From positions 14,074,001-14,138,000 of the forward strand of contig JBHGNT010000018.1 in the NCBI GenBank assembly GCA_043228905.1: a stretch of DNA of 64,000 nt. Reading direction: 5' to 3'. Origin of the DNA: Azolla caroliniana (taxonomy: Eukaryota > Plantae > Polypodiophyta). Numbering within the stretch: position 1 is the stretch's first letter; the number at the start of each line of letters is the position of its first letter. Made by a program: the position numbers and the translations under genes. The notes beneath the pieces were generated by a model. The model worked only from the letters and a program-made list of their open reading frames with translations. It had not been told where the DNA came from and made no database searches. Positions 1 to 64,000 of the stretch are shown piece after piece.

Positions 1-2729
1 TGAGGTTTGCTTGGTCTCTTTGTCGCACACATTTACTTTTGTCTTCATGCTTTGCTTGACCTCTTCCTTGTTTCACACATTGTCTTTAACCCTTGCTTCC
101 TCACCACCATCGTCCTTCGCTTGGGTCTTACATCGATTAATGCCCAAGTCTCTCAAACGAGTGTGGAGGACTTTTGTAGTTTGGCATTGCCTTTGTCATG
201 CTACTCTTTGCCACTTCCACCTTATGGTTGTTTGTGTTGGCGTTGATCTTTGTTTTCTCACCACCACCTTCCGTCTCTTAGGTCTTACATCGGTTAATGC
301 CCAAGTCTCAAGAACCTTTGTGGGGAGAGTTTCTTCATCATCGTCGTCTACCCTCTTCGGTTTGACGTCTCCCTCTTCTTCACATGTGTTAGCTTCGGCC
401 TTCACTTCCTCGCCGCCATCGTCCTTCTCTTGGGTCTCACGTTTTCTTTTTGATGCAACTACCCAAGTCTCTAGAACAAGTGGAGAAAATCTCGACACGG
501 CCATCCGCCATTGACTCATCCATAGCCATCTCTAACTCGATGTCATTTTTCGTGGCTATCTCTTTAGACTCATAGGCCTCGTACCCATTGATCCTCTTGA
601 TCGAGCAAGCCTCGATTATTCTTCCCTCTTCTTTGCATGTGTTAGTTCTGGCCTTCACTTCCTCGCCGCCACCTTCCGTCTCTTGGGTCTCACGTTGCCT
701 TTTCGACGCAACTGCCCAAGTCTCTAGAATAAGTGTGGAGAAAGTCTCGACACGGCCATCCGCCATTGACTCGTCCTCAGCCACCTTTGACTCGATGTCA
801 TTTTTCAGGGCTATCTCCGCAATCAAATAGGCCTCACACTTTTTATTTCCCATGATCATGCAAGCTTTGCTCATGCTTGCACCTTCATCACTTGATGTTT
901 CAGACACGATGCGTGTTCTGAGACATTTATCCTCACTTGAAGTTACATTCGCCACCCTCAATTCATTGGTTTCTTTCTTCGTCATTCTTTCTTTGCAAGA
1001 TGAGAAGGTCTCTTGTTCCACACCTTCTTCCGTGGTGACATCGTGGTACCGAACCTGGGTCTTTGTATCAACCGTAACATTAATCCACATTTGTTGGGAG
1101 GCCTCTTCTTCCTCGCTCATCATTTGCTTTAGTTTTTGCTCCTTTTGAAGCTTCTCTTCAGCCTCAACTTGCGCCTTTAAGTTCTCGAATGCCTCTTCCA
1201 TCAAGACTTCTATGTCGAGTACTGTTGATACTTCCCTCTTCAAGCTCTCTTCTTTAGGTGGTAGTTTGTAGTTGCTTCCCATCCTCCTTTCACCATCCGT
1301 CATGGGTTGTGTTGTTGCCGATGAGAATCTTGTCTTCCTCGTATCATGCAATTGACATACTCTTTCCACTTTCGTCCTATCCTCGGTGGGGCCATTTGCA
1401 CCATCATCATCCTCAAGTCGGATTTCAATGGCCTTCCTTTCCTTCCGATCGATTGACTTCACAAACATTATGACTTTTTCCACCCCCACCAATCTTTGAT
1501 CCCGCCCCGAGAGTTGTGCAAAGCGTCACTCGAACTCAACGAAAGCATGCATGGCACATTGGTGGGTATTTAATGATAATACCCATTGATCAAACTCGTA
1601 TAGTTTGCATCTCTTCGGTTCTTTGTATCTATATGCCTCCATGAGATATCCTCCTACCGCCTCGATTCACGTCGGGTTCACCAAATATGTCGCGAAAATA
1701 CGACGAGGATATGTGAACTTTGAGGCAAGACCCCGGGGCCTCCGACCGGAAGATATCAAATTCGTATGTTTATATTAAACAATTAATGGAAAATGAGAAA
1801 GATTAACAAATTTCATTACTAAATAGAAAAGAAAAATTACAATCAATCCCAAGATTGGGATTACAAAAGATTTATCTTAAGGAGACTACTAGAATAATAG
1901 ATTAGAAGAAACTAAGATATGGATTCAATAGAGATTTAGGGTTCTTGGCTTTGATAAGAGATTATGGTTTTATGAGTTGAATAGCTTCCGTATAAAAATT
2001 TTAGGGTTTTTTGAGTGTTATGGCTTCGATAACATAAGGGAGCTAAGAAGGAAAAGAAAATAAAAAATATGGAGAGAGGATGAGTGTAGGAAAAAAAATG
2101 GAATATATATGGAGTTCTCCGTTGATCATAGCCTTTCCACTTTTTGTTGCATGGCCTCTACTTTTAGTTGCATAGCTTTTCCTTTTAGTTGCATCTATTT
2201 TTAGTTGCATGGCTTTTTCTTTTAGTTGCATACGACCGTCCACATGACCTTTACTTTAGTTTTCTTCACTTCACTTTAATTAGCCACGTGATCGTGTTAT
2301 CCGTTCGGTTTGCGTCCAGCCTCGTCCGATCGCCGATTGTCGCCGCCTCATTGGCTCCGCCGCCAGTTCTAGTTTGCTTACCGGCGGGTTCCGGTTTTGC
2401 TTACCGACGGGTTCCGATTTTGCTTATCGGCCTGGTTCCGATTTTGCTTACCGGTTGGGTTTTGGTTTTGCTTCCAATTTTTGGGAACTTGGCCACCATC
2501 ATCCATCAAGACAAAGTGGCCAAAGTGCTCTTAACACAAATGAAAATGAGGGGTCTCAAGGTGCTTATATAGCTAGAGCCTTAAGTTTCCTATCTATGTG
2601 GGATAAATCATAGTTCTATTTTCCCTATCTTCTCAAACATCTATCTTTTTCTATAACATGTCATTAAGCTAATATAAAGTACTTATTTTATTATTTATTT
2701 ATTTACATAATGTGAAGATTCACACGACA
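1..2729 (-). mobile_element. Pol-less (as far as visible) tRNA-Trp-primed Ty3/gypsy-type LTR element: 5' LTR 1688-2729, PBS, gag-like ORF with reiterated acidic units; runs off the window's left edge
   Basis: LTR termini TGTCG...CGACA (1688/2729). PBS at 1662-1683 matches the plant tRNA-Trp 3' end. ORF 437-1492 is homologous to 45226-46071 and to the gag at 51279-52445 (EKVxxFxRS...GLxEDW). Confidence 0.8.
437..1492 (-). pseudogene. gag-derived ORF with repeated acidic (E/D-rich) units
   Basis: N-terminal VGVEKVIMFVKSIDRKERK...GPTEDRTKVERVC aligns by eye with the gag at 51279. The unit 'MADGRVETFSTLILETW...ETQE..GGEEVK' recurs downstream. Confidence 0.65.
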
Positions 2730-4962
2730 CCAGTGGGAGGAATTTTTGACTCACTTCGACTTTGTCATCATATATCGCCCCGGGATGCTGCACGGCAAAG
2801 AAAATGCTCTTTCTCGATGCTCTTATATGGAACTACGTCTAGGGGAACCTACATTTGAGCATCAAAAACAAATCCTTTTGGGTCCTAATCACCTACGATT
2901 AATGGTAGTTAATGCCCTAATAACACTTGAAGATTCCATTCGAGATCATATAGTCGTTGATGAATTTGTCAAGGATGTTTTGGATCATATCATCGCGGAT
3001 CATGCTTCTTGGTCACAGTTGAAAAACCCTGCTAATGATTATCATCAGTTCTATTGGCATGGTGGTTTTCTATTTCGACTAAACCTATTGTATGTTTCTG
3101 ATGATCCCCCATGACTACAAGTTTTAGAACATTGCCATGACTCACCAATGGTTGGATATTTTGGAGTTCGTAGAACTGTAGAATTGGTCTCTCGAAAATA
3201 TTGGTGGCCTCACCTTCGTCATTTTGTTGAGGAGTATGTTCGCAATTGTGATACATTGTGTAGATCAAAGAGTCCTCGACACCAACCCTATGGTTTACTA
3301 CAACCATTTCCCATTCCGGAAAATCCTTGGAAGTCTATCTCCTTGGATTTCATTACCGATCTTCCCGATTCAAAAGGTTTTGATGCAATTCTCATGGTGG
3401 TTGATTGACTTACCAAAATGGCACATTTCTTGTCATGTATGAAGTCTATTACTAGTCAAGAGGCGGTCGATCTAGTTATGCAAGAGGTATTTAAGCATCA
3501 TGGTCTTCCGGATGATATTATTAGTGATCGTGGTCCACAATTCATCTCAAAGTTTTGGAAGCACATGTTCAAACTTCTTTGAATTTTGGCTAAGCTTTCT
3601 TTGGGCTATCATCCTGAGACTAATGGTCAAATTGAGTGTACCAACCAGACTTTGGAGCAATATCTTCGTTGTTTCATTAACTACCAACAAGATGATTGGG
3701 TTGATTTTTTGCACTTGACTGAATTCACTTACAACAACTCAATCCATTCTTCTACAGGATATTCCCCATTTTTCGCAAATATGAGTTGTCATCCTCGGTG
3801 GACAATGAATGCGCATCCAGACATTCCTACCAACCCTACTGCTGAGGATCTTCTTAGTCGCCTCCAACAAATTCACACTACCATTCTCCATAATTTGCAT
3901 GATACTCAAGTTACACACAAGAGGCATGTGGATCGTCATCGCCTAGACTCCTCCAAAATGTTCTGTGTTGGGGATCGTGTATGGCTTCTCCACCACAACG
4001 TCAAGACCACTTGGCGTTGCTGTAAATTGGATTACCAACGTTTTGGCCCGTACATGATCACTGGTAAGATAAGTGATGTTGCATTTCGTCTTGAACTCCC
4101 TCCGCACATCCGTCTTCATCTAGTGTTTCATGTATCCCTTTTGGAACCTTACACCACAAGTTCAATTCCAGGCCATCTTACAACTCCTCCGTCACCTATT
4201 GAGTTCTTGGAAGGACCCGAATTTGAGGTTGTTGCCTGATTCTTGATTCTAAAATTGTGCGCAAAAAGTTGTATTACTTGGTTGATTGGTTAGGCTATAC
4301 CCCAAATGATCGAACTTGGGAACCTACAACAAATCTTTCCAATGTCGTGGTACCACATTTCATTGCCAATATCCTCATAAACCAGGTCCTAGTACAAACC
4401 CTATGACCCATGAGACATGTTGTTGAAAAAGAAGGATAGTGTCATCTTGATGACACTCATATTATGCCTTGAAAGGATTTGAACCCACGACCTTGCACAC
4501 ATATCAAATCCTTAACCATTGTCATAATATGCTTATATGTATAGTTGTTAGAATATATAATTTAATATCATAAGAATATTCTATCACTCTACATTCTAGA
4601 ATGACGTAGAATATTGTAGAGTGTTCTATATACTAGAACCTTCTAGAATACTCTAGAAACCTTCTACATTAATCTATACTCTAGAATGTCCTAGAATATT
4701 CTAGAGTGTTCTATATACTAGAACCTTCTAGAATACTCTAGAAACCTTTTACATTAATCTATACTCTAGAATGTCCTAGAATATTCTAAAGTGTTCTAGA
4801 TTACTCTACGGGAACTTATAAATAGGGATCTATCAATCATCCCAAAACCAAATTGGTTCAACGTCATTCTATAGCTCTCTTTTGCCTACTCTTTGTAATC
4901 CTTCTTACAATGCAATATAATACTCTCCTTTCAATTCTCTCTCTCTCTCTTCTTCTTCTTCT

Positions 4963-5035
<73 letters not shown>

Positions 5036-5037
5036 AA

Positions 5038-5039
<2 letters not shown>
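2730..5039 (+). mobile_element. 3' part of a Tcn1/Sushi-like chromovirus (RNase H end, integrase, chromodomain, PPT, 3' LTR 4440-5039)
   Basis: WEEFLTHFDF..YRPG; PWKSISLDFITDLP; YHPETNGQIE; GPY...VFHVSLLEPY; frameshifted chromodomain ([19 protein letters not shown]). Purine tract before TGTCA at 4440; TAACA at 5039. Confidence 0.88.
4596..4800 (+). promoter_or_regulatory. Heat-shock-element array (tandem ~85-bp units) in LTR U3
   Basis: Multiple nGAAnnTTCnnGAAn, e.g. aGAAccTTCtaGAAt at 4635-4649, in ~2.4 tandem 85-bp copies upstream of TATAAATA (4817). Confidence 0.7.

Positions 5040-5090
<51 letters not shown>
4936..5090. repeat. (CT)n/(CTT)n and (TA)n microsatellites
   Basis: Directly visible; (TA)n at 5041-5090 abuts the LTR end. 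Confidence 0.95.
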
Positions 5091-5093
<3 letters not shown>

Positions 5094-5345
5094 AAGTTTG
5101 CGAGTCTGAGTATCACACTTTGATACAATGCTCAGCCTTTGATCATATTCGACCATGTTTTCCACATCTCTTCGACCGAACCCAATCCTTGCACAAATTC
5201 CTCTCATAACCACAGTGTGCACTCTAGATTGCGACATTCATTCGTAAAGTTCTTGAACATCGAGAGTCACTACTCACTTTCACACATATCACGTGAAATG
5301 TAATATTTTTGGTCTCATAGGTCATATTTGACCTCTGAAGATGAT
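5091..5345 (+). mobile_element. Probable LINE 3'-end fragment (C-terminal Cys/His motif)
   Basis: Translation QVCESEYHTLIQCSAFDHIR resembles the E-x-H-x4-C motif at the end of LINE ORF2; flanked by microsatellites. Confidence 0.45.
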
Positions 5346-5902
5346 AATATAATCTCTCTCTCTCTCTCTCTCTTTGTCTTGAAAGCTTCCTTCTTTCAAG
5401 AAGGGTTGTCTATTTTGTTTTCCTAGTTGAAAATCTTTGCATATCTACTCAATCCTTAGGTTCTTGAACCTTGGCAGCATGCTCATTACATTGTCTCACA
5501 ATGTTGTGTTCAATATCTATGTGCCAATGTACCTATCTATTTGCACCACATGTCTACGTCTGTTACTGAATAGTTGTGCAAATATTGCACCCAACATCCT
5601 CTATTTCTTAACATCGAAAATGAATATCCCTCCTCTTCTTTATCTGGCCATTAACTTTCGTTTTCATTCAATAAAGCATTTGTTGTATGAGGAAATAAGT
5701 TAAACTAGGAATACCAAAAAGGTTGAATGATAAAGCAAAGAAGTGATAAGGAGGAAATATGATGAGTTAGTTAAGCAACTGGTAAGAACTTGTGCTATCA
5801 GTGATAAGTCAACCTAAAGATTAATTGAATGAATGAATGTAATGGTGAACATTACAATTAGATTTCTGTTAGAATCATGCACTAGAGAAAAAGTAGAGCA
5901 TG

Positions 5903-6090
5903 GAAGTGGGAAATGCATGCTAAAATAAAAAAGCACCCACTATTTCTATTTGGGAGAGAGCCTCTCGAATCCTATGAAAGGATGAAGAGAGCTCATTTCC
6001 AAGGGGGGAAAGAGAGACGAGGCAGAAGTGGAAGTGGGAAATGCATGCTAAAATAAAAAAACACCCACTATTTTTATTTGGGGAAGAGAG
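5903..6090. repeat. ~58-bp direct duplication
   Basis: gaagtgggaaatgcatgctaaaataaaaaa..cacccactatt at ~5903 and ~6031. Confidence 0.8.
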
Positions 6091-6821
6091 ACAAGGTGGA
6101 AGCACTACCGAAATCCAGAGAAAACTCAAGCATCACAAGTCAAATAGGGGTAAGATCAATAAGACAAAAGGTGATTTGTGAATAATTCTTCTTCATATAT
6201 TTCTATCTACTTATCCTTCTTTTTACCTTCATGAGCACTCCAAATGTAACGGAGCCAAGATTTTCTCATTTGATTTTGCTTATGAAATATTATTATAATA
6301 TACATTTTAATTAACTTGTGTGAATCCTTGTTTAAACTAATCATGTTCAAACAAGGAGCACGTGAGAATTTTCGGCATGAAATTCCTAACTTAGAGGAAA
6401 AAGTTACAAAAATTTGACAAGATCAACATTAAGTGTGTCCTCAAGCCATCCTAGCGGAAACTCATCATGTCAATATGAAGCCTTTTGTCATGACAATCAT
6501 GATTGATTTTTTGTATTTTAATTTCAACCTCTGAGTATGAAGTAGTTTCCTACCATCACACCAACCTGAGGTGACGTCCCATTCGCCGAATGACACCCTG
6601 CTCCCTATGAGGCTATAATTGAAATTTTTGAAAAGTAAACCATAAAATAAAAAAAGAAAGGAAAGGAAAAGAATAAAATAAAATAAATAAAACAAAAAGG
6701 GGGAGCAGGAGCCTTTGCCTTTGGACAAAGGCCCGCCCCGCCTTTCACCGTGCATATAAGTTGAACACTTGTTAAACTCGAGCACGTTCGACTCAAGAGC
6801 TCCATTTGAATCAAATTTTTA

Positions 6822-9800
6822 TGTTACAGGCATGACCATATAATATCCCGTGGTAAGATTGTATCGTAGTATTCTATACATGTGGATAAAGAGTGACGGT
6901 TAAAAGAGAGTGTAAAGAAGGGAAGGATTACTTTTAATTCTTGGGATTGAGACAACCCATTAAGGCTAAGTGTGAACTTGCTTGGGGGCCTTAGATCTAG
7001 CTATAAATATGAGGCCTAGTTACCCTCATTTGACACATTATCGACTACGTCGAGACTCTGTCCTTGTGGTGGATCCACTCTTGTAGCAAGCGCACAAGTA
7101 CCATGTACAACTCAACGACACGACGGCGGTATGGGACGCCGATCGAGGCTCCAATCCATCTCAATCCCTTTGCTCAGGGGCGGTCGAGTGGATCTGCACC
7201 CTTCTTTCTCTGTCTCCTCTCTTGTCTGTTTATCTATATTATCCTTATCATGTGCTTACATTAGTAGCTAGCTCTAACAGTTGATATCAAAGATTTATTC
7301 TAATTTTTCATTTGTTGATTGTTTTTTTTTGTTGGATGGTGATTGATCGATGTGCGTTCGAGGTTGATTCAGAAAGGAATTAACAAGAAAAATTCGGTAA
7401 CTCTTTCTAATTCTTTTCTATTCTTTCTTCTCCCAAGTTAATAATATATAGTCAATATGTGATTTGTTTTCATTGATTCAATTGTGTAATAGTGGTAATC
7501 TATTGGTTGTATGAAACATACATATGTATGCGTATGAGGTCAATACCTCGATTGCCATATATTTGATATACGATTTGTGTCGTATGCGTAAGAGGTCAAT
7601 ACCTCGGTGGCGTATTATGTTCACTTACATATGTTACGCATGTGTATGAGATCAATACCTCAATTGTATATATTGGATATGTGATTTGTGTCGTATGCAT
7701 AAGAGTTCAATACCTCAATTGCGTATTACATTCACCCTTATTTTCGATGTTTCATGTGCATAGAGGCTATATGCCTTGATTATGTATCTCGATTACATCA
7801 TTCATTGGCTATGTTATGTTAACAGTTCTTTAATATATGCATATGTAATCACATGTATACGTATGTGATCGTATACATGTGATAAACATACATATGTGAT
7901 ATTACTTGATCGATGGTTGTCTTTCGGCGTAAGGATCTTTTTGGGAGAATGGTGTAGTCACCATCCTTTTTTAACAATTTTTTGTAGTTGTTATCCCCGT
8001 TGATCACCTTGATCTTCTAATATATAATAATGAAACAAGCATAGCCAAGAGTATTAGGGCTTGATCCACTTCATGTGAGGTTGCTCCTATGTCACACGCA
8101 TCCAACATCCCTCCCTCGTTACATGGTTACGATGCCACCATGAGATCATCATTACGGAAGGCATTCGTAATGACGTAACCATGTGATTAGCCACATGAGC
8201 CTACTATGATTAAGAGGGCTTGTGTGTCTTGACCATTAGGTTGCACTTTGGGGTATATCATCGTAATGATGAGACTTGAGGTTGGGTAACGTGCCAACAT
8301 AAATTTATTGTTAACAAGGGGGAAATAGGGTTTCTAGACACATATGTTTTCTTTTAAAAAACATATATGGGAAAATGCCTTCACATATCTCGGGTATGCA
8401 TAACATTAAACATTCAAAAGGATCAAACCATTTGGTTAGCTCAAGTGTTTAATGTATTGGTTATCGAGGTCTCAAGTTCAAATATGACCAAGACCATACA
8501 ACATTATTGACACATATGATTATAAAGATGTTTAGACTTTAGGTCTAAGTGCACTTCAAGGTTCTCATAATAAGACTTAAAGGGCCGAAACCACGTGAGT
8601 GGGCACAGAGACATAGTTTATTGTTAACATTTTTACATGTATAAATTATTCATGACGCGAACATACATGGTTGAGCCTCGGGAAGACGCCATGAAAAAAT
8701 CGATATGGAGATCAGGGAAAGACATTCATTTGTCACCCCCATGGTTTTTAGAACGCCTTTGTATTACCATAGTAACCTTATCTTGAACCTCATCTCATAT
8801 GTCTAGAGGGGTATTGACATGAGATCATGATATCAATTCATGTTTGCCCATGACATGTTTACATCACGACATGATGTTATGACTATTTGTATGATCTTAC
8901 CCTATTTCTTTGCCAAAACTTATCATTCAATGCCCTGATGGCATCCGTCCAAGCAGAAGGAATTCAAGGAAATCCTCATGGGTGAATCCCCATTGAGTCA
9001 TATTTTTACAAATACAAAATTTCCATAATTCTACCTTGCATGAGATTTCCGAACCTCGGCAATCTCATAGTGCTCTCGAGGCATGTGTCATTAGTATACA
9101 ACGTGATACTTATAGACCTTCTGAGCGTCTAGGTGAATCATCATTTGTCATAAAGCCATTTACGCGAGAGAAAAAGGAAATAACCGAAGAAACAATCTAC
9201 ACGTGGCTGGGCCGATGGGAGTCTCATTTTGAGCTCTATCCCAAGATAGATAGTACAAAGATTGCATATGTTGGTCGAGTACTAGGGGGTAAGTTCGTTG
9301 CCTAGTGGCGTGGGCTCTGCACAACGAGGAAATTGCCTGATACCTTTGTCACAGTTTTCAAGGGTCAATTTCTGCAACCTCCATCTTGAACCGAGGCAAC
9401 ACAAGCTTTAATGAACCTCTCTAGCAGGAAGTTTTCCTTGCTAGAAGATTATGTTCACCATGCTAGAACCCAAATTCAAAAATTAAGTCTAGGAGGGGAC
9501 AATTGGTTGATAGCTTATTTTCTCAATGGCATCCCCAATTTTGACTATCATTGGATAGTGCATGATAAGGATCCCAATTCGGACTATCACCAAAATAGAA
9601 GTACAGAGACGAGATATTTATGTGGAAAACCCGAAAAGGGAAAAACCACAGGAGTCAACGAACTCCGAACTATATCACTATATAAGTAGGGTATATGATA
9701 AGAATCTCTAAGGCATTGACCTTGGGTTCTTCTTTGTCAGGCCGACGGTTGTGGAGGAGCCACTCACACACTCTCTTACTCTCACTTAGTTATCGAGTCA

Positions 9801-12800
9801 ACAACCAACAATAACTATATACCACAATAATTCACAAATGATTTTGCCCTAGTTGTATTTATACTAATACGACTTTTAGAGCTATTTACAACTATGTCCT
9901 ACTAAGGACACATCTATGCTATTTACAAATATAGCCTAGTCTGATTTGGCCAATTCGTCTATTTGCCGAATTGGTTATCGATAGGTTATGGTTCATTCGA
10001 TTTTTCGACCGGGCTATGCATCCGATCCAGCTTGTGCTTCCTTCCCATCTGGAGGGACTAGTTTTCCCAACATGTACTTGATCCGAACATTCACGTTTAT
10101 AATATTGATAGTGTCTCAGGTCATTTATCATATTTTGAACAACAACTCGATGAAATCTTAAATGATTTTCGTGATGTTTTTCCAAGTGAATTAACACATG
10201 GGTTACCTCCTAAATGTAATATGAACCATCGTATAGATATTGTATCTAGTGTTGCACCAATAAGCATATCTCCGTATCGCTTAAGTCGATCCGAAGAGGA
10301 GGAGGTATCTAAGAAACTGAAGGAATATTTATGAATGGGTCATATATGTTATAGTATATCTCCATGGGGTGCACATGTTCTGCTGGTAAAAAATAAAGAG
10401 GGCACATTGCGTATGTGTATTAATTACTACCGCTTGAATAAAATGACGATCAAGAATTAATATCCGTCGCCCAAGGTTGACGATCTAATTGACCATCTCC
10501 AGGGAGCTCAATATTTTACGAAACTTGACCTCTGTGCGAGTTACCATCAAATTTGTATAAGTGAGGAAGATGTTCCTAAAATGACATTTCGCACGCGTTA
10601 TGGGCATTACGAGTTTTTAATTATACTTTTTGGTTTGAATGTTGTGGCCACATTTCAAGAAGAAATGAATGACATCTTCTAAGAACAACTTGGAAAAATT
10701 GAGGTTATTTTCTTGGATGATATTCTAGTTTATAGTCGTACATTAGAAGAACATTGCGCAACAAGCAATTCTATGCGAAGATCTCAAAATGCAAGTTCTT
10801 CAAGAAATCAATTACTTATCTTGGACATCTCATAACTGAACGAGGAGTTGAAATTGATCCTTCTCGCATCGAGAAAGTCAAACTTTGGCCCACTCTTTGG
10901 AATATTCTAGAAGTTTGATCATTCCATGGTTTTGTGGGGTTTGTGAAAATCTCTTTGCAATTACTCTCAATTGACAACGCCATTTATTGATATTCTAAAA
11001 GGACAAACATGTAAGTCTACAAAACCTATTGTATGGATTGCTACACTAGACCTCGCCTTTAAGGAACTGAAGGACCAGGTGTGCAAGGCTCCTTCGCTTT
11101 TTCTACTAGATCCCTCAAAACCTTTTCAGGTTGAAATTGATGCAAACGATTATGCTATAGGTGTTGTCTTATATCAAGATGGTAAACCAATAGCATTTGA
11201 TAGTAAGAAACTTGATTCTGCTCAATGTCGATATACCATGCAAGAAAATGAATTATTTGTAGTTATTCATGTGCTAATGTCATGGTGCCATTATCTTTAT
11301 GGAAATCGTTGTGTGGTAACTATGGACCACGAGTGCTTGAAATATTTTTGTGACCAACAAGAACTTAAAGGTCATAAGGCACGATAGGCAGATCTCATCC
11401 AAGACTTTGATTTTTCCATAGGATATCGTAAAGGTTCCGTGAACATTGTGGCTAATGCATTGAGTCATATCCGTGATGTTAACATGCTTAGCTTCATTGA
11501 AATAACATCAGATCTTTATGATCACCTTCAAGGAAAGTATCCTGATTACAGTTATTTTGGAAAATACTATGCAAGAGTTGAGTTTGGAACAAACATCACC
11601 ACAACCTCAAAGGAATCCTTCCACATTGCTAACGATCTGCTCTACCGTAATGGGAAGGTTTGTGTTCTAGATTTTCCTGAGGTGAAAAAGAGAATACTTT
11701 TTGAATGCCATGATGCACCCTCAACAAGGCACCCTAGAATACATCACACACTTTTTCTCATCTCCACTCAATTTTACTGGCCTAAGATACATCCTGACAT
11801 ACATGGCTATGTGACTAAATGTTACCAATATAAGGTTAACAAAGCTGAGCGACTTAAAGCCGCTAGACTTTTACATCCCTTGGATTCCCAACAATAAGTG
11901 GTAAAGTATATACATGGATTTTATTGTTAGCCTTCCTCACATCCAAAAAGGCCATGATGCCATCTCGGTTGTGGTCAATAAAATAACTAAAATGGCCAGA
12001 TTTATTGCTACTAAAACCATGGTAACAACTCCTAAACTGCCTTACCAATTCGTTAATGAGTTATTTCGTTTTTATGGGTTACCGATGGATATCTTGAGTG
12101 ATCGAGATCCAAAGTTGACATTGTGCATGAGCTCCATGGATCATCCTCAATCCGATGGACAGGTAGAACGAGTAAATCAAATTATTGAGGACATGTTTCG
12201 AGCATACGTTGGTGCAAAACCGACAAAATGGGAACGTTATCTCCCAATTTTGGAGTTTTCTTATAACAACTCCAAGCATTTATCAACAGGATATAGTCCT
12301 TTTATGTTGCTGTATGGTTTTCAGCCACGAGACCTGATTGATGTTAATATACATTATGATGAGTTGCGAAGTACGCAAAAATTTCTTCGGGATATGCAAG
12401 ATATGCTTCATATTGGACGAGATAATATAAAAATAGCTGAAGATAGAGCGCGTTTTTATGCCAATCATAAGACTGAAGGTATGTTTGTGTGTACCTCACA
12501 ATTCTAAGACATTGTGTATGGGTAAGTGTGCTAAGTTAGCCCCATGGTTTTGTGGACCTTTGACAGTCCTCAAATGCATTTGTTCATCAGCCTATCGTGT
12601 CGCTCTTCTTGATGGCGTTGAAATCCATCCAGTTTTTCATGTAAGTCGTCTAAAAGAACTTCTTGGTTTTGGCGACAATTTGGTTACAACTGAAACTCTA
12701 GTTAATTCTGAGGAATTATCTTCTAAACCACATTTACTAGACAAAATTCTTGATGTTATCACGAAAATTTGTGTTCTAAAATAATCTGAGAATTTAAAAT

Positions 12801-13023
12801 TAAATGGATGGATATCTCAATACAAGATGCTACATGGGAACGAGAAAATACTCTTGAAACTAACTTCCTGAACTTTCAATTTCAAGAGTGCAATGCTTTA
12901 AAGAGGGGTAGTATGTTACAAGCATGACCATATAATATTTTGTGGTAAGATTGTACCATAGTATTCTATACATGTGCATAAAGTGTGAGGGTTAAACAGT
13001 GTAAAGAAGGGAAGGATTACTAT
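6822..13023 (+). mobile_element. Decayed iMet-primed Ty3/gypsy chromovirus (5' LTR 6822-7279, gag, RT, RH, INT, chromodomain, truncated 3' LTR from 12914)
   Basis: TGTTA...TAACA LTR. Degenerate PBS TGATATCAAAG. RT (FLDDILVYS), RH (DANDYAIG..DSKKL), INT (HPQSDGQVE), chromodomain (IKWMD..DATWE). PPT AAGAGGGGTAG precedes the second LTR copy. Confidence 0.9.
9590..10072 (-). mobile_element. Copia LTR fragment nested in the chromovirus gag/pol
   Basis: Shares tggaaaaccc..gggaaaaacc motif and ...ttcccaaca terminus with LTRs at 17472-18020 and 38255-38908; left boundary approximate. Confidence 0.75.
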
Positions 13024-14620
13024 TGAGAATCAAACTTAACTTCCCTAGTGTCGGAACACAACTTAACATATTCAAGTGTGTGAACACCGCACCTCCTAAT
13101 ATAGTAACTATTGTGTCATAGAAGCTTAAATTTCTATGACACATATTTAGTGTAGTTGAGTCTCCACCTCTGTTTAGTAAGTGGTGGTTGTATAGAGAGA
13201 AGGTGACTACATAAGTATTGAGAAACGAATCGTCAAATCCACAAAAGGAAAGAAGGGAATATACTAAAATACATTATTAACTCAGAAGCACAGAAAACAG
13301 TGTACACAGATTTAACGTTGAAACCCTAAATCGGGTGAAAACCACGAAGAACGGAGCTTCACTATACAATGGATATATACAACAACAAGATCAGAGTACA
13401 ACACTCTCTATGCAGAGTGTAAACAGCCCCGAAGGACTCTTGGCGTGCGGCGAAATCACAGGGACTAAGGTTTAAGAGGAGTTGAAGAAACTTTAATAAA
13501 GCTTGCGCACAAATGTTAGGAAGATTAAGGATAAGAAGAATAAGAGTTAAAAGTATTGTGTGACAAAGAGACGAGCATAGATTAGAGACAAAGACCATAT
13601 ATGACTTAAGAAGCAAGGGTATATTATATTAACATGATTTATATTAAGAATATAAGATTTTACCACAAAGATTCAAGATAGCAGGAATAAAAGTTGAAAG
13701 TAATGTGCGAGAGAGAGACGAACAAGGATGAGAGATAGAGACAATGTATGATTAAAGAGGTAAGAAAATATGATAAGAATATGTATTATATTAAAAACCC
13801 AAGATTTTACCAAAGTTACAATGTCGATCACAAGATGCGACTTTTCTTTTGTTGAACTGTAGATTTGAACCCTTGCCTCCAACTTCGAAACACAAGCCTC
13901 TTCCCAAATGAGCTAACTTGTTTGTTTGATAATATTATTTCTCTAACTTTCTCTTCTTGATTGATTCCCTTTTCTTTTCCTTTCCCCTCTTTTTATAAGT
14001 ATTTCCATGCATATGGTAATGGCATGCATGTAATGCATGCGTTGCATGTGATGCATGATCGCCATTTGGCGCACATGCATTGCATGTGATGCATGATAGC
14101 CATCATGCTCATTTGAGCTCCCTTGTATGAAAATATATATGGGATAAGTATAATGATGGATATAACCCTAAAACAAATAACCTAGCTTAGTGGTGTATGC
14201 TTTGTGCTTGATATACAAGGTTGGGGGTTCAAGTCCCTCAATTTTACTTAATACAATATTTAAGTTTATTCCCTCAATTTTACTTAATACAATATTTAAG
14301 TTTATTCTTATATAGTGAAGCACACTAAAAACAAATAGCCTACCCTAGTGGTATATACATTGTGCTTGGTTTATAAGGTCGTGGATTCAAGTGTCTCATA
14401 TACTATAATATACAATACTTAAGTTCATTTTTATATCGTGAAGCACATTCTTCACGACAGCATATCCAGTTTTGATCACAACTACTTTCTCCATATCAAT
14501 CTCTCTCAATCTATCTTAAATACTTTCTCACTAAAGCTAGTACAAACTTCAAATCCTTCCGGTCTAGAACCCCGGTGGTTCCGCCTCATGATCCGCACAT
14601 AATGACGGATTTTCACGACA
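13023..14620. mobile_element. Stack of nested LTR fragments: copia-type LTR (~13023-13400), Trp-family-like LTR ending ACGACA at 14459, Trp-family U5 end 14460-14620
   Basis: Copia LTR motif at ~13310-13345. ACGACA termini at 14459 and 14620. U5 motif aaccccggtggttcc shared with LTRs 46440-47203 and 50003-50813. Confidence 0.6.
14183..14240 (+). ncRNA. tRNA-derived Pol III module (A/B boxes, T arm and anticodon arm retained) inside an LTR; second copy ~14340-14398
   Basis: A box TAGCTTAGTGG (14183), B box GGTTCAAGTCC (14226), T stem GGGGG/CCCTC, anticodon-like stem TTGTG/TACAA. No good acceptor stem. Confidence 0.55.
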
Positions 14621-17600
14621 CAGTGATCCACCATGAAGGATTCGAATTTCTAGTACCATTGTTGGGGAGTTTGCTTCAGTCTGTATAAGCTCTTCTTTTG
14701 TCATCATACCAGGTTCTCCTTTCCTTTCTCCATGAATCCCTCTAGATGTTGCATGTAGATCTCTTCCTCTAGATCTCCATGCAAAAAGGATGTCGTGACA
14801 TCTAACTGCTCTACCTCCAAATCCATGTTGGTTGCTATGCTTCGCACCATCCGAATCAACGTCATCTTTACTACCAGGGAAAATATTTCGTCGAAATCCA
14901 CACCCTTCTTCTGTTGAAATCCTTTTACGATAATTCGAGCTTTGTATCTAGGTGGATTCCCTCCATCTCCCAACTTCACCCTGTATACCCACTTGTTCCA
15001 AAGTGTTTTCTTTCCTTTTGGTAGCTCGGTCAGTTCATACGCATGGTTCTCATGCAAAGAATCCATCTCGTCTTGCATGGCACTCAACCACTTTTGGTTG
15101 TGGGTATCCCTTTTTGCTTCCTCGAAGCTTTCTGGCTCCCCCTCACGGTTCACAACACATATTCTCTATCTGAAAATCTCTGGGGGGGGCCTTCTCTCTC
15201 TTAGAGGGTATCTTCGGCCTTCATTTTCTTCAATAGGCTCACTAGGTCCTTCCTCTTCTCCTTCGAATGGTTCTTCATCCAATACGGAGTTGACTACTCC
15301 TTTGTTCAAATCCGAATCCGAATAAGACTCCCGACTGGTCTCCGATCGATCCGACTCTTGGTTTGCATTCGGTCGACTCCTCTAATTCTTCAGTCGGTGT
15401 TTGACTTCCGACTGGTCGGGAGGACGCATCCGACTTCTCTTTCTCCCAGTCGACGACTATCTTTTCTTCCATAAAGACAATGTCTTAGATCTTAATCACT
15501 TTCTTCTCGGCTAAGTCCCATAGCCGATAATCAACTTTGTCGTCGTTGTATCTGAGAAATATGCATGGTTGAGTTTTCGAATACAATTTTCCCCTCTGGT
15601 CCATAGCAACATGGACATATGAAAGACAACTGAACACCCTCAGATGTCGGTACAAGATGTCTTTGTTGGTCCACACCCTTTGTGGAATATCACCGTCCAA
15701 GGATGATGAGGGTGACCTGTTTATCACTGTATAAACCATTGTCATTAGCACCTCAGCCCAGAACGTCTTGGACAATTTTGCATGTGCAAGCATGCTTCAA
15801 ACTCTTTCCATGACTGTTTGGTTCTTTCTCTCGGCTAGCCCATTCAATTTTGGCGACTTTGGCATGGTGTATTCAAACCGGATACCCTTCGATCAACAGT
15901 ACTCCTCGAACTGCCCATGGTATTCTACTCCGTTGTTTGCTCGAACTGCTTTTAGCTTCTGGCTAGTTTCTCTCTCGGCTCTCGCTTGGAACTCGTTGAA
16001 GATGGATAACACTTGGTCCTTCGTCTTTAATACGGATGCCCACAACTTCTAACTACAATCATCAATGATGGTCACAAAGTATTGTGAACCGGCATGTGAC
16101 TTAGTGTCTACGTAGCATACGTCAGTATGCACGAGTTCCAAAGGCATTCTCTTCCTTGTCGGGGGTCTAGTTCGGAAGGAGGCCTTGTTCTACTTGTCAG
16201 CCAAGCAATCGGTGCACTTCTCAAGTTGCACGTTTTTCACCTCCAGAATTAGTTTATCATCGGCAAGTCTCCACATCCCCTTCTCGCACAACCTCTTGTG
16301 CCACAACTCACCGGAAATGCCAGATGCCACGTTCACTTCCTCCCTACATATTCGGGCATGTATTAGATACAGTGTGTTGGTTTTTTGGGCTCGGGCCGCA
16401 ATCAGGATTCCCTTGTAGAACTTCATAGTGTCATTCTGGATACTACTCATGTAGCCTTCATCATCTAGTTGATCGGCTTATATGAAATTCAATCTGACTT
16501 TCGGAACGTGTTTAACATCTCTCAATACCAGTCTACACCTGGTAGAAGTTATCAAACACACGTCTCCTATGCCGACGATTCGGCATGCTCCTTCATTTCC
16601 CATCTTTACAAAACCGTGGTCTCCGGTTTTGTATGATGAGAAGCATCCTTTCACTCGCGGCAATTGCTGAGGTGTTCCTTTTGTCCAGGATTTTTTTCCG
16701 GCTCTACACCATCACCTCCCCCTTTCTCTTTCCGGAAGTGTCGGAAATTCTTTTGAAAGTGTCCCGGCTTCCCACAATAGAAGAATGTAGGCCTCCCGAG
16801 TCTCGACTTCAACCTTGTCCCCGACTTCTCTCGGTTCTAGGAACTTATATTTCTCTGATTCTTGTCACCTTCCATGGTCATTAAGGCCTTTCAATCAGTA
16901 ATTGCCTCACTATACTTCTGACGAGCCTCCTCGTTCAGCAGACTCGACTTCACCTTCTCTAGGGATAAGTGCTTCCCTTCCGGTCCGGCATTGCCCAATG
17001 TGACAACGAGCATCTCCTAGTTGTCCGGAAGGGATCCCAACAACAATAATACTAATACCTCATCAGCAAGAAGTACTTCTAAAGAGGTGGTTTGGTTGAT
17101 CGGTCCTTGGAAAGCATTTAGGTGCTCCGCCATGCTGGAGTCATCCTGAACACTAAGACTTTGTTGTCGACGTTCTTGTTCTTGAACATAATGCCGATCT
17201 TCTCCTAGAGGACATTTGCCTTGTTCTCTTCATTAAAGTTATTGTATAGACTCATGTCTATAAAGCACCTTATGTATGTAGTTGCCTTCAAATGCATGAC
17301 TTCCCAAGTCGATGCATCAATGTTGTCTAGCTTGGTCTTGCCATATTGCACCATCAACCATAAGTCTTTGCATATGAGCATGTCCCATAGCTTTGACTTC
17401 CATGCTAAGTAGTTAGAGCCGGTTAGTTTGAGCATGCCCCAAACGAGTCTTCCATTGCTCTGATACCAATTTGTAGACAATCGACTGGCCACAACCGGTT
17501 AGCATGTATGCGAATGTGGGTGCAAAGATCGTGAATGATAGTACACAAACAAAAGAATAACAGAAGTACAAAGACACGGGATGTTTACGTGGAAAACCCT

Positions 17601-18020
17601 AAATGGGAAAAACCATGGGAGCCCACAAACTCCGAACTAAATTATTATATCAAGAGGAAATACACAATAAGAATCTCAAGGCAATGACTTTGAGTTGTTC
17701 TTCGTCTAATAGACGGCCGCAGAGTTACAACTCTCTCACTCTCTAGTTACAGACAACCCATAGTAACTATTCAACAATAATCAACACACCTTCTAACGAC
17801 TTGCCCTAAGTATATTTATACTGATATACAAATTGGGCTATTTACGAATATATCCTTAATGGGCACATGTAGGCTATTTACAAATATAGCCCAATCGGAT
17901 TCGTTCAATTCGGCTATCGACCAAATCGGTTATCATTCGATTATCGGACATTCGAGTTACCTATTGACTCATCTTATTCGACTCATGCTCTTCCCATTCG
18001 GAGGGACCTGTTTCCCAACA
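14621..18020 (-). mobile_element. Decayed Ty1/copia (Tnt1/Tork-like): 5' LTR 17472-18020, iMet PBS, gag, PR, INT, RT (truncated)
   Basis: PBS TGGTATCAGAGC (17457-17468). LTGSNYLAW gag, ELWHKRL GAG-pre-integrase, INT, RYKARIIVKGFQQKKGVDFDEIF RT. Confidence 0.9.
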
Positions 18021-18599
18021 ACTCAAACTATGCAAACTTTGAAGTAAGAATGACTAGGTTGATGAATGATTTGAACAACCCAACAATGTATATTAGCTAC
18101 TTCATTGGTCAAGTTATGTCTCTGAATCAAAGTTCATGTAGATTATAAGGAATGATCTATGAGGATAGTGTAATTTGCATTCAATAGTTAATGGAATTTC
18201 ATCCTTATCTAAAATTTAGTTATTTTGGTGAGTGTATCTTTTATTCCATATGTACACTTATAACCACCATGTTCTCTCATTACAAGGAAATTGATTTTTT
18301 TTAACAATTTGATAATGATACCTAACATGTGATATACATGCAAATGGAGTTGGCTTTCTCACATGTTTATCCTAAGAGGAAATGTGTATCCTAAGAGGAA
18401 ATGAAAACTTGAAAATTCTGTTTTGGAATGTAAAATAGAAAATGCTTCTGCTTAGTAGTTCAATGGATGAAAACTTGAAAAGTTTGTTTTGGAACCTTAT
18501 CCACGACCTTAAAGGAGTGCTTGCTTTTTCAAGGAAGGTGTAATATTATCTAATGAAAAAACTAAATGCAATGATGAATGTGATATGCTTTTCTACGTT

Positions 18600-19360
18600 T
18601 TGAGATTATATAGACACATGAAGCTCGAAAGATTACCATCAAATGTAGACACCATGTTCATGTTCTTTACAATCAAAACAAGGGATATCACGTAACTTCT
18701 TGAATTCTTTAACAAGGTACAAATGAAATATGTGCAACGTAAGCACAAACCAGGATTCATGGTTTTCCCAATTCAATGAATCAAGCCCATTCATGCAATT
18801 GGAACAGGGAACTATTAGAATGACCAATTCTCCATCGTGGTCGCAAACAAAGTCAATAGAGTTGAAGTCATTGTGGACCACACTTGCAGGTCTAACAACA
18901 TGGCCGATATGGAAGCACCGCTACTACAAGATCTTCCAAGGGAAGCCCATCCCACCAACAGAGGTAATCATGGAACTTTGGGATCACCTCATCACCTTCC
19001 TTCGTGGGTCATATGAAGATATTCAAGGTGAAACAGACTTAGCATCAAGTGCACAGGCAACCTTCATTTTGAAATGGAGTGGAACGCTGATACTGCGATT
19101 ACAGAACGACACTATATGATGTTGCTATTTCCTGCCGAAACGGCTCTTCCCACCGAGGACTCCCCCCCATGCGATATCCCCCCACCGTCCCAGGACTATA
19201 GAAGGAACACTTTAGGCTTCACCTTTTTAGAGTTAATCGAAGTCATGAAGCTCTATATGAGGCTTGGCTCTTGTACGTAGGATGCCTCCTGTTTTTCTTC
19301 CTAACTAATGGGTAGCAATTTTTTTGGAAAAAAAGAAAAAAAGAAACAAGAAAACAAAGT
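18600..19360 (+). mobile_element. L1-type LINE 3' fragment
   Basis: TWPIWKHR...ELWDHLITFLRGSYEDIQG...RLFPP parallels the C-terminus of the LINE at 34585-35385; A-rich tail ~19328-19358. Confidence 0.65.
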
Positions 19361-21515
19361 AAATACTCTTATAACTAAAAAAGAATCCAAGTATATGCCA
19401 TGAAAGAGGCTATCATTGGTATAGGATTGCAAATATGTAGATGTGTTACAAGAGGTGAGAAGTGTCCGGATATTAGTTTCCTAATAATTATGCACTGTTG
19501 AAAAGAGATGTGTAGTAGGAAAGGGGCCACCATAAATTATCAATGGCAATGATTTATACAAACGAAGGCAAAGATAGTATATTAAGAATTTAGTACCTAA
19601 ATGAAAATGCATGGAGAAGTTTGTGAATGCCAATTTTCCCACAACGTAAGAAAAATCTTGGATACTAGTTGTAGGCAAGTCACAATTATTCAAGTAGGCT
19701 CCTTCAAGTAACTCATATACTTTATGTAACAGTTCAAAGGTGATTCAAAATGGTAGGGCTTCTCACTTAGGCAAAAACAAAATACATCATTTTCATGGTT
19801 CAGCACATGATCGAGTGGGCAGATTTATTTACAACCATATTTGTATATGATTTGGATTCTCATTGGCGTTAGTCTTCGATAATGGACTAGGGTTTTGAGT
19901 AGATGTTGAAACTTTGCCAATTCAAAAATTGAAAAGCATCATTTTTGTACATTGTATATTTGTTGAGCTAAGGGACGCCTACTAGAGAAAGTAAATGGAA
20001 TTCTAGTGAGAAATTTTAAGGATAATGCATTTTGAGCTCATAATGTGCCATATAAATTCCCTACAAGGTAACCTTTGTCTTTCACCTTAATTCGTAGACA
20101 ATAAGTTCATTTGTATGATATAGGGATCCTAATATATTGTGTTCTTTTTGCTCAAACTGCGGAAAGAGGATAATGGTTAATATTGCATATTGTTCAGGCA
20201 TATTACGTGATTTGTTTTTTTAATCCACCCATTGGTAGTGGCTATTTACCTATCCAGGTCATGTTTTGTTTGAGGATATTTTTCCTTCTTTGCCTATAGT
20301 CTAGACATTGGTGAAGGAGATATATTGATATTGTTTTAGGTGCACATGTTTACCATAAATGGTTCATAATGTTTTGCGGTGCACGTTTTCCATCAATGGT
20401 ATCACTTGTTGGTCACTGAATGTATCAAATATACATTGCACATTAGTTTTTACAAAAATTTATTTGAAACTACTTTTGCTAGTTGAGAATAGAAAGGAGA
20501 GAGGGAGGGAGTGTCACGTGTGTGTGTGCAATTTATGTGCACATGCACATTTGTGTTTTCATACACACATGTGCATAAGTCTTGTTGATGTCTATATTTA
20601 TGTGTATGTGCCTCGGATTGCATGCATGCCTTCAAGACCTAACCCAAGTATGTGAACATCTTTAAGAGAGAACAATTGTATGCATCGTCGGTCCTCACAC
20701 TTTAATGCCCCAAAAATCATAATTAAAGGTGAAAACCCACTAAATGAAGGTTGATGTACAAAACACAATGTGAATGATGTAGCGCTTAAAAGTACCCAAA
20801 GGATATCTTAAAGTTGTATAGTAGAGGGAGAAGTAAGCTCAAACATTTAGGCTATGATTGTACCATGTGGCTTGATCAAAGAGCATGAACTCGTTAAGAT
20901 TGGCTTTGGCTAAATACTACATACTCATAAGATAAAATATACAATACCAAAGAAGATTTACAATTCCCAAAATCTCACTTGATCAAGACATGGCTTTTTT
21001 GTACGAAAAGAACAAGGCCGAACGAAAAAGGATTGTCCCCCAAATAGCTTGGAAAGGAAGAAATTTAGGAAAAGGGATGGAAGAGCAATACCCATGTAGT
21101 AATGTGAATGTAACATGGTGCGAGATGAGACTTTTGGCAATGTCGCGAGGCATTCAAGATGTTTGTGATTCGTATTCCCAACAAAGATTCGATATCATAG
21201 ATCATACAAGCAAATATGTGACAGATATTTGGTGGATGAAAGAAGAGTGTCTGTTTCTTTTAGGTTGGGTTGGGTTGGGTTGGGGGGACATAATTATACT
21301 TTGAGCTTAGCTTTACAACCATTTCCTCATGTTTGGGAGGGAGAGAGGGTTTGGTCCATGGTCTTGTGGAGGGGACTTTTATTTTCTTCTTCTTCTTTGA
21401 CCTCAATTATTGGTATGATCATAAGAGGCTAGCTTCTTCTTCTTCTTCTTCTTCTTCTTCAAATATTTTTCCTACAATCCCCCCCTTTCTCTCTCTTCTA
21501 TGTGTGTTGTGTTAG

Positions 21516-21616
21516 ATGAGAAAAACTTTCCAAAATACCAATTGCAAATGATGTGTTAAAAAATCATGAGAAAAACTTTCCAAAATCCCAATTTGCAAAT
21601 GATGTGTTAAAAAATC
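21516..21616. repeat. 50-bp tandem duplication upstream of EXPB
   Basis: atgagaaaaactttccaaaat..aattgcaaatgatgtgttaaaaaatc x2. Confidence 0.85.
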
Positions 21617-21940
21617 AGTATGTACTTCTCTCTCTCTCTCTTTTCCTTTCTCCTCTTATTAAAAGCTTTTTACAATAATACCCAGCTTTTCTTGGCAATT
21701 TTGTTTATTGATTTATTTTTTGCTTTTTGGGTCCTATTACCACATCAACTTACATCACTTTTCCTTTCGTCCTTTTTGCTTTTGGGTTTTAGCTTTTTGA
21801 CCATTACTGAATGCCTTTCATGTCTTCTTCTTCTTCCTCCTCCTCCTCCTCTTCTTCTTCATTAAAATCTCCATTAAAATCTTTCATTAAATTACCCTTT
21901 TTTATTTATTAAAGCTTCCTGTTGATGGTGATGGGGATGA

Positions 21941-21948
21941 TATAAATA
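21941..21948 (+). promoter_or_regulatory. Putative TATA box of EXPB
   Basis: TATAAATA ~110 bp upstream of ATG 22050, followed by a CT-rich leader. Confidence 0.5.
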
Positions 21949-22049
21949 CTTAATCTTCTTCCTCTTCCTCTCCTTCTTCTATCAGAAGAAGAATTCACCC
22001 TCACGATCATATAATTCATTCAAATCATTAATCCTTGCCCAGTAATAGA

Positions 22050-23844
22050 ATGGCATCATATAGTAATAACTTCACTAAATCCCTCACCCTTATAATAATT
22101 CATGGTGCCATGCTTTACACTGCAATGGCATCTCATTCCTCTGCAAACAACAATAACAATATCAGTGAGAATCAAATCAATTATAAGTATGGAAATAATA
22201 ATAATAATAATAATAATAATTACAGGCACGTGCACGCCCATGCCCCATGGCTGCCTGCAACAGCCACTTGGTATGGGAGCCCTGATGGAGATGGATCTGA
22301 TGGTAATACATCAGTAAATCTAATCCATTTTAAATGTGTAGGAATTTCAGATCTAACCAATAATGGAAATGACTTTTGGCACCCAATATATATAATATGT
22401 ACATTGCAATATATGAGGGGGGATTCCATGATTACATACATTCATGGCAAAATGTGGAGCTTTTCGCTGATATTAAGAGGATTGAGGATATTTGATCATA
22501 ATTATGGTTGTTTTACTATTATGATTAGGTGGGGCATGTGGATATGGAAACCTTGCGGCATCTGCATATGGCACCCGGGTCAGCGCAGGAAGCCCTGTTA
22601 TCTTCCGGAACGGAGAAGGCTGCGGAGCTTGCTATCAGGTAAAGAGAAAAGAAAAGAAGAAGCCATCCATAGCTGTATGGATGGATCAGGTATCTCTGTC
22701 TGTGTAGGGCTATCTATCTATGATTTGCCTCCTTACCAGAGCTTGGCATTCTATTTTGCTTTGACAGTGAATGCCCTAGGTTTTAATGCTCTATACTAGA
22801 GTGTGGTAGCTAAAATCCATGTCCCAGGACAAAAAAACTACTACCCTTCTACATATAGATCATTCTAGTGTGTGTGTGTCTGATTGCTTAGCTATTGATC
22901 TTCTTATACAAATCCACCACTATTGTTAGCTATTACTATTACTACTCCTACATCATATGGAGCATTTCAGTGTGTGTTGTGTGCTTGCTTTAGCTATTGA
23001 TCTTCTTATACAAATCCACCACTATTATTAGCTACTACTACTACTACTACATCATATGGAGCATTTCAGTGTGTGTTGTGTGCTTGCTTTAGCAATTGAT
23101 CTTATTATACAAATCCACCGTTATTATTAGCTACTACTACTACTGCTACTACTACATCATATGGAGCATTTCAGTGTGTGTTGTGTGCTTGCTTTAGCTA
23201 TAATTTGATCTTCTTATACAAATCCACCACTATTATTGGGAATGTGAAAAGAAAAAGGCATTCCCAATTATGCCATGATGGATCCAAATTTAGCTACACA
23301 CACACATCTTTCACCCCTCAATTCCAATCCAACAGAACCTTAATTTTTATATAAATGCGGGCCCGCTAACTAAATGTCCAGGTGCGGTGCGTGGGAGGGC
23401 TGTGCTCCAAAAGACCCGTGACGGTGGTGATCACGGACGAGTGCCCAGGTGGCTATTGCGCGTTCGGACGCACACACTTCGACATGAGCGGGTCCGCGTT
23501 CCGCCGCATGGCCGCGTCTTCCAGTCTCTCCTCTACCCTCCTCAATGTCGGCGAGATCGATGTTCTCTACCGCCGGTAAGACCAAAAGAGGGAGGAGAAA
23601 GAAAGGAAGAAAAATAGAGATCGGGGGCATTTTTTCAGTTTTTATATAATATGTCATTTAACTTTCTCGATCCCACTCTCTCGGGAATTTTTGGTTAGGG
23701 TGCCGTGTAATTTCGGCCGAGGTGTACATGTCGCATTCCAAGTTAACCAAGGGGCTACCGACTTCTGGTTCTCCGTGCTCGTCCGTTACGAAGATGGAGA
23801 TGGCGATCTCGCAATGGTGGAGGTCATGGAGGTACCAATAGTCC

Positions 23845-23888
<44 letters not shown>

Positions 23889-24283
23889 TTCCTAGTAGTA
23901 GTAGTACTAGTTGGAATAAATGAAGGAGCATGGATGTCCCACAACCCTATTCTTGTCCTTTATGTCTCAAAAGTAGTTAGCATAAAAAGATATTAATTGA
24001 AAATGGGGCATCCATCATTCCATGTTGGTATGGGCACACATAAGTGTGCTTCTTTGCATGAGCTAAGGCATGTGTCTGTGTATTCTAGGGACAATCTAAC
24101 CAGTGGAAGCAAATGAGGCAACTATGGGGCGCATACTGGTGCCTAAATGGGGGACCAATGAGAGGGCCATTCTCAATGAGGCTCACGACATCGTCGGGCG
24201 CAAAACTGACTACGCAAGATGTGATTCCATCGAATTGGGCACCCGGCGAGACATACAATACAATGGTGAATTTCCCGCACTGA
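22050..24283 (+). CDS. EXPB: Beta-expansin (EXPB), 5 exons: 22050-22302, 22529-22638, 23382-23575, 23699-23831, 24089-24283; 294 aa
   Basis: All introns are GT..AG with consistent phases (885 nt, open frame). Motifs [46 protein letters not shown]63 W..M.QLWGAYW, GPFS.RLT, VIPSNW.PG. N-terminal hydrophobic signal-like segment. Confidence 0.95.
22868..23238. repeat. ~90-bp minisatellite (about 4 copies) with embedded (CTA)n in EXPB intron 2
   Basis: agctattgatcttcttatacaaatccaccactatt...catcatatggagcatttcagtgtgtgttgtgtgcttgc repeated. Confidence 0.9.
23844..23911. repeat. (TAG)n microsatellite in EXPB intron 4
   Basis: Directly visible. Confidence 0.95.
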
Positions 24284-25828
24284 GAAGCATGAGCCAAAGT
24301 ATGCTTAGTAGTAGGCAAATGTTGTGTGTGCATGTGTGTCACTGTGTACCATGGCCAAAGGATCCACATAGGATTTGTGTATAGTTAATAAGCTGTTATT
24401 ATTAGTTAGGATTAGGGTAAAAAAAAAAGGTAATTATTGAAAAGTCTCAACGGCTCTTTTAATGATGATGTTGAACAATGTCAGCTGAAGTGGCCGTTGA
24501 CGGTTAAAGAGGACTAAAAAGGTCTCTTTCCCCTTTATTTATTTATTTTTATTTATATGTATATTAGATCCATTTGTAATTCTATTTTATTTTTACCATT
24601 TGTTGTTTTATTTTTCCATCGAAAAAACGATCATCTCCTCAAGATTCTCCTTTTGATGCTGGCCGTTATGAGAAACAAAAAAAGGAAAGGAAAAATCAAT
24701 CACAATAATAATAATAGCTAGTCAGTTTTTGCTTTTTGCTTTTTGCTTTTTTGCTTGTATCTAGGCAGAATTGTCATGCTCCTTCTGCCGTCCTATAGTA
24801 ACCTTTGTAGTGCCCCCAAAATCATATCTTCTATTTACCAAATCCTTTTAAAAAGGACTTGTCGGAATGCATGCACGCACACGTTTTACGGTTGCTTGAA
24901 TGTAAAAATAAATAAATGGAACTAGCACTTTTATGCGTTCACACCATGACATATTGTACTACGACTATTTCCAACATCATTTTGTTTCTCGCTTCATCGT
25001 GCATTCAAACCATGAGATGCAACACGATGACTATTTTCACACATAATCTAGTTTCTCGCGTCATCCCCCATTTTCGGGATAGATAATGTATAATCTCATT
25101 TCAAATGTTTTTTGCAATGCCATCAAATGTTTCCAGCAACACCTTTTAACGTTCACACACCTTGCAACCAAGTCTTTTTGCCTTGCTTTTAACATAATAT
25201 CTAGGTTTTGTAAGTCTTATAAAAAGTTTGCTACGTCACTATGAAGGTTGTACACATTCATGAACTGAAGCTAGGGCAATTATTAATTTTCATAAGAGAT
25301 ATAATTCACGATCGAATAATTCTCTCAAGAGATAGACAACACAAGATTTACTAATTCACGATCAAATAATTCTCTCAAGAGATAGACAAACATTCATACA
25401 CGTTCTTCCGAATCATATCACAAATCGAAATATTGTTTTCTTAGTTTAGCACGTTTCACATTTACGTGAAGGTACTAAATCAAAGACGGTGGTAGTTCTC
25501 ATGCTCAAACTTTCATGCCATGGGAAAAGAAAGCAAAACAAAGGCAAACATATGTATAAGTTTGTTTCCACTTTTTTTTTGGATACATGATGCATGTCAC
25601 ATAAAATGCAATGTGCATGTTTTTAGAGGCATTAGCTCTCAATAAAAGTTTACATAAAGGATATATATATTTGTCGCCTATTGCATAAATTCATCTCCCT
25701 TCTTTTTGGTATCGAGTGTGGATGCCCATTGACATAGATATGTATAGATTATTCTTGCAATGTACTTAAGTGAATGTCATCCTCATATGTGAAGGGAAGA
25801 TCGAGTATCATCTAAGAATTATATAAAT

Positions 25829-26022
25829 TCCCTTTGGATTAGAGAGGGAGTTTCTTTAATCAATTACACACATACATATGTCCTTCACATTGGAATGAGA
25901 GATGGTTAATATGTTTGTGTATTAATATGTTAACTTCCTCTTTGGATTAGAGAGAGAGTTTCTTTAATCAATTACACACATACATATGTCCTTCACATTG
26001 GAATGAGAGATGGTTAACTTCC
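25829..26022. repeat. Tandem duplication (~110-bp period); a second short duplication lies at 25302-25389
   Basis: ctttggattagagag..gagtttctttaatcaattacacacatacatatgtccttcacattggaatgagagatggttaa x2. Confidence 0.85.
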
Positions 26023-26551
26023 TCGAGTGCCTATTAAGGAAAATATAAATACCCTTGCCAACTTTTGGAAACTATGTTTTCTTACCTAATATATTTACAC
26101 TAGAAATAGATTATATCTCATATAATTTATTTCTATACATTTGGGTCCTATATAAGCTATTTTATTATTCTAAATACTTGATTGATGTAAATATTCACAA
26201 AATATAAAACACAATAATAATCATGGTACAATCACAATGTTTTTCCAACGTTAACAACATTCGCTATCACATTCAAAATTTACATAATTTTTTTTTATCT
26301 TTTCTAGCAATCAACATAATATTGTCACACACATATGAAACCAAGAACCAAAATAACAACACAATTCAGGTTTTTATTTTAAAGTAAATAAAAAAGACAA
26401 TATATTTAGTGCATATGTTACAAGAGTTTTATAAGTTACTTTCCCAAATAACCTGAAAAGAGTCATTAGAAGTTACAATTCGTATCATTGTTGATCATGC
26501 TGCATGCAACTCTCGCCCATTAGCTAGTTTGAAATTAACTTTGGCTATATT

Positions 26552-29120
26552 TGCTGAGGATCAAACCTCAAATTTGTGAGAAAGACTAACTTGAAAATAC
26601 ACAACACACGTTGAACAACAAATGCACAGTACACAGTGATTTACGTGGAAACTCTAAACGGGGAAAAACCACGGAAACAAGATTCCACTATACAGAGAGA
26701 AGTACAAGGTGAGATCACACAATACAAAACTCTGAAACCAAGTGTATCAACTGCACAGGGCTCTTGACATCCAAGCTCACTTAGCTATGGCGTTGCTCTC
26801 TTTCCCACTCTCACTCTACAACTACACTATTATGTTCAACTCTAATATGGTGTTTGCCCTAAGTGTATTTATACTAATACACAGTATGAGCTATTTACAA
26901 TCATGACCATTATTATTATCTAATAATAATAATAATAGTCTTACTAATGAGCTGACTCATCCGTCAACTGTCAGGTCGGTCCGACTAGTCGGCCTGATCA
27001 TCGACCATTCGGTCCGCCCGACTAGCCGGTCGTCTCTTCAACCTCGATCACCTCTTGTCGACTCTCCATGTCATCAACTGTCGGCTCTCTTTGAGCAGTC
27101 GGCTCCTCCCACTAGAGGGACATATTCCTAACAAACTCCCCCTTCACTCCAATGGTGAGAAGTCCGTTAGTCTTGTCCTGTGTTGACAGACTCTGAGTCT
27201 GTCCATTGGCAGGTTCTTTGTCAGCATGTCGGATCCATTGTCATTAGTATGGATCTTCACGAGGGTAAACTCTCCTTCTTCAACTTTCTCCCTCAACCAG
27301 TGATACCTTCTCTATATATGCTTGGTCCGGGAGTGGTACGCGGCATTCTTTGCTAGATGTATGACACTCTGATTGTCACAATGAAGCAAGAACTCCCTTT
27401 GCTTCATCCCCAACTCACTGAGAAAATTTCTCATCCAGATTACCTCTTTGTTGGCCTCTACTGTTGCCATGTGCAAGAATGTTGTCTTGACATCCAACTG
27501 TTCGATCTCTAGGTCCATGTTGGCAACTATGCTCAGAACAGTTCGGATGGATATCATCTTCACGACTGGTGCGAATATCTCGTTGAAGTCAACGCCCTTT
27601 TTCTATCAGAACCCCTTCACCACTATGCGGGCTTTATACCTAGGCGTGTTGTCGACTTCTCTAGTCTTCACCTTATAGACCCATTTGTTCCTAAGTGCTC
27701 TCTTACCTTTCAGTAATTCTACCAAGTCGTAGGTGTAGTTTTCATGCAAGGAGTCCATCTCGTCTTGCATTGCACTCAACCATCTTTCTCTGCGCTTGTC
27801 CGCAATGACTTCGTCATAACACTCTGGTTCACCTTCATCAATCAAGAGGATGTATTGACTGGCATATGTTGTCAGTGCTCTTCTCTCTCTAAGAGGATAT
27901 CTCCTTCCATTCGTCATTGGCTCCGGCTCGGATGTCTCTAACAACTCTTCTCTTGGCTTGGGTTCATTCATGTTGATCGGTTGTCGGATGTCCATTGACT
28001 CCGATTCGTATTCTTCAATCAACTTCAATAGGTCTGTTGACTCCGACTCATAGATCGGTTGCTCTAAGTCGAGGGACTCCGATTCAGCTCTTCCATCTAG
28101 CTGTCTCCGATTAGCCGTGTCGGTTCAACTAGTCTTAAGGTGGTAGTCGAGGGCGACTAGGGAGTCGATTCTGAGTTCTGCTTCTTCTAGTCCTCAATTG
28201 TTTTGTCTTCCAAGAAAACTACATCCTGACTTTGCACCACCTTCTTATCGCCTAAGTCCCATAGCTTGTAGCCGAACTTTTCCTCTGAGTATCCCATAAA
28301 TATGCATGGTTTCGACTTACTGTCGAGCTTTGACCTCTGATCCTTTGCAACATGCATATACATTAAGCATATGAACACCCTTAGGTGTCGGTAGGAGACA
28401 TCCTTTCCTATCCACACCCTTTGTGGGACATCACCTTTCAGTGGTACTGAGGGGGACCTATTGATCAGGTAAATTGTTGTGTACATCGCCTCAGCCCAAT
28501 ACGATTTCGACAGTTTAACATGAGAGAGCATGCTCCTTTATCTCTCCATGATTGTTCGATTCATCCTCTCTACAAGCTCGTTCAACTCAGAGGTCTTTGG
28601 TACAGTGTATTCGATTCAAATACCCTAGGCCTTGCAGTATTCCTCAAACTGCCATTTATATACGCCACCATTGTTGGCTCGGATTGCCTTCAACTTTTGA
28701 CTTGACTCCCATTCGGTTCTTGCCTGGAACTCATTGAAAAAGGACAGTACTTGATCTTTAGACTTTAGTACAAAAGCCCACAACTTCCAACTATAGTCAT
28801 CGATGAAAGTCACAAAGTATTTTCCACCTCAATGCGACGTAGCATCCACATAACACACATCCATGTGTACTAGTTCCGGTGGTAGTTCTCTTCTTCTTGG
28901 TGATCTTTAGTGGAATGTTGCTCTATTCTACTTTCCAACTAAGCAGTCGACGCACTTCTCCAAGTGCAGTCCCTTTACTTCTGGCAGAAGTTTTTGGTCG
29001 GCTAACAAATGCACACCCTTCTCACTCATGTGGCCTAGCCTCTTATGCGATAACTCTCCACTCGGGTCGGCTGCCAAATTCCCTTCCGACTTGCACAATC
29101 GGGCATGCATCATAAGGAAT
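26552..29120 (-). mobile_element. Tork-like Ty1/copia 3' part (INT, RT/RH with internal deletion, PPT, 3' LTR 26552-27133)
   Basis: YWAEAMYT..INRSPS INT; RYKARIVVKGF; fused VKTTFLH|MATVEANKEVIW (RT core deleted); HCDNQS..HSRTKHI; PPT at 27134-27148. Confidence 0.88.
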
Positions 29121-29850
29121 TTACTTAAGGAATATAGCCTCGATGATTCTTCTTGAATAATGACGAAGGATTTGATGGATTGCAGTAAATCTCCTAACAA
29201 GTCATTGATTATCGAAGCTACACTACAAGAGTTCAAACAAAGGTTTTCTCAACTATCCATAATTAAAAAAACAATTTTGGACTCAATCAAGGTTTGTTTA
29301 TTTCTCAAAGCAGTGGATGCAATAGACCACTAATTTGAGATTGGGCTTCTCGTAGAAAATGAAGATGTTCTTGTTTCAGACTGGGTGCGTAAAGCAAACA
29401 TGTAGGTGCTACAACAAGAACTGTAATGGGATAAAGAGTTGAGTTTTAACATAGTAACCTTGATTGAATGAAGAGTATGAGATGATAGAAACATGCCAAT
29501 AATAGTAGGTTCAAGGCCAAGGAATGAGGTGGTTGAAAGACTACTTGGAGGCATAACGATAGATTAATTGTCAAACATTATCTATGACCTTCAAATTGCT
29601 CAAGTTAGGAGAGATGAAGAACAAAAGTTACTAGATTGTTGACTTGATTTTCACGAATGTGCGTGTGATATAATTCTTGGAACCATCAAAGAAGGGATTG
29701 TGCAAACCTCAAAACCTCTCCAGCAAAACATTGTGTACAATGCCAACAACAGAATTCATTGTGTGCAATAGCGGCTGGTGCTGTTGCAAGTAGATGTTGG
29801 GAATATGGATCCGAATCAAGATGATTTAAATTTCAAACACAATTAACACT

Positions 29851-31003
29851 TGATGAAACCACAAGACGAAAAATGAGAGTACACCAAAATTTTAACGTGG
29901 AAAACCCAAAATAGGGAAGAAACCATAGGAACCGTAGGTTCCAAATAACTTCACTATAATTTGGAGTACAATGAAATACGACCTCACTAGAGGGGTATAT
30001 CTACCTCAAGGCAATGGCCTTGGTTACAACCTTCACCCAATCGGGTGGATAGAATAACAAGGATTACAAACTGCATACGACCTCTCTAGGTTTTGACTAG
30101 AGGAACGTACAAACCTCAAGGCAACAACCTTGGCTACACAACAAGGAATGTGCTAGCCTCAAGGCAAAACATCCTTGGTTGCAATCGTCACCCGATCTAG
30201 TGGATAAACCAACCACAATAAGCACAAGGAATGTGCTAGTCTCTCTAGGTTTTTGTCTAGAGGAAATATATTAGCTTCAAGGCAACAACCTTGCCTACGA
30301 TCCTCACTTGATTATGTGGATAAACCAAAGAAAATAACCTTACAATTCTTCACCCAACTGGGTGGATAGAAAAACTAGCAAAAAAGGAAACAAGAAAACA
30401 ACCATGAAACGAAGTAACCTGATGCGAGTAGACAGGAGAGGTGTTGCATAGTTGTGGTTCTCGGTCAGCACGACCAACTCCTCACAGGTCTCTGTCTCCT
30501 CCACTTCGTAGAACACTCTTCCTCCTATTTTCTTCTCTATTTTCTGTTTTTCTCTGTGTTCTCTCTTTCACTCGGTGTCTCAATCTCAGAGTTCTATCTC
30601 GCTTCTTTTTCAGCGCTCTCTTTCGTTTCTTATCTACTGTTTTTCTGCTCTCTATCACATTGTTGTGTGTCTGCCCCTCTTCCTTCAGCCTTGTAGACTA
30701 ACGTCTCTTTTCGTATGTGTTTTCACACCTGAACATACAGAACAGACACACCAAAACAACATAATAAAACATACATACATACCAGTCCACAAGTATGTGT
30801 ATATATTTGTAAATAGGTATATGTTAATATACTTAATTTTATCTTTTTCCCTTTTCAGCCCAATCGGCACTTAGCCAATTCGGCGCTTAGCTTGTAGGTG
30901 GCTGTCAGCCGTCTCTCGACTTCTTGTCAATTCTCAGCCAACTCTAAGTAGGCTCTTCGACCTCAACCAGTTGTGGGCTCCACTTGAGTGGATAGACCCA
31001 ACA
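29851..31003 (-). mobile_element. Copia-type LTR with internally amplified hairpin repeats
   Basis: aacgtggaaaaccc..ggaagaaacc motif, ...cccaaca terminus at 31003, repeated cctcaaggcaa..ccttgg units; left boundary approximate. Confidence 0.6.
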
Positions 31004-32189
31004 GTAGAGACACCACTCTTTGGCTTCCATGTGCTTGGGGTTCACCTTTACTGATCGGGGGTATGGAGGCAGTGAAGGATCTCGACCATGTAGTGTGCGG
31101 AAAGGGTTGATGATTGATCTTGGTTTATGCTTGCATGCATGTGTTGTATGTGTGGATTGCAAAAGGTAGGATCTTGTCCTAGGGTGAAAGCATTGGAATG
31201 GGAACAATTACTTATGTACTTCACAGAACTAATTAGCTATTCAAAAAGTTGAATGTGATTTAGTTGTTTTGCTATTTTCGGGATTATCAAAATGTGATCT
31301 CAAATAAAGTTAGAACTAAATCTGTAACATAAATAGTAATACTAGAAGGGTTTAAATCTATAGCAAATTCTTCGATACATGCAATGCCCCATTATGCACG
31401 ATCAATCACATTGGCAACGTGTTTGGTATTTTTCCTCACTCATCATTCCTCTGCAACCTTCCTTCCCTCATACATGTTTATATTTGCCTATGTAAGTAAT
31501 GTTGTTACAATCGCTCCTTAGTGCTTCTGCGTGTATTTCTATTGCAATCACTCCTTACCACCACTGTTTGTCCTGTTATTGTAATCACTCATTACTACCT
31601 CTTTCTATATCATCGTTGCAATCGCTCATTCCAGCCTCTACAAGTATTGTTGTTGCCTATAGTCATTACCGCCGCCACAAGTATCGCTTAGTAAAAAGTA
31701 GGTAGAAAAAGAAGAGAAAGAAAAATGTAGAAAGAATAGGGGAAATGGTATTGTTGGGATAGATATGATGTGGTGAAGTTGGGGTCGATGATTTCAATAG
31801 ATATCACCAAGAAGTGTCAAAATGACGCTTGTAGCGGAGTTCCAAGACAATGGCAATGGCAGCAGCAATGGTACCGGCGGCAGGCGGTGATAGACAACGA
31901 CAGAGATGATGGTTGACAACAATAAGCAATGATGAGTGGTAATGGAAGTGGTAATGGACAACAATGACATCAATGAGGGGTGGCGGCAATACTAGACAAC
32001 AACATGTGGTGGCCAACACATGTATGAGATAGCATTTTTTTTTATTTTTTACCAAAACCAAAATATCCTTCCATTAGTTTTTAGAAAAGTCATAACAACT
32101 GCAAGATACAAAATATTTTTTCCCAACTCATCTTTATAAGATGATGGTTAAGGAAAGAAATCTATGTACTCCAAAGTAGAGGAAAAACT

Positions 32190-33170
32190 AATCTGAAAGT
32201 TATTCTACAGACACATTCCAAGCTATTCCATTGACAACAGAAAAAGTAGTTGCATCCAAAGACAATCCCTCGCAGCTCATAGATATGAACCATTTCAATG
32301 CTTCTTCAACTTGCTCTTGTTCAGCATAATTTGTAATCAATACATTCCAAGCTATTCCATAAACAGAAACAAAAGTTATGACATCCAGAGACAAGCCCTT
32401 GCAACTCCTAGATTGGAACCATTAGAATGATTTTTCAGCATGCGATATCCACCAATGCAAATCCAATAAATCTTCCTTTACCCTAAAAAACCGAATGCTA
32501 CCACAAGCTTCCAAGGTAGAGAACAATGTATTCCATGCCTCTACATCTCAGTTTTGAAGGCGATCAAATACATTCTGTGCTTCTTCAAGACAACCACATT
32601 TCATATGCACGTATGTAAACACAAAAAGAATGCTTCCTCTTTCCACATCAATCATCTTGTTGGTTACCACCAAATTCCTGGTTCTATACTCCCTCCATTC
32701 TCTTGAAACTACCTCGTATACATGAAAACAATGACCACTTGTATGCTCACACAACTTTGGAGAACCATAGCATGCAGACCATTCTTCAAATTACATCATT
32801 CTGCCACATCCAATCCTTGTTGTATGATCCCCAAGTAAACCACAAAAAATCTCTGTTGAACCATGATCCACCTAGTCACCTATAACATATGTCCAACAAA
32901 GCCTTTCCAAGCTCAATATTGTCTTTTAGCAGCCTGATACTCATGATTCCATTGCAAGTTTCTGTACCTATTAACCACTCCCATAGTGCCACATGGTAGT
33001 AATATCCTGAAATTAGTGCATTTTTAGAAGCCATAGCCCGAACTGGAAGTCCCTCTTTCCTCATAGATAAAACACACAAGATGAGGGTCATATGGCGGCC
33101 TTCTAGCGTCTTCCATTACTTTGTCTCCACACAAAGAAGTTGCATTGTGAAACACCATCCTTCTTCAACC
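32190..33170 (-). pseudogene. Degenerate PLS-class pentatricopeptide-repeat (PPR) gene fragment
   Basis: Frame-broken PPR motifs: KCGCLEEAQNVFDRLQN, AWNVLITNYAEQEQVEEALKWF..M..EGLSLDATTF, NALISGY, ELGKALLDI. Confidence 0.75.
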
Positions 33171-33204
33171 TGCTCATAGTTAGCTACACCTAAAATTGTC
33201 ACCA

Positions 33205-34260
33205 CTCATCCTCCCCCCAAAAAAGAGAAAACCACTCCCCAAATTTGAAAAGTAAATAAAACATAATCTATCCTCGTCACTCCCTAGAAGTGCTTCAACA
33301 TCCTTTACCATCATCCATCTCTGCCCCATAATAAAAAGATTTTCTCATAAGGATGGCTTCCCCAAGCAAAGCCAAACCACTCTTGTAATTTCCACTTTCA
33401 ATGTACACAAAGTAGCCACGTCTTGAGACAATCTTTTATTTTCCACATTTAACCAACTTATAAATAGCAATACATAAGGCCTGGTACCAAATGTATACAT
33501 CGTAATACAATACCTTTTGACAATTTTTCTCCACTCATCCTCCCCAAAAAATTGAAAAAACCACTCCCCAACTTTGAAAAGTCATTGAAACATAATCTAG
33601 CCTCCTTGTCACTCCCTAGAACTGCTTCAACATCCTTTAACATCATCCATTTTTGTCACAAACCCAAAGCAAAAAGATTTCCCCCATAAGGATGGCTTCC
33701 CCAAGCAAAGCCAAACCACTCTTCTAATTCCACTTTCAACGTACACAAAGTTGCTGCATCTTAATGCAGTCTTCTATCTTCCACATTCAACTTGCTCATA
33801 GTCAACAATACATAACCTGCTATCAAATGTATACATCTTAGTATAATACCTTTTGACAGTTTGTCTCCACTCATCCTCCCCAGAAAAATGAGAAAACCAT
33901 TCCCCAAATTTGAAAAGTACTTGAAACATAATCTAGCCTCTCTATCACTCCCTAGGATTGGGTCAACATCCTTTTGCATTATCCATCTTTGTCACAAGCA
34001 AGAAGATTTTCCCAGGTGGATGGCTTCCCCAAGCAAAGCCAAACCAGTCTTCTATTTTCTACTTTCAACTAGAACTGCTTCAACATCCTATAACATCATC
34101 CATCTTTGTCATTGTCACAAGCACAAAGCAAAAATTAAATAATAAATAAATAAAAATAAAAATAAAAATCCCATAAGGATGACTTCCCCGAGCAAAGCCA
34201 AACCACTCTTCTATTCCCCACCTTCAACCTACTCACATTCAACCTAATGCCAAATGTATA
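33205..34260. repeat. ~330-bp tandem repeat, 3 copies plus a partial
   Basis: actcatcctcccc..aaaaccactcccc..tttgaaaagt..cataatcta..cactccctag at ~33205, 33533, 33869; ggatggcttccccaagcaaagccaaacca x4. Confidence 0.85.
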
Positions 34261-34569
34261 CCTCCTAGTACAAATATTTAAAATCAACCACTGTGTCACT
34301 TCATAAAAATGCTTCATCACATCCACTCACTATCCATTCTAATAATAATAATAAATACTTCATCCACCCTCACCATTTGTCCATAGTACTTGTCCAATGG
34401 TAGTGCTTCATAGTCCATTAGGTAAGTAACAAAACCTACCAAAAAGTATCAAACAATACAAATTACATTGAATAGAAATATATAAATATCTCCCTATCAC
34501 ACCATAGGAACACTTCTTCCTCCCATAACAACATCCTTCTCCAACAAAGAATAGAATTATTATGTTTAT

Positions 34570-36525
34570 CAACAAGTTATGTTGTTATGTGCTGTAAGAC
34601 TGAAATAAGAAAGGACTAGGCGGAGGAAACAACAATCGTGGTGGCACATAATTCCAACAGTTTTCATGTGTCCCATCCAACCATAGCGGTATTGGCCACA
34701 ATGTCTGACGAATTTTCCTTCTTTTCTTATACACCTTTTCTGCTGGTCCTTTAATATTATCATACTCTCCCTTAACTGTATGTACTAAGTTGTCCCAGAA
34801 CATCTTTATCATATCCACCACATTATACTCGATACCTTCATATTTCTTGTTGCACCTACACTTCCACCACACCCATAAAGCATTAATCGAGACAATATTC
34901 CAAACAAAAGCCTTTTTAAAATATTTACCACCTGGACTATTCAGGAGAACTGCTTCAATTCTATTCTCCGACACACACAATGCTTCCACACATTGCTCCC
35001 CCTCGTACATGGATACTTGGACATCCAAAGACCCCCAAAGAACAGCTCCCCATGTAAAAATCTCTCCTCTATATTTATAAGAAAACATCCCAAGTATTTT
35101 TCCCCAATATTGTTGAACTGCAATACAAGTCCAAAACAAATGTTTCAAAGTCTCCTCCTGTACTTGGCAACACACACAATGATGATCATGAACCTGTCCT
35201 TTTAGATGACAACCTACAGGTAAAGCATAATGAAGTAATAACCACTTAAAAGAAATGGCTCTCCGCAAACATGGTAAAGTCCATAAACTTTTCCAGTAAA
35301 CTGCCAAATATTGAGGCGATATTGCACCTGACTCCCAATACTTTTGAGCAGCAGGACTTATGAATGGCGTTGCAACAAGAAGCATCTCCCATAGGCGACA
35401 GAGTACTGAAAAAAATGGAGAGTTCTACTTTCTTGTTCATTTGTTGAAGATCTTCCAACCAACCGCCATGCGTAGTCAACCGAGTCCCAATTAAGGTGTT
35501 CCACCGGCTTACTTTGAAATGCCCACAGTTGTCGTGCATGGTCTGCCACAAAGGGTTAGGATCTAGGAAAATTCTTCTTCTTTAACCTAGCAATGACCCT
35601 AATGGGTTTTTGGGAGGCTAGTTGCATAATTTTAGCTTCTTCTTCCACTAAATATAAAAGACCAGCATCTCCAACCTCATAAAATCTTATTCTACCCTCA
35701 TCAATGTAAGGCCTAACACCTATTAAAATGCCCAAAGGTGAGAAAAGACCATACCATGTATAATTATTATGTAAGGTAATTTGCCTTTGACAATTCTGAA
35801 AAGCCTATTGAATTGAACGGACATCAAACCTCCCCCACGTAATGAAGACAATAAATGTTTTTTGTCCTCATTTGAGAGAAATTGAAAACACTCCCTATCA
35901 GCCACACTTGTAGCTGGCCCCAAGTCCATTTTCCCCCACGATAAATGCGGCCTAATACCTAAAACATAACCAGAGCTATCAGTAAACAAAGGATTCCATA
36001 GCAATGGTCATCTTAGAAACTGGGCTTCTGTTGAAGGCAGTTGAAATAATAGAGCCTCCCTAATGTCCTTCCATGCCCTCAAAATACCTGTAAAAAATCT
36101 TCTAAAACCAACATTTTGAGCCTTAATTGGAAATTCAAAATTAAACAACCATCTACAACTATCTTGCCACTGTCCTCCTAAGGGAGGCTTAATGTTACGA
36201 ATATCTAACAACCATAACTTTTTCCTCAACTCATCCCCAGGCATAAATCCTCTCACAACATGCTTCGCAAGAAGAGCCTTACTCTGGAGCATAGGATCTA
36301 TTAAGCCTAGTCCACCTTCACTTACTGGCCGGATTAAAACCGACCAAGCAACTTTTGCAACAGCCCTTGATCCCAACTAAGCACCCCAAATAAAATTACG
36401 AACTAAGCGTTGTATTTTCAATATAATGGAACCTGAAAATAACCACGTTGACACAATATACCACATTGATGCGAGCAGAATAGAGTTTGCCACAACTACC
36501 CTAGATAGCAATGTATGAGATAGCA
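34570..36525 (-). mobile_element. 5'-truncated L1-type LINE ORF2 (RT thumb region plus zf-RVT)
   Basis: SRVVVANSILLASMWY; KVAWSVL..EGGLGLID; FKWLLLHYALPVG..CVCCQVQEETLKHLFWTC; ends WNYVPPRLLFPPP. Confidence 0.88.
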
Positions 36526-38254
36526 ATTCGATGGTTACCTTCAATAAAAGACTAGAGTTGAAGGTGACCTTTGACTCAAACATTGTCTTTGACTTGAGCT
36601 TAGCCTTCAAGTGAAGGCTTATCAAAGGTAAAGGTAAAGGCTCCCTTTGACTCAAGGCTAACCTCTAATCGAAGGCTAGGTTTGAGGGTTACCTAGAGTA
36701 ATGCTCTAAGTTAGGGATAATTATAACTTTATCTTGCCCTTGTAGGGGAGGGAAATATTAAAGAATTGTGATTCTATCCTCCCTATTTGGGCAGGGTTTG
36801 GACTCTGGTGGATGGAACATTGGCTTTAGTTAGCATAGCAAGTTCTAGTCTCGCTGTCCAAAATTTATACATAAGCTTGTAAATTTTTGTTCGATGGTCA
36901 GAATCAAGATATGAAAATTATTTCTATTTGTGGTGAGTTTCCTAATAGGTAGACTAAGACTTCGACTTTTTACCGATTTTGCTCCAAAATCATGTAACTT
37001 CACGTCCCAAACTCGGAATACAGAGCCAAATAATTTGTTATGATCCCGGTTTTGATTATGAATAATACTAAATCAAGACTATATACTAGATTTACTGAAA
37101 TTAATTTTCTATAAATATAAAAAAAGACATATTACATAGAAGGTTTATAGGTTCAATTTAGATAATGAGGTAATCTCAACTCCGTTACATAGAATGGCTT
37201 GTCAGCAAGTAGATAGGTAGAGAATATCACACTTGCATCCTATTTCTTGTCTACCACTTAGTAGCGAGACTAGACCCCATGTCTGATTTTGCTACAAGCC
37301 ATAAATTTCTTTTTCCATGGCTTTTGTCCATTCTAATTTCCCACTAGCTTCATAAAATCTAGATGGCTTTATCTTTTTTGTTACTTTGACCATATCAACA
37401 TAATTCTTGGCCATGTAACCATTGTGTTTGTATCTCTATATTGGATTCCTTGAGTAACTTGATTTCCTAAGTTGTTGGATGGCCACGTCTAGTGCTTTCT
37501 TCACTCTTGGATTATGCATCACTTGCACCTCCAAGCCCCCTACCCTAAGGAGTCATTTGACTCACTCCTACCTTTGGTATGAGGATCCAAAGTCATATGC
37601 TCACTTGCTTTCTCATTGTCATAGCGCATTGTTGTAAAAAGTTGTGAAATCTTGTAAACAGACATAACTAGCTGAGCCAGACAAATAATGTGACAATTAA
37701 GTGAACACAGAGTTGGAGATGGAGACAAGTACAGACAGAGAGTACACAAACAATAGGGAACTATATTTCAAAGATTGTCAACTTACACACAATGTGCTCA
37801 TAGAGCACTTTATATACAAGATGTTGACACAAGTACAATCAGCTCATTCAATGTCCTTGACACTAATTTACATATAATATTCCTATAACTAGGTTAGGAA
37901 TCTAGGTCCTATAGTCTAGTGTCCTAACGTTCTTATAGCCGATTCGGCCTTATGGCCTTTCAACTTATTGCCCATCCGACTTTCGGCCCATCGGACTTCT
38001 TGTTGAGCTTGCTTTCTCAACAATTGCGTATGAGCGGCTACTCTGATAGCTCCTTGTCAAGCTTTCCAAGGGGCTCCCGTGTGGCTCACTCAAGTCTTCT
38101 AGGACATCTCTACCCTTGGTAGCCAATTTGTTAGTCGGTTGCCTAGTTGGCTTGCTAAATGATGCACTAATTTTTTGGTTATTAGGGTTGCTAGTGTCCA
38201 ATGATCTGCTACAACTAGGACCATCTTGATCATGGCCTTCTTTGTCCAAGTTTA

Positions 38255-38584
38255 TGTTGGGAAAACAGGTCCATCTGGGATGGGAAGAAGAGAATGAACC
38301 GAATAGGATGGAATCAATTGGTAATTTGGCCGAGGCCAATAGGCCGAACCTGAAATAAAAAATCGGAAATCGATGAATAGAATAATTGATTTAATAGCCG
38401 ATTCGGGAGACTATATTTGTACCTATTAATGTGCCCCCTATGGGGCTATATTTGTAAATAGGCCAGAGAGTTGTATTAGTATAAATATAACTAGGGCAAA
38501 CTATATGCAGATGTCGTTGTGAATCATTCGTGTAGTTGATTATAGTTGTATAGTTACTGACGAGGTCGTTGTCTCCGTAAATGT

Positions 38585-38627
<43 letters not shown>

Positions 38628-38908
38628 TTAGTGAATGTCTACTCTGTAACCGTCTGTCTGTTAGACGAAGAAGATCTCGAGGTCGTTGCCTCAGAGTTTC
38701 TTATTGTACTTCCTCTCGATATAGTGATTTAGTTCGAAGTTTATGGACTCCACATGGTTTTTCCCATTCGGGTTTTCCACGTTAAAATATCTTGTGTCTT
38801 TGTCTTTCGGTTCTTTTGTTGTCTGTGTATTGTCGACTTTGTCATTCTCGATCTTTGCACCCAAATACGTATACGAGAAATCGGTTGTGACTGGTTACGA
38901 TCCTAACA
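38255..38908 (+). mobile_element. Solo LTR (Tork-like copia family)
   Basis: TGTTG...TAACA; flanks GTTTA/ATTTA (5-bp TSD with 1 mismatch); homologous to 17472-18020. Confidence 0.85.
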
Positions 38909-39554
38909 ATTTATGCTTCGTTCCTTAGTGTACCCAGAGCTCTCCTTGTCAAAAACTATATCTCTATTTCTATATATCTTAATGGTTATTGGTTTGTAGC
39001 ACCTATATAGCCGTTCTCTCCTATGAATATTGAATGAAGATGCACTTCTTCACCTTTGCATCCAACTTGTTCCGAACTTCCTCCAGAATATGCACATATA
39101 CTACTAAGCATAACATTGTTAGGTGTGAGAGATTTAACATCGTCCTATGAAACATTTCCTCTGGAAGCTCACCCACAGTGATACATCAATTCATGATGTA
39201 CATTGTTGCATTTGTTGCTTTCGCCCAATAGTACATGTTCATCTTCTTTTTCTCTAACATCATTTAGATGATGTTGTTGATTGTTTGATTCTTCTACTAC
39301 GTCACTCTTTTTGTTGTGTTGTATACCTACAAGTGTCCTGCCATCAGATTCTTGTTAAAGAATTTTGAGAATTCATTAGAAAAATGCTCACCCTTTTCTT
39401 TGGCAAGGTAAGTAAAGGACTTTACGTTCTTTTAGTCACCATATGAAATTGTTAATAAGGTCTAAGTGGTTGAACAACTAAGAATTGATTAGGTGTATGT
39501 GTATGGTATCTTTGCTTGTTCATTCATTTTTTCTCTTTACAGTTTCTCACATGC

Positions 39555-39792
39555 TTTGTGATCTTTGCACCCGAATACATATACGAGAAACCGGTTGTGG
39601 CCGGTTACGATCCTAACAATTGGTATTAGAGCGACGGAAGAACATTTCGGTGGAATGTTCGAGTGTGGAAGTCGAAGATGTGGGATATGCTCGTGTGCGA
39701 CGACCTCTCGCTATCGGTGCAAGACGAAGCCAGACAAGATCGATGCATCGACAGGCGGCAGCATACGTGAGGTGTTTTATAGACATGAGTCT
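39555..39792 (+). mobile_element. Tork-like copia fragment (LTR end, PBS, deleted gag)
   Basis: tcctaaca-attggtattagagc; AAAYVRCFIDMSL matches the gag at 17205-17492. Confidence 0.7.
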
Positions 39793-40805
39793 TGTTGAGC
39801 AGACAAGCTCAACCGGATCCGGATGGGCGGAATAAGTCGGAGCCGGATCAGTATCCTGAACGAAGAACCAGATCGGTATTCGGAACCAAGAGCTGGATCG
39901 GATTGTAACCGATGGGTTGTTAGAGGCCTATGGTTCTAGCCTATTACTTAGGCATATGTTTGGGAGTCATTGACTAATGCTCTGTATGAGCATTGATGTA
40001 CTTGTCAGTACTTATGTTAGTCCTTTTAAGGACTTGTGTAAAGGTGCTCTTTGACCACATTGTATGTATAGAGTATTATTTTGAATTTCTTTTTTATTGT
40101 TTTTCTCTCTCAGTCTCTCCCACGTACACTATGTGTGATGTAAGCTTTCCATTAAACCTATGTATATTTTCCGTTCCTATCCGGTGAAGCCGGTTTCGTC
40201 TACGAGCTTCCGCACACAATTCTTTTCACGGTATCAGAGTGTGAGGGTTGAGTATCCTCTCTTGCAGACAAGCGATTCGTCAAAGACAAACCCAAACCTA
40301 ACACCCCGGTAAGAACAAAAAGAAGAATGGATAGAGGGATGATAAGCTCGCTTGCAACAGAGAAACTCGACAGAAATAACTACACATCTTGGTCGTACAA
40401 GATGCACCAATATCTGCTCGGACACGGATACTGGAGCTATGTCAAATGAGCAAATGAAGTTGCGTTGGAGCTGGCACACAAGGACTTCCCAGCATGGGAG
40501 CAAGGAACGAGCACGGTGTTATACTATCTCGTGTCTTGTGTGCACGACCAGATGTTAGGCTACATCAGGGATGCAAAAACACCAAACGAAGCTTGGGAGA
40601 ATCTAAAAAGATTTTCGCAGCAAGCACGACGATCCGTAAGTTGAAGCTCTGACAAGAGCTCAACAACATCCGATAGCGAGATACATCAGTTACCGGTTAC
40701 ACCACCAAGATCAAGGAGATCTGCGACGCACTAGGTTCCATCAACATTATGGTGAACGAAGACGAGATGGTCCAGATCTGCCTCGGTGGTCTAGCACAAC
40801 GGTAC
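39793..40805 (+). mobile_element. Second copia family: 5' LTR 39793-40228, iMet PBS, gag N-terminus (interrupted; gag resumes ~47204-47631)
   Basis: TGTTG..TTCA, then ggtatcagag; TEKLDRNNYTSWSYKMHQYLLGHGYWSYV; zinc-knuckle remnant C..CGKKDH at ~47400. Confidence 0.82.
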
Positions 40806-43590
40806 TGTCATGATATGGCAAAACTCGAACCCATGACCTTATGTTATATGGGTCGAGCTCTTGACCATTATACCATCTATTGTAATACGTAGGATATTAT
40901 TTTCATTTAAGTTTTATTATAGGAAATTAATGTATATTCTAGATTTCTCTGGAACATTCTAGAAGCTTCAAGATTACTCCTAAGAACACTATAAAAGAAG
41001 GCACTAGGCATTAAGTTGAACCAAATTTGTTCAACACCAGTTTTAAGCCTCTTAGCCACTTTGTACTTATCCTTCACATAATATATTAGTTGTTATCATC
41101 ATCTCTCTCTCTCTCATCCTCGCTATCTCTCTCTCCTCTTCTCTCTTTCTCTCTCGGGAATCTTACGCAGTCCCGTCCTCTTAGTACTAATAGTACTTCT
41201 CTTCTTTAGTACTAATTCTCTCTCTGCATTAGTACTATTCCTGACAGTTTGAACCAATTTTTTCCTCAAGCCTACTTGTCGTTCTCCCTCATCCTCCTAC
41301 CCTTTTCCCTATACTATGGCTACAGTTAGCGCCCAAGAATATCAATCCGTTTTCTCTTAGCTATAGTGCCTAAAAGAAAAACTTGTTTCCTTGGAACAAG
41401 AAAACCAACGGCTGGCAACAAATCACTCTAGAAAAACAACAAACGCAGCAACAACATGGGGAGTTAGCGTTATAGGTACAACAACTTGAAGCAGCATTGC
41501 AACAACAAGGATCGAGTCCCCAAGGATTTCATAAAGAGCCGAAGATTGGACTTCCTGTGAAATTTGATGGAACGCGATCGCAATTCCGGGGTTTCCTTAA
41601 TTAGGTACGATTAGTCATCCAAATGCATCCTTCCCGATACCCCACTAATGCATCCCGAGTCGGCCTAATAGGCACGTTGCTTAGCGGCTCAACCTTAGCA
41701 TGGTTCGCTCCAATTCTAGAAAAACAATTGCTCTTGCTTAAAAACTTTGAAGATTTTATTAGTGAGTTTAAAGCCTGCTTTGGAGACACCGACAACATTA
41801 GGACGACGATCAATAAGATCCGACGATTGCGTCAAGGCGATCATCCAGCCTCTGCCTACGCGGCGGATTTCCATCTACTCGCTTCAGATATCCCCTGGGA
41901 TGATCAAGCACTAATGGAGTAGTTTCGCTACGGCCTGCGAAACGATGTCAAAGATCTACTTCTAACATTCCCTGAAGAACCAAAGTCTCTTACGGAGGCA
42001 ATCACTCGAGCGGTTCGATGTGACAACCGCCTTTTCGAACGGCGTTCGGAACGTCAATTACAGATACCACGCTCTAGGCCGGAGCCCACTTACGCCTCAG
42101 TCACGGCTAAACCGTTTGCACGAGACATACCTTAAGCAAATACTCCGACACCGATGGAGATCGATACCATGCGTCCACGTGGCCCATTATCAGAAGAAGA
42201 AAAGCAACGACGACATGCAAATCGATTATGTCTTTATTGCGGTGGACTAGGGCATATCGCAATCAATTGTCCCCATAGGCCAAGAAGACAGGTAAATCAA
42301 TTGCGGTGGACTAGGGCAAACCCTAAACCCGAGTCAATTCTTCCCTTAGGAGTGTCTGATAGTATTAATAGTACTAATAGAGTGTTTGATAGTATTAATA
42401 GTACCGATAGCCCAAGTATCTCAAACAAATTTGAAATCCCTAGTCAATTAGATGAAGAGTTAAACGATTGAGTCTAGCCAAAATAGGAGCCGTTTGGTTG
42501 GACAGCCCTGGATCTATACAACCCATTAGTGGTTCCATTCCCTCCAAGCAAGTTAGCAATGTGTTCGTAGCCCAAGTCATGGTTAGTACTAAAAGTACTC
42601 CCCCAGTACATGTCCTAGCACTTCTAGATTCTGGAGCTAATTCTTGTTTCATGGATCGAAATTTTGCCCAAGCTTCTCAAATATCCTTAAGAAAACTTCC
42701 TTGCCCCGCATCTGTAGAAGTCATTGATGGTTGTCCCATTGCTTCCAGGAATATTGTAGAAGAGTCAAAACCCATTCAAGTTGTCCTAGGTAGTTTTGTG
42801 TGTGTAGTATCATTTACTATAATTAGTGGTCTAAAGCATCACATTGTCCTGGGATTACCTTGGTTTGAATTACATAATCCAGACATTGATTGGAGAACAA
42901 GAGAAGTCTGACATCGACAACCCCAAGGATCTACTCATCGAGTTTCGACCATTTCACTACGTCAATTACGCGAAGAATGACACAAGGAGGCAATGTTCCT
43001 ATTTGCAATATCAATACATCCTTCCAGCCCTATTAAAGAGAAATCCTTAGTAGAACTTCCGGTGAAATATCATCCTTATGCCAATGTATTTGACAAGGTA
43101 AAAGCCGATACTCTTCCTCATCATCGTCCCTATCACGACGTTCATATCTTGCACCTCGTCCTGGTGATCCAGTGTTTGAGAATCAAAAACAAGTAATCTT
43201 GGGACCAACACGATTGCACACAACGCGAATTTTTCACACCCCAATGGATTCCCGGATTACCGAGGCCATACATGCGAACTTGAAGATAGACAGTTTTGCT
43301 CAAGACATTCTGGCGCACATTGATACCTCTCGGACATCCTGTTCCTAGTCTCAGCAAGCAGGTATGGACTACCGACAATTCAAATATCATGATGGTTTGT
43401 TATTCTTTAAAAAGCTTGTATATGTCCCTGATTGCTCTTGTCGCCTTCAAATCGTCCAAAGTTGTCACGACCCCATATGGCGGGACAGTTCGGTAGCACT
43501 AAGACGTTGGATCTTGTTCAACGATCCTTTTGGTGGCCCCATATGCGACGTTTTGTCGACGACTACGTTCAGACCTGTGATGCTTATACC
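40806..43590 (+). mobile_element. Tcn1/Sushi-like chromovirus, 5' part (LTR 40806-41246, self-priming PBS, gag, PR, deleted pol)
   Basis: TGTCA...TGACA. PEG10-like gag (LPVKFDG.RS.FRGFL; MEID..RGPLS.EEKQRR...LCLYCG..GH....CP), protease ALLDSGA, integrase HHCC remnant. Confidence 0.9.
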
Positions 43591-46500
43591 AGTTCTCATC
43601 CTCATTCTACGCTTATACCGGTTCTCATACATTGTGCTCCCCATCCTTATATAGTGATGAGAAAGAAAGATATATTAACGTCTTCTAAGGCCAAAATTGG
43701 CCCATGAGAGAGTCTTAGCAATCCATGCTTTTTCTCTAACTATAGACTATATGCTTTCTCTAACATGCTTCTTCTAAAAGTGATCATGGTTTTTCTAACC
43801 TCATGCGTTTTTATCGACTATAGTGTTCATGCATGCTAGATGTGCATGTGTAGCTTTTTTCTATCATGCGTTTTTCTTCTAACTAAAGCTTTTTTCTAGA
43901 AAATATACATGTAAAAAACCTTTCTATGTTGGATATATGCTTTTCTAACACTTATGATGTGTTAGTTTAATGGTAAGGCTTTATATTATTAACATGGAAG
44001 TACAAGGTTCGAATCTCACGTTAGAGTTGACAATCTTCATGTTAGAGCCCTCCTTTGTTGAGATCTCATCCTCGGTAACACCCTTCAAATCCTCTTGGTC
44101 CTTGTCATCTGTGGTAGTGTGCCTGCTTGGCCTCTTCCTCATGTTCACCGGCCTCGATTGTTTCGACCTCCGATTGAGTCGTATTAGCTTCTTTCCGATT
44201 CGTTCTCGTCCAATCGGCTTTCGATTGGATTCGTATTCGGATGAATTGGACTCGGTTGATCGGTTTCGACCGAGTCGGCCCCCTTCCGGTTCAGGTTCGA
44301 CCCATCGGTTTCGGTCTGGGTTGACTTTCTTTTCTTCATGTTCACCGGATTCGACCGATTCGACTTCTGGCTGAGTCGGATTAGCTTCTTTCCGATTCGG
44401 TCTCGTCCGATCAGCTTCTGGATCAAACAATTTCCGTCTGGGTCGGGCTCGACCGTTTCAATTTCAACTGAATCCACTTCTGCTTGGTTCGTCTTTTGTT
44501 TAGATCGGAGGATCATCTTCCATCCGAACCGGCTTCTGACTTTACCTTCCTTGCCGCCATCTCTCGTCTCTCTGGTCTCACGTTAGTTCTTGGACACAAC
44601 CGCCAAAGTCTCTAGAATTAGTTGGCAGGAATCCTCGGTATTACCGTCTTTCATCGTTTCTCCCATAGCCACCTTCTCAGCTATCTCTCTGTCGTATGTG
44701 ATGAGGTAGAGATGATAGAAAGGAGAGATAAGGAAGATAAACAAACCCAAAACCACAAAGATCTATTTCTAATGAATAATTATGATGGAAGGAAGAGAGA
44801 AAGAAGATACATAAATCCAAGTCTACAAGGATAAATTGATAACAACTCAACCAACACTACGTGAATAGGCAAGAAAACATCACAACAAAGAGACTCTCTC
44901 TACACCACCTTACTCTTCTTCCTTTATATAAAGTTCTCTTCCACTGGATAAGCTTCCCTTGCTTTCTTTTTTATGCTTTGTTTAGAGTTTTCATCGAGTC
45001 CTATTCTTATCTATGACACAACGATCTTCAAATCCTCATATCTCCCTCTTGCAAGCTCTAAATTTATGGATAGCTCTCTTCACAAGCTTTCCAACCCATA
45101 TTTGCACATTATATTTGGCTTCCAAACGAATGAGTTATGAGCATTCGTTGCAGACTGCGTTTTGGTGCCCACGTTTTTCTTCTTTTACTTTTCTCCACGT
45201 GTCTTGCTTTTTGTTTGACTTATCCTCAAGACCTTAGCTCGTGATCTTGCCCTCCGGATGTGAATGCACCATACCTTATATTCTTGTAGACTTCAATACC
45301 TTGAATTCTAAAAACACTTTCACAGTATGCATCAGGTTCGACCTTCGTTTTCTCTCCGCCATCTTCCGTCTCTTCGGTCTCACGTTGCCTTCCGAACACA
45401 ACCACCGAAGTCTCTGGAATTAGTGGTGGGAAAGTCTCGACATGGCCATTCGTCATTGACTCATCCATAGCCATCTCCGACTCGATGTCATCTTTCGTGT
45501 CTACCTCCTTAATCATGTCCGCCTTGCACTCTTTATCTCCCTCGATAATGCAAGCATCGATTATGCTTACCCCTTTTTCACTCGATGTTTCGGACACTTG
45601 TGTCCCGAAACCTTCTTCCACCCTTGAAGTAGCATTCGCCACTCTCAAGGCATCGGCTTTATCCTTGGTCGTTGTTCTTTTGCAAGAAGAGAGGATAGAT
45701 TGTTCCACACCCTCTCCTGTAGTACTATCATATTGTATTTCGGCCTTCATATCGGCGACATCATTCATTCTCAATCGATCATCCCTCATGGACCATGTTG
45801 ATGCCAACGAGATTCTCGTCTTCCTCTTATCATGTCTCCAACATACTCTTTCGACTTTGGCCCAATCCTCGGTGAGGCCATTTGCACCGTCATCATCTTC
45901 AAGTTCGATCCTGATGGCCATCCTTTCTTTCCAATCGATCGATCTTACAAACATTAGGACTTTATCCTCCCCCACCAATCTTTGTTCCCGCTCCGAGAGT
46001 TGAGCAAAATGATACTCGAACTCTAGGAATGCTTTTGTCGCGCTTTGGTGGATCTTCACTGATGCAACCAACTCGTCGAACTCACGCCGATCTCATCCCT
46101 TCGGTCTCTCATAGTCATATGCCTCTCGCAAAGCTTCTTCAAAGGACCCCCATGTTGGGTTTTGTTGCCGCATCTTGTGGATTCTCTCTTGTAGCTCATC
46201 CGGGGCCACCCGACTGAAGGATATCATCATCGCCACCTTGTAGTCACATAGATAACGTGACACATCCTCTCTATTTAATTGCCCGTTTCTTTGCACAAGC
46301 CGCTCTATTGCCGATTTGATTTCCGACATCAAGCGTTGTTCTTGTAATATGCGGTTGAGCATCATTGTCATCATGGTCATCGCCTCTTGTTGATTCTCCA
46401 TCTCCTTGCCACCTGTCTTCACATCGGGTTCACCAACTGTGTCGTGCCTTTGGGCACCGGATCATTGTGTGAGTCGGGTGGGAACCGCCGGGGTTTAGGA

Positions 46501-47203
46501 CTAGGAGGAGGAAGAATTTGAGATTAATCTAGTTATAAATAGATTTTAAGAAAGAGATATAAAAACCTCGTGAATCCCACGAGTGTAATGTATTTTATTT
46601 AATCAATATTAAGATAAGAATATGAATTTGGATTGAAAGAGAAAGATATAGAAACCTCGTGAATCCCATCAGTATAGTTTATTTCGTGAATCCCACGAAC
46701 ATAATTTATTAATTGGTGTTTTTTTAGAAATATATCCAATTTCCAAAGTTTTCACACCTATTATATTGTGCTCCCCATCCTTATATAGTGATGAGAGAGT
46801 CTTAGCAATCCATGCTTTTTATCTAACTATAGACTATATGCTTTCTCTAACATGCTTCTTCTAAAAGTGATCATGCTTTATCTAACCTCATGCGTTTTTA
46901 TTGACTATAGTGTTCATGCACGCTAGATTTGCATGTGTAGCTTTTTTCTATCATGCGTTTTTCTTCTAACTAAAGCTTTTTCCTAGAAAATATGCGTGAT
47001 AAAAACCATTCTATGTGGGATATATGCTTTTCTAACACTTATGATGTGTTAGTCTAATGGTAAGGCTTTACATTATTAACATGGAGGTACAAGGTTCGAA
47101 TTTTGCCCTATGCATGTAATATACATTTCTTTCTTTTTCTTTATATTTATTAAATTTGGTACTTTATACGTTTTTCACGTACTGTACGAAATACACTACG
47201 ACA
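43590..47203 (-). mobile_element. Pol-less tRNA-Trp-primed element (5' LTR 46440-47203, PBS 46418-46435, gag-like ORFs, partial second LTR ~43590-44030)
   Basis: TGT...ACA LTR ends (TGTCGT/ACGACA). PBS TGGTGAACCCGATGTGAA. 43630-44010 duplicates 46765-47100. ORF 45226-46071 is homologous to 437-1492. Confidence 0.8.
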
Positions 47204-47631
47204 CCAGACAACCGGATGTTGTACACGAAGGTGGATCGGTCTCATGGTCATGGAGGACGAGGTGGGTCGCCATGCAATAGTGGCGGCAGGCAAGACCAGA
47301 ACAGGAGACACAAAGATGGTGCCGACATCAGTTCCAGACCCTCCACACATAGGGGGAGTCAAGGCGGCACCGGAAACCGGCAATCTAAAGACAACACGGA
47401 ATGCTAGTATTGTGGCAAGAAAGACCACCAAGAAAGCGAGTGGTCGATGAAGCACACCGATTCGGATAAATCCGGATCTGGCAAGGTTGGACAAGAGAAC
47501 CGGCAAAGCTCACACTATGCAAAAGGATCGGAAGGATCCGAAACCGGAAAGATCGAAAGGATCCGAAACCGGAAAGATCGGAAAAGGGCCAGCCTTTGTG
47601 ATGAAGCATAAGGCAAACTTGATGAAGAAGA

Positions 47632-50002
47632 TGCGAATGTTAATGTGCGGAAGCGTCAGACAGAACTGACTCAACCGGATAGCAACAGAAAATGAGATGA
47701 AGGTTTAATGGAAAAGCTTAAAACACAAAGTATATACGAGAGAGACAAAGAGAGTAGAACATAGAACTATATTCAAAAATTAACTCTAAAACTTTGTACA
47801 TACAACGTGCTAAGCAACACTATTTATACAAGTTCATAAAGGAATGACAGGTACTTCAATGCACACACGCGCGACTAATAGTAACTACGAGACAATGATT
47901 ACCTAGTAGTCTAGGCTACTACTAGGCTTACGGTTCCTGCTCGAATCCGGCTCCCCGATCCGGCCGGTTGTTTCCGGATACCAATCCGGCTCATCCTTCC
48001 GGATGCCGATCCGGCACAGGCTTATTCAGCTGATCCGGATCCAGTTGAGCTTGCTCGCTCAACACTCCCCCTCAAGCTCAAGCTTAGGTCGGATCGTGGT
48101 GTTAGTGTCCATGGCAGCCGGTTTGACTACCCGGCTCCTTTTGGCATTCCTCCGCCTCACTTGCGTTCCTCGTCCAGTCCGGTCTTGTTTGTCGCGACCC
48201 TTCTGGTTCTGTGCAGCTCGACCTCCTCAGTCGGCTTGTCTGCTCAACATGCCCATTTCAGCTCCCTCGTTGCTGCAACTCAGGCGCTTGTCGACCCGTC
48301 GGTTCCTTCGTGTTGGCGTGTCCGTGTCCGCTTGGCCTTTAGTTGATCCGGCTTCTCCGAATCTTGATCCGAATTGGTTTCCTTCGATTCGTTCCAACTC
48401 TTGTCCGAGTAGGTGTTCTCCAACTCGTCTTCCGGTTTCAAGCCCTTCACCACACCGGACCACGTCTGGGTCTTGGCCGTTTTCTTCTGGTCGGCTCTGT
48501 CCTTCTTGACTCTGTTGCCACTGCCGCTTGTTCCGACCTTTTCGGATGTGCCGACTCCTTCGGTCGGCTTGGCTTCCTTTTTCCTCTTGTCTCCCCCTTT
48601 GTTGACCTTCTTTTTTCCTCTCCGGCTCCTTGTCTGGTGCCATCCGTTCCCTTTCCTTTTCTCCCCCTCAAGTGCGGCACGTCGAGATGCTGACCACCAA
48701 GCATTTTGGTGAAGTGCTGCAACTTCTCTGATCCGAGCGGTTTGGTGAAGATATCAACAATTTGCCAATCCGACTGAACATACCAAAGTGCCACTTCACT
48801 GCTAAAAACCCGCTCACGCACGAAGTGATAATGCACTTCTATGTGCTTTGTCCAAGCATGGAACACAAGTTCTTGGCGAGTTGAATGTTGCTCACGTTGT
48901 CACAGTAGATCAGGATCGGGGTCGGTACCTCAATCCTTAGGTCTTGTAGTTGTCGCCGAAGCTAGATGGCTTCACAGGTGGCATTGGTAGCACCCCGGTA
49001 CTTAGCCTAAGTACTCGACAAAGCCACTGTTGGCTGCTTTTTGTTGCTCCACGCAACAGTCGCGCTACCTAGAGAAAACCTGTAACCGGAGGTGGATCGG
49101 CGATCCGATGCATCACTAGCCCAGTCGGCATCGGTAAATCTGACTAGCTTCCCAGCTATACCGTGTCGGTATAACAATCCCCGATCCTTCGTGCCACTAA
49201 CATACTGGAGTATCTGGTGTGCGTACTGAAGCTGCTCGACGGTCGGCCTCTGCATGAATTGGCTGATCACTCCGACCAGGTAACTAAGGTTGGGTCGAGT
49301 GATTGTCAAGTATATCAGGCTTCCGACGATTTGTCAGAACTGTTTCTTATCGCAGGCCGGTTTGGAGTTGGGACAAAGCTTCTGGTTCCGGTCTAGGGGT
49401 GTAGAGACAAGTCAACACTCCGTCATACCAAACTTGTACAACATATTCAACACATAGTGTCGTTGTGAGAGCAATATGCCGTCAGAGGTTCGGATCACCT
49501 CGATCCCAAGAAAATAATGAAGGTCCCCCAGGTCCTTCATTTCAAATGCATCTGATAGCTGGGACTTTACTCGGCCGATTTCATTGAGTCCGGGTCCGAT
49601 GATGACTAAATCATCAACATAAAGTAGGATGCAAACCGGACCATCCGGATGAACAACGATGAGTCGGATTTAGAGGTCACAAACCCCATCTTACGCAACC
49701 GGTGCGTGATCTTCGCATTCCAAGCTCAGGGGGCTTGTTTCAAACCGTAAAGCGACTTCTTGAGCCGGCACACCGCCGACTTGTTCATCTCTGACTGAAA
49801 TTTGGGAGGTTGGATCATATAGATCCATTCTTCAAGGTCACCTTGAAGAATCACATTCTTCACGTCCATCTAGTGAAGGTGCCACCCCCTTGCCGCAGCA
49901 ACCACCAGTACCACACGAACCGTCATCATCTTCACTACCGGAGTGAAGGTCTCATTGTAATCGATTCCCTGGGTCTGTGTGTATCCCTTCGCCACTAACC
50001 GG
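47632..50002 (-). mobile_element. Copia (second family) 3' part: RT, RNase H, low-complexity 3' extension, PPT, 3' LTR 47632-48064
   Basis: LLYVDDL; FTDADWA..DRRSTSGY; KKQPTVALSST; TKHIEVHYHFVRE; DIFTKPL; PPT at 48065-48075. Confidence 0.9.
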
Positions 50003-53000
50003 TGTCGTAAAGTGATACGACCGATTGGTGCCACCACGATTCCACACTTACCTCAACTACAACCACACATCTTGACTTGGTTCAGTGACCCATCACTCCT
50101 TGGAGATCCACTTGATTCAACTCATTGGAGTTGCTTTACATTCTAGACTTCTTTAGTATTATTGTTCTTAGGGATTTATTTTCATTATTTTGGAACAAAT
50201 GTTGTGTAGTCAAAACCATGTAATGTATTTAATGTGCACCATATAACGCACATGCAAAGTTTCTCTACATTTGTGCCACATGACCCACATGCTTTATATC
50301 GCACACATGCACAAGCTTCTCTAGGTGTGTGCCACGTGGCCTACATGTAATGACATTGATTTAGTATAAGAGGGGAGGATTATTGTCATGGACGGGGGGG
50401 GGGAACAATCAAAGAGTCCTATTTTCTAAAGGGTTTTTCTCTCGAAGAAATAGTGAATTTCCTATTTTGGCATTTCTTCTTCGTCTGCGTTTGAGTAGTA
50501 GCGTTGTACAGTATTTTCTTCATAACTCTCAAATCTGACCTCTGTTTTTGACATTCTATAGCTCGTTGGAAAGCTCTCCCAAAGGGCTTTCCAATCTATG
50601 TTTGTAAACTTAATTTGGTTATGTAGGTGGAACGATATAAGGTTTTTTGTCTTCACGGGTAGGGCTGCAAACCACTCGTGACTATTGAGATACTTCCGGC
50701 TCGACTTCCCACTCTTCTCTTTCATCTTCTTATTTCCACTCTCCTGGTTTAGAACCCCAGTTGTTCCACCCGGATATGCCAAGCTCTTATACGCGACGTG
50801 CTTCGACACGACATATGGTGAACCTAACGTGAAAACGGGCGGCAAGGAGAGTGAGTTCTTTGGGATTTTACCTCTTCGAACATGAATGCAGTAGAACTTC
50901 AATCAATTCTAGAAGTTGTTCTCACAGAGAGGGAGAGGAGTCCGAACCTAGATCGAGCTGTGGATGGAGTATTAGAGAAGTTGGGTCCATTCACTGCAAA
51001 GGATGTGAGCCGATTTTTGTAGGTGTTCGATGCAGAGATGTTACATCGAAATATTCCCGCTGATTTGAAGAAATCCAACTTCCATCGTGTGGTAGTTGCC
51101 GATGTTCCTCCTATCATAGAAGAGCTTCAAACGCAAGATGTTGAATGGGAGGCATTCCGTCGTGATTTGCTCGGTGTTTTTAATTATGCTGATTCCACCA
51201 AGATGACTCGGCGGGCATTTGAAGCTTGGGTGGAGTTGGACAAGAAGCATGGGTCAGTTCTAGAGACCCTTACTGATTTTGAAGCAAAGTTTCCGACAAC
51301 TCTCAGTTCGGGAGCAAACTTTGCTTGAACCAGAGAAGGTGGTTCTCTTCCTTCGCTCAGTTCCCAATGCGGATAGGGTAGAGCAAGGAAAACTTATAGA
51401 ATCAAGTGAAACTGAAACAGGTTTAGAGGAGGATTGGAGCCGAATTCGGTCCATCTACCTTCGATATGAGAAAAGAAGAACATGGTTGGACTCGAAGGGA
51501 CTTGGAAATGCTACTCCGACCTCCTCTTTGAAGACAGGGACAGGGATTGAGGCATCTATGGAGAAACAACAACCAAGTGATGTAGATGACCTAGTAAAGC
51601 AATTCATGGAGTGGAAGATTTCTTCCATGTCGAAGGTGCAACATCAGCCACAAGTGCAACGAACTCTTCTGACTAGGGATTTTCGATGCTTATGGTGTGA
51701 CAATTTGGAGCATCAAAGATCGGAGTGTGCGGAGCATCGGGAGGCGATGCAGAAGAACCTCATATTCTACAAGGATCGGTTGATCCACTCATCCGTGACT
51801 CGTCAACCACTACAGACAAATTTTGGGCGAGGAGGAATGAAAAAGCTCTTGGAGGAAGAAGAGCTTCGACATGCACAAGCTATTTTCCATTCTACTTCGG
51901 TCGTTATTCGACTAATTGAATTGCCCAAGCAAGATCCAACTATTCAAACTGTTCTTATTGAAGATGGTTGTCAAAGGACTGGTTGGAGTGATTCAACTTT
52001 TCCCACAAATTATGATGTGATGGTAGAGGAGAAGAGGAGAAGAGAGGAAGAGTTGGATCGTGAACAAGTTCTAAAGAGGGCTAATTTTCGTTCTCCATCC
52101 GAAAAGCAAAATTTGGACATGCAAAAGGCTGAACAAAACCCTGTACAAGTATCCAAGAAGTCATCTCCAACATTCCGGATGTGGACTGAATTGAAACAAG
52201 AGGTAGATGCTTTCTCTTTCATTGAAAATTATGTTCTAAAGCAACATGTCTCGGTTCCATTAGGAGACTTGTTGACAGTCTCCAAAAAGGAAGTTCAGGA
52301 TGATTTACTGGAGAATATGCGAAGAAAGAGAATTCTTGTTGATACAACAATGACTGCAAAGGAGGCTGGATGGAAAGAAGGATCTACACAAGTGCTGAAG
52401 CATGAAGATAATATTCCGAGGAGCCACTTTACTCAGAATCACTAGGCTCGGGCAACTACAGAAACAAAAGTACGACTTGGTGGTTTATCGGAGGCAGTCA
52501 TGGCTCTGATTGATAGTGGCTCGGAGATAAACCTCATGTCCTTGGAGGTTTACAAGCAAGGAGGGTGGCCGATGACTTTTGATCACCATTGGAGGATTCG
52601 AGCAACAACACAATCATTAGAGGAGTTATCTGGAGCTTGCCGAGATGTGGTGGTGTTACTGTGCTTCACCATTTCTTTATTCAGGATTCAGCCACATATC
52701 CAGTTATATTGGGGCAACCCTTTATGGTTGTTGTCCACATGGAGACCAAGGTATTGGATGATGGATCGTCCTATGCTCAGATCAAAGATATGGATGGTGG
52801 AAGGAAGTACAATTTCAGACAATTCAACCTAATCATGAAAGAAACAAGGATGGTTTACATGTATCCTCTGATTAGGATTTTTAGATAGGACTATTGTAAA
52901 ACAGGGCTATAATAGTCCAGGCCAACAAAAGTCCCTGTATGAGAATAATTGTTTCGAAAATAATAAAGTTTATGTTTCTTATACCAGAGCAATCTCATTT

Positions 53001-54010
53001 TCTTCTATTGATAATTTAAATCGTAAAAGCCAAGTAAATGTGGAAGACATTTGGGTGATGCTTCTTAAACATCGGATTCTGGAAACAGATGATCAGGTGT
53101 CAGGAATTATGGAGGAACTTTCCTGTGTGGATACCATTGGAGAGTTGGAAAATTCTTTGTATTCAAATGAAGATCAATCATTTTTTATTCCGGCCAATTC
53201 AGTGGATATGTATGTTGAAATTGCAACATTTCAAAATCGGATGGATATGGTTTCTCGCGTCCATACTAAATATAAGACAGTGGATCGGAAAGTTCGACAT
53301 GTAGCGGAACCATTGCCGGCTGATAGCATAGATCGGCTAAAAAGGGTGAAGGAAGAACCAATGTTACGGGATCCGAAGATGATTGGTCATGTGTTTACGG
53401 AGTCTTCGCAAGGGAAGCTTCAGATAGGAGGGGGTGATTTCCTTAATCAAGCTGAAGAAAGCCAATTTCGAAAGATGTTATCTCAACATGGTAAGGCTTT
53501 TGCTTTTTCACCTTCAGAGATAGGTTGTGTGGACCCACAACTGATGGAGCCAATGATTATCTTTACTGTCCCTCATATGCCTTGGAACTTGAAACCAATT
53601 CCTGTTCCAAGAGCTCATATTCCGAAACTCATTGAGTTGCTAAAAGAGAAGGTGCAGATGGGTATCTTGGAGCCTTCGAATGCTCCGTATTCTAACCGGT
53701 GGTTTATAGTGCCAAAAAAGAATGGATCTCTCTGGTTCATTCAAGATCTCCACCCAGTTAACAAAGTAATCATTTAGAATTTAGGAGTTGGTTCCGTCGT
53801 GGATTCCTTCGCAGAATCTTTTGCAGGTAGAGCTATCTACTCCATGGCTGATTTGTATTCCGGATATGATCAATTTCAGCTTGCTTTGGATAGTAGGGAT
53901 ATTACTACAATGCGTACACCTATTGGGCTGGTTCGAATGTGTACTTTACCACAAGGCGCAACTAATTTTGTCACTCATATGATGAACACAATGAATAAGG
54001 TGCTCAAGGA
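50003..54010 (+). mobile_element. tRNA-Trp-primed non-chromovirus-like Ty3/gypsy, 5' part (LTR 50003-50813, PBS, gag, PR, RT N-terminus)
   Basis: TGTCGT...ACGACA; PBS TGGTGAACCTAACGTGAA (50816). Gag with CLWCDNLEHQRSEC knuckle; ALIDSGSEINLM protease; RT ..YSNRWFIVPKKNGSL.FIQDL..VN, DLYSGYDQ, LPQGATN. Truncated at ~54010, so the 3' end cannot be examined. Confidence 0.88.
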
Positions 54011-56940
54011 TCAGAGCATCCTCTTCTTTATCTCCTTGTTGAGAAAGGATGCTATCGAGGGCAAAATTTGATGCGTCGGCCTCCATGATGAATGGTTTGC
54101 TTGTATCCACATGAGGTAAAATAGGTGCTGATGTAAAGGCTTTCTTAAGATGCCGAAAAGCCATGTCCGCTTCATTGGACCAAAGAAATGCTTGTCCCTT
54201 CTTCGTAAGTTGTGTGAGAGGTAAAATAATCTTCGAGTAATCCTGTAGAAACTTACAGTAGAAGTTAGCAAAACCTAGAAAACATTGTACATCTTGTACC
54301 GACCGTGGAATTTGCAACTCTAGCACAGTTTGGACTTTAGCTGGATCCATGGAGATGCCCTTTGAGGAGATAACGTAGCCTAGAAATTCCACTTGCTTGT
54401 AGTCAAAGCTACATTTTTCTAGCTTGGCATAAAGACCATTCTCGTGGAGTCAGTTTAGTACTAATAATACATGAGAATCGTGCTCTTCCTGGGTCTTCGA
54501 ATAAATCAATAGATCATCCAGATAGATGATCAAACAGATATCCAAAAGGTCTCTGAATATATCATTTGCCATGTGTTGGAAGACTGCGGGTGCATTGGTT
54601 AGACCGAACGGCATAACAATATATTCGAAATGCCCATACCGCGTGCGAAAGGCGGTCTTCCATTCATCTCCTGGTCGGATCCGCACGAGGTTATACGCTC
54701 CTCGTAGATCGATTTTTGTAAAAAACTTGGCACCATTAACTCGCTCTAAAAGACTTGATATCAGAGGAAGTACATACCTTTTCTGAATGGTGACCTTATT
54801 TAAGTTGTGGTAATCAACAACGAAATGAAATGAGCCATCTTTCTTCTTGACAAAGAAGATGGGTGCTCCAGCTGGAGATTTCGAATGACGAATAAACCCG
54901 CTTGCCAAGTTCTCCTCTATGTAGGCTAAAAGGACTTCTAACTCGGTGGGTGACAAGTTGTAGATTGGTCCCCATGGTGGCTCTGCTCCTGGTTGTAAAT
55001 TGATTGGACAATCATAGCGACCATGATGAGGAAGAGTACCGGCTTTTACCTTGTCAAATACGTCGGCATAACTATGATATTTTGCAGGAAGTTGCACTAA
55101 GGATTCCTTCTTAATATTGTTGGAAGGATGTACTGATATGGCAAATAGGAAGATTTCCTCCTTGTGTCCTTCTTCGCGTAGTTGACGTAGTGAAATGGTC
55201 GAAACTCGATGAGTAGATTCTTGGGGTTGTCGATATTGGACTTCTCTTGTTCTCCAATCTATGTCTGGATTATGTAGTTCAAACCAAGGTAATCCCAGGA
55301 CAATGGGATGCTCTGGACTACTAATTATATTAAATGATACTACACACACAAAACTACCTAGGACAACTTGAATGGGTTCTGACTCTTCTACAATATTCCT
55401 GGAAGCAATGGGACGACCATCAATGACTACTATAGATGTGGGGCAAGGAAGTTTTCTTAAGGATATCTGAGAAGCTTGGGCAAAATTTCGATCCATGAAA
55501 CAGGAATTGGCTCCGGAATCTAAAAGTGCTAGGACTTGTACTGGGGGAGTACTTTTAGTACTAACCATGACTTGGGCTACGAACACATTGCTAACTTTCT
55601 TGGAAGGAATGGAACCACTAATGGGTTGTACAGATCTAGGGCTGTCCAACCAAACGGCTCCTATTTTGGCTGGACTCAATCGTTTAACTCTTCATCTAAT
55701 TGACTAGGGATTTCAAATTTGTTTGAGATACTTGGGCTATTGGTACTATTAATACTATCAAACACTCTATTAGTACTATTAATACTATCAGACACTCCTA
55801 AGGGAAGAATTGACTCGGGTTTAGTACAGGCTACAATTTGATTTACCGGTCTTCTTGGCCTATGGAGACAATTGATTGCGATATGCCCTGGTCCACCGCA
55901 ATAAAGACATAATCGATTTGCACGGCATCGTTGCTTTTCTTCTTCCGATAACGGGCCACGTCAACGCATGGTGTCAATCTCCATTGGCGTCGCAGTATTT
56001 GCTTGAGGTACCTCGCATGCGAACGCTTTACCCATGACTCAGGCATATGTGGGCTCCAACCTAGAGCGTGGTATTTGTAATTGACGTTCAAAACGTCGTT
56101 CGAAAAGGCAGTTGTCACATCGGACCGCTCAACTGATTGCCTCCGTAAGAGATTTTGGTTCTTCGGGGAAGGTTAAAAGTAAATCTTTTACATCGTTTCG
56201 CAAGCTATAGCGAAACTGCTCCATTAGTGCCTGATCATCCCAGGGGATATCTGAGGCGAGTAGACGGAAATCCGCCACGTAGGCAGAGGCTGGACGATCG
56301 CCTTGACGCAATCGTCAGATCTGGTTGATCGTCGTCCTGATGTTGTCAGTGTCTCCAAAGCAGGCTTTAAACTCACTAATAAAATCTTCAAAGTTATTAA
56401 GCAAGGGCGATTGTTTTTCTAGAAGCGATGCCTATTAGGCCAACTCTGGATGCATCAGTGGGGTATCGAGAAGGATGCATTTGGATGACTAATCGTACCT
56501 GATTAAGGAATCCCCTGAATTGCGATCGCATTCCATCAAATTTCACAGGAAGTCCAATCTTCATCTCTTTATGAAATCCTTCGGGACTTAATCCTTGTGG
56601 TTGCAATGCTGCTTCGAGTTGTTGTACCCGTAACGCTAACTCCCCATGTTGTTGCTACGTTTGTTGTTTTTCTAGAGCGATTTGTTGCAGATCCCCTATC
56701 AACCGTTGGTTTTCTTGTTCCAAGGCAACAAATTTTTCTTTTAGGCATTGTAGCTCGGAGAAAACGGATTGATATTCTTGGGCGCTAACTGTAGCCATAG
56801 TATAGGGAAAAGGGTAGGAGGATGAGGGAGAACAACAAGTAGGCTTGAGGAGAAAATTGGTTCAAACTGTCAGGAATAGTACTAAAGCAGAGAGAGAATT
56901 AATACTAAAGAAGAGAAGTACTATTAGTACTAAGAGGACG
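54011..56940 (-). mobile_element. Tcn1/Sushi-like chromovirus (LTR end, gag, PR, RT, RH start); inverted sibling of 40806-43590
   Basis: ORF 54450-55679 with ALLDSGA, SPAGAPIFFVKKKDGS, TAFRTRYGHFEY.VMPFGL, YLDD; near-identical gag/PR to 41300-43130. Confidence 0.93.
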
Positions 56941-57648
56941 AAATCTTTGTTCTCAGGTGTTGCATCATTAGCTCTTTCAACATAACTCCAGTAACCGTGC
57001 CCGAGCAAGTATTAGTGCATCTTGTACGACCAAGATGCATAGTTGCTCCAATCGAGCTTTCCACTCGGAAGCAAGCTTCCCATTCCTTTATCCATGTTCC
57101 TGACTTTCCTTTTCCGAAAAACGAGAAACTTGACTCTGTCTTGTGCGCTTGCTTTTCTGTCGGCTGTAGAGGAGTCTCAACCCTCGTGCTTTGATACCAT
57201 GAAAAAGAATACGTGTGTGGAAGCGTTTGCCATAGACACTGACTGAGTACACAATTGGTTTCGGAAACTCGACAGTTAGGTAAACACAGAGAATGGTGTA
57301 TGAGAGAGAGAAAGAGAGCAAACACCTCTCTACATATACTTATATGCCTTAACCACTAAGCTACTACAAGCTACTTATTATTATTATTAGTATTATTATT
57401 CAAATAATGAACACTATACATACGTTGTGCTCAATGAGCACTTTTTATACATGCACTTGACGAGTGGGTTGACACAAGTACCATCAGTACTTGAATGCCC
57501 ATAAATGAGCCTGACACTAAATCTGTCTACAATATTCCTATTTACTATAGTAGGAATATAGATCTCGGAAACCTTCCTACTCAGACCATGGTTCTCGGTT
57601 CTCGACTTCTTCAGCTGAATAGGCCCATGTTGAGTTTGTCTCTCAACA
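56941..57648 (-). mobile_element. Copia (second family) 5' LTR 57200-57648, PBS and gag start
   Basis: TGGTATCAAAG at 57189-57199; gag EKLDWSNYASWSYKMH. Confidence 0.8.
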
Positions 57649-57724
57649 CCACCTTCGGTCCAGGATGGGGACGTTTATGCCTTAGTTCATCACTCACTCG
57701 CCATTTGTCGAGTTGTTTCTAACA

Positions 57725-59377
57725 CACTCCACGTTATTCCCCACAAGTATAAAGACTTCTCCGATGTATTTGAGAAACATAATGCAGATCGTTTGCCCGA
57801 ACACCGGCTCTACAACTGTCCGGTCGATCTTCAAGAAGGCGTGTGTCCACCCTTTGGTTCTCTATATGCGTTGTCTGCACTAGAGCTATGGGCCCTTCGA
57901 GTGTATCTCGATGAGAACCTTGCGAAAGGATTTATTCAACCTTCTAAGTCGCCAGGTGGGGCCCCCATATTATTTGTGAAGAAGATGGACTGCCCTCTAC
58001 GCTTATGTGTCGACTACTAGGGTTTCAACAAACTCACTGTGTGCAACTACTATCCGCTCCCTCTGATTCCCGAACTCCTCGACCGGCTCCGCGTTGCACG
58101 TGTCTGAACTCCAAAGTTTATCTACGTGATGCATACAATCTAGTACGCATCAAGCCCGATGATGAATGGAAAAGCGCATTCCAAACACGGTATGAGAATT
58201 TCGAATGCAAGGTAATGCCTTTCGGCCTTACTAATGCCCTGACTATTTTTCAATATATGATGTTCAACGATATAATCCGAGAATATCTCGATCATTTCAT
58301 GGTCATCTACCTTGATGATATTCTCATTTTTTTTGCCAAACATGGCGGAGCACACCCGTCACATCCGATTAGTTCTTGCTAAACTTCGGGAGCACAACCT
58401 TTATGCCAAAAGTTAGAAATGTGAATTTGATCGTACCTCGATTGAATTGTTGGGGTACATCACATCATTGATGCCTTTGAAGAATGGCGCCCCTACTTGG
58501 CTGGTGCACCCTTCCGTGTCAACTTACTTTCACTTAGAGCGGAATGTGCCTACAATAATTCTCTCCATGCATCGACTGGCGTCACTCCCTTCTTTGCAAA
58601 CTATGGTTTACATCCTCGGTTCAACATTTCCCTCCCTACCATCCCGTCGCCTTCTAGCTGGCCCTTCCATCCCACATCCAGATTCATGATGTTTTTCATG
58701 TCTCCCTCCTCGAACCCCATTACGCTTCGCAACTCCTAGGACACCAAGGCCCCACACCACCACATGTACAGTTGATGATAGGGGAGGAATACGAGGTCGA
58801 CCAAATACTTGACTCACGTCTGGACTCTGCACCGTCGACACCTGCAATACCTCGTCTTGTGGAAGTATTACCCCCTGTTTGATGCCACTTGGGAACTAGC
58901 GAAGAATTTACAAAACGCCCCGAAGGTGGTCCAAGATTTTCATCTCTGGTATCCCCACAAACCGACAACTGGTTTGGGAAGGCGGCATAGGAGGGGGGAT
59001 AATGTCACATCTAGACTCGGACCTCTAACCAATAACACACCCAATACTTAGTATTAGATAAACCATTTGGAAACCCTTAAGTTACATGTAAATTGTATAT
59101 GGTTTAATATTGTATAGTCTAGCATATATAGTACATTCAGAATATTCTAGTCTTTAGTATATTCTAGAAATATTCTATGATATATTCTAGACGGGTATAT
59201 TCTAGAGATATTTCTCGAGTATACTCTAGAGATATTCAATCTCAGAACTTGTATAAATATGTGTGTTCACCTAGATTACAATCAAGGTGAACAACACCAG
59301 TTATGGAGTCTTTCAATTAATCAACTCATCCCTTTGATTATCTTCTACTCTCTGGTGCATATTTTCTATCCATGACA
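57725..59377 (+). mobile_element. Heavily deleted Tcn1-like chromovirus 3' part (RT, RH/INT snippets, chromodomain, PPT, LTR 59003-59377)
   Basis: [12 protein letters not shown]; VMPFGL; YLDD; EYEVDQILDSR...YLVLWKYY..DATWE; GGAGGGGGGA PPT; TGTCA...TGACA. Confidence 0.85.
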
Positions 59378-59857
59378 CCAGTCGGCCGATTAAATACTCG
59401 ACAAAATTGAGAACCTATTGAGGAACAAAGAGAACCGGGAGAAAGGAGACAGTCGACCGAACAAGAATCCGACTCAGACAAAGAGCCGACCGAAGAGGTC
59501 GAACAAGAGTCGACTACGTCAAATGAAAGACGAAGAGAGAAGCCACCCTCCCCCCCCCCAGATTTCCGGATAAAGAATATGTGTTGCTAATCGATGAGGG
59601 GGAGTCGGAAAGCTTCAAGGAAGCTAAGAAAGATACCCACAGCTGAAAGTGGTTGAGTGCCATGCAAGACGAAATGGACTCCTTGCATTAAGACCACACG
59701 TATGAACTAACTAAGTTGCAGAAAGGAAAGAAGGCACTCCGAAATAAGTGGGTATTCAAGTTAAAACAGGGAGATGGCGGAAATCCACCTAGATACAAAA
59801 CCAAAATCGTTGTGAAAGGCTTTCAGCAGAAGAAGGGTGTCGATTTCAACGAAACTC
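59378..59857 (+). mobile_element. Tork-like copia RT fragment
   Basis: KKALRNKWVFKLKQGDGGNPPRYK..VVKGFQQKKGVDFNE, same family as 14704-15153. Confidence 0.85.
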
Positions 59858-60524
59858 TGGTTGCTTTTGAAGGTTTTGCTTCTAAACCACATGTACCAGA
59901 GTGAATTCTCAATGTTAAAACGAAACATTTGCATTCTAAAATAATCCAAGAATTTTGAATTAAATGGATGGACTAGTCTATAAGAGATGCTACATGGGAA
60001 TGAGAAAATACTCTTAAAACTAACTTCCCTAACATTTCATTGCAAGAGTGCAATGTTTTAAAGAGGAGGAATATGTTACGAGCACGACCATATAATATCC
60101 CGTGGTAAGTTGTACCGTAGTATTCTACACATGAGGATAACTTGTGAGGGTTAACCAAGAGTGTAAAGAAGGGAGGATTACTTTCAATCCTAGGGATCAA
60201 GACAACCCATTAAGGCAAAGTGTGAACTTGTCTGGGGGCCTTAGGTTTGGCTATAAATATGAGGCCTACCTACCGTCATTTGATACATATTTGACTATGT
60301 CGAGACTCTAAACTTGTAGTGATCAACTCTTGTAGGGGGTGCGTCAGTACCAAGTACGACTCGGTGCCATGTCGATGGTATGGGACACTAATCGAGGCTC
60401 GAGTCCGTCTCGATCCCGTCGCTCGAGTGTGGTCGGGTGGATCGGCACCTTCTTTCTCTCTCTTCTCTATATACCTATATGTTATTTCCTTATCACATGC
60501 TTACATTAAGATTAAGCTCTAACA
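59858..60524 (+). mobile_element. iMet-chromovirus 3' end (chromodomain, PPT, LTR 60074-60524)
   Basis: IKWMD..DATWE remnant; AAGAGGAGGA PPT; LTR homologous to 6822-7279. Confidence 0.85.
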
Positions 60525-60836
60525 ATACACTCTCAATGAGAGCCAACAAAACCAAAAACTAAGAGGGAGTAAGATATCACTCTCCAATGCTTTTCTTGTA
60601 TAGTTCTCCAACAAAGTTAGTGAGGATTTTTAATTCAAAAGTTGCATCCAAATTCCCCTACTTTTCTTAAATGCGTGCTCTAACAAAAAAGATTTAGTGA
60701 TGTGGCATTTGATTAAGCAATGGTCACACACTTGAGCTTGTTAGATTTCTAACACTAATTGTATGCCTAATATTGTAACATTGATAACATATCACAAATA
60801 TGCATTCTTACTTCCAACTAGTTGACCATGCAAGAC

Positions 60837-62914
60837 TGTGAAATGTTAAGTGCGGAAGCTATACGAAACACAGAATACCGATAGAGAAAAAACAGGTTTA
60901 ATGGAGAGCTTAAGACACAATGTACGCGAGAGAGACAGAGAGGGAAAAACACACAGAAAAAAACTAAATTCAAAATAATGTGTAAAACTTTGTACATAGA
61001 ATGTACTCAGAGAGCACTTTTATACACGTCCATACGGACTAACAGAAGTATTGACACGTACTTCAATGCTCGTAACTGAGCTCCTACACTAACTCCCAAA
61101 TATATTCCCTCGCAGAATATCTATTCAACGGCCTCCCAGTTTCTGCACCAATCTGGCCTCTTGTTGCGCACCGGTTTGTGCACCAGTTTACGCACCGATC
61201 CGGCCTAACCGATCGGTCCAAACCGATCCGGTTCTCGGCTTGCATAGCCGATCTAGCCAATGTTGAGCTTGTATCTCAACACACCCCCTCAAGCTCAACT
61301 TGAGGCTCTTTCGGTCCTTCGCTCCGGTTTCTCTTGACTTCACGCCTAGCTCGCGCTCCTCGACCCATTCGATTCTGCGCACCTCGACCCTTACGGTTGG
61401 CTTGTCTGCTCGTACGACCTTTTCTAGCTACCCTTTCTTCCGCTTGGCCTTCAGTTGATTCGGCGTCTTCGAATCAAACATCCGAGCCGAACCGGCGGCC
61501 TCCGATTCGTCTCCGCTTTTGTCTGAATTGGTTGTCTCCAATTCGTCCTCAATCTTGTCCTTCTCGCCTTTGTCGGCTTCATCTCCCCCATGCTTGGCTA
61601 GCTCCGGCTCTTTCTATCAGTTGCTGCCCTCTCGTCCGCTTTTGAACTCTTCCGCAGATTCGGCTTCGACTTCGTTAGCCAACACTAAATCGAATGTGTC
61701 ATCCGATTTGGTGTCGCGGTCACTTCTGCTCCTTACCTGCACCTTTCCATGGTCTTGCGGGACTTTTCTCCCCCTCAAGTTTGGCACGTCGAGGTGCCGC
61801 AACCCAAGCGCACCCGAGAATTGCCGCAACTTGTCTTGACCAAGGGGCTTGGTGAAGATGTCTTGTCGCAACTTGTCTTGACCAAGAATGCTCTGAACTT
61901 TGACGCCAATCCTCTGAGGCCGATCTGCACCATTTCACCCTCCTCAACGTTCACATCGATGGAGGCGGAATCGCAGAAATCCTTTATCTTGGAGGTGTAG
62001 TCAGCCACTGTCATGTCGCGTTGACGCACATTGCTCAACTCTTGTCGGAGTTGGAGCTTCCTGGTTGTGGTGCTTGCAACGAAAATCTTTTTCAGATTTC
62101 CCCAAGCATCCTTCGGCGTTCTTGCATCCTGAATGTAGCTCAAGAGTTGTTCGCTCACACAGGACGTGAAGCAGTAGAGAACTCTGCTTGTTGACTGTTC
62201 CCAAGCCGAGAAGTCTATGTGTGTGGATTCCGGTGCTACATCATTCGCTCCATCAACATAGCTCCAGTATCCATGTCCAAGCAGGTACTGGTGCATCTTG
62301 TACGACCAAGATGCATAGTTACTTCTGTCGAGCTTCTCAGTTGGAAGCGAACTAGCCATACCTCTATCCATTTTTTATCTTTTCGTTCTTCACCGAGATT
62401 AGGTTTTTTTTGTTTTTGTTTCAAGCTGAAGTCAATTGCAAAGGTTCTCAACCCTCGCACTTTGATACCATGTGAAATGTTAAGTGCGAAAGCTATCAAA
62501 ACACAGAATACCAATAGAGAAAAAACAGGTTTAATGGAGAGCTTAAGACACAATGTACGCGGGAGAGACAGAGAGGGAAAAACACACAGAAAAAAACTAA
62601 ATTCAAAATAATGTGTAAAACTCTGTACATAGGATGTGCTAAGAGAGCACTTTTATACACGTCCATACGGACTGATAGAAGTACTGACACGTACTTCAAT
62701 GCTCATAACTGAGCTCCTACACTAACTCCCAAATATATTCCCTCGCGGAATATCTGTTCAACGGCCTCCCGGTTTCCGCACCGATCCGGCCTCTTGTTGC
62801 GCACCGGTTTGCGCACCAATTTATGCACCTATCCGGCCTAACCGATCGGTCCAAACCGATCCGGTTCTCGGCTTGCACAGCCGATCTGGCCAATGTTGAG
62901 CTTGTATCTCAACA
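60837..62914 (-). mobile_element. Complete-bordered non-autonomous copia derivative (2078 bp; LTRs 60837-61281 and 62471-62914; gag fused to RH tail)
   Basis: Perfect 5-bp TSD AAGAC/AAGAC; iMet PBS; PPT TTGAGGGGGTG; gag ORF 61775-62371; almost all pol deleted. Confidence 0.93.
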
Positions 62915-63810
62915 AAGACGATATATAGTGTGGCTAAGAAAGCTTCTAAGGGAAATCTTGCATAAGAAGTTACAATGGATCATTCAAGTGGTAGAATACT
63001 AGCGAAGAGGATAAAAGATTGAATCGAATGATGGGAGATTTTATGCAATTGAATGATGTAGGGGTTTGGAAAATCGAAGGAGGTGAGAACTCACAAGCAA
63101 ACAATGCAAGAGTTGGGGAAACCATACGATGTGAAAGTTCACTATATGAAGACAAAGTCAGAGGATATAGGATTTATTTATATAAATGTTGAAGCAAATA
63201 GTATTTGGGTAAAGCATTTGAGGGGTGTTTGGATGTATTGTAAGGATGTGGATAAGATGTGTGATTTCTGTGGATTAGAAATGGAGTCTCTTCATCACCT
63301 ATTATGGTCCTATAAGGATGCTAAATTGGTTTAGAAAAGGTTTTTGCATCTCTTGCATGAAGTATATGGCTCTAGAGCATATAAATGGGGGGGAGTGATG
63401 TGGGTTGATATTAAGAGTGAGCTACAAGATTATGAAAAAGAAAAGGTTAGCTTTGCATTGTATACAAGAGGTCGATATGTTGAGGAAGTGTCGCCATATT
63501 CAATACAAAATGGGGTGGTTTGGGAGACGATTAGTTCAATAGTCTTATGAGTTTTTTGGACTAGTTGATGTCAAAGGATATTTCAGGAAATTCAATCGAA
63601 TGATGTGGATGTAGTCAAGGAGATTTGGTTGACTTTGGTGCATTCACTAAAATGAGAATATGATGCTATCAAGGGTGTTTAGATAGTAGGCTTTCGAAAG
63701 GAAGAGGTTTTTAAGAAGATGTGGGAAAGGATGAATGTCTTATTCATGGATAATGGTTGTATATGTTGGGGGTATCAACCACCTCTCTAGGTATTTCCTC
63801 CACTGACATG
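62915..63810 (+). mobile_element. L1-type LINE 3' fragment (zf-RVT)
   Basis: CDFCGLEMESLHHLLWS; YKWGGVMW; VWETISSIVL; WGYQPP, colinear with 34585-35385. Confidence 0.8.
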
Positions 63811-64000
63811 AAGCATATGGCCATGTAGAACTGTTCTTGGCAATGCTTTGGGAGATATGTATGTCTGTGGCAACCTAAGAGCAATTGAAAAGGTAAAAAT
63901 ATGAGTTGAAGTATCATGTAAATCACTTTAGACATAATATAAACCATTGTTGGCAAAAAAAACACTTAAAGGGGGAGTGCATGTTATGCACCAGCCACCA

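Follow-up and report, generated by a model that had tools for sequence, protein, structure and literature searches.

The stretch of DNA analysed here (the window; 64,000 nt of the Azolla caroliniana contig JBHGNT010000018.1) is a nest of broken LTR retrotransposons, and three of its LTRs bear the sites that were originally predicted to carry an antisense, outward-facing tRNA-type promoter at the U3 edge of Tcn1-like elements. Element A comprises broken integrase, SH3 and chromodomain frames of Tcn1 type (3115–4385, plus strand; Pfam Integrase_H2C2, SH3_Tf2-1 and Chromo, the last with E 6e-10), a polypurine tract (PPT; 4426–4439, plus strand), which was read from the sequence and has an equal junction in 62 of 76 related loci, and a 3′ LTR (4440–5040, right end approximate, plus strand) whose TG directly follows the PPT. 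It shares 87 % nucleotide identity with the related locus L002, and its LTR is 68 % identical to that of element B over 249 nt. The 5′ LTR of element B (40806–41246, plus strand) sits within a Copia-type gag, and contigs break at its start, 40806, with diverse flanks. Its sequence holds a likely Pol II TATA box (40990–40995, plus strand) and a likely transcript start (R) with self-primer (41023–41034, plus strand), 11 of whose 12 nt are complementary to a self-priming site at 41249–41260 (plus strand) that replaces a tRNA primer-binding site. Broken gag and protease frames follow (41605–42908, plus strand; Pfam), and the element is 88 % identical at the nucleotide level to L031, in which gag and pol are open. 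The third LTR, C, occupies 59003–59377 with its TG at 59003. The Pfam Chromo match in element A and the self-priming site of element B support the Tcn1-type assignment.

Several further features of the window were recorded. A second, inverted copy of element B (B′, 53946–56940), 90–95 % identical to B, has an LTR that is truncated within U5 and there abuts a Copia-type gag resembling the one that hosts B, and seems to extend into the RT of a Phygy-like element (J). Between module and TATA box, the U3 regions of A (4583–4837), B and C contain palindromic XbaI-like repeats, which form 85-nt tandem units in A and are common to divergent families. A second chromovirus-like LTR type, present in three copies (12914, 6822 and 60074), is without the module (six to seven mismatches) and offers a useful internal negative.

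On the minus strand, sites 1 and 2 each show A and B boxes with a tRNA variable-loop motif between them, in the sequence just as they had been described. Site 1 (4476–4526, minus strand, outward; profile E 6.6e-08) corresponds to tRNA positions 8–61 and is part of element A's 3′ LTR, with its B box at 4476–4485; it has no mismatch to a generic A/B-box test, and its spacing is 32 nt versus 35 in the closest relatives, the spacer being 3 nt short. Site 2 (40822–40875, minus strand, outward, tRNA positions 8–61; profile E 7.7e-11), in the 5′ LTR of element B, has one mismatch and a spacing of 35 nt, and its module was covered in five DNA-type runs. Whereas these two of the three predicted sites stood, the third survives only as a decayed remnant in LTR C (59013–59070, minus strand), where a B-box-like sequence with one change and an A-box at 41 nt spacing give no match to the module profile; L065, the closest relative of LTR C, has a complete module. 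ARAGORN found no tRNA anywhere in the window and Rfam RF00005 reported none of the three sites, which marks them as promoter boxes and not tRNA genes.

For the wider survey, 22 integrase–chromodomain homologues were aligned (alignment A1) and the DNA of relatives was retrieved via protein similarity alone. From 572 candidate stretches 513 were confirmed, and the best 80 of these were kept, giving 76 loci. A single series of ENA assemblies (set 1) supplied 56 of them, and other sources the remaining 20. A recognisable PPT–LTR junction with at least 110 nt beyond it was found in 62 loci, and the remaining 14 (eight from set 1, six other) were dropped. We applied a generic textbook box test that allowed a spacing of 28–42 nt. 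In set 1, whose contigs are collapsed high-copy assemblies and not single insertions, an A/B pair was present on the outward strand within 150 nt of the LTR start in 38 of 48 LTRs with at most one mismatch, and in 46 of 48 with at most two; the best spacing was 34–35 nt in 37 of these 46. Shuffling the 62 LTR starts gave 0.23 expected generic-test matches versus the 38 observed, and the inward strand was positive in one of 62 LTRs, in keeping with the antisense, outward orientation at the U3 edge that had been proposed. Four of the eight dropped set-1 loci match the module profile too, and L024 carries the module in both LTR copies. The module is confirmed as a lineage-wide trait, broader than the original prediction had it.

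No module was found in the 14 Tcn1-type LTRs from other sources, which represent only about four LTR types, nor at six more junctions taken from 15 genome-contig loci; a search of viral contigs returned no relative. Beside one module-less element from another source we noted a weak tRNA-type head (L067, 3190–3244; E 1.8), possibly a SINE, and L077–L091 are eukaryotic chromovirus-like contigs that turn up in genome records of bacteria and archaea, where they probably represent contaminated assemblies. In public contigs from four runs and four organisms, the summed depth of the family B module was at least that of the neighbouring LTR bins, a depth that indicates many copies present and not copy number. 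Run X21, guessed to be RNA, contributed two contigs at a depth of ~3 and run X19 is probably DNA, neither of which informs on expression. Pol identity among ten representatives ranged from 58 to 82 %, and nine of ten module-bearing representatives formed one clade (SH-aLRT 99) in a Pol tree which, like the locus tree made by a quick method, covers the retrieved loci only. The tenth, L065, groups with module-less elements on Pol; a single module clade was not rejected (AU p 0.051), and we therefore did not retain an independent origin of the module in L065.

Many of the module-bearing contigs of set 1 have open gag (about 330–430 aa) and pol (about 1200 aa) frames that include PR, RT, RH, IN and a chromodomain; Pfam Chromo matched all four full pol frames as well as element A, with the aromatic columns visible in alignment A1. 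At 13 module-bearing loci, the beginning of R and a site beyond the LTR are complementary over 12 nt (10 nt in one case). Three distinct primer sequences occur, each matched by its own site, and relatives show perfect 12-nt matches; the module-less L073 self-primes too. Further matches in L004 and L005 were rejected as spurious palindromes. Self-priming has been described for Tcn1 and Tf1/Sushi elements (PMC6317226; here and below, published work is cited from the accessible parts of each source). As the self-primer marks the start of R, the module falls in U3, with its B box 11–63 nt from the LTR edge. The distance from TATA to self-primer was 32–34 nt in all nine loci measured.

Conservation was assessed in 40 tRNA-numbered modules from 16 groups, leaving out identical rows together with L012, L029 and window copy A, which were mis-anchored or shortened. 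Kept across the 16 groups were tRNA positions 8–9, 14–19, 44–48 and 52–61, plus the 34–35 nt spacing. Anchoring itself enforces conservation at the positions it relies on, so the informative ones are those unused for it, namely T8 (0.95), purine 9 (1.00), T16 (0.90), purine 22 (1.00), A44 (0.86), G45 (0.81), G46 (1.00), T47 (1.00) and pyrimidine 48 (1.00). Mean conservation was 0.49–0.51 across positions 1–7, 27–43, 62–72 and the 30 nt upstream, T35 (0.84) being an exception within the poorly conserved spacer; G10 of the usual A box was also poorly kept (0.48). Between groups, identity reached 0.78 in the boxes; the spacer gave 0.32, against 0.27 after shuffling, and the upstream stretch 0.37, against 0.36. 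The boxes are thus far more conserved than spacer and flanks, and this test, which had been named as one that could refute the original prediction, did not do so. The 50 nt upstream of the module had an AT content of 0.80 versus 0.62 further in, in all 14 groups with enough sequence, whereas only 4.2 of 14 groups had a CAA close to the start. Taken across groups, these sequence comparisons argue strongly for purifying selection on the boxes at the DNA level. Within family B, variation of at least 5 % was seen in run X1 at three of 22 box positions versus 15 of 66 others, weak support for the boxes being clearly more constant than their neighbours. C56 of the B box is replaced by T in ~10 % (X1) and ~9 % (X7) of depth and G57 to A is not among the listed variants, an outcome of the CpG selection test contrary to expectation. 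Position 61 is T in the window copy, and C is not among the variants listed there in family B contigs, which reflects either a local majority or under-reporting of sites near the LTR edge.

The conserved boxes do not belong to a folded tRNA. Cloverleaf pairing was absent in the acceptor (0.23 versus 0.25), anticodon (0.27 versus 0.27) and T stems (0.22 versus 0.23), no cloverleaf stem was supported by covariation, and the anticodon positions vary among modules. At the LTR edges ARAGORN called no tRNA, and the best Rfam score was 21.4 bits, in one of 20 loci, against a cut-off of 29. We also rejected an alternative hairpin common to the groups, since not one of 1132 stems reached significance (best family-wise P 0.29). 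Folding energy proved no discriminator, with three real tRNA genes at z −0.75 to −2.6 and five of 25 modules below −2. In family A (L001, L004–L006, L008, L050 and L055) a 10-bp inverted repeat pairs spacer positions 21–30 with the B box, with pairing of 0.8–1.0 in seven of seven, and a comparable hairpin is seen in family B (L019 and L031; z −3.4 to −4.4); both inverted repeats are private and absent in other groups.

What the lineage conserves, then, is a pair of boxes at fixed spacing, position and orientation from which tRNA pairing has been lost. With its conserved contacts, boxes and AT-rich upstream DNA and its lack of stem covariation, this pattern fits a type II Pol III promoter read at the DNA level, and the module is probably a selected docking site for TFIIIC and TFIIIB. 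Besides the B box TFIIIC contacts +44 to +47, the A box is required for TFIIIB placement rather than TFIIIC binding (PMC11724288), and plant tRNA genes are AT-rich across only the 50 nt upstream (PMC11700998). We propose that the outward tRNA-gene promoter at the U3 edge would bind TFIIIC, that TFIIIB and Pol III would thereby be positioned between the LTR edge and the Pol II promoter of the element, and that the docked complex would constitute a portable chromatin barrier that shields the Pol II promoter once the chromodomain has directed the element into heterochromatin. As in a tDNA-type barrier, both boxes are intact and the DNA upstream of them is AT-rich. By analogy with known barriers, we regard such shielding as a serious possibility, at somewhat short of even chances. 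In fission yeast, barrier activity of a tDNA depends on the A box and on Pol III but not on orientation (PMC2040200), B2 SINEs of the mouse serve as mobile boundaries (PMC8136502), and the moss chromovirus RLG1 is transcribed although located in heterochromatic islands (PMC7466625), tRNA and polymerase III being unmentioned in the accessible main text of the latter paper. Against a barrier, strict outward orientation is not required of an orientation-independent device, and the polarity may serve only to keep Pol III from transcribing into the Pol II promoter. Relatives of Tcn1 type from other sources have also spread without the module (none of 14, from about four LTR types), the barrier precedents are from yeast and mouse with no plant case among them, and the weak constancy of the boxes within family B and the poor conservation of G10 likewise count against it.

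An outward Pol III RNA might itself matter: 3′ LTRs would send it in antisense through the PPT and the end of integrase, 5′ LTRs into the DNA beside the element, and it would tune silencing or copy number. The full promoter anatomy and fixed polarity would suit such a role, as would a T4 run within 61 nt downstream in 10.4 of 14 groups; however, the transcribed body is conserved neither in sequence nor in fold, and there is no conserved terminator. In just 13 of 39 rows does the first T4 fall inside the LTR, and the predicted RNA would accordingly range from 62 to more than 600 nt. We consider this explanation unlikely. Quite unlikely, too, is that sense U3 RNA, complementary to a host tRNA along its D and T arms, anneals to it in aid of dimerisation or strand transfer. 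Ty3 possesses such a U3 segment (PMC5371799), and annealing would require exactly the antisense orientation seen here. Nevertheless, these elements self-prime with three primer sequences, each matched, positions 10–13 and 49–51 inside the would-be helices vary freely, and G46, G53, T47, T54 and T55 lack the changes that G–U wobble would permit; nor does annealing predict a constant spacer length or AT-rich upstream DNA.

Direct modulation of the adjacent Pol II promoter by the bound Pol III complex, with no barrier role, could take the form of nucleosome positioning, activation, or a tDNA-type repression limiting harm to the host. In all nine loci position 1 of the module lies just 107–202 nt upstream of the TATA box, facing away from it, and in budding yeast tDNAs are known to exert position effects on genes transcribed by Pol II (PMC2040200); set against this, the distance to the TATA box varies between loci and no such effect was found in the euchromatin of fission yeast (PMC2040200), and we judge modulation of this kind improbable. 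Equally improbable, in our estimate, is a role of the module as landing pad or decoy, attracting elements that choose Pol III promoters as integration sites, its own lineage included. Real tRNA genes do lie no more than a few hundred bases from the element pieces at two loci (Asn and Thr at 552–906 of L030; Asp at 128–201 of L018), but no recurrent insertion joint was found upstream of the module in contigs, element B sits inside a Copia gag with no tRNA gene nearby, and the L018 and L030 pieces, both truncated Tcn1-type, begin within pol and not at an LTR end, for which reason we rejected tRNA-gene targeting by this lineage as unsupported. That the module is a neutral remnant of a single ancient insertion, of a SINE or of a tRNA gene, is very improbable and already disfavoured: some D-stem pairing left in a few families (0.41 versus 0.36, P 0.14), a compatible single origin (AU p 0.051) and the decay of copies after insertion (sites A and C) would accord with it, but the boxes are near-invariant around a spacer close to shuffled identity, and the absence of a flanking repeat of at least 8 nt in 25 of 25 modules and of any A run longer than 4, together with the presence of the module in 46 of 48 LTRs, speaks against the independent SINE insertions that would have refuted the original prediction.

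A probable Pol III docking site in the U3 of an autonomous element has partial counterparts in known systems. Pol III promoters in LTRs are known from short, non-coding TRIMs, where they substitute for the Pol II promoter. The closest of these, Helenus (TRIMp3; Kojima, 2024, PMC10886601), resembles the module in having a tRNA-derived LTR sequence that keeps A and B boxes without a working tRNA. Helenus elements are, however, non-coding, tRNA-primed and 311–1263 bp long, whereas those described here code for gag-pol and self-prime; the Helenus tRNA part is in sense orientation in the consensus entries (Helenus-1_SMo and three ToGe), whereas here it lies antisense in U3, upstream of R, in elements that retain a TATA box. 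The available text of that paper expects the autonomous partners to use Pol II with no such LTR sequence in common, and mentions 'not a few' Repbase LTRs with tRNA-like parts in an analysis limited to TRIMs below 1 kb (PMC10886601). Cassandra TRIMs similarly place a Pol III internal promoter in a plant retrotransposon LTR, but theirs is of 5S origin, takes the place of the Pol II promoter and produces the RNA of a non-autonomous element (PMC10886601, bioRxiv 10.1101/2023.07.14.548913); Rfam scans of the window and loci gave no match to 5S rRNA. The Tcn1 clade shares a type I chromodomain, self-priming, a PPT, separate gag and pol frames and LTRs of about 415–520 nt with the elements studied here, and the accessible parts of its descriptions do not mention a tRNA-type promoter in the LTR (PMC2864245, PMC6317226, PMC3350952). 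The S. pombe cen1 tDNA barrier (PMC2040200) and B2 SINE boundaries (PMC8136502) are likewise A/B-box units, but these are host genes or free SINEs and experimentally proven barriers, whereas the module is a fixed LTR part known from sequence alone. In the bipartite primer-binding site of Ty3, U3 is similarly complementary to tRNA D and T arms, although Ty3 is tRNA-primed and pairs with one tRNA, whereas these self-priming elements conserve only generic box positions (PMC5371799). Our literature searches, with subscription papers and Repbase reports mostly outside their scope, returned no antisense tRNA-type promoter in autonomous plant LTRs, consistent with the earlier assertion that none had been described. 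That an autonomous lineage has retained, under selection, an outward Pol III promoter as its second one suggests how heterochromatin-targeting elements may stay expressed, and such a module would imply many additional TFIIIC sites in these genomes. If the proposed barrier function is true, it would provide a natural plant example of a tDNA-type barrier.

The module may extend beyond Tcn1-type elements to Phygy-like LTRs in the window, a lead that rests on single copies. A fuller module pattern, tuned on the same data, matched five times in the window versus a mean of 0.1 in 30 block-shuffled windows, and all five matches face outward near an LTR-like edge (B, E, F and G). LTR G (46440–47203, minus strand), which has LTR ends, a TGG primer site and a gag-like frame, carries an outward module (47050–47102, plus strand; profile E 2.4e-04) about 100 nt within its 5′ edge, and a second copy of its U3 segment, F, also has one (43963–44016, plus strand; profile E 7.5e-03). 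Two tandem outward modules (14183–14395, plus strand) lie near the 5′ edge (14459) of LTR E (13822–14459). Of the four Phygy-like edges, each a single copy, E and G carry the module and H and J are without it; all four begin alike, J being flanked by exact NCGN and E, G and H by one-change variants of it. Common to G, H and J is a TGG primer site, which we take to match tRNA-Trp. By target and primer site these LTRs look Phygy-like, an NCGN target and a tRNA-Trp primer site being reported for Phygy elements (supplement of PMC6317226). Tcn1 and Phygy were established in two papers on material from mosses and Selaginella, and both kinds of element appear to be present in the window. It is conceivable, though doubtful, that in this plant lineage two unrelated kinds of autonomous element, Tcn1 chromoviruses and Phygy-like non-chromoviruses, converged on or exchanged an outward tRNA-gene mimic that recruits Pol III as a self-insulator. 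If true, many Pol III-type boundary sites would be spread through heterochromatin, with elements remaining transcribable inside it.

Two minor observations concern these LTRs. In LTR E, a third head (13863–13915, minus strand) points out of the apparent left end, so that tRNA-type heads face outward at both ends. The U3 segment is near-identical between F (43628–44032) and G, with 95 % identity over 311 nt, while the LTR edges and R/U5 differ, and U3 swapping between the two elements is possible.
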